Part shown: positions 1 to 26,192 of the stretch, one piece after another | Layout: each line of letters begins with the position of its first letter | How positions within the stretch are numbered: the first letter of the stretch is position 1 | Origin: a virus | Lineage: Duplodnaviria > Caudoviricetes | Virus record (IMG/VR): IMGVR_UViG_3300044476_000078 | Coordinates: 1-26,192 of that record | Strand: one strand, 5' to 3' | DNA length: 26,192 nucleotides | Translations under genes and position numbers: made by a program | The notes under the pieces: model-generated | The model's database searches: none | Seen by the model: only the letters and a program-made list of their open reading frames with translations | Told to the model about the DNA's origin: nothing

Positions 1-787
1 GTACAGCGGTCTTATTGGCTACGCACCCAATCTCGAGAAGCTTCTCTGGCTTGTCAGTAGTGGCATCTGGTGTTGGAGATGGATTTAAACCCCATATCTG
101 ATCTCTCCCTACGAATACAATGCCTTGATCTCGCAACCCGATAGCCGCTCGCTCTGGACCTATGGGCATACGAAATGCGTTTGAAACTGTATCAAAAGCT
201 GATGAGTAATCTGCTGGGTATACGTCAGAGTAATATGCGTTGTTATCTTTAACAACCCACCAGCGGTTCCTATAATACACGCCGACGGTTGATCTTGGGG
301 GGCTGTCTGATCCAGTTCCAGCCGTGTTTCCGAGATCCTGTGGCGACGAGTAGTTATCAGGTTCGAAGCGATGCCAGTTGTCCGTTCCGTTACCTACGAC
401 AAATACATCACCCTCTCCGCTTTCCTCAACTTTAATGATCGCAGTCTGAAGATTATTCGTGAAATTTGTCTTGCGCTCTGTGAACGTTCCGGTAGCCGGC
501 CACGTTTCTAGTTTCTGTCCGTGAGTAACAACAAGCACGTTAGTTCCGCCAGATGGCTCAAATCCTAACATCCCGGTACCGGAAGAATTCCCCAGATCTT
601 CAATCAAAGTGATACCGCGATCCTTTTTTATTTCTCCGGCAATCGAAACATCGTAATTTGTTATTTCTTCGCACTGAGTTTCACCGACCTGTCGAGGCGA
701 CTGACGTGTGTTTACTCCTCCAGAGAAATTACCCCTGCGAACCTCAAGCTGCTGATCGTCAGATCCAGAAAACCTATACGGTGTCAT
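1..787 (-). CDS. Tail nozzle / tail tubular protein B-like (T7 gp12 / P22 gp10 type), truncated by the window edge
   Basis: Not in the ORF track. Manual translation from ATG 787: MTPYRFSGSDDQQLEVRRGNFSGGVNTRQSPRQVGETQCEEITNYDVSIAGEIKKDRG..., open to position 1. The N-terminal FSGGxN...G-x-I-K-K-x-x-G pattern, beta-rich body and position after the adaptor gene fit a podovirus nozzle. Confidence 0.7.
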   Translation of the reverse strand, partial: MTPYRFSGSDDQQLEVRRGNFSGGVNTRQSPRQVGETQCEEITNYDVSIAGEIKKDRGITLIEDLGNSSGTGMLGFEPSGGTNVLVVTHGQKLETWPATGTFTERKTNFTNNLQTAIIKVEESGEGDVFVVGNGTDNWHRFEPDNYSSPQDLGNTAGTGSDSPPRSTVGVYYRNRWWVVKDNNAYYSDVYPADYSSAFDTVSNAFRMPIGPERAAIGLRDQGIVFVGRDQIWGLNPSPTPDATTDKPEKLLEIGCVANKTAV

Positions 788-1466
788 AACTTGTATCCCC
801 CGTTAAGCGAGTAACTCCGGGAAGCTGATAGGTTTGGCTTATTCTCTGGTGAAGCTGATTGAACTGTGATTTCTCCTGACCAATACGCTTCGCAACCTCA
901 GACTCATACCTCTGAAAAAAATAATCAGCCTTCTGGTACTGCTTCTTATATGCCAGTGCTTCAGCGGTAGCGCCAAGCTCAAGCATGTACTCAATATCTT
1001 TGATGACAGCTGTATCTGTATTCCCGGAAAGATCCGTGACCGATTTCTGGTAAGGTAACGCAATCGTCTTATTTGATGTCGGTTTAGGATCAAATTTTAT
1101 CTTCGAGCTCTCTCTTAAAATAACGTACCGACGAGGATTTCCGCCCTGAGGGAGAGATGCTCCTGAGTAACTGCTTCCTCTTAGCCTCCACCAGCCTCCC
1201 TCGTTATATCTCTGAAGAATTTCTCCGTCAGTTATATTCGCCACGAATACTTCTCGGTCAAAATCCGAAGGGAGATCGTACTCAGCGGCGGAACTCGTGA
1301 TTGGAATTGTATAGTTATCATCGATGAGAGCAGACCACACGCAGCGCCTTGCGATATCGCGATATTTATCGTTGATCCACACTCCAATTAGCGTAGCAAA
1401 CATCGTAGAGGTATCCTGAACGAAACTGCCGACGTTTGTTTTCATCTGTGAAAATGTCTTTGCCAT
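774..1466 (-). CDS. Head-tail adaptor / tail tubular protein A-like (T7 gp11 / P22 gp4 type)
   Basis: 230 aa. Contains WINDKYRDI, EYDLPSDF and FDPKP segments and a helical C-terminus, as in podovirus adaptor proteins; lies directly before the nozzle-like gene. SD AGGAG upstream. Confidence 0.7.
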   Translation of the reverse strand: MAKTFSQMKTNVGSFVQDTSTMFATLIGVWINDKYRDIARRCVWSALIDDNYTIPITSSAAEYDLPSDFDREVFVANITDGEILQRYNEGGWWRLRGSSYSGASLPQGGNPRRYVILRESSKIKFDPKPTSNKTIALPYQKSVTDLSGNTDTAVIKDIEYMLELGATAEALAYKKQYQKADYFFQRYESEVAKRIGQEKSQFNQLHQRISQTYQLPGVTRLTGDTSYDTV

Positions 1467-1474
1467 GAGAACTC

Positions 1475-1912
1475 CTATAGTGAAACCGTATAGCGAGCAA
1501 GCTCTTCGAACACGTCGCGTCTCCAGAACAGTACCCGTTGTGGAAGATACTTATTTAAGCATCCCCACACAACACATAATACGATGGATCTGGCGATTAC
1601 GACCCACCATAATGCAATATCTATGAACATGATAGGGAACAGCGCAACACCAACCATCGCACCGGAAAACCACAGGTTATCGTACTTGAAGATCTTGTCC
1701 CAGTACGTCGAGAAAGCGGCCCAGTGCAATCCAAATACCAAGAGATATACCCAAGTGAAATGAAAGTCGAAACCGAACAAAATGCAGAACGCTACAACCA
1801 CGATGAGGGAGCAACCGACGTCTCGGTATTTTGTGTCAAATCCCTGAGCTCCTCCGAGACGTCCGCAGACTCCAGAAATGATCGCCAGAACAAGTATCGC
1901 AAGAATTGTCAT
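1475..1912 (-). CDS. Multi-pass membrane protein of unknown function
   Basis: 145 aa with about 4-5 hydrophobic segments; start overlaps the stop of the upstream ORF (ATGA). Confidence 0.7.
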   Translation of the reverse strand: MTILAILVLAIISGVCGRLGGAQGFDTKYRDVGCSLIVVVAFCILFGFDFHFTWVYLLVFGLHWAAFSTYWDKIFKYDNLWFSGAMVGVALFPIMFIDIALWWVVIARSIVLCVVWGCLNKYLPQRVLFWRRDVFEELARYTVSL

Positions 1913-2130
1913 CGAGCCCTCGTCACAATGTATTCACCGACAGCGCCACAAACACCGTCGTAATTTGGAACATTCTCAACGTCCTTAGAGACGGTCCAAA
2001 CCTTCGATGGCTCAACTGGTTCGTCTTTCCTTGGATTCGAGCTCTTGCAACTTGTCAGCAAGCTTAACATAACGACAAGCATCAAAAGGCTTGGATTTCT
2101 GAACACTGAGCATCTCCTTTTTAATTTCAT
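1909..2130 (-). CDS. Putative lipoprotein, o-spanin (Rz1)-like
   Basis: MKLKRR-hydrophobic stretch-LLTSC lipobox, short mature part, 5' half overlaps the neighbouring gene in another frame; its stop is coupled to the next start. Confidence 0.5.
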   Translation of the reverse strand: MKLKRRCSVFRNPSLLMLVVMLSLLTSCKSSNPRKDEPVEPSKVWTVSKDVENVPNYDGVCGAVGEYIVTRAR

Positions 2131-2215
2131 CGATCTTGTTCTGGTAATACTCGCGCTTCTGGGGGATCCAGTTGGCTATCTTACCGATTAAGGTTCCAAT
2201 GCCATCCCATCCCAT
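2012..2215 (-). CDS. Small coiled-coil protein with amphipathic N-terminus (possible i-spanin/Rz analogue)
   Basis: Start revised to ATG 2215 (MGWDGIGTLIGKIANW...), 1 nt after the upstream stop, GAGG SD; 67 aa. Confidence 0.5.
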   Translation of the reverse strand: MGWDGIGTLIGKIANWIPQKREYYQNKIDEIKKEMLSVQKSKPFDACRYVKLADKLQELESKERRTS

Positions 2216-2216
2216 G

Positions 2217-2387
2217 TTACGCCTCTTTCGACAGGCTGATACCTGTATAGGCCGCAACAGCCATCGTAACGAGCCCAATAGCTCCAACAGCCATCTTGCC
2301 AAACTCCGGCCACACCAGAATGCTTGCGCCTAAAGCGCCGTTGATAGCTCCACCGATAAGGATCGCTGCAATCTTACTTTTTTTCAT
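2217..2387 (-). CDS. Small two-TM holin-like membrane protein
   Basis: Start revised to ATG 2387 with AAGGAGG SD; MKKSKIAAILIGGAINGALGASILVWPEFGKMAVGAIGLVTMAVAAYTGISLSKEA (56 aa). Confidence 0.55.
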   Translation of the reverse strand: MKKSKIAAILIGGAINGALGASILVWPEFGKMAVGAIGLVTMAVAAYTGISLSKEA

Positions 2388-2547
2388 CCGTTCCTCCTTG
2401 GTTACGATCATTTCGACTGAAATAGAGCGTGAAAATCATGATCAGGATATCTTTGGGATCCAGCTTGCCTGTAACCGACATCCACGCAAACACCATGGCG
2501 CCGGTTACCGTTAGGACGTAGCGTCCGCTGAGAAGTTTCTGAATCAT
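2374..2547 (-). CDS. Small two-TM holin-like membrane protein (not in the ORF track)
   Basis: MIQKLLSGRYVLTVTGAMVFAWMSVTGKLDPKDILIMIFTLYFSRNDRNQGGTDEKK (57 aa); TGATG overlap with the upstream stop; hydrophobic core ending in YF followed by a charged tail. Confidence 0.6.
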   Translation of the reverse strand: MIQKLLSGRYVLTVTGAMVFAWMSVTGKLDPKDILIMIFTLYFSRNDRNQGGTDEKK

Positions 2548-2729
2548 CACGATCTCCCTGTTACCCTGTTGTGTCTCGCCTGAAGACGCTTCTCAAGCCT
2601 TTCGGCCGCGCTGTACGCGATCATGCTAAACCCATGGTCCATTCCGTGACGAAGCTCTTTCAGGATCTCAAGATCCTTAATGCTCTCGTCATGGCATGCC
2701 TGTAGCTGGGGGCAGTTTTCACAGCACAT
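2547..2729 (-). CDS. Small hypothetical protein with Cys-rich N-terminus
   Basis: Start revised to ATG 2729 (TAATG overlap): MCCENCPQLQACHDES..., 60 aa; coupled to neighbours at both ends. Confidence 0.55.
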   Translation of the reverse strand: MCCENCPQLQACHDESIKDLEILKELRHGMDHGFSMIAYSAAERLEKRLQARHNRVTGRS

Positions 2730-3133
2730 TAATGAACCATCCGACCTTCCATCTGCGTTTCCCATCGTTTCGTATTAATATCAACCTGTTTGGCGATTCC
2801 TCCGATCCACACAAGTCCGCAAATAATCGATACCGTTAATGAAAAAATCCCGGCGATCATTCCGCCGAGAATCCATATTTTGACGTCTCGCATAGATGTC
2901 TCTTGGTTTTTCTCAATGTTCGCAATTGCAGCATTAATCTCTTTGATGTCTAACTTAATGTCTCTGATGTCTTGCATTACAACCTCATTCGCTTTCTCTA
3001 ACGTCAATATCTGGTGCGCCTGTGTGTCACTGCGAGAGCGATACGTCATGCTTTCATCAATATGTTTCTCCACTTTCTTTGCGATGTTGCATTGAAATTC
3101 CTCGCACTCTGGTAATCGTTCGGTGTGTGTCAT
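2729..3133 (-). CDS. Coiled-coil protein with one C-terminal TM segment (XhlA-like architecture)
   Basis: 134 aa; heptad region followed by IWILGGMIAGIFSLTVSIICGLVWIGGI; heads the small membrane gene cluster. Confidence 0.55.
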   Translation of the reverse strand: MTHTERLPECEEFQCNIAKKVEKHIDESMTYRSRSDTQAHQILTLEKANEVVMQDIRDIKLDIKEINAAIANIEKNQETSMRDVKIWILGGMIAGIFSLTVSIICGLVWIGGIAKQVDINTKRWETQMEGRMVH

Positions 3134-3151
3134 AAGCTGTCCGTCTATTTT

Positions 3152-3295
3152 TTACTTCGTGCGTAACCCCTTAAACTTCGCTCCGTTGCTCTTGAGTTGC
3201 CATTGACTCTCAAATGCTCCAATATCGGTGATCCCCACACGAGGATTGCCGTCATAGTCTGTGGACACTTCGGGTAAATAGGTTCCGGCGTTGAT
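3152..3295 (-). repeat. Copy 1 of a 47-codon C-terminal module shared with 5283-5426
   Basis: 40 of 47 residues identical between the two beta-helix proteins by manual alignment. Confidence 0.9.
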
Positions 3296-4522
3296 GGCGG
3301 GGCTGGATTGTTGAAGGTGGAAATCTGCCGAGCCTGTGAATTTTGGATCAGCAAAGACAGCGTTAGTTAGATATCCCAATCCCGTCCATTCTGCTTTTGT
3401 GTGATTGACTACCCCAGCGTCGTAAGTCTGAAAGTTTGATGCAGTTGATAAATATAGATTATTTGACTCCGTAAATACGGTCGCTGGATTGTTCAGGAAG
3501 ACTTCTGACTGGCTTGCGGTCGCGGAAAAAATATTATTATTCGCCTCAACCATTTGCGCTGAATCAGCAGTAAAGCCAACTTTCAAATTATAAAGAGTTG
3601 ATCCGGTCGATGTGTTGTTATAAAATTTTTGGAGTATGCTCGCAGAAGAAGAATGCGAATTAAAATTCTGCCCCGCGTTGTTCGAGGCAATATTGTCATA
3701 AACTATATTTGATTCATTACCTCCGGCTGTGATGCCACTACCCTCGCCATTGACAACTAAGTTTCGGAAAATCCTTCCATTGGTCGTCGAGGTAAAGCTG
3801 TTTTGCATATCAATTCCACTACCGCCACTCCCTAACGTGCTGTAAATGTAATTATCATGTACGATTGGCCCATAACATCCATCATCAACCCCGATAGCGT
3901 CGAAGTTTCCAGTTCCACTTGTTCCATTATTTCCAAGAGTTAAATGTGCAATTTCAATACCTGGGGAATTAAAAGCCTGTAATCCGCCATGAACGCAATT
4001 TATATACGTCCCGCCGTAGATAATTCCATCAGTTGAAATGTATCTTAAACAAGTTGACCCTCCGCCAGCACCGTTAATGCTGACGTTAAATAGTCTAACC
4101 TTCGTTGTTGGCGTTAGGTCCGTACCATTGGAACCAACCGTCAAGACCCTTGAAGATGAATTGCTACTTAGTGAGATGTCTTTCAGGTCGATATATTTTC
4201 TTGTTGCAATCGGTGTTATGGGGGGATTGGAGTTAGAAATTGATCCTGCATCACCAGAACAACCGCCAGAAACGGTAAGTTGATTTATAAGCGTACCGTC
4301 TGCCCCTATGGTCAGGACTTCCGTTGTGTGCGCCCCACAGATATAGAGTGTGTCGTCCGCAGATATTGATGCCCAGTTGATATTGGTGAACCCATCCCAA
4401 GCGTTAGCGTAACTTGTACCATTTTCAGACCCATAACTACCGCCCGACGGACGAACGTACCATGTGGCTCCCATTAAAAACGGGATAGATAACAAAACAA
4501 TTAGTTTGATTGGATTTGCCAT
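3152..4522 (-). CDS. Right-handed parallel beta-helix protein with signal peptide and choice-of-anchor-Q-like C-terminus
   Basis: 456 aa. Signal-like MANPIKLIVLLSIPFLMGA then TWYVRP; Asn/Gly-rich PbH1-type repeats (IVHDNYIY, IFRNLVV, VYDNIAS, FYNNTS); DFHLQQSSPAINAG...DYDGNPR...DIGAFE. Confidence 0.8.
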   Translation of the reverse strand: MANPIKLIVLLSIPFLMGATWYVRPSGGSYGSENGTSYANAWDGFTNINWASISADDTLYICGAHTTEVLTIGADGTLINQLTVSGGCSGDAGSISNSNPPITPIATRKYIDLKDISLSSNSSSRVLTVGSNGTDLTPTTKVRLFNVSINGAGGGSTCLRYISTDGIIYGGTYINCVHGGLQAFNSPGIEIAHLTLGNNGTSGTGNFDAIGVDDGCYGPIVHDNYIYSTLGSGGSGIDMQNSFTSTTNGRIFRNLVVNGEGSGITAGGNESNIVYDNIASNNAGQNFNSHSSSASILQKFYNNTSTGSTLYNLKVGFTADSAQMVEANNNIFSATASQSEVFLNNPATVFTESNNLYLSTASNFQTYDAGVVNHTKAEWTGLGYLTNAVFADPKFTGSADFHLQQSSPAINAGTYLPEVSTDYDGNPRVGITDIGAFESQWQLKSNGAKFKGLRTK

Positions 4523-5286
4523 ACTGGACCATTCGTTAAGGTTCCGTTTACTCCGCCGATTGAGTCTGTAAGAACCGTTCCGCTTCCTTCGTTAAAATAA
4601 TAATCTGCGGTACATGGGATTGGTGACGCTTGGTTTTGTATAAATTGTCCGCCGTTGTATAGCGTAGTGACGTTAGCTTGAGTTAAGGCTGTTCCGGCGT
4701 AAATAGTTAATCTTCGGAATAAACCGTCCCACGTTCTAGTCGCACCGGAAAAGTTCCCGATTATAAAAGCTCTTGCTGGACTTGAATCATTGACTATCGC
4801 TCCCACGCCTGCTGTATCAGTAGCAAGAGCTTGAAGGGTTCCGTCGATGTAAATTTTACCCTTATTGTCGCCATCCTCATTAAACACGAAAACGCAATGA
4901 TGCCAAACGCCGTATGTAAAATTGGCATCGTTCATAATGGCTTGCATATCCGTGTCCATATCAAGAAAGAATTTCAGCTTGTTAGCGGTGTTGATAGTTG
5001 CCTGAAACATCGTTTTGTCAAAGATTCTCCCATTAACCGATCCAGCGCTTCGTGCCAGTACCCACGCCGCAACGGAGAATTTCGTTTGACCATAAACCTG
5101 ATTGGATGCGTTGTTGGCAATGGTTACATACCCACCGCTTGCCGCCGCCCCATCAAAACTCAGCGCATTAAACCCACTCCTCACCGTCATGTTCCGAAGT
5201 ACGCCAGAGCCAAAGACGTGCCTTGCCTCACTCGCATCAGAAGTCACCGCGATAAACAAAAATAGAATAGATAATAGGTATCTCAT
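4501..5286 (-). CDS. LamG / concanavalin A-like lectin-fold protein with signal peptide
   Basis: 261 aa. ALSFDG, FSVAAWV, WHHCVFVF, KIYIDG, FIIGN, WDGLFRRLTIY and YYFNEGSG...NGTLTNGPVW are Laminin_G_3-type motifs; N-terminal MRYLLSILFLFIAVTSDA. Confidence 0.85.
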   Translation of the reverse strand: MRYLLSILFLFIAVTSDASEARHVFGSGVLRNMTVRSGFNALSFDGAAASGGYVTIANNASNQVYGQTKFSVAAWVLARSAGSVNGRIFDKTMFQATINTANKLKFFLDMDTDMQAIMNDANFTYGVWHHCVFVFNEDGDNKGKIYIDGTLQALATDTAGVGAIVNDSSPARAFIIGNFSGATRTWDGLFRRLTIYAGTALTQANVTTLYNGGQFIQNQASPIPCTADYYFNEGSGTVLTDSIGGVNGTLTNGPVWQIQSN

Positions 5287-5426
5287 TTCGTGCGAAGTCC
5301 TTTCAGTTTGGCCCCGTTACTTTTGATCTGCCATTGAGATTCAAATGCGCCGATGTCCGTTATGCCAATACGAGGGTTGCCGTCGTAATCGTTCGTGACT
5401 TCCGGCAGATTGACGCCAGCGTTGAT
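5283..5426 (-). repeat. Copy 2 of the 47-codon C-terminal module
   Basis: INAGVNLPEVTNDYDGNPRIGITDIGAFESQWQIKSNGAKLKGLRTK versus INAGTYLPEVSTDYDGNPRVGITDIGAFESQWQLKSNGAKFKGLRTK. Confidence 0.9.
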
Positions 5427-7103
5427 AGTCGGTGATAATTGAGTCGGGCGGAGATTGTAAATTGCCTGGTCGGTAAATACTGGATCAGAAGTTATGGAAT
5501 GAGCGTCTTGCCCTAACGCCTGCCACCCCGCGAAAGTCTTTGTGGCTCCGAGGTAGGTTCCGAAGGTTGCGCCTACGGAATAATCGTTATAGTCGAAGGT
5601 CTGCTCAGGTGCATAAACCTGAAGCGCTTTTCCATTCGTTGTTTTTACGATATTGTTTTTCCAGACGTTTCCGGTATCGTTTGGACAATATGCGGAATTT
5701 CCAAGCCCTACAAATGCCGCATCAGCGTCAACATTTACCAAGATATTGTGATAAAATTTGTTATTCGTATTTCCGCAGTAGTTTTCTGATCCGGTATAAA
5801 TCCCAGATGCCGGAAAACCAATCAATTCATTGTTGAAAAGCGTATTTTGGTCACTATTGTTCGTTATTTTTATTCCAATACCCTGAAAGACTCTGCATTT
5901 CCTAGCATCATATTTGCTGTACCCGTTTGCACTTGCACAAGCTGGATATCCTGTGACATTGCTGCGATTGCTATAAACTGAATTATTGTTAGAAGTCCAG
6001 ACCTCAAGGAATTGGTTAGTGCAGTTGTTACCTGTGTTATGATGGAAGTACGAACGATCAACGCCAAAGTCAACTTCATAGCAAGAGCCGTTGCGTGTAT
6101 CGTGGACATAGTTCCCATACTCTTGCGCTCCGGTTATCGTATGTCCAATGTGTGTTCCTCCGCTCTCAGAATCATCGACGCCCGCATTCCCGCCGTCTAA
6201 AGAAAGACATGAAACGTCCGTCTGACCCTCTGTGCCGCTGTCGGTACAAGTGTTATTTCTTAATATAAAATTATCCCCACCCCCACGGAAGCAGTTTGAT
6301 CCACAGGTAGAAAAATCGTTGTCCTCAACGACGGAATTATCCGAAAGATAACCGCCGTAATATTCTCCCATTTCTAGGTTATACCCATTGTGTCCATAAA
6401 ACGAAAGACCATGTACCCACTTATAATCCCAATGGCTTGTTCCTCCCCATCCACCGATATCAATTCCTGTACTGATGGATGAATACTGCACCGTCTTACC
6501 ACTTGGGTCTGCAGAGTCTGATGTCCAGACATACAGCTTCTGTCCGGTCACATCATGCGTGTATGTCCCTGCCGTCATGTTTGCGGCGGTAGTGGCAATA
6601 TCGGTTTTCCAAACGATATACATCAGTCGTGAGCCGTCAACGGTAACGATCTTGCGCTGAGATGTGGATGTATTATCAGCAGAATAAATAGCTGTCGCTG
6701 CATATCTTGTCCATGGGCCAGCTTGCGTTGACATTCCGTTGATAATAGGTTTTGCAAGACCGCCGATGCCTCTGTCATACGACGATATTTCAGACAAGTC
6801 GCTTGCTGTTCCCGACCAATGGCTATTCATTGAGCAGTTAAGCGTTGTCCCGGCATAGATGTAAACATCAACGCCCAAGTCGGTATCACCAACGTAGCCC
6901 TTGATATTATTGACCGGAGTGCAGGATTTCCACGGCCCATTTGAGCCGGAAACGAAGCTCGGGGCCAGACCGTCCCAAGAGTCGTTACCGCCAACAGGAT
7001 CAACATATACTTTTGTTCCAGAGGATAGCGAGTGAGCATATCCGCAGGAAACAAAAATAATCATTACTGCAAGAAAGTATTTTAATTTGCGGCACATAGA
7101 CAC
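5283..7103 (-). CDS. Cys-rich right-handed parallel beta-helix protein with signal peptide and choice-of-anchor-Q-like C-terminus
   Basis: 606 aa (start 7103 or 7097). KLKYFLAVMIIFVSCGYAHS signal; VYVDPVGGNDSWDG...PWKS motif typical of beta-helix N-termini; same C-terminal module as 3152-4522. Confidence 0.8.
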   Translation of the reverse strand: MSMCRKLKYFLAVMIIFVSCGYAHSLSSGTKVYVDPVGGNDSWDGLAPSFVSGSNGPWKSCTPVNNIKGYVGDTDLGVDVYIYAGTTLNCSMNSHWSGTASDLSEISSYDRGIGGLAKPIINGMSTQAGPWTRYAATAIYSADNTSTSQRKIVTVDGSRLMYIVWKTDIATTAANMTAGTYTHDVTGQKLYVWTSDSADPSGKTVQYSSISTGIDIGGWGGTSHWDYKWVHGLSFYGHNGYNLEMGEYYGGYLSDNSVVEDNDFSTCGSNCFRGGGDNFILRNNTCTDSGTEGQTDVSCLSLDGGNAGVDDSESGGTHIGHTITGAQEYGNYVHDTRNGSCYEVDFGVDRSYFHHNTGNNCTNQFLEVWTSNNNSVYSNRSNVTGYPACASANGYSKYDARKCRVFQGIGIKITNNSDQNTLFNNELIGFPASGIYTGSENYCGNTNNKFYHNILVNVDADAAFVGLGNSAYCPNDTGNVWKNNIVKTTNGKALQVYAPEQTFDYNDYSVGATFGTYLGATKTFAGWQALGQDAHSITSDPVFTDQAIYNLRPTQLSPTINAGVNLPEVTNDYDGNPRIGITDIGAFESQWQIKSNGAKLKGLRTK

Positions 7104-8083
7104 TTATCAGCCGTAGCAGAATCACACTTTACCGCAACTTCACCGCTTGCCGTGTCCCATCCAAGCACACATCCTCTGACACACGTTGTTGTACACGCCG
7201 TATTAGCTGCACTTTTAATACCCCATCCCAATGTTGTCCCACCACCATAAAGTGAACCGTCAGCATAGATATTTCCGTCTGCCTCTATGTCAGTTCCGAC
7301 TAATAATCCATTCCCCGTCGAAGATGTTCGTGATGCCGTCGCAATCTGAAGTTTTGCATTAGAGGCATTTGTACCAATGGAAACATTTCCGAAATTATTG
7401 GTGGCTGGTGAAGCAAGCACAAGCGTTGTTCCGGCTCCATTGCTGTCAATAGTTAAGCGGTTAGAGCTATCCAGATAGATACTTCCCGTTCCAGCGGCTC
7501 CCGATGAATACAGTTTTATACCGCCCGAACTAGTAGTGCCATTAGAGCGAACGATAAGCGGGGCCGTTCCGTTAATTGGAGTACCGATTCCCACATTGTT
7601 GACGTACAGCATTCCATCAATCTGAGCGTTGTTCTTAACTAGAAAATCAATGTTTCCAGACCCACCTGTAACCGTCCCACCCCCCACATCCAACAGCGCA
7701 CTCGGCTGCTGTGTGCCAAGTCCGGTGTTGCCCGAGCCTTGAGCGTAGATTGCGCCGTCAACCCGTAGCTTCGTTGCGCCGGGAACTGTACCAGCAATGT
7801 AAATCGACTGGTCGGCAAAGTCGTTGCCGTCAATTTTCACCGTGACGCCCGGAGCGCTGTCGAACTCAATTTCTTCCTGACTTCCAGTTCCGATCGCATT
7901 ATCAAAATAGATATCACCGGATACGGTGAGATCGCCGTTAATGGTCTGAGCGCCGGAGAATGATGCTTTCAGAGGATTGGTTGTCGTTCCAACTTCAACC
8001 CCACTTCCATCCTGCAATACAACACGATCTGCGGCATAGGCAGCTGAGCAGAGCAGCATTAATATAACGAAAACTTTTCTCAT
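7082..8083 (-). CDS. Fibre-like protein with signal peptide, NVGIGT-type repeats and six-Cys tip
   Basis: Start revised to ATG 8083 (AAGGAG SD): MRKVFVILMLLCSAAYA|ADRV..., 333 aa; repeats GNTGLGT, NNVGIGT, GNVSIGT; C-terminal CTTTCVRGC...C...CLC. Confidence 0.75.
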   Translation of the reverse strand: MRKVFVILMLLCSAAYAADRVVLQDGSGVEVGTTTNPLKASFSGAQTINGDLTVSGDIYFDNAIGTGSQEEIEFDSAPGVTVKIDGNDFADQSIYIAGTVPGATKLRVDGAIYAQGSGNTGLGTQQPSALLDVGGGTVTGGSGNIDFLVKNNAQIDGMLYVNNVGIGTPINGTAPLIVRSNGTTSSGGIKLYSSGAAGTGSIYLDSSNRLTIDSNGAGTTLVLASPATNNFGNVSIGTNASNAKLQIATASRTSSTGNGLLVGTDIEADGNIYADGSLYGGGTTLGWGIKSAANTACTTTCVRGCVLGWDTASGEVAVKCDSATADKCLCAAN

Positions 8084-8084
8084 C

Positions 8085-8228
8085 TTAGACTCCTTGAATG
8101 TAAAGTGGATTTGTGGTTGTCCCAAGCTCTTCTCCGCTGCCGCTCTGCAAGACTGCTCTTGTAGCTGCCCAAGCGATCCCTCCGCCGAGGATAAGACCGA
8201 TAATAAAACCAATAAATAAATTTTTCAT
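8085..8228 (-). CDS. 47-aa signal-peptide mini-protein paralogous to the N-terminus of the downstream fibre (not in the ORF track)
   Basis: AGGAGG SD; MKNLFIGFIIGLILGGGIAWA|ATRAVLQSGSGEELGTTTNPLYIQGV; fills the intergenic gap almost exactly. Confidence 0.85.
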   Translation of the reverse strand: MKNLFIGFIIGLILGGGIAWAATRAVLQSGSGEELGTTTNPLYIQGV

Positions 8229-8236
8229 GCGTCCTC

Positions 8237-9334
8237 CTAATTTGTAACGAGATATCCATCAAAGGCTGATGCAGCCTCTATGTCATTTGCACTAGCGATT
8301 CCAAGAGTCTTTATGATGCAAGGCCCGGCGTACTTAACGTAATTTGCGAACACCTTATCCTGTGAAGATGTCCCTGTCGTGATCAGCTCCATATCATTTT
8401 TCAATAAGAAACCTGTCGTCTGGATGTGTGGGCTTTCGTTAACCCTTAATTCGAACCCAACAGACTGAGTGGTCGCTGACTTTCCGATGGAGCATGACCA
8501 CCGTGTCATATAAAATGTATGTGTGCTTGGCACACCGTAAATCGCCATCTCGGTCTGCCCCTCGAGCACTCCGATAACTGCCGTGATCGTGGAATTAACG
8601 TCTGCCGTCGCGGAGATAACTCCGACGTTCGGACCGGACGCGCCCATCGTAAGAACCTTCATACGATGAATGATCACATACGAATTTACCGTCGGAACGC
8701 TTGTAGTTCCATTTAAAACAATGTCTTCAGAAGATTCGGCGGTATCCCAAGTTTTTAATCCATAAATTCTTATCGTCCTTGCGCCAACAGAATTTGGAGC
8801 TGCTGTCTTTCCATCTAAATCTGATGTAGATGCAATCTGATGAATTCGAGGAGCGGTTGGAGCAAGCCATACAGGTTGCGTAGCCGCCGCATCCGAGCGA
8901 CTCCAGATATCGGTTGGCGTTGTCTGCACTCCAGAAGGGGCATGGCCGAATTTATTTACCACGCTGATCCCGGGGACGTTGCCTCTAGATGCCTCAAGAC
9001 AGAAGTTCGATGAGGCAATCATCGACGGGATGGACGGTATTCTTCCAGAAGGAAGTGTGTACGATAGAGATTCTCTATTTGTCCACGCGAGCAAATAACC
9101 GGAGGTGTCGCTAGTAAACCTTGTCGATCCGGTACTCATGTCAACTTTGACAATCGAATACGACCCGGACGAATCAATAAATCCGTAATAATTAGGAGAA
9201 GACAGATCTACGTCGACCAGAACAAAACCCTGCTGATCGACGTAGAGTCCTCCGTTTAAAGAAACCTGTGCTTGCAGTTGCTCGTTAAGCACCGCTCCCT
9301 TGTTGTGACCTATAATGCGTACAGGCTCAGCCAT
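8237..9334 (-). CDS. Putative virion structural protein, beta-rich, two domains
   Basis: Start revised to ATG 9334 (MAEPVRIIGH, 365 aa). Motifs AWTNRESLSY and SRGNVPG..VNKFG...GARTIRIYGL...LNGTTSV resemble, from memory, uncharacterised phage structural proteins. Confidence 0.6.
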   Translation of the reverse strand: MAEPVRIIGHNKGAVLNEQLQAQVSLNGGLYVDQQGFVLVDVDLSSPNYYGFIDSSGSYSIVKVDMSTGSTRFTSDTSGYLLAWTNRESLSYTLPSGRIPSIPSMIASSNFCLEASRGNVPGISVVNKFGHAPSGVQTTPTDIWSRSDAAATQPVWLAPTAPRIHQIASTSDLDGKTAAPNSVGARTIRIYGLKTWDTAESSEDIVLNGTTSVPTVNSYVIIHRMKVLTMGASGPNVGVISATADVNSTITAVIGVLEGQTEMAIYGVPSTHTFYMTRWSCSIGKSATTQSVGFELRVNESPHIQTTGFLLKNDMELITTGTSSQDKVFANYVKYAGPCIIKTLGIASANDIEAASAFDGYLVTN

Positions 9335-9335
9335 G

Positions 9336-9758
9336 TTATGCCGTCTTAATAGTGGCCCATGTCCAACGATACGGCTTCCCGGGATACTCAAAAGTGATCG
9401 ACGTGACGTTATCAACGCCAGTGCCATCAGCATCGGCAAGCGTCATCGACACGATCTTAACCTCTTCGTATGCGTCATCGTTGATTGAAACCCAGATCGA
9501 ACCTGCATTGATATTTGCAGCCCCATCTGTACCGCTCGCAAAAAACGTAAATGCAGGATCCATGCGAATCTTAAGAACGTTGCCATCAGCCAGCGCCATG
9601 CTGTTATTGACTCCAGCGCCGTAGTAAAGACCGCCATCACCTTTATCATCGAACGTAAGCGCGAAGTCCTGAGTCGTTCCAGAAATCGTTGTAGACGTTC
9701 CGTCGGAATAAACCCACGGTGAGTTTGCAGTGTCGACTGTCCATGTATGTGTTGCCAT
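9336..9758 (-). CDS. Small acidic beta-rich protein, probably structural
   Basis: 140 aa, AAGGAG SD, Thr/Asp/Gly-rich, in the late operon. Confidence 0.6.
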   Translation of the reverse strand: MATHTWTVDTANSPWVYSDGTSTTISGTTQDFALTFDDKGDGGLYYGAGVNNSMALADGNVLKIRMDPAFTFFASGTDGAANINAGSIWVSINDDAYEEVKIVSMTLADADGTGVDNVTSITFEYPGKPYRWTWATIKTA

Positions 9759-9770
9759 TGTAATCTCCTT

Positions 9771-10568
9771 TTAGAAGTAGTTTTTCTGAGCCACTAAGTG
9801 GATATCGTACCAACTTGAGTATCTTGAGCTGAAGTTCCGACGACAAACGATAACTTTAAATCCTACCCTCTCGACCTCGCGCTTGAGAGCTTCCTCGGTC
9901 CACATGACGTAGTGCTCCTCAGTCTTGAAATGCGGAAACCCGGGAACGCCGGTCTTATGCATGAAGCTTATGTCAGGCGTGCCAATGTACAGAACGCCTG
10001 TCTCCGATAGAAGGTTGTACGCCTTTCGCAGCGCCGCCATCGGATCGTTGAAATGCTCGAACGAGTGATTCATCCATATCAAATCAAATTTTCGCTCGAA
10101 CTTGTCAGCGCCGGCAATAGCCTTGAGCTCATCGGTATTCGCCGGGATGTCAAAATCAAATGTCGTGAAATCTCCGCGATACAGGTTTCCTTTTCCTCCG
10201 GTGTCCTTGTTGACATCGATGCCCCATGTAATCCATCCACGATTCTCAAAGAACTTCATGTTGTGCGGAACGCAGTAACCGACATCGAGCATCTGCCGGC
10301 CGTAGGTAGCCTCCTCGATCACGTTCGCGTATGTGTGAGCGGCATGCGTAAGGCGCAGATCGGCTTCTTTCATGCCAGCATAATTCACGACATACTTCTC
10401 GTCGTAGTTACTGGCAACCGGGAGATTCTCCTGAAACATCACTCCGCACTGGCAGCGATACCACGTCGCTTCTTTCTTAATAAGCGATTCGTGGATCCGG
10501 TAAACATACGCCGTCGCGATTCCGCAAATTGGACAAGACTTCGGATACACCAAGCATTCTTCTGACAT
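9771..10568 (-). CDS. Class I SAM-dependent methyltransferase with N-terminal Zn-ribbon (Methyltransf_23-like), copy 2
   Basis: Start likely 10568 (TAATG overlap). CPIC...CQC; motif I LDVGYC; GIDVN; FDLIWMNHSFEHFNDP; GVLYIGTPD. Confidence 0.85.
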   Translation of the reverse strand: MSEECLVYPKSCPICGIATAYVYRIHESLIKKEATWYRCQCGVMFQENLPVASNYDEKYVVNYAGMKEADLRLTHAAHTYANVIEEATYGRQMLDVGYCVPHNMKFFENRGWITWGIDVNKDTGGKGNLYRGDFTTFDFDIPANTDELKAIAGADKFERKFDLIWMNHSFEHFNDPMAALRKAYNLLSETGVLYIGTPDISFMHKTGVPGFPHFKTEEHYVMWTEEALKREVERVGFKVIVCRRNFSSRYSSWYDIHLVAQKNYF

Positions 10569-11530
10569 TACGACTCCTTGACCTTGCAAATTTGTTTGTA
10601 CAGTCTTTCAGGTGAGATCCCTTGAGCCATGCACCACGCAGCTCTCGTCACAACGTCGACGGGACACTGCACATCGTGGTCATAGATCAGGTGAAAGCAA
10701 GGAGCGCAAGCACAGTCGGCTTCAAGTGAAAAATCGTTCAGAAAATATTTGGTGATGTTCTCTTTATTGGTATGTCCCAAGAGGCCGATTTTAGGCGTAC
10801 TGAAACACCCAGAGGCATGGAGGACACCAGTATCAGGACTCACCACCAGATCGACGAGGTTCGTTAGAACCATCGAAATCCTCATAGATACTTCCCCAGA
10901 CAGGTTCGTGATCCTCTCGTCCATGACTGTCTCGAGCAGTTGAGACTTCAAATCTCCAACTGTAATAATATGTGCGTCTTCGTAATCCTTTAAGATCTGT
11001 CCGATAACATACTCTGTCCATGGGTACACCTTGTTCTTTCCAGAGCCGGAAAGCGCCCAGAGGATATTATATTTTCCCGGCTTAATGTACTTCTTGGCCT
11101 CGGCTTCTTCCTCCGGTGTATAATGGAACTCCGGGCGCTTAACACATCCAGAAAGCTTTGCCCATTCCTCCGTTACATCGTAGTAGTTGCGATTGCACCG
11201 AGCAAAACGCTCAGGCTTAGGATAAATATATTCGGGATTGATCGGATGAAGCGCAACGTTGCATTCAATCGACTCGCTAAAATTAATAACTCTCTCGGCG
11301 TTGACTTCAGCGATGATCTTTTCCCAGTGCTTTGGAAGATCGTCAATCGGAACGCTGTCATCATGCATGATCCACTCGTCGATGTTTGGATTATGCTCGA
11401 GCGCCTCCCTGCCGCGCTTGTTGGTGTTGAGGACAACGTGGTATCCCTCTTCCTTAAGCTTCTTTAAGGCTGGCGTTATGTTGAGCATGTCGCCATAAGC
11501 CCCGTACCTGATGATTAAACACTTACGCAT
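10568..11530 (-). CDS. Glycosyltransferase family 9 (ADP-heptose heptosyltransferase-like), copy 2
   Basis: IIRYGAYGD, LEHNPNID, VVSPDTGVLHAS, CAPC...CP...CM..ISPERL: WaaF/RfaF-type GT9 motifs. Confidence 0.9.
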   Translation of the reverse strand: MRKCLIIRYGAYGDMLNITPALKKLKEEGYHVVLNTNKRGREALEHNPNIDEWIMHDDSVPIDDLPKHWEKIIAEVNAERVINFSESIECNVALHPINPEYIYPKPERFARCNRNYYDVTEEWAKLSGCVKRPEFHYTPEEEAEAKKYIKPGKYNILWALSGSGKNKVYPWTEYVIGQILKDYEDAHIITVGDLKSQLLETVMDERITNLSGEVSMRISMVLTNLVDLVVSPDTGVLHASGCFSTPKIGLLGHTNKENITKYFLNDFSLEADCACAPCFHLIYDHDVQCPVDVVTRAAWCMAQGISPERLYKQICKVKES

Positions 11531-12335
11531 TTGTCACCTTCTGAAAAAGTAAATGGTAGTCTCCCCAACATGTGAACTTCGGCGTATCGTTGCGCTTGCT
11601 AAACACGCATTTATAACCGAGCTCTTCGAGTGCCTCGATGAAGCTCTCCATGTCCCATAGAATGTGATGCTCGCGTAAGTGCCAATGGACCCAAGTATGC
11701 GGTCTGGTCCAATCAATGAACCAAGGATCCGGCATGGCCACAAAAAGTAATCCAGAATCGTTAAGTGCGGCCTTGAGATTCTTGGCCACCTTAAGCGGAT
11801 CCTTGAAGTGCTCAAAAATATGTGAAGCAAAAATCACGTCGAAAGTATCAGTCATTGCCCGTCCGTAATCTCCGTTTAAACCGGATTCGACGTCCCAGAT
11901 CATGATCTCATGCTTATCAGATTTCGCATTTGGGTTGATATCAATCCCCGTCGTCTTCCATCCCATCTCCTTGGCTTCGTCAAGAAGAGCGGTGTTGATC
12001 GCTCCAATCTCTGCAAAGCTTTCGATGGCCTTATGCTCGATCATGAGTGGGAAGTATTCGCTGTATCGACGGATCGCTTCGGTAGATTCTTTGGTCTGAT
12101 ACTTATCGTGATAGCCCTCATCGTACACGCGACTATCCATGTTCGACCAGTCAGTGAAGAATATATTCCTACAGTTGCAGAACGAATATCCACGATCCAG
12201 AACAGGAAGAAACATTCTTTCCTTCTCAGGATTCCTGACTATTCCCTGAATGAAGATCGGATGCTCTGTTCCGCACAGAGGACAGATCTGCGCCATCTTC
12301 TTCGGATACTTAAGGAGGTCAACCCCACACTGCAT
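11523..12335 (-). CDS. Class I SAM-dependent methyltransferase with N-terminal Zn-ribbon, copy 1
   Basis: CPLC...FCNC; AEIGA; GIDIN; FDVIFASHIFEHFKDP; GLLFVAMPD; paralogous to 9771-10568. Confidence 0.85.
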   Translation of the reverse strand: MQCGVDLLKYPKKMAQICPLCGTEHPIFIQGIVRNPEKERMFLPVLDRGYSFCNCRNIFFTDWSNMDSRVYDEGYHDKYQTKESTEAIRRYSEYFPLMIEHKAIESFAEIGAINTALLDEAKEMGWKTTGIDINPNAKSDKHEIMIWDVESGLNGDYGRAMTDTFDVIFASHIFEHFKDPLKVAKNLKAALNDSGLLFVAMPDPWFIDWTRPHTWVHWHLREHHILWDMESFIEALEELGYKCVFSKRNDTPKFTCWGDYHLLFQKVTNA

Positions 12336-13302
12336 ACGCTTTTCTCACCTGTTCAATAACTGTGTCGACATCGAACCAAACGCAAAGCGGATACCCATCT
12401 TTACGGGGACATCCGATAAATTTGTATTGTGCCTTCGTGCAAGGAGAGCACCGTGCCGGGCTCTGCAAGCTAAAATCATTTTTACATCCGTTAGGATGAT
12501 TGATGAGAGATGCCGCTGTCATCATTTGCACCGTCGGAGTTTCCCACATGTTCGCAGCAACTCCGAATCCGCTCTCCATCGATACGACAACACGCGCATA
12601 CTTAGCCATCAGAACAACCTGTCTGAATGGCATGATCTTCTTCAAAAATTTTATCCTGTCGCTTTCAGGAATATTCAGATTGTCCGAGTTTCTGTCTCCG
12701 GTAAGTAGCAGCTCGGAGTCTGGGAACTCGACGAGCAATCTTGCGATAAGCTCAGGAGCAAACGCCATACGCTTGTTGAGCGTGGTCCCGTTTAAATTCA
12801 CGATTATCGGATTCTTCCGACGAGACATATACTCACGAGCAATGCGTTCTTCCTCGTCGGTGTAATAAACTTCTCCTCGATACTGTCCGACCAGCTCAGG
12901 ATACCCGGCAACGATTGTGCTCTGATCGTAGTAATTCGTCTCGGCGTATTTCTGGCGATTCCTCGGATGCATGTAGTACACATTCGACGTCTCGCTTGCG
13001 ATCAGAGCTCCCTCAAGAGATTCGTACAGGTTCACGAACTTGTCGTATCCCTGACTGATGATCTCCCAATGCTTGTTAAGCATGAAAGGATCTTTGTAGA
13101 GCTCTATGTAATTGGTGGGCTCAAAGTAGAACAGGTTGTCGATGTGCGGATTATAAGAGAGAAGCTGTGATCCCTTGTAATTCGTTTCCACGTCGACGAT
13201 ATCGTATCCCTGATCCTTTAAAAGATGAGGGAGATGACTCATATGAATTATGTCACCGTAAGCGCCATACCGACTTATCAATGCCTTCTTCATCGGAGCC
13301 AT
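12319..13302 (-). CDS. Glycosyltransferase family 9 (heptosyltransferase-like), copy 1
   Basis: ISRYGAYGD, LSYNPHID, VVSMESGFGVAA, CSPC...CP...C; paralogous to 10568-11530 (shared SLEG/SIEC, NYYD and NDFSL segments). Confidence 0.9.
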   Translation of the reverse strand: MAPMKKALISRYGAYGDIIHMSHLPHLLKDQGYDIVDVETNYKGSQLLSYNPHIDNLFYFEPTNYIELYKDPFMLNKHWEIISQGYDKFVNLYESLEGALIASETSNVYYMHPRNRQKYAETNYYDQSTIVAGYPELVGQYRGEVYYTDEEERIAREYMSRRKNPIIVNLNGTTLNKRMAFAPELIARLLVEFPDSELLLTGDRNSDNLNIPESDRIKFLKKIMPFRQVVLMAKYARVVVSMESGFGVAANMWETPTVQMMTAASLINHPNGCKNDFSLQSPARCSPCTKAQYKFIGCPRKDGYPLCVWFDVDTVIEQVRKAYAVWG

Positions 13303-13313
13303 CTCCCTTATCC

Positions 13314-13727
13314 TTATTCGTTGCCTACAACGAACTTTTCAACGTACAGAACAATCGGGCAAACAACCGCGACGGTTGCGCCTGTACCGACGAGCTGCAC
13401 AACAAGGTCATCCCCTGCCGCGAAGTCCGTTTCGGTGCAAGTGCAATCGACCACAGTGTCGACCGCTGCCGTACCAACAGTCGTTGTGCCGACAACAGTC
13501 ACGGCACCCGTACCAGCAAGTGACTTGCCGAGAATAACATCTCTCGACGTGCCATTGCCAGCCGTGGTGACCATGAGCTGCCAGTCAGTGACTGTGACAG
13601 GTGTCATGAACGTATACACCTGATCCGTTGCTGCCGCAGCGGTACCGTTAAGTGCCGCTGTGTTCAGCATCGTGAGCTGCTTTTTCGACCCGAAGGCAGG
13701 GTCGCTATAAGAACGCTTAATAGCCAT
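13314..13727 (-). CDS. Thr/Ala/Val-rich capsid-associated (cement/decoration-like) protein
   Basis: Start revised to ATG 13727 (AAGGAGG SD), 137 aa, immediately after the major capsid gene; beta-sandwich-like composition ending FAAGDDLVV. Confidence 0.6.
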   Translation of the reverse strand: MAIKRSYSDPAFGSKKQLTMLNTAALNGTAAAATDQVYTFMTPVTVTDWQLMVTTAGNGTSRDVILGKSLAGTGAVTVVGTTTVGTAAVDTVVDCTCTETDFAAGDDLVVQLVGTGATVAVVCPIVLYVEKFVVGNE

Positions 13728-13741
13728 AACGATCCTCCTTT

Positions 13742-14671
13742 TTAAGCAGACGTTAAGTGAATGATACGAGTTTCCGCATCCGTGCTGAAATCCCAAGTCT
13801 GCACGAATCCGCCGAGGTAATACCAAGCAATCGCCTGATCACGCCCGAAATCCTTGGGCAGATCAATACGAATGTCTTCAGGAATGACGATCCCTTCGCG
13901 GACAGCGTCATCACCGAAGAACACAGCTTCGCCGTACTGCGTACCAGTACCGAGCGCGTTGCTGAGGATGTTCGTCTCTTCGACGAAGCGGCAACCATAA
14001 TAGTTACCGACTTCACCACTGAACATCGGCTTCGCAGTCGTCTGCATGATCTTCGCTTCGAAGAAATCATACAAACCGCGAATGCTGTTCGTGGAGGCGA
14101 TACAGATGTAGCTATCGCCATCGTACCGAGGAACGTTCAGGATCTTCAGCTTATCGACGACATCGCGAACGTTCTTGTCGGACATATTGCCAGTGGCAGT
14201 GGCCGTAGCCGTGCCATTGGTTGTGAACGTGGTGACAGCGGTACTGGCCACGACGGCCTTGTACACGCTGGTCTTGAACGCAAGCGCAGCCTGTGAATCA
14301 AGAACCTTAGCCATGTCATTGCGAAGAACAGTCTTCACAATGTCCGGCACCGCGACTTCAGCGAGGGTCTGCGCCTTCAGCGTGAACGGAATGGCATTGC
14401 CATATTCCGCCACCGAGAGCGTACCCTGCTTGATCGTATAATTGACCTTCGGGATGGTCGATGTCTCTGTCAAAACGCCGCCCGACGTGGAAATGTTGCT
14501 GATCTTGTTGAACAGCACGGCATCACCACGACCTTTACCAGCAGCAGCTTCCGGCGTAACGAACTGACGGAACTTCATCATCGGCTGAGCCGCATGACGA
14601 AGCTGCTTGGAGAGGACGTCGTTTGAAAGAAAACCACCCAAAGAATTGACAGCCCAAAGTTGCTGAGCCAT
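13742..14671 (-). CDS. Major capsid protein (HK97 fold, N4-gp56-like family)
   Basis: 309 aa after the scaffold gene; GKGRGDAVLF, LTET, EYGNAI, GEVGNYYGCRFVEET, DFGRDQAIAWY motifs. Confidence 0.9.
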   Translation of the reverse strand: MAQQLWAVNSLGGFLSNDVLSKQLRHAAQPMMKFRQFVTPEAAAGKGRGDAVLFNKISNISTSGGVLTETSTIPKVNYTIKQGTLSVAEYGNAIPFTLKAQTLAEVAVPDIVKTVLRNDMAKVLDSQAALAFKTSVYKAVVASTAVTTFTTNGTATATATGNMSDKNVRDVVDKLKILNVPRYDGDSYICIASTNSIRGLYDFFEAKIMQTTAKPMFSGEVGNYYGCRFVEETNILSNALGTGTQYGEAVFFGDDAVREGIVIPEDIRIDLPKDFGRDQAIAWYYLGGFVQTWDFSTDAETRIIHLTSA

Positions 14672-14673
14672 GG

Positions 14674-15648
14674 TTATTTCCTTTCATTGAGGAACTTCTT
14701 GCGCTCAGACAAATAGTCTTGCAGCTTATCGCCTGACGAACGCAACTTAGCGGTGTCTCCACCCTCAGTAGAGCTCGTCGACGGAATCGATGCCTTACGC
14801 TTTGCCTTGGCAAGCTTTCGTTCCATTACTTTTTTGGCTGGATCCGCAGAGGTTCTACGCTTCCGCAGAATCTGAGTGACAGCATCAGCAACAGCTTGAC
14901 GCTGACCGCCTTGAGTGTTGTAGATGAGTCTTCCGTTCTCATCACGCGACTCAGTATACATTTTCAAAGCCAGCCGATAGAGCAGACTCGATTCGCTTCC
15001 GAGGCTCAGCTCGTTCTTGGCGTTTGGATAGATCTCCTTGCCATCGTCGTCGGCCCAGACTTTTGAATAATCGTTGCAGACCTTGTTCCATTCAGTGACA
15101 ACAGCTTTCTGGCCTTCAACTGCTTTATTCCTCTCATCGTTGTACATCTTGATGAGATCCTCTTGGGCTTTACCGACCTTATAGTCAAAGATCTCCATCG
15201 CCAGCTCATGATCGCCTTCGTCGAATGCCTTCTTTAATGCGGCCTTCAACTGAGCTTCGGTGTACTGAGGCTTATCGCTGCTCTTCTTTTCCTCGGGAGT
15301 CTTGAGCTTATCATTCTCGGCTTTGAGCTCTTTAATTTGAGCGGTCAGCTGATCAATCCGCTTCTGAACGTTGTCCTTCGTCTTCTCGACGGGAGCATCG
15401 AACTCGCTTAGATCATCAGCATCTTCTTCACCTGCGCTCTCAATTGCGTCTTTGGCTTTTTCGGAAAGCTCAGAACCGTCATCTGTCTTTTCTGAAGGAG
15501 ACGAATCCTCCGCAGCATCAGAAGTCTCTGCATCTTGGGCGTCAGCAGCCAACGCATCAACTTCAGCGTCGGAAACCTGATCAACCGCTTCGTCTTGGAC
15601 AGGGGCTTTTTCGGGAGCCTCAGCAACCGTTTTAACTGGATCTGGCAT
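14674..15648 (-). CDS. Capsid scaffolding protein
   Basis: Start likely 15648 (MPDPVK); acidic disordered N-terminus, VQKRIDQLTA coiled coil, basic C-terminus; position between portal and capsid. Confidence 0.85.
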   Translation of the reverse strand: MPDPVKTVAEAPEKAPVQDEAVDQVSDAEVDALAADAQDAETSDAAEDSSPSEKTDDGSELSEKAKDAIESAGEEDADDLSEFDAPVEKTKDNVQKRIDQLTAQIKELKAENDKLKTPEEKKSSDKPQYTEAQLKAALKKAFDEGDHELAMEIFDYKVGKAQEDLIKMYNDERNKAVEGQKAVVTEWNKVCNDYSKVWADDDGKEIYPNAKNELSLGSESSLLYRLALKMYTESRDENGRLIYNTQGGQRQAVADAVTQILRKRRTSADPAKKVMERKLAKAKRKASIPSTSSTEGGDTAKLRSSGDKLQDYLSERKKFLNERK

Positions 15649-15733
15649 TTTAAGCCTTTCTTGCCACCGTTTTAATATGGACCGGAGAACCATGCAGCGT
15701 TTAACCGGATAACGCAGAACCTATCAGAACGTT

Positions 15734-15916
15734 CTAACGTGATCGCATTTCGCGGACCAGTTCCCTGACCGCTCCATCGCCATCGCGTAGACGTGCTTGA
15801 TTCAATAATGATTTCGTAAGATTGGCGCGAGCTTGCGGATTGCTATCGCCTTTTGTGATCCTCATAACGCGCTTACGAACGTCTTCATATCCCATGCCGA
15901 CTCGATCATTACCCAT
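15734..15916 (-). CDS. Small hypothetical protein
   Basis: 60 aa, GGGAGG SD, overlaps the upstream stop. Confidence 0.6.
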   Translation of the reverse strand: MGNDRVGMGYEDVRKRVMRITKGDSNPQARANLTKSLLNQARLRDGDGAVRELVREMRSR

Positions 15917-16313
15917 TTAAATCCCTCCCGTAACGTGTGTCGTCAACCATCGGAATCGACGTCTTGTCATTCTTCTGCTGACGAATTAACGATTCACGTT
16001 TATCCTTTAAAACTTTTGCGTTGTTCGGATACGCATTAATCCGGGTATGCAGATCAATCAACGCCTGTTTGTATCCGATATAAAATTCGCGGCGCTCATC
16101 TTTACGAGCACGATCAAGAAGACCACCAACCCATTTTCCGTTAGCAAGCTTTCCGCCCGTGATGTCCGTAATCATCTTATCCAGCAAAGGACCGATGATG
16201 TTCTTCCATCCATCTGACGTGATCGTTTTCTCGACGCTGTCGCAATGCTTGATCAGGTCGTTGATCTTTGCTATCTCTTGCTCGACGTAGAACTGTGGGA
16301 TCTCTGCGCTCAT
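15909..16313 (-). CDS. Hypothetical helical protein following the portal gene
   Basis: 134 aa, ATGA overlap with the portal stop; SDGWKNII...YIGYKQAL pattern typical of small post-portal proteins. Confidence 0.7.
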   Translation of the reverse strand: MSAEIPQFYVEQEIAKINDLIKHCDSVEKTITSDGWKNIIGPLLDKMITDITGGKLANGKWVGGLLDRARKDERREFYIGYKQALIDLHTRINAYPNNAKVLKDKRESLIRQQKNDKTSIPMVDDTRYGRDLNG

Positions 16314-18490
16314 GCACCCTCCGCTGGCATACCTGAAAAATCAGGCGCTGGTTGTGGAACATCTATGGGAGCAGACTCAGGCGGTGGCTGTTTCGCAACA
16401 GGCTTCGACTTCTTGGGCGATTCAGTCGCAGCCTTCTCGATCTCCATCTCGTCATCAGCCTCGTTTTCAGCCTGAGCCTTGGACTTCTCTTTCTTAAGCT
16501 TGAAGTTTTCCTTCTGCCCCTCTTCAGCCATCTTCGCCATCTGTGCGACCTGCTGCTTGAGCTGGCCGAGCTGCTGTTGCAACTGGGCGATCTGCGACTG
16601 AGCGATCTCCTTGGGATCTGTGATGAACTGATCAGGATCCTTGACGCCATCCTTCTCGAGCCAATCTTTCATTGCGTTGAAACGATCTTCAGAATCAACG
16701 ATGTCAGCCAGCGCCGGATTCAGGATCGTCTGCACACGCATGAACGCTTTCTGCGTTGCCAGATTCTGATTGCTCATCTCGAGCTCGCCATTAGATTTCA
16801 CCTCGGCCGGGAAATTGAAATCTTCACGAGTGATCTCTACGCCATCCATGTACATCGAGTCGCCCATGCGTTCCTTGAGGATATCAAACATCTGCTGATA
16901 CACATTCGACAGCGCTTCATTCCACGACGTTACTTCAAGCGATAGGGGCGCTGAGTTGTTCTGTATGCCGAAATTGATTTCACCCATCGTCTTACCGCCA
17001 CCAGAATTCGTTGCATTGCGGAACAGGTAATCGTTGGATGACTGATACTCTTCAACGTGAGCCTTGACCAGCTGCATGATCGATGCTGAGGCCATGTCAG
17101 GGGCCGCCTGTGACGCAATCGGGGCAATCTCTCCACCCAGCGCCTTAACAGGAAGCTTCATGCCCGGGACAAACCGAATATGGTCATCCAGAAGATCAGA
17201 CGTCGAAAGCACTTCCCACATTGGCGTGTTCGCCATCTCGTCACGAATCAGCATGTTGTTCATGCTGCGTTCCATGATCTCCTGATACGCTCTCACCTGC
17301 TCAGGCAGACCACGTGACGACAGGTAACGCTCATCTTTGATTTCGTTATCGTACTTCGTCCAATTCCAATCTTCGAACTCGTAAGGGAACTCAATGTCAG
17401 CCAGAAGAGATCCCTCTGGGCTCGTGCAGTCAGCCAGACGAGTGAACACCCAGCGCTGAAGCTTGTCAGTGTCATTCTCGCGATAATAGGTGTACGTCTC
17501 ATGAATGCGAAACAGCTCGGCCTGTGACACGTTGTCCGTGACGCCTTCATTGCGCGTCTTCTGCTGCTCGATGATATCGTCATCGTTGACAGTGAGCGAC
17601 ATGGCCTTGAGATCCTTCTTGCGAAATATCTCTTGGTCCATCAGATCTTCAATCTCATTTAAGCTCAGGAAATATTCATACGTGATGCGCTGTGCCTTGC
17701 GGATATCTTTCGTGTACGCCGGCACGATGACCTTCGTCGGAAGTGGAACATCGACATTCGGCCATGACTCGATCTGTTCCATGTCAAATTCAATGACATT
17801 CTTACCACTTCGAAACTGCTTTATGATCCCTCTGATAACTTCGAGATCGTCGTCATCTTCGACGTCAAACGAGAAGCGATCAGCGATAAACTGTTCAAGC
17901 CCTTTGTTCGTCATCTTACGAAGCTCAGCGATAACTGACTCTTCGTAATCCTCGAGGTTAAGAACCTTGTGAACGGATCGTGTTGTAAACTCCTCGCGAG
18001 TGCGGAACAGCGTGTGACCATGCTGCTTTGAATAATCAGCAGCGAGCACAAGCTTCTTGAACCATCCTAAACGCTTAGAGCGCAGGATGACATTCATCGC
18101 AAGCTCAGTCTTCTTTGCCTTCTCATCCCATTCAGGGTTAGGGGCATATCCGGGCGCAACCTTTACGCTACACATCGTCTTGGCAGACCACGCAGATAGG
18201 ACAAGGTTGGGGACTTGCTTTTTTATAAGCTTATCCGTTTCAGGTAGGGGGACATCAGGCGCACCCGGATAGGGGAAATCTGACCAGCGCTTAACACCCA
18301 GACGCTGGTTAATCGCAACGATCATCTTCTGCTTCCAGCCCATGCGATCATCATCGTCTTTCTGAATCTTCTTATTCAGATCGACGAGGAAATCTTTCAT
18401 GCGTTGCGTCAACTCGCCCTTATTCGCAAGATCTTTTACGTTTGGTGAATCAGGCATACTGCCGCTCCATTTGCCAGCCGTATCCGCCAT
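16310..18490 (-). CDS. Portal protein (P22-like, with C-terminal coiled-coil barrel)
   Basis: 726 aa directly after the terminase; RGLPEQVRAYQEIMERSMNNML..MANTP segment; Gln-rich C-terminal coil and Pro/acidic tail. Confidence 0.9.
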   Translation of the reverse strand: MADTAGKWSGSMPDSPNVKDLANKGELTQRMKDFLVDLNKKIQKDDDDRMGWKQKMIVAINQRLGVKRWSDFPYPGAPDVPLPETDKLIKKQVPNLVLSAWSAKTMCSVKVAPGYAPNPEWDEKAKKTELAMNVILRSKRLGWFKKLVLAADYSKQHGHTLFRTREEFTTRSVHKVLNLEDYEESVIAELRKMTNKGLEQFIADRFSFDVEDDDDLEVIRGIIKQFRSGKNVIEFDMEQIESWPNVDVPLPTKVIVPAYTKDIRKAQRITYEYFLSLNEIEDLMDQEIFRKKDLKAMSLTVNDDDIIEQQKTRNEGVTDNVSQAELFRIHETYTYYRENDTDKLQRWVFTRLADCTSPEGSLLADIEFPYEFEDWNWTKYDNEIKDERYLSSRGLPEQVRAYQEIMERSMNNMLIRDEMANTPMWEVLSTSDLLDDHIRFVPGMKLPVKALGGEIAPIASQAAPDMASASIMQLVKAHVEEYQSSNDYLFRNATNSGGGKTMGEINFGIQNNSAPLSLEVTSWNEALSNVYQQMFDILKERMGDSMYMDGVEITREDFNFPAEVKSNGELEMSNQNLATQKAFMRVQTILNPALADIVDSEDRFNAMKDWLEKDGVKDPDQFITDPKEIAQSQIAQLQQQLGQLKQQVAQMAKMAEEGQKENFKLKKEKSKAQAENEADDEMEIEKAATESPKKSKPVAKQPPPESAPIDVPQPAPDFSGMPAEGA

Positions 18491-19835
18491 TTCTCATCGG
18501 CGTTACGACATTGCGTTTAAAATCATTTGCTAGGTCAGGAATAAACTTTAAGACATGCAACCCTTGGATGTACGCATCGGCACGACCCGGTGATTCGCCT
18601 GAAGCCCGTTTCTTGATATCGTCCTTGGGCTCAATCGCGATCTTTCCGTTAGAAGCCATCCTGTACTTTATGTTCGACAATTGATTGATAAGCTTCTGAT
18701 CATGCGCCGGAATCGAAACCTCGGCGTTAGCGAACATCATGCCAGCGTCCCAGATCATCTCTGTGCGTCGATTAACGTAGCGCTTCTCTGCCTCCTCAGT
18801 GCTTGCCTTCGCACCTGAGTTTATCTCAATCACCTTCGCCTTAAGCTCGTTGAGCCTGTCCACGATCCCTGCGCCAATACCAATCACGTCGACAGCTATG
18901 ATCTGGGCGTTGAATTTATTCTTGAGTGCAATTAACTCGCCAGCCGTTTCCATCGTTGACTTCTGACCGTACACGACGCTATGGATGATCTTCGTTCCCT
19001 CCATAACGTAGATGACAGTCTCGTCATCACCAAATCTGGCTGGGTCGCAAGTGACAAGTCGCTTTGTATTATTAGCATGTAATTGTCGGTCGACCGCTTG
19101 GCGAACCCAGCTAGGTTTAATCACAATATCGCCACCAACCATGATGTCCCAGTTGCCTTCGATGTAGGCCGCGAGGAGCTCTGGTCGGTGTTTAAAGGCT
19201 TCCTTGAGATTATCAACGTATCCATAAGACAGGAACGGATTATCCGACGGGAGAGCCTGAACAAATCTGTTTCCCGGCGCAAGATTTAAAATGAAATCAT
19301 CCTTGAGCCAGCACATCGCCGGGTTTGCCGTTAAGAGCACTTTGTACTTCGGCTCTTGACTCATGATCTTCCGACGGAGAGTGCCGCGAAACATGCCGTA
19401 ATCATCACGACTCAGCTCCTCCGCCTGATCTAAGAACCCAAAACAGTACTCAGCTGAATTAAATTTCTTAACGGTGTTGCCATCATCAAATCCGCCGTAC
19501 TGAATTTTAACAGCACCATTGATAATGATTTCTTTATCAGCTTCACGCAAAAGATAATACTCCGCCGGAATAACGGCTTTCCACGTTTCAAGAGTTGTGT
19601 CGCTGAAGTCTACTGATTGTTTTCTGCCCATGAACCCGACGGGGATCGGGAATTTGCGAGGTACGATGTTGAATTGTTTTATGAGACGCAAGCACTGTGA
19701 GAATGCCCAATAGCAACCGAAGACAGTTTTGCCGCCACCTTTTGCGCCTCCGTACAGAAGCGCGATGACGTTATCATCTTCTAGCGCTTCAAACGCTTCC
19801 GTCTGTCTTTTCGACAGCTTTGCCGTCATCGACAT
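18450..19835 (-). CDS. terL: Terminase large subunit
   Basis: Walker A YGGAKGGGKT, Walker B region FLDQAEE, motif TANP, SDNPFL, nuclease CDPARFGDDET, VDVIGIGAG, SPGRADA. Confidence 0.95.
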   Translation of the reverse strand: MSMTAKLSKRQTEAFEALEDDNVIALLYGGAKGGGKTVFGCYWAFSQCLRLIKQFNIVPRKFPIPVGFMGRKQSVDFSDTTLETWKAVIPAEYYLLREADKEIIINGAVKIQYGGFDDGNTVKKFNSAEYCFGFLDQAEELSRDDYGMFRGTLRRKIMSQEPKYKVLLTANPAMCWLKDDFILNLAPGNRFVQALPSDNPFLSYGYVDNLKEAFKHRPELLAAYIEGNWDIMVGGDIVIKPSWVRQAVDRQLHANNTKRLVTCDPARFGDDETVIYVMEGTKIIHSVVYGQKSTMETAGELIALKNKFNAQIIAVDVIGIGAGIVDRLNELKAKVIEINSGAKASTEEAEKRYVNRRTEMIWDAGMMFANAEVSIPAHDQKLINQLSNIKYRMASNGKIAIEPKDDIKKRASGESPGRADAYIQGLHVLKFIPDLANDFKRNVVTPMRNGGYGWQMERQYA

Positions 19836-20241
19836 CTTTAGTTTTCTCGTCGGAGTTTTTAAGAATGTTCATCGTGATTGCAGCGCCACTGACAGCGATC
19901 TCACTCTGATCTTTCCAGCCAAAATTCTTTAATGCAAAAATATCGCCAGAGCGCCCGTGACGACGCAGATCTCGCTCATAAGCGTTTTCGCAAATTGCCC
20001 GGGCATCAGCGACGATCTTGGCGTACTCAGACATGTTCGCATAGTTGCTGAGCAATTGTTTTGATAATCCGCAATGAAGAATCATCCCGGTGACTGTGAT
20101 TTCTTCCTCGGGAGTTATATCGAAATATTCTTGAAGTACGACTTGAAATTCTTCTGGAGTTGTGAAACGTAAAGGACGGCCAACCTTGCGATTGGGTATA
20201 GGTGAAGACGGCTTTTTTATCGGGTCCACAAATTCTGACAC
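19789..20241 (-). CDS. terS: Terminase small subunit (P22 gp3-like DNA packaging protein)
   Basis: GRPLRFTTPEE...EYF...TVTGMILHCG...IFALKNFGWKDQ; GTG start with GGGAGG SD; immediately upstream of terL. Confidence 0.85.
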   Translation of the reverse strand: MSEFVDPIKKPSSPIPNRKVGRPLRFTTPEEFQVVLQEYFDITPEEEITVTGMILHCGLSKQLLSNYANMSEYAKIVADARAICENAYERDLRRHGRSGDIFALKNFGWKDQSEIAVSGAAITMNILKNSDEKTKDVDDGKAVEKTDGSV

Positions 20242-20259
20242 AGATCCTCCCTTAGTCGT

Positions 20260-20287
20260 AGTCTAACTAAAACCCATTTCCTGTCAA
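20260..20287 (-). promoter_or_regulatory. Sigma70-like promoter for the packaging/structural operon
   Basis: TTGACA (20287-20282), 16-nt spacer, TAGACT (20265-20260), just upstream of the terS SD. Confidence 0.6.
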
Positions 20288-20298
20288 TACGTTATCTA

Positions 20299-20379
20299 TT
20301 AAATCTCACTGATGATGTGGTTTATAAGAATCAGGATGGATCCGATGAGAATGATTTTAACAAGAATTTCAAGCAGCAT
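20299..20379 (-). CDS. 26-aa single-TM micropeptide (not in the ORF track)
   Basis: MLLEILVKIILIGSILILINHIISEI; GAGGTG SD overlapping the upstream stop. Confidence 0.5.
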   Translation of the reverse strand: MLLEILVKIILIGSILILINHIISEI

Positions 20380-20382
20380 ATT

Positions 20383-20520
20383 TCACCTCAGGTATAGCAA
20401 ACTGAAATTAAGTGCAGCCGAAAGATAATAGAAAATCGCTTTAGGATGCGATCCGGTAACGTGCTCCGCGATCCCGGCCAGACAGAATAATACGATGATT
20501 GCAATTGCGAATAAATTCAT
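20383..20520 (-). CDS. 45-aa two-TM small membrane protein (not in the ORF track)
   Basis: MNLFAIAIIVLFCLAGIAEHVTGSHPKAIFYYLSAALNFSLLYLR; GGAG SD; ATGA overlap. Confidence 0.6.
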   Translation of the reverse strand: MNLFAIAIIVLFCLAGIAEHVTGSHPKAIFYYLSAALNFSLLYLR

Positions 20521-20678
20521 ATGTGCTCCGTTAGTGGTGTAAGTTTAACCTCGAGTTTATGCAGCGCTACCTTTAGGATCCGTCTGCGCCTCTTCAGATC
20601 CTTTGAATCCTGATCGATCTGGCGCTGGAGTCTCCAGATGAATTCCGTCAGCCCCAGCGGTGTTTCCGGTATTTGCAT
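20517..20678 (-). CDS. 53-aa basic helical protein (not in the ORF track)
   Basis: MQIPETPLGLTEFIWRLQRQIDQDSKDLKRRRRILKVALHKLEVKLTPLTEHI; GGAGGAG SD; TAATG and ATGA coupling at its two ends. Confidence 0.6.
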   Translation of the reverse strand: MQIPETPLGLTEFIWRLQRQIDQDSKDLKRRRRILKVALHKLEVKLTPLTEHI

Positions 20679-20811
20679 TATCTCCTCCCTGTTTTAGGCA
20701 AGTCCTGCCACACGTGGAGCAGCGTTCGGCCTCCCGGATCCCGGTGAGAGAATGCAACCGGATCACCACTAGCGGTCCGTGGCACGTCTTGCACGTCAAT
20801 GATCGTTCCAT
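20557..20811 (-). CDS. Zn-ribbon protein fully overlapped by its neighbours
   Basis: AAGGAGG SD before ATG 20811; MERSLTCKTCHG...ERCSTCGRTC (CxxC...CxxC). Confidence 0.45.
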   Translation of the reverse strand: MERSLTCKTCHGPLVVIRLHSLTGIREAERCSTCGRTCLKQGGDNANTGNTAGADGIHLETPAPDRSGFKGSEEAQTDPKGSAA

Positions 20812-20893
20812 TAAAAGCCTCCTTAATAGCGCATATTTTGACCATATCTTCATCCAAGATACCGAACGTCTGTTGCCATTCCTGTCTGTTCAT
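20678..20893 (-). CDS. Small hypothetical protein
   Basis: Start revised to ATG 20893 with GGAGG SD (MNRQEWQQTFG...), 71 aa. Confidence 0.55.
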   Translation of the reverse strand: MNRQEWQQTFGILDEDMVKICAIKEAFNGTIIDVQDVPRTASGDPVAFSHRDPGGRTLLHVWQDLPKTGRR

Positions 20894-20904
20894 ATTCCTC
20901 CAAT

Positions 20905-21175
20905 GGTGAACGGAAGAACGCAAAAAATAGCATTTTCCCTACTCTTTATTTTCCCTATATCTAACATATAATATATATATCATCTCTTAAATTTTAAAAA
21001 GTATCGTTCACTACGTTCATGTTTCTATAACCATATGTTGCATAACAACTTACAACGAACAGAATTTTTTAAACTCGTTCAAATTGCGTTCATTCAAATC
21101 ACTTTTTTGTTTTGAGTGAACGGAGTGTACGAAACGATTTTAGCCATATTCCGTTCATATTTACGATCCGTTCAA
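20905..21175. other. Putative replication origin (AT-rich core plus iterons)
   Basis: Non-coding gap downstream of the SF3 helicase; CGTTCA at 21005, 21014, 21076, 21087, 21152, 21169 and inverted TGAACG at 20907, 21117; TA-rich tract at about 20955-21000. Confidence 0.7.
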
Positions 21176-22470
21176 TCCTGAAAGTCGAACTGTTGTTCGG
21201 TCATTCTGCGGTTACCTTTAATGTTCACGTAGTACCAGCAGCGGTCACGTGTATCTGAAACTGGAGCCTGTCCATCCTCGACCTTGTTACGAAACTCCAT
21301 TAAAAACCGATTATTGAATTTCCGGTAGGATGGGGCGCGGTGTCCGTTATGCTCAGCCCAGCGTTTGAAGGCATCGTACAGGTCACGCTTGACCGTGTAG
21401 ACACGATCCTTGGTGAACTCAAGGGTATCCTCAGCGAACGCTATGATCGGGTTGTTATCGGCCTTCAGCTCATGAATTGCGGCATTCATGAAGGCATTAG
21501 TCGAGAAGCCTGACTGTTTGACGCGATTGTATCCTTCCATGCACCAGCGGAATATGCCGGCCAGCTCGTTTTCGAGTTTATGCTTAAGATCCACGTCCTT
21601 GGAGTCCTCATCGAATTCCACGTTGAATGGGACCAAGATCATGCGCCGATAGAAGGCGTTGGAGGCGTCATCGATGATCGGAAACTCGTTCAAGCAGTAG
21701 ATCAGCTTACAGGTGACAGCATGCGTTACGGCCGGAAGGTATTTCTCATTGAACAGAACCGGTTCGCCAGAGACGATCTTGCGAAATGATTCCTCGAACT
21801 TCTCAGCGTTACGGGGAAGGTCAGAATCGATGTTAATGTATTTTCCTATGATATTACAACGTATGACAGGATTGGATAGGCCTTCGAGAGATACCGCGCT
21901 GATGTTTTGTCGGCCGAAGACTTTAGCCAGAGTTTCTGAGAAAACTGACTTACCGTTCGATCCTCGTCCTATAAGGAAGAGAGCGCGTTCCAAGTGGCAT
22001 GACTTCATCAGGCAATACCCAGCGAATTCCTGAAGCAGCGACTGCTTAGTTTCGTCGCCTTCCGTTACGTCGGATAGAAACTTGCGCCAGATTGGAGCCT
22101 CGGCATCTGAAGTGTATTCATAAGGCAGCTGGATCGTTGAGAAGCAGTCTGGCGAGTGTGGCATGACGTTTCCTGAGTCGACAGCAACCAGACAGTTTTT
22201 AAAGCAGAAAAACCCGTCTGGGTTTAGCTCGTCCTCGTCGTGAGCCGCAAGGATCTCGATGTTACGTATGACCTGATCACGTTTGGATGGCGTCATCTTC
22301 TTGCCGTCGGGCTCGTCCATGACCATGAAGTGCATGCCGGCATCGCAGCGCGGTGACTTGATCGTCTGGTAGTATCCATCCCGGTAGATGAATATTCTGC
22401 CCATCGCCTGTACCGACAGGAGCGTGTGCTTGAGACGAATAGCGTGGGCTAATTGCAGTGATTTATCCAC
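21172..22470 (-). CDS. D5 / P4-family primase-associated SF3 helicase
   Basis: D5_N-like FCFKNC..HSPD..STIQLPYEY, LLQEFAGY, Walker A GRGSNGKS, motif C YCLNEFP, FYRRMILVPF, C-terminal winged-helix-like region. Confidence 0.92.
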   Translation of the reverse strand: MDKSLQLAHAIRLKHTLLSVQAMGRIFIYRDGYYQTIKSPRCDAGMHFMVMDEPDGKKMTPSKRDQVIRNIEILAAHDEDELNPDGFFCFKNCLVAVDSGNVMPHSPDCFSTIQLPYEYTSDAEAPIWRKFLSDVTEGDETKQSLLQEFAGYCLMKSCHLERALFLIGRGSNGKSVFSETLAKVFGRQNISAVSLEGLSNPVIRCNIIGKYINIDSDLPRNAEKFEESFRKIVSGEPVLFNEKYLPAVTHAVTCKLIYCLNEFPIIDDASNAFYRRMILVPFNVEFDEDSKDVDLKHKLENELAGIFRWCMEGYNRVKQSGFSTNAFMNAAIHELKADNNPIIAFAEDTLEFTKDRVYTVKRDLYDAFKRWAEHNGHRAPSYRKFNNRFLMEFRNKVEDGQAPVSDTRDRCWYYVNIKGNRRMTEQQFDFQD

Positions 22471-22612
22471 GGCGCACCACCTTCGAGATTGGGCGGTATT
22501 CGGTATAGACGCCGTGGATCTTTGAGCACAGATGACACCGCTTGTTTCGATTGGCGCATGCTACTCCGATGCATGCGTTGATACTGTAGTTTCCCCTTGA
22601 TTTGTAACTCAC
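22463..22612 (-). CDS. 49-aa four-Cys small protein
   Basis: GTGA overlap with the upstream stop, GGAGG SD; C-x4-C-x6-C-x2-C. Confidence 0.55.
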   Translation of the reverse strand: MSYKSRGNYSINACIGVACANRNKRCHLCSKIHGVYTEYRPISKVVRRG

Positions 22613-23235
22613 GATAGCGCCTCCACTGCTGTCCTGAAATCGACGTTTCTGGTTTTCATATAGAACTGGATAGAGTCTCCAGATTCGTGACAGGAGAAGC
22701 AATGGTACCGATTCGTTTTCTTGTAGATCGTAAACGACGGAGTTCGCTCAGCGTGGAATGGGCAGCATGCGACGATGGTCGTGGCCGTGTGCTTGGTCCG
22801 GCCGGCCGCAACGTCCGCCAGAAGATCCTCCAATGGCACGGATTTGGCTTTCTCTATATTAAGCGCCTTTTGAACCGGTGCTGGTTTTGCAGGTTGATCA
22901 GAAGATTTGCGCTTCCGCTTGGGGATCAGAGATAGATACTGATCCAGTGCGCGAAGCTCTTCCGTGGCCGGATCCAGTTTTTTCCATGTCTGAATACAGA
23001 CCACAAGGATCCGCTTGGTGTCGTTGTCATGTTCCTTCGATGTGTAGACATCCCCAATTGCCTCATCGTATCGTACCAGCCTAGATAAAAGTTCCCTGCG
23101 CCGCCTTAGAGCCAAGGATCGTTCATCCGGGAACGCTTCAGCCAGCTGAAACGGCGTCAGCGGACTGAAATGATCCGAATACTTGTCTGTGAACTGATCG
23201 GAATAAATCTCTGATTCGAATTGATTTTTGATCAC
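22609..23235 (-). CDS. Protein with C-terminal CHC2 (DnaG-type) zinc finger
   Basis: CPFHAERTPSF...YHCFSCHESGDSIQF...FRTAVEAL. Likely start GTG 23235 (SD GGGGAGGG); a second in-frame start with its own SD lies at ATG 23364. Confidence 0.88.
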   Translation of the reverse strand: MIKNQFESEIYSDQFTDKYSDHFSPLTPFQLAEAFPDERSLALRRRRELLSRLVRYDEAIGDVYTSKEHDNDTKRILVVCIQTWKKLDPATEELRALDQYLSLIPKRKRKSSDQPAKPAPVQKALNIEKAKSVPLEDLLADVAAGRTKHTATTIVACCPFHAERTPSFTIYKKTNRYHCFSCHESGDSIQFYMKTRNVDFRTAVEALS

Positions 23236-23254
23236 CCTGATACCCTCCCCTGAC

Positions 23255-23323
23255 GTTCCTGCGTTCCCGGGTAGTAGGGAGCTACCCGGGAACAAACCCT
23301 TGGGAGAAAAGGGTCGCAGGAAC
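23255..23323 (-). ncRNA. Three-way-junction structured RNA with two CUCCC loops
   Basis: Closing stem 23255-23262/23316-23323 (8 bp); perfect 12-bp hairpin 23263-23274/23282-23293 with minus-strand loop CUCCCUA; 6-bp hairpin 23296-23301/23309-23314 with loop UUCUCCC. Confidence 0.65.
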
Positions 23324-23362
23324 AAAAAAAGCACACGTCCGGCCGTTTGGCCAAACATGTGC
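23324..23362 (-). terminator. Intrinsic terminator/attenuator upstream of the replication genes
   Basis: Minus strand GCACAUGUUUGGCC-AAAC-GGCCGGACGUGUGC-UUUUUUU: 14-bp stem whose three non-Watson-Crick pairs are G-U only on the minus strand, then 7 U. Confidence 0.8.
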
Positions 23363-23363
23363 A

Positions 23364-23387
23364 TTAAATAATTAACCTCCCCACCAT
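23364..23387 (-). CDS. Putative 7-aa leader peptide MVGRLII
   Basis: GGGAGG (23403-23398) 10 nt before ATG; stop TAA overlaps ATG 23364 (TAATG), which is in frame with the CHC2 gene. Confidence 0.45.
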   Translation of the reverse strand: MVGRLII

Positions 23388-23417
23388 GGTACGTCCGCCT
23401 CCCAACGGATAAAGCAC

Positions 23418-23446
23418 ACCTTATAGAGTATGGTGGAAAAAGTCAA
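23418..23446 (-). promoter_or_regulatory. Leftward sigma70-like promoter
   Basis: TTGACT (23446-23441), 17-nt spacer, TAAGGT (23423-23418); overlapping TATAAG also present. Confidence 0.6.
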
Positions 23447-23565
23447 CTAAAAAGTAGAAATCTGCCGGACCATATTTCGATCCATGAACGTACATTTCGT
23501 GGAATTAATTAGAAATTATTTTTGAAAAAAGATTTTCTCCGACGACAAATCATTTTAATCAGCAC

Positions 23566-23593
23566 TTGACATACGTACGTACAGTGGTATCAT
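23566..23593 (+). promoter_or_regulatory. Rightward early sigma70-like promoter
   Basis: TTGACA (23566-23571), 16-nt spacer, TATCAT (23588-23593) with TG extended -10; AT-rich upstream region; palindrome TACGTACGTA in the spacer. Confidence 0.75.
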
Positions 23594-23599
23594 TAGAGC

Positions 23600-23809
23600 G
23601 TGGTTAGAGAGAAAGATCTTTGAGAGGGATGAGCCGAGGAAGCAGGGATCGCAAGCGAGCTTCCAAAACCTGAAGGAAGACCGGAACACAGCCCGGCAGG
23701 TCGAGAGAGGTGATGAGATTCCCGGTGGTAACCGGGAATTTAAACCCCGGATCGAGCGATTACGATGATCGCGGTCCACGGTTCAAAGGCCGATAACTGG
23801 GAGGTTACT
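23600..23809 (+). ncRNA. Long structured 5' leader of the early operon
   Basis: About 210 nt without a credible ORF; consecutive stems at 23638-23664, 23668-23701, 23717-23740, 23749-23777, 23779-23792. Confidence 0.5.
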
Positions 23810-23941
23810 ATGGTGAAGGTTGAATACTCAGGGAAGTACAACCAGTGGTTCGAGAAGATTTTTTATAACATTGAAGCAGCGCAAGATTTCATGTACCGGC
23901 AGATCAGCAAGGGCTGGGATGCTGAAATGATAATGATTTAA
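23810..23941 (+). CDS. 43-aa early protein (not in the ORF track)
   Basis: GGGAGG SD; MVKVEYSGKYNQWFEKIFYNIEAAQDFMYRQISKGWDAEMIMI. Confidence 0.7.
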   Translation: MVKVEYSGKYNQWFEKIFYNIEAAQDFMYRQISKGWDAEMIMI

Positions 23942-23955
23942 TAAGGAGGTTTCCA

Positions 23956-24168
23956 ATGGCAACCATTGAAGAAAAAATCGGGACAGTTGGATCTGTCGGA
24001 AAAAAGATTCTTGAGCAGAGCAATATTCAAGGACTCTTCTTCGTGCCGGTCCCGGGCAAGCCGTGGAGTTGGTCAGCGTGGATCAAGTATGAGGGAAAGG
24101 GCATGTACGAGCCCACAAGCGCGGAGGCTTATTATGGGAATACTAAAGACAATTATCTCGGTGATTAA
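23956..24168 (+). CDS. Small hypothetical early protein
   Basis: 70 aa, TAAGGAGG SD. Confidence 0.7.
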   Translation: MATIEEKIGTVGSVGKKILEQSNIQGLFFVPVPGKPWSWSAWIKYEGKGMYEPTSAEAYYGNTKDNYLGD

Positions 24169-24231
24169 TTCACCGCTGGACGAGTCGGATCAGGTGAAGG
24201 ACATGTTTAACTGGATATAAAGGAGGCTTAA

Positions 24232-24483
24232 ATGAAAAATTATCACACGGCCAATAAGTGGTCAACGAAGTCAAACAGCTACATCACGGTCAAGAGCACT
24301 CTGGATGATACGCGCTTAACGATCAGCCTTCCGACGGAGCTGTTCCCGGGCCATCCGGGATCCACGTTCATCGCGTTCAATAACGGCAAGGCCAGCATGA
24401 ACCTGTTCATCTCCGACGCTGGAGTCGTGCGAATCGAGCGCTGGAACGCTAAGAAGAAGGAATTCGAAACAATCGTTGCTTAA
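24232..24483 (+). CDS. Small hypothetical early protein
   Basis: 83 aa, AAGGAGG SD. Confidence 0.7.
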   Translation: MKNYHTANKWSTKSNSYITVKSTLDDTRLTISLPTELFPGHPGSTFIAFNNGKASMNLFISDAGVVRIERWNAKKKEFETIVA

Positions 24484-24493
24484 GGAGGAAATT

Positions 24494-24709
24494 ATGACAA
24501 TGTACGCAACCACCAATTTCAAGAGCAAGAAGGCCTTCAAGGAAGCCGTCGCTGCCGGCCAGAAGGTCGGATACTACCAGCCCGGACCGTTCGGAGGAAA
24601 CGAGCCGAAGGATGGAACGGTTTACTTCGAGGGGCCGCATTATCCCGAGCCTCATAAGTGGTATGCCGAAGCGCAGGTCAAAGATGGATACGTTGTGAAG
24701 GTCAAATAA
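24494..24709 (+). CDS. Small conserved-looking phage protein of unknown function
   Basis: Start revised to ATG 24494 (TAAGGAGG SD); NFKSKKAFKEAV...YQPGPFG...EGPHYPEPHKWYA. Confidence 0.75.
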   Translation: MTMYATTNFKSKKAFKEAVAAGQKVGYYQPGPFGGNEPKDGTVYFEGPHYPEPHKWYAEAQVKDGYVVKVK

Positions 24710-24718
24710 GGAGGCGCC

Positions 24719-24877
24719 ATGTCAGTGACAATATATAGGGAAGCCAGTTTCCATAAAGCCCAGATGATCCGCGATGAAGCGATGAAGGATCCTCAGGTGC
24801 TTGCCATCGTGGTGCTGGACAAGGAAGACGGAAATTATCAGGTGATCGTTTCCGACGCTGCTAAGTATTCAAAATAA
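24719..24877 (+). CDS. 52-aa early protein (not in the ORF track)
   Basis: TAAGGAGG SD; MSVTIYREASFHKAQMIRDEAMKDPQVLAIVVLDKEDGNYQVIVSDAAKYSK. Confidence 0.7.
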   Translation: MSVTIYREASFHKAQMIRDEAMKDPQVLAIVVLDKEDGNYQVIVSDAAKYSK

Positions 24878-24886
24878 GGAGGATCT

Positions 24887-25276
24887 ATGGAAGGCTTCGA
24901 TAAGGAAAATCGACGGTACAAAAAGTATTACGCGCTCAACGAAGAGGAAAAGATTCGCTTTGCGGATCGCAAGCGCACTCACATCTCAGTCACGCTCAGC
25001 TACACGAAAGGCGGAACGAATTACTTCACCGGGTACAAGTATCCGAGAGGATACCGTATTTCGGTTACGCCGGTCACGATCAGCGGACCGTTCGAAGAAT
25101 GCACGCTGCTGGGAAGCGTTCACGAATCAGGATTCTGTATCCACGTCGAGAGCGCTGAGCGTTATAAGGAAAAGCGGTTTTTGGAGATCGCCTCAAAGAT
25201 GCCGTTCAACGAAATCGGTGCGGCCGTCGCTGCTCTGGACAATGCGAAGGCTGCCAATCTAGTGTCGAACATTTAA
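24887..25276 (+). CDS. Hypothetical early protein
   Basis: 129 aa, TAAGGAGG SD; LSYTKGGTNYFTG...RGYRISVTP. Confidence 0.75.
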   Translation: MEGFDKENRRYKKYYALNEEEKIRFADRKRTHISVTLSYTKGGTNYFTGYKYPRGYRISVTPVTISGPFEECTLLGSVHESGFCIHVESAERYKEKRFLEIASKMPFNEIGAAVAALDNAKAANLVSNI

Positions 25277-25289
25277 CAGGGAGAAAATC

Positions 25290-25598
25290 ATGTGGAATCC
25301 ACCAACAGAAAAACAGTTGGCAAAACTTCCGAAGCTTTACTCGACGGAAGACGTCGCTCTTAAGGATAAGAAAATTCTCATGCACTTCTTTATCGGTGCA
25401 TGCGATTGGTACGCTGCGGAGTATTCCGACGGGATGTTCTTCGGATACTCCAATATGGGAGACGACCAGTGCGCCGAGTGGGGAAACTTCAGTCTTGCCG
25501 AGCTTAAGGCCGTGAAGATTGGATACGTCGAGGTTGACAGGGATCTATTTTGGAAACCGATCAAGGCAAGCGAAGTCAAACGAATTACGAACCTGTAA
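25290..25598 (+). CDS. DUF2958-like protein
   Basis: LPKLYSTE...HFF...WYAAE...FFGY...EWGNFSLAEL...VDRDLFW matches the DUF2958 pattern as recalled. Confidence 0.8.
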   Translation: MWNPPTEKQLAKLPKLYSTEDVALKDKKILMHFFIGACDWYAAEYSDGMFFGYSNMGDDQCAEWGNFSLAELKAVKIGYVEVDRDLFWKPIKASEVKRITNL

Positions 25599-25613
25599 AG
25601 CAAGGGGGCTGGT

Positions 25614-25796
25614 ATGGCATGGATAATGGAAGTTAAGGTCCCGGACCTTCAAACCGGGAAAATGGGATGGGAGGCTATCAGGCCAAGCAGGGGGACTCGC
25701 TACGAGTACCCTACTTACCGCGAAGCGTACGAGATGCTTCGTATATGTTACCCTGAACAATCATACGGCGAGGAAGTGAGGGTTAGAGAATGTTAA
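25614..25796 (+). CDS. Small hypothetical early protein
   Basis: 60 aa, AAGGGGG SD, overlaps the next start. Confidence 0.65.
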   Translation: MAWIMEVKVPDLQTGKMGWEAIRPSRGTRYEYPTYREAYEMLRICYPEQSYGEEVRVREC

Positions 25797-26119
25797 AGCC
25801 ACTGACCAAACAAAAACAAGCGCTTATCGTTAACAGCGTCAAGCGCTGCTTTGAAACAAACAGCATCGACTATCTCACGAAGACCGCTTACAACTATCTG
25901 TATCTTTGCAGCGGTTTTATCGCGCACTATAACTGGCACGGATTCATGGGGCATTATGAAAACGTCATGGATCTGGCCATGAACATCATCCGCAACAAGG
26001 ACATGAACATGTGGTCGAATTTCAGGCCCGGGGATGAGCACTACGAGTATTACATGAGCAAGAAGGCTGTCTACGAGAAGCTTTTCAATGAGGCTAAGTT
26101 TTATATGGCAACCCTATAA
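25790..26119 (+). CDS. Hypothetical early protein
   Basis: 109 aa, GAGG SD; LTKTAYNYLYLCSGFIAHYNWHGF. Confidence 0.7.
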   Translation: MLKPLTKQKQALIVNSVKRCFETNSIDYLTKTAYNYLYLCSGFIAHYNWHGFMGHYENVMDLAMNIIRNKDMNMWSNFRPGDEHYEYYMSKKAVYEKLFNEAKFYMATL

Positions 26120-26129
26120 GGAGGTTCGT

Positions 26130-26192
26130 ATGCCAGACGATATGCCAGATGAAATTCTCGAGGAGAAACTCGAGCAGTGGAAGGATAGGAGA
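26130..26192 (+). CDS. Start of a further early gene (truncated by the window edge)
   Basis: TAAGGAGG SD then ATG: MPDDMPDEILEEKLEQWKDRR... Confidence 0.6.
   Translation, partial: MPDDMPDEILEEKLEQWKDRR

Follow-up and report, generated by a model that had tools for sequence, protein, structure and literature searches.

We analyzed a window of 26,192 nucleotides from an uncultured sediment phage (IMG/VR record IMGVR_UViG_3300044476_000078; Duplodnaviria, Caudoviricetes). Five consecutive ORFs on its minus strand, running from position 8228 to 3152, encode proteins of 47, 333, 604, 261 and 456 aa and are referred to below as the cassette. The cassette and its surroundings are composed of the following features:

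8085..8228, minus strand: mini-protein of 47 aa, with a 21-aa leader and a 26-aa mature peptide that consists of the shared N-terminal hook motif alone
7082..8083, minus strand: fibre-like protein of 333 aa, with a 17-aa leader, the hook motif, Gly-rich repeats and a six-Cys tip
5283..7097, minus strand: predicted beta-helix protein of 604 aa, with a leader, 12 mature Cys and a choice-of-anchor Q segment
4501..5286, minus strand: LamG/ConA-like lectin-domain protein of 261 aa, with a leader (PF13385, 2e-19)
3152..4522, minus strand: predicted beta-helix protein (lyase/epimerase-like fold) of 456 aa, with a leader and a choice-of-anchor Q segment
3156..3295, no strand: 140-nt repeat, 71% identical to 5287-5426, corresponding to the 3' ends common to both beta-helix genes
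8237..9334, minus strand: leaderless protein of 365 aa that opens the slot, with a family-wide N-terminal motif and a phrog_8198 domain
9336..9758, minus strand: leaderless protein of 140 aa, conserved in the phage family, bounding the variable slot on its upstream side
1475..3133, minus strand: small membrane/lysis-type genes, including an i-/o-spanin-like overlapping pair, 2215-2012 and 2130-1909 (lipobox)
774..1466, minus strand: SU10-type head-tail adaptor, leaderless (PF24175, 2e-14), at the downstream edge of the slot
13742..14671, minus strand: N4-gp56-type major capsid protein, leaderless (TIGR04387 above cut-off; phrog_1357)

The initial annotation had described five adjoining signal-peptide ORFs on one strand with overlapping or abutting starts and stops, and the coordinates, junctions and leader scores agree with this description. 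The successive junctions are a 1-nt gap, a 16-nt overlap, a 4-nt ATGA overlap and a 22-nt overlap, with a strong RBS ahead of the mini-protein gene and an alternative GTG start at 7103 for the 604-aa ORF. Within the fibre, the hook (aa 18-44, approximately 8032-7952) is followed by G-x-G-T repeats and by the C-terminal tip (approximately 7261-7085). The LamG identity of the 261-aa protein was confirmed by its Pfam match, and this protein also resembles phrog_8510, a 'virion structural protein' family (1e-9). The cassette genes are coupled to their neighbors inside the late structural operon, as proposed, but their placement between capsid and tail genes needs qualification: the membrane genes and the spanin-like pair (3133-1475) separate the cassette from the adaptor. 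In relatives, fibre-like genes come after the nozzle; these would lie past the end of this window, and the phage probably encodes its main tail fibre at another site. A contig of run X1, possibly the source sample, spans 7494-10753. We found no convincing promoter or terminator of the cassette's own (7 promoter-like sites vs 21 expected, none of them upstream on the cassette strand). Such elements, along with a foreign composition, are the marks of morons, i.e., independently expressed cargo genes.

Leaders were scored with our own rule-based scorer, not SignalP, based on a basic n-region, an uncharged h-region and small residues at -3/-1. All five proteins present a Sec/SPI-type leader (6.1, 6.5, 6.1, 5.7 and 5.5 in cassette order), and none presents a transmembrane segment downstream of it, a lipobox or a recognized sorting tail. 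The scorer fired in none of 1,420 windows taken from inside these proteins, and the background in 47 capsid-related loci was 10 of 884 genes. The chance of five leaders in a row is about 6e-9 assuming that genes are independent, which operon neighbors are not. By comparison, the capsid, portal, terminase and adaptor proteins all lack a leader. The mature N-termini initially predicted (ATRAVLQ, ADRVVLQ and TWYVRP) agree with the scored cleavage sites; the mature domain starts at the cleavage site in the mini-protein, the fibre and the 456-aa protein, and the sites of the LamG and 604-aa proteins are uncertain by 2-3 residues. Since all five genes carry predicted leaders, their products are likely folded outside the cytoplasm.

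The position of the hook motif bears directly on these predictions. In a related locus (L026), the N-termini of the mini-protein and fibre recur without a leader in proteins encoded after a methyltransferase gene in the same slot; residue 2 of these proteins aligns with the +1 position predicted for the window's proteins, residue 18 of the fibre and residue 22 of the mini-protein (BLAST E-values of 8e-9, 4e-4 and 2e-5). The hook starts at +1 to +5 of the scored cleavage site in 10 further relatives, and in an 11th it comes after a leader-like stretch that the scorer missed. The leaderless slot proteins of L026 share this motif, which has no match in PDB. Among the best 150 relatives of the fibre, 115 present a leader, and these leaders diverge in sequence but keep the n-h-c pattern and the register. 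The proposed export of the five proteins is thus well supported, as homologues keep their leaders and those without one begin precisely at the cleavage position, and on these predictions we consider it very probable.

The expectation that leader and synteny would be kept together in homologues was only partly realized, because the closest phages are mostly leaderless in the slot. The slot contents are leaderless in three close relatives (G001, G003 and G005), and in a fourth (G004) leader-bearing LamG proteins of 257 and 622 aa lie beside a leaderless LamG protein of 399 aa. A second plus/minus leader pair (L033/L034; 38%, E-value 5e-15) was found after the adaptor-position gene, and leader-bearing versions of the phrog_8198 domain occur in other phages. 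The cassette fills a variable slot ahead of the holin/spanin-like cluster, and the predicted leader trait switches on and off among the closest phages and is not conserved there.

The fibre presents no sequence match in Pfam, PHROGs, NCBIfam or PDB. Its Atlas matches were all under 0.9 and are leads only. The six-Cys tip was found in 30 viral loci, vs 4 contigs among 185,579 genomes, three of the four being phage-like. Leaders were predicted on 26 of the 30 distinct locus proteins with this tip (the window's own counted) and on 94 of 121 database proteins. As far as these predictions go, the tip is nearly phage-specific and nearly always found on exported proteins. In one relative (L063), the tip protein is encoded between the scaffold and capsid genes and consists of a leader, a phrog_1731/PF09956 cement domain (Pfam score below cut-off) and the tip at its end. 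The top-ranked fold matches of its model (pLDDT 70) were capsid decoration chains and the phi29 head-fibre base, none of them at E<=0.001 (best 1.1e-3; TM 0.33-0.56). Rhodobacter phage RC1 encodes this domain without a leader at that same position. The cement domain was found only in the tip-sharing L063, L053 and, by alignment, L072; in the latter two, a protease-scaffold is fused via an internal leader-like segment to a cement-fibre. No cement domain was detected in the window's five proteins (Pfam, PHROGs), for which the tip is the sole link to cement.

The beta-helix assignment of the initial annotation holds at the level of the family. Neither protein alone matches a beta-helix Pfam family, yet such a match was obtained for 6 of 12 members of their family, and a profile of that family aligned with beta-helix enzymes of solved structure, so that a right-handed beta-helix is predicted for both the 604-aa and the 456-aa protein. 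A single-sequence model of the latter reached a pLDDT of 33 and was not used. The conserved start of the family comes directly after the leader, with no N-terminal particle-binding domain. The family includes cellular secreted proteins, one on a 5.7-Mb contig (P0158) and one with PKD domains (P0168), and choice-of-anchor Q is a domain of bacterial surface proteins. The two proteins share a short C-terminal tail (64% alike over the last 84 aa). The idea that this tail is a general docking tag found no support: among 2,657 proteins, a profile of five tails hit none beyond its own seeds at E<1, and a looser pattern gave 3/88 vs 19/1,545, with 2 of the 3 coming from this window.

The mature proteins contain 0, 6, 12, 2 and 5 Cys in cassette order, consistent with the two Cys-rich proteins first reported. 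Oxidative folding had been offered as the rationale for export. This rationale suits the fibre tip but fails for the class as a whole: of 31 beta-helix homologues, 11 clearly lack a leader and still carry 11-20 Cys, which indicates that disulfides are not a general reason for export, and the seven Cellulophaga precedents described below have 0-3 Cys. Furthermore, the available text of PMC13314943 reports a functional disulfide in an injection system built in the cytoplasm, which together with the leaderless Cys-rich homologues indicates that export is not required for disulfides. Glycosylation was likewise rejected as a reason for export: N-x-S/T sites were not enriched in four of the five proteins nor were D-S/T-x sites; the LamG protein has 7 N-x-S/T sites vs 3.3 expected (p 0.03, uncorrected).

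Several searches returned little. No viral contig matched in a direct search for loci with the fibre, the adaptor and the 140-aa protein, a metagenome scan yielded one 1.8-kb contig, and cultured phages gave no match for the fibre, the tip, the LamG protein or the 604-aa protein. A PDB sequence search gave no match worth naming for the 365-aa, 140-aa, 137-aa and 604-aa proteins, the hook or the tip; the 137-aa family showed no likeness to the cement profile; and among proteins of 25-83 aa no cluster was found besides that of the mini-protein. The pair 2215-2012/2130-1909, which resembles an i-/o-spanin pair in its Rz/Rz1-type architecture, has no family match in Pfam, PHROGs or NCBIfam; with its lipobox, it indicates a two-membrane host. 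The genome collection yielded a single capsid match, on a 7.9-kb contig binned as Woesearchaeota, which, because the window has this lipobox/spanin-like pair, is probably a case of mis-binning.

We then compared the cassette to known systems. Head fibres and cement proteins (phi29 gp8.5, lambda gpD, the PF09956 family) are accessory parts added to the finished head, and to our knowledge all described members are cytoplasmic and leaderless, RC1 being an example. The likeness is the PF09956 domain that L063 carries behind a leader and ahead of the same tip; the difference is that the window's five proteins carry leaders and have no cement domain. The beta-helix proteins resemble P22 gp9-type tailspikes and PL6 lyases/mannuronan epimerases by their right-handed beta-helix family match, but differ from the tailspikes in having a leader instead of a head-binding domain, and a choice-of-anchor Q end. 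A parallel in organization comes from the Cellulophaga baltica phages phi10:1 (gp091-094; KC821618) and phi18:3 (gp085-087; KC821620), in which runs of 3-4 leader-bearing proteins lie just ahead of membrane/lysis-type genes and carry GenBank MS/MS 'structural protein' notes. None of the 14 other MS/MS-flagged proteins scored has a leader. These proteins share no homology with the window's five, the records are silent on leaders, and most of the leaders expose Gln at +1, following the rule described for the Bacteroidota host (the Q-rule, taken from the literature as far as available). The MS/MS notes could also reflect co-purifying envelope material. A second likeness is with the MAT fibres of Bdellovibrio bacteriovorus, which the available text of PMC10769870 describes as cell-surface proteins encoded on the chromosome and about 1,000 aa long, 13 of 21 with an S74 chaperone. 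These adhesive fibres resemble those of phages, start with a signal peptide, contain V-G-x-G..P..L-type repeats and fold outside the cytoplasm; we read three such repeats by eye in the window's fibre. However, MAT fibres present a conserved 130-aa domain after the leader, whereas the window's fibre is phage-encoded, 333 aa long, and combines a 27-aa hook with a six-Cys tip and no PDB match. Sec-exported endolysins, such as fOg44 Lys44 and SAR endolysins (PMC6116005, available text), are also late phage proteins that use host Sec, but they are lysis enzymes and not particle parts.

Our preferred reading, to which we assign a probability of about 60%, is that the cassette of this podovirus-like phage is an exchangeable accessory set encoding exported appendages that dock on particles at lysis. 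Sec leaders would route the five products to the host periplasm late in infection, where signal peptidase I would cleave the leaders and the disulfides of the fibre tip would close. Lysis would then breach the inner membrane and let the exported parts meet finished particles, to which cement proteins and P22 tailspikes are also added. The N-terminal hook would bind a leaderless partner, either the 365-aa protein, the 140-aa protein (a possible docking partner) or the head. Docking is supported indirectly, by slot synteny, by the exported cement domain with the same tip and by analogy to the MS/MS-annotated unrelated phages. The case is stronger for the fibre and mini-protein than it is for the LamG and beta-helix proteins: the fibre probably sits on the particle, while for the latter proteins we judge a place on the particle, rather than free release, to be slightly less than an even bet. 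The cassette probably provides an auxiliary means of adhering to polysaccharide on the host surface and of cutting it.

Alternatively, the proteins may be exported without ever joining the particle, being retained in the infected-cell envelope for receptor blocking or remodelling, or freed at lysis as path-clearing lectins and polysaccharide-cutting enzymes. We consider this unlikely, but it accommodates many observations: the cellular secreted homologues and choice-of-anchor Q segments of the beta-helix proteins, the adjoining lysis-type genes, and the phi10:1 pectate lyase gp095, which is leader-like (score 4.8) and has no MS/MS note. Leader-bearing genes of P. gingivalis phages have been interpreted as envelope modifiers (PMC10367356, available text). 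In addition, GC3 is 0.43 in the cassette vs 0.58 in the head and glycosyltransferase genes; however, the adaptor, nozzle, 365-aa and 140-aa genes are also low (0.46 together). The lack of lipobox, later transmembrane segment, sorting tail and convincing own promoter or terminator also counts against this alternative, which leaves unexplained why the mature hook coincides with the N-terminus of leaderless phage proteins and why L063 has an exported cement domain.

It is improbable that the leaders are non-routing leftovers from captured cellular genes, ignored or trimmed by a phage protease during cytoplasmic assembly. Both the beta-helix proteins and the middle repeats of the fibre do have cellular relatives with leaders, and prohead proteases have been suggested to remove predicted leaders of some capsid proteins (PMC10367356, available text). 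Nevertheless, the pattern and register are kept over 115 of 150 relatives despite sequence change, few if any cellular sources exist for the six-Cys tip and the cement domain, the Cellulophaga leaders mostly give Gln at +1, and no prohead protease was recognized in the window (Pfam, PHROGs). Least probable of all is that particles gather exported proteins while passing through or budding from the envelope (chronic or vesicle-linked release): no endolysin was recognized in the window by the same searches and the L053/L072 scaffold-cement fusion would tether head assembly to the membrane, but the window is only a 26-kb fragment, holin-/spanin-like genes follow the cassette and the core genes are all ordinary and leaderless.

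The prevailing view is that tailed phages build their particles entirely in the cytoplasm and that Sec export is confined to some lysis and envelope proteins. The literature we searched, largely open-access, contained no description of exported tailed-phage particle parts. The cultured phages phi10:1 and phi18:3 make the docking of exported appendages directly testable, and matched plus/minus leader pairs (the window vs L026, L033 vs L034, L063 vs RC1) offer controls. More broadly, we tentatively suggest, at a little under even odds, that many tailed phages are built in two compartments, with a cytoplasmic core and with periplasmic fibres, lectins, beta-helix enzymes and cement, all five window products included, snapped on through hooks at lysis, the leaders being gained and lost gene by gene. 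If outer parts are indeed exported and added at lysis, the export, disulfide and modification systems of the host would shape phage host range, the timing of lysis would itself be part of assembly, and genes with leaders that are currently set aside as cargo or host contamination would be receptor-binding candidates.

All five ORFs of the cassette (a 47-aa mini-protein, a 333-aa fibre, a 604-aa predicted beta-helix protein, a 261-aa LamG protein and a 456-aa predicted beta-helix protein, on the minus strand within 8228-3152) are present as the initial annotation described them, and they abut or overlap one another as a coupled operon. Their N-termini had been read as resembling signal peptides, and this was borne out: our own rule-based scoring of n-, h- and c-regions called a leader (a predicted Sec/SPI signal peptide) in 5/5 ORFs, with scores of 5.5-6.5, and in none of 1,420 windows taken from the interior of these proteins. 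All core head and tail genes in the window have a score of zero. In 47 loci retrieved by capsid protein, the scorer's background was 10 positives among 884 genes, and four of these ten positives are fibre- or lectin-like genes at virion positions (L014 twice, L032, L033).

In their mature forms, the mini-protein and the fibre share one 27-residue N-terminal motif, the hook. In 10 database relatives the first hook residue lies at +1 to +5 relative to the cleavage site given by the scorer, and in an eleventh the hook follows a leader-like stretch undetected by the scorer. In the related locus L026, two leaderless genes start with the hook in the equivalent slot (the variable region between the 140-aa gene and the membrane/lysis cluster), and residue 2 of their products lines up with residue 18 of the fibre and residue 22 of the mini-protein. 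A second pair is formed by the gene behind the adaptor-position gene in L033 (with leader) and L034 (leaderless): the two products show 38% identity across 78 residues, and in the alignment residue 21 of the L033 protein falls on residue 2 of its L034 counterpart. The phrog_8198 domain, found in the window's leaderless 365-aa protein, carries a leader in 3 of the 32 loci examined (of 39 found, the 7 omitted were near-duplicate or truncated loci; one gene call was missed), and also in L068. In these pairs and domain versions, leaders are thus gained or lost on otherwise homologous late proteins. Leader-bearing genes of this phage family also occur at tail-fibre positions behind the adaptor or nozzle:

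L033:7566-8051, leader-bearing gene in tail-fibre position (leaderless twin, L034:5314-5550)
L032:11750-12424, leader-bearing gene in tail-fibre position

The layout of the 26-kb window is podovirus-like. On the minus strand, it starts with small and large terminase, portal, scaffold, capsid and a 137-aa protein that is conserved; next come two glycosyltransferase-like genes interleaved with two methyltransferases, a conserved 140-aa protein and the 365-aa protein. The cassette is then followed by seven small membrane or lysis-type ORFs, the adaptor and the start of a nozzle-position gene that runs off the window end.

13742-14671, minus strand, N4-gp56-type major capsid protein
774-1466, minus strand, SU10-type adaptor
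2215-2012 and 2130-1909, minus strand, overlapping ORF pair of 67 aa and 73 aa, lipobox on the second

The overlapping pair, which we take to resemble an i-/o-spanin pair in architecture, had no family match in family searches; it suggests a two-membrane host, and thus a periplasm. In one sediment metagenome run, possibly the source sample, the contigs cover the region with no differences, and one of them spans 7494-10753. The sugar block right behind the capsid gene (9771-13302; two GT9-like glycosyltransferases and two methyltransferases) has counterparts with more sugar enzymes in most related loci examined, and it could serve particle glycosylation or host LPS alteration. No endolysin was recognised in the window. 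Two small leader-bearing proteins of related phages (L133:987-1397, from G003, and L058:14155-14523), presumably akin by eye to RlpA-type lytic transglycosylases, are possible exported endolysins. At L048:2292-3883, and likewise in L023 near 9414-10825, an ORF with what we take to be a LAGLIDADG-like start interrupts the capsid gene, which suggests an intron; capsid matches in L013, L027, L031 and L032 likewise start late.

The expectation that homologues keep both leader and synteny held in part. Of the 306 fibre relatives at E<=0.001, the best 150 include 115 with a leader, but the slot genes are all leaderless in three longer records of close relatives (G001, G003 and G005), those of G001 and G005 including 622-623-aa fibre-like proteins. 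In a fourth record, G004, the slot encodes two proteins with leaders, one of 257 aa and one a LamG protein of 622 aa, together with a LamG protein that lacks a leader, and the slot is empty or nearly so in L012, L032, L036 and L039. All four longer records present more leaderless fibre-like genes behind the nozzle-position gene, which makes an accessory role of the cassette probable. In a capsid tree of 23 proteins, three changes are required to account for the four leader-bearing phages; none of 200 bootstrap trees gives a single change, and the label is not more clustered than shuffles (89/500 as low), this label combining two slots and some "leaderless" records being fragments.

Most fibre relatives have in common a C-terminal module with six conserved cysteines, the tip, which is frequently encoded among head genes. 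It was found in 30 viral loci vs 4 contigs among 185,579 genomes (searched with a single pattern, not two); one of these contigs has the same length and range as viral locus L065, and capsid genes are present on two. The module thus appears nearly restricted to phages. A leader is present on 26 of the 30 distinct tip-bearing locus proteins, the window's own counted; of the remaining four, two are fusions whose leader-like segment is internal, one has a miscalled start and one lies near a contig start. Among tip-bearing database proteins the count is 94/121, several of the other 27 being fragments or having hydrophobic starts undetected by the scorer. The even number of invariant cysteines and the near-constant export signal fit a predicted disulfide-bonded tip.

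In the tip-bearing locus L063, the order is portal, protease, scaffold, a protein joining leader, phrog_1731 domain, fibre and tip, and capsid. Its phrog_1731 domain begins at the leader cleavage site and is homologous to a leaderless "virion structural protein" that Rhodobacter phage RC1 encodes between protease and capsid. The match to the PF09956 cement family is weak and below cut-off (E 0.002), and the top-ranked structural matches of its model (pLDDT 70) are entries for phage capsids and for the base of the phi29 head fibre, none at E<=0.001. A cement domain outside the cytoplasm would have no evident use except a later meeting with the capsid, which makes this the strongest indirect argument for docking, drawn from a relative and not from the phage of the window. 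Other loci vary the arrangement:

L053:7396-9759, single ORF with S49 prohead protease, scaffold, internal leader-like segment, cement-type domain, fibre and six-Cys tip
L072:3844-6612, same fused architecture
L065:8696-10204, leaderless extended cement protein, then leader-bearing six-Cys-tip fibre, then capsid gene
L082:2969-4687, same order

The two fused ORFs adjoin the capsid gene on its upstream side, and L063 has the corresponding parts as separate genes; the fusion would be a precursor that spans the membrane, its protease on the inner side and its head fibre on the outer. The other two loci possibly pair a cytoplasmic socket with an exported plug.

Leader-bearing particle proteins are also recorded in Cellulophaga phages, their particle status being notes in GenBank records. 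In phi10:1, gp091-094 combine leader scores of 5.4-6.2 with MS/MS "structural protein" notes, six other scored particle-flagged proteins lack a leader, and the pectate lyase gp095 is leader-like (4.8) without such a note. In phi18:3, gp085-087 (4.9-6.1) have MS/MS notes and eight other flagged proteins score zero, a count that omits gp123. These leader-bearing proteins contain 0-3 cysteines and are not homologous to the window's five. Bdellovibrio MAT fibres are exported and phage-like but cellular (PMC10769870), leader-bearing genes of P. gingivalis phages were interpreted as envelope modifiers (PMC10367356), and a review on the envelope enzymes of tailed phages brings up signal peptides for endolysins only (PMC6116005). 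The parts of the cassette are thus of familiar kinds, and the literature, searched mainly at abstract level, yielded no description of exported tailed-phage particle parts or of a two-compartment route.

The initial annotation proposed that the five proteins are exported, oxidatively folded and docked after the inner membrane is breached. Export, cleavage, folding and docking on particles at lysis appear to be the most likely mechanism (probability of about 0.6). A less likely but serious alternative is that the proteins are exported and stay free of the particle. The two predicted beta-helix proteins, which are 64% identical over their final 84 residues and have a 140-nt repeat in common, both match choice-of-anchor Q, and their family matches beta-helix lyases and epimerases of solved structure; some leader-bearing homologues of the 456-aa protein appear cellular, and the two proteins could either dock or be released. 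The LamG protein resembles phrog_8510, a "virion structural protein", with one distant relative in range. It is improbable that the leaders are present but unused; judged by comparison with relatives, they are genuine. Pick-up by particles through a non-lytic route is very unlikely in a window with a spanin-like pair.

Disulfide formation as the motive for export fits the six-Cys tip but would be at most part of the reason, given that, among 31 homologues of the 456-aa protein, 11 clearly lack a leader and contain 11-20 cysteines (16 bear leaders and 4 are borderline) and that a functional disulfide is described for a cytoplasm-built injection system (PMC13314943). Alternatively, sugar-binding or -cutting proteins may be kept from the cytoplasm, or captured secreted domains may receive host folding help. 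Under docking at lysis, the five proteins would pass through Sec in late infection, be cleaved and fold, with the fibre tip gaining disulfides; holins and spanins would then merge the compartments, and the exported proteins would meet the particles, the hook acting as the putative docking arm of the fibre and mini-protein.

Follow-up and report, generated by a model that had tools for sequence, protein, structure and literature searches.

Organisation of the replication-operon leader

The window, by which we mean the whole 26,192-nt stretch of DNA that was analysed, is a 26.2-kb tailed-phage fragment with a completeness estimate of 59%. On its minus strand, a leader is followed in order by a CHC2 zinc-finger gene, a D5/P4-type primase-helicase gene, and the terminase, portal and capsid genes, and a divergent operon of small, mostly uncharacterised genes runs from a strong promoter at 23566. 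The leader element occurs without any difference in one sediment-metagenome DNA run, which may be the window's source. For the D5 protein, nothing above 31% identity was found among 62 GTDB loci, and none of the best 15 matches listed from annotated phages exceeded ~30%; a blastn search of annotated phages with the leader returned one chance piece only. In the structural region (minus strand), two long proteins encoded at 3152-7103 and 9771-13302 have near-identical C-terminal tails, and four genes appear by eye to resemble those for glycosyltransferases and methyltransferases.

An earlier sequence-only reading of this DNA had listed the parts of the leader, and each of them was located on the minus strand as described, using the sequence, the ORF list and a terminator check. 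The features considered here are as follows.

21172..22470, minus: D5/P4-type primase-helicase gene (D5_N, DUF5906, Pox_D5; PHROG primase), in the same predicted operon as CHC2
22609..23235, minus: CHC2 zinc-finger primase-part gene, GTG start, 208 aa (PF01807, E 1.7e-21)
23243..23250, minus: SD3, GGGGAGGG, of the CHC2 gene (sequence)
23255..23323, minus: predicted three-way-junction antisense RNA, 69 nt (fold; no Rfam match)
23323-23316/23262-23255, minus: stem P1 of the junction (fold)
23308-23302, minus: loop of junction stem P2, UUCUCCC, termed loop 1 (fold)
23281-23275, minus: loop of junction stem P3, CUCCCUA, termed loop 2 (fold)
23324..23362, minus: predicted intrinsic terminator, 14-bp stem (23362-23331) and U7 (23330-23324) (terminator prediction)
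23364..23387, minus: leader ORF, MVGRLII and stop codon (sequence)
23377..23386, minus: target 2, UGGUGGGGAG, codons 1-4 with SD2 included, complement of loop 2 (sequence, pairing energy)
23394..23409, minus: target 1, a small hairpin displaying SD1 (UUGGGAGG), complement of loop 1 (nascent-leader fold; 8-bp match)
23405-23398, minus: SD1, TTGGGAGG (sequence)
23418..23446, minus: predicted sigma70-type promoter, TTGACT (23446-23441), 17 nt, TAAGGT (weak -10) (sequence)
23566..23593, plus: divergent early-operon promoter, TTGACA-16-TATCAT, with three overlapping GTACGT boxes in its spacer (sequence)
23793..23812, plus: possible second loop 1 target, a hairpin loop displaying the TGGGAG SD that precedes the first sizeable divergent ORF (ATG 23810) (fold; weak)

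The minus-strand leader promoter was not among the calls of a consensus promoter scan. Its -10 box lies 30 nt from the start codon, a spacing equal to that of relatives with better promoters (31 nt in L042, 30 nt in L182 and 29 nt in L379), which supports the weak promoter of the window. The UGGGAG loop of target 1 is also present in L042. The stop codon of the leader ORF begins 4 nt before the terminator stem, and the last A of this TAA is shared with an ATG at 23364 that is in frame with the CHC2 gene (251-aa ORF). Homologues of CHC2 in L105 and L104 align only from residues 56 and 62 of the 251-aa frame, supporting the GTG start at 23235; a CHC2 protein with an N-terminal extension from ATG 23364 was considered and received no support from these homologues.

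Folding indicated that the terminator forms by default. Its 5′ arm is paired at a probability of 1.00 in the nascent RNA of the window (0.70-1.00 across the terminators examined), and no antiterminator helix competing with it was found in nascent-leader folds. When the first 12 nt of the 5′ arm were blocked, the predicted stability of the window terminator fell from -25.1 to -3.1 kcal/mol, and the same block abolished all four predicted terminators of the leaders compared below. We also observed that GTGTGCTTT occurs both at 23414-23422, beside the -10 box, and at 23328-23336, in the 3′ arm of the terminator; judging from the sequence, this repeat could form an antiterminator only if transcription started upstream of the predicted start.

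The earlier reading had also described the switch as free of protein, with no repressor gene between the divergent promoters. Consistent with the latter statement, no ORF of at least 50 aa lies wholly inside this interval of a contig estimated to be 59% complete, and the window ORFs that were scanned showed no repressor domain. Relatives encode proteins with weak RHH or HTH matches, none of which were seen in the window ORFs scanned. Five of the 11 GTACGT boxes in the window cluster within 194 bp (23389-23582): three overlap in the plus-strand promoter spacer, one lies at 23488, and one is placed between SD1 and the leader ATG. Such clustered boxes may, from their sequence and placement, be protein operators. 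As the contig is partial and these boxes cluster in the control region, the switch is at most a candidate for control by RNA only. The leader of the divergent operon (23595-23812, plus strand; 215 nt) has a strong predicted fold and two possible short ORFs, and it includes a hairpin at 23709-23748 whose stem resembles junction P3.

The junction RNA and its recurrence in other phages

The window junction (23323-23255) has a predicted folding energy of -41.9 kcal/mol (z -8.1), and none of 200 shuffles was as stable. As claimed from the sequence, loop 1 matches SD1 over 8 bp with one G-U pair (UCUCCCAA/UUGGGAGG), and loop 2 matches the leader over 10 bp with two G-U pairs (23386-23377). Among 3000 leader shuffles, 402 reached the loop 1 score, 83 the loop 2 score, and 5 both. 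Since C-rich loops match any SD, the loop pairings were compared with 25 SD-like sites preceding window ORFs. Loop 2 bound its target at -16.9 kcal/mol, against -11.3 at best among these 25 sites. Loop 1 bound SD1 at -13.4, and several other window SD sites bound it at -11 to -12.3, indicating that loop 1 is weakly specific; 4 of 7478 genome 20-mers, self-matches included, bound its seed equally well. The possible second target at 23793..23812 bound loop 1 at -11.2, no better than at least five other GGGAG sites. In cis, SD3 can in addition form 10 bp (3 G-U) with the loop and 5′ strand of P2, and the alternative fold that sequesters SD3 is predicted at -42.8 kcal/mol, 2.9 above the minimum of -45.7. 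No match between a downstream SD and the junction was seen in L042, L182 or L379; the TAATG restart and the SD3 pairing are specific to the window.

Searches with the D5 protein yielded five distinct phages with at least 41% identity and upstream DNA. Two of these, L042 (55%) and L182 (56%), recovered solely by D5 protein homology, carry the full layout immediately before the D5 gene: a TTGACA promoter, a hairpin, an ATGG-loop-CCAT element, and a terminator whose U tract is followed without a gap by a three-way junction. L379 was recovered by a pattern scan in which loop 1 was required and both loop 2 and the SD were left out of the pattern; its layout precedes a RecT gene in a record without a D5 match. 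The window and these three phages share a promoter, targets, a leader ORF running to an intrinsic terminator, and a junction directly after the U tract. In L105 (43%), in which the CHC2 gene comes first as in the window, a promoter is followed by a 10-codon ORF that ends 11 nt before a terminator, and by a closed structure of 54 nt whose predicted pairing with the beginning of the ORF (-22.1 kcal/mol, 11 contiguous pairs) was reached in 21 of 3000 shuffles. A fused and weaker version of the element is present in the L101 group (41%). In L101 at 1700-1850, and identically in L102, a Prim-Pol/D5 operon is preceded by a leader ORF that reads through one large U-tailed structure, two segments of which are complementary to the leader; L103 and L183 were further, near-identical matches. 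The leader is absent from L104 (45%), the remaining one of the five close D5 relatives. Only 3 of 40 capsid-related records had a D5 gene, and the leader preceded D5 in none of the three, suggesting that the element follows the replication module.

When 3.15 Mb of fetched DNA, with redundant loci counted in, was scanned for the layout alone, 4498 terminator-like sites were found, 582 of them with a promoter; 81 had a closed downstream fold, and eight distinct sites reached a loop-leader score of at least 8. Four of the eight folded at -0.45 kcal/mol/nt or better: the window, L042, L182 and L105. The pattern scan without loop 2 or SD, run on 23 of the 64 IMG/VR parts, returned 119 matches, of which 3 were real (L042, L182 and the new L379), and in the final, complete pattern scan 2 of 23 matches were real and neither was new. 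Other pattern scans gave 1 real match out of 11 and, in another case, 3 matches comprising 2 already-known contigs and 1 chance match. The window was the sole match in a two-CUCC-loop scan of 90 sequences. Among CHC2-domain relatives (41 loci), the zinc finger alone matched, and the CHC2 N-terminal part as query found only itself.

Several structures were observed beside these leaders. A tRNA-like element lies ~8-10 nt past the junction and before the D5 gene in L182 (3913-3981) and L042 (~4028-4090). Relaxed ARAGORN called the L182 copy as a 69-nt tRNA-Pyl(cta), a setting that also makes junk calls in the window; the element is not present in the window and had no Rfam match. It might supply an RNase P site freeing the 3′ end of the junction RNA. 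Recoding of TAG in the relatives with this element was also considered, and no supporting sign was found. L379 has a second strong hairpin structure (-35.4 kcal/mol) at 1170-1265 (minus strand), between the junction and the RecT SD, and in the divergent-operon leader of L042 (1330-1500, minus strand) an in-frame start lies inside long nested stems, which run to a point just short of the SD. In a Magnetococcales MAG (L266, ~7666-7830, plus strand), ~2.7 kb downstream of a distant D5 gene, there is a promoter with a terminator and a three-way junction, a loop of which matches the leader over 8 bp; this structure may be another such element.

Comparison of the four full examples separates what is constant from what varies. 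The geometry is constant: the start codon follows the -10 box by 29-31 nt and precedes the terminator by 25-33 nt, and the leader ORF crosses the terminator in L042, L182 and L379, so that it reaches or crosses it in 4/4 with the window included. The junctions (69 nt in the window, 56-61 nt in the relatives) have stems that are unrelated in sequence, and neither leaders nor junctions could be aligned by MAFFT. Four full examples with unalignable junctions give no basis for a column-wise covariation count, and L379 is at most a putative homologue. Junction z scores were -8.1 in the window, -7.1 in L182, -3.4 in L379 and -1.9 in L042 (11 of 200 shuffles as stable). Loop 1 reads CUCC(C/U)A in 4/4, a constraint imposed by the search pattern for L379, and pairs with the leader SD in 3/4, over 13 bp in L379. 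The exception is L182, whose loop 1 (CUCCUA) has no SD or target in the leader (4 bp; 1187 of 9870 20-mers bind equally); there, a second in-frame AUG is present, and its SD overlaps target 2.

Loop 2 and its target differ from phage to phage and stay complementary in 4/4 (window, L042, L182 and L379), the target always lying inside the first 20 nt of the leader ORF. The loop 2/target pairs are CUCCCUA/UGGGGAG in the window and CUGUGAC/GUCACAG, CCUUCU/AGAAGG and CCGUUC/GAACGG in the relatives. Genome 20-mers binding the loop 2 seed equally well, self-matches included, numbered 4/7478, 81/6014, 24/9870 and 278/17944, with a 20-nt target window that was picked after inspecting the data. Among five leaders compared, each loop 2 seed bound its own most strongly, and two seeds bound the G-rich leader of the window nearly as well (-14.5 versus -14.7; -11.0 versus -11.2). 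That loop 2 and its target change together in 4/4 argues for an address loop reading codons 1-5 and against the anti-SD loop that had been proposed, a general role which the loops CUGUGAC, CCUUCU and CCGUUC contradict; the window's loop 2 resembles CUCCC because its leader ORF happens to contain an SD. The element is real and recurrent, and from these sequences the loop 2 pairing is very probably functional.

Proposed mechanism and alternative explanations

Conservation of the layout in three other phages with different matching letters makes an RNA feedback switch likely. In the full mechanism that we propose, and that we consider somewhat probable as a model, the leader of the replication operon would act as an RNA negative-feedback gate. 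We infer transcription from the predicted promoter, termination, and ribosome-dependent read-through, the last requiring coupling or a pause. Ribosomes translating the short leader ORF would keep the terminator from forming, and read-through would yield the three-armed junction RNA, which some nuclease would release from the read-through transcript. Acting in trans, this RNA would place loop 1 on the leader SD and loop 2 on the first codons and so block the ribosome; termination would then be restored, giving negative feedback or immunity. Since loop 2 varies, the control would be specific to each phage, as in P1/P7 heteroimmunity. This proposal keeps much of the sequence-only reading, namely the junction fold, the loop matches and the analogy with P4 CI and P1 C4, and departs from it in the role of loop 2 as an anti-SD loop.

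Several observations point in this direction. As the terminators form by default, have no antiterminator helix, and collapse when the 5′ arm is blocked, a ribosome is the simplest opener, and the sites matched by the junction RNA are the sites that a ribosome needs. Because the junction RNA is encoded past the terminator, it can act on that terminator only in other transcripts, that is, in trans. The ~88-nt terminated leader carries both targets and would therefore titrate the junction RNA, giving a threshold. Counting against the mechanism, the ribosome must by our estimate arrive at the hairpin within only ~35-45 nt of transcription, and transcription-translation coupling is not universal among bacteria. 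No processing signal is conserved among the four phages. As to the biological role, lysogenic immunity is unsupported by the three partial D5 relatives, in which neither a tyrosine integrase nor a resolvase was found; an integrase is present in the record of L379 and in 1 of 5 near-complete capsid relatives, so the role may be immunity, copy control or lytic timing.

The same pairings would also serve in the reverse direction, with the terminated leader binding the junction in the read-through mRNA in trans and activating downstream translation, for example by freeing SD3. The targets are displayed in hairpin loops, the SD3-sequestering fold of the window lies close to the minimum, and according to PMC4825925 the IsrK RNA of Gifsy-1 is a terminated leader activating its own long mRNA in trans. 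Against this direction, which we regard as unlikely, the junction pairs with no downstream SD in the three relatives, the IsrK model has no match at the locus, and neither the constant location of the paired sites at the leader ORF start nor the extension of this ORF to the terminator would be explained. Action in cis only, in which the junction folds back on its own leader (a translation stop, ribosome clearing or polarity) or forms a pseudoknot on SD3, would require no processing step, and it would draw on pairing partners within ~110 nt of one transcript and on the 10-bp SD3-P2 pairing of the window. Such pairing, however, forms only past the terminator, whose conservation it leaves unexplained; the SD3 pairing exists in 1/4, and no Rfam family matched, int-alpA included, so we consider exclusive cis action improbable.

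A wider reach, with the CUCC(C/U)A loop silencing many phage ribosome-binding sites, including that of the first divergent early gene, and the leader pairing serving as autoregulation, appears quite improbable to us. It would account for the TGGGAG hairpin loop at the first sizeable divergent ORF of the window, and for L182 (loop CUCCUA), whose leader lacks target 1 and whose first divergent gene has TAGGAGG in a hairpin loop; yet L042 combines the loop CUCCCA with TAGGAG at that gene, TAGGAG is an ordinary SD, and the window site binds no better than other GGGAG sites. It is very improbable that the pairings have no function and that the leader is simply a terminator with a stabilising or processing structure, its matches arising by chance or as remnants of local inverted duplication. 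The modest single-loop shuffle values and the readiness of C-rich loops to match any SD would fit such an origin, but in each of the four phages a different loop 2 sequence matches the leader of that phage at one common position, and the geometry is fixed although the stems are unrelated.

Beyond the feedback gate itself, we tentatively suggest, at somewhat lower confidence, that these leaders may form an RNA class with no sequence relationship to C4/CI. It would be a portable module of 150-200 nt whose three-armed RNA, with a fixed anti-SD loop and a freely reprogrammable address loop, shuts off a leader ORF on which the ribosome keeps an intrinsic terminator open, providing protein-free, phage-specific feedback or immunity on CHC2/D5 and RecT operons with the leader as a sponge. 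If this module reading is true, uncultured environmental phages would have replication/recombination feedback or superinfection immunity, the leader sponge setting the threshold. The four natural, mostly orthogonal loop/target address pairs make both mechanism and specificity testable with simple reporters.

Comparison with known leader RNAs

Attenuators of the pyrBI type and the rep control of IncI/IncB plasmids use a translated leader ORF placed to govern a downstream gene. The leaders described here likewise have a leader ORF, translated in our model, positioned to control a downstream replication gene, whereas the signal would be a same-strand RNA from past the terminator and no metabolite or counter-transcript. 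In IncI/IncB plasmids, the counter-transcribed antisense RNA has its own promoter, and there is an activating pseudoknot. The only promoter-like site of this kind on the plus strand lies at 23045 (9/12, with 2.8 expected by chance); the SDs and the U tract favour the minus strand.

Scans with all Rfam families, one of the checks proposed for the locus, gave no match (E<=5 for the window; E<=10 for 23150-23600), and nothing came near a gathering score in the window and relatives. The C4 model (RF01695), run singly without a positive control, matched none of five records (window, L182, L042, L379 and L184) at E<=10. IsrK/seqA (RF01394) had no match at the leader and a 9-bit match elsewhere in the window. 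The c4-2 and int-alpA motifs (Weinberg 2017) gave no match in the all-family scans. By analogy, the element appears to work like P4 CI/seqA and P1 C4/a1b1, yet it is not a member of Rfam C4 or IsrK. No published description of this layout in phages of this kind was found in a search of mainly open-access literature.

The analogy with P4 CI and P1 C4 drawn in the first reading holds, in that a leader-encoded RNA pairs with upstream sites of its own transcript. According to PMC4825925, P4 CI RNA is a processing product of the replication-operon leader, and its pairing with seqA and seqC leads to premature termination; seqA and CI are given as structural homologues of IsrK and C4 in PMC3632133. 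As PMC4825925 and PMC3632133 describe for P4, the RNA here lies within the leader of a replication operon and pairs with an upstream site of its own transcript. A D5/P4-type primase-helicase is encoded downstream, and the outcome described for P4 is premature termination. The differences are that neither the C4 (CI-like) nor the IsrK (seqA-like) model matches here, that a seqC-like downstream target exists here in the window only, that the targets form the start region of a leader ORF running onto an intrinsic terminator, and that the element resides in tailed phages with their own capsid genes.

C4 of P1/P7 (RF01695) has three stems and ~77 nt and is processed by RNase P at GGW (PMC5320573, PMC12197685); one loop occludes the RBS and one sets specificity (PMC5320573). 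The window junction agrees with these accounts in its three stems and similar size (69 versus ~77 nt), and in having two seeds, one over the RBS and one variable for specificity. Both seeds are complementary to upstream sites in 3/4, with loop 2 only in L182. The a1b1 targets are drawn as two hairpins in PMC2864571, and the upstream targets in tandem hairpin loops resemble c4-a1b1 as presented there (Weinberg 2010, PMC2864571). Here, however, P1 is short, each of the two hairpin loops is a seed, the targets are separated from the RNA by an intrinsic terminator, and the operons encode primase or RecT rather than an antirepressor. The junctions start with GUU, GCC, GUC and GCU, matching neither the 5′ GGW of PMC5320573 nor the C4 consensus of PMC2864571. 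A second downstream RBS target, like a2b2 or seqC, is represented by the SD3 pairing in the window, and none was seen in 3/3 relatives.

The IsrK/orf45/STnc1160 locus of Gifsy-1, as described in PMC4825925, likewise has a promoter, a terminated leader RNA, and read-through into an ORF with a complementary processed RNA. In that account the short RNA activates translation, and no sequence or model match to it was found here. PMC4825925 also states that co-expression of the C4-like RNA left IsrK toxicity unrelieved and that the short upstream RNA is the active partner, a precedent that counts against the feedback mechanism proposed here.

RNA-based phage immunity is known mainly from P1/P7, P4 and their proteobacterial relatives, in which the step from pairing to termination is indirect. 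In the four leaders, the link would be compact and plainly physical: an ORF that reaches an intrinsic terminator begins at the paired sites. If the proposal is true, they would provide a small programmable RNA feedback part, and the design known from P1/P7 and P4 would have arisen again outside the C4 family.
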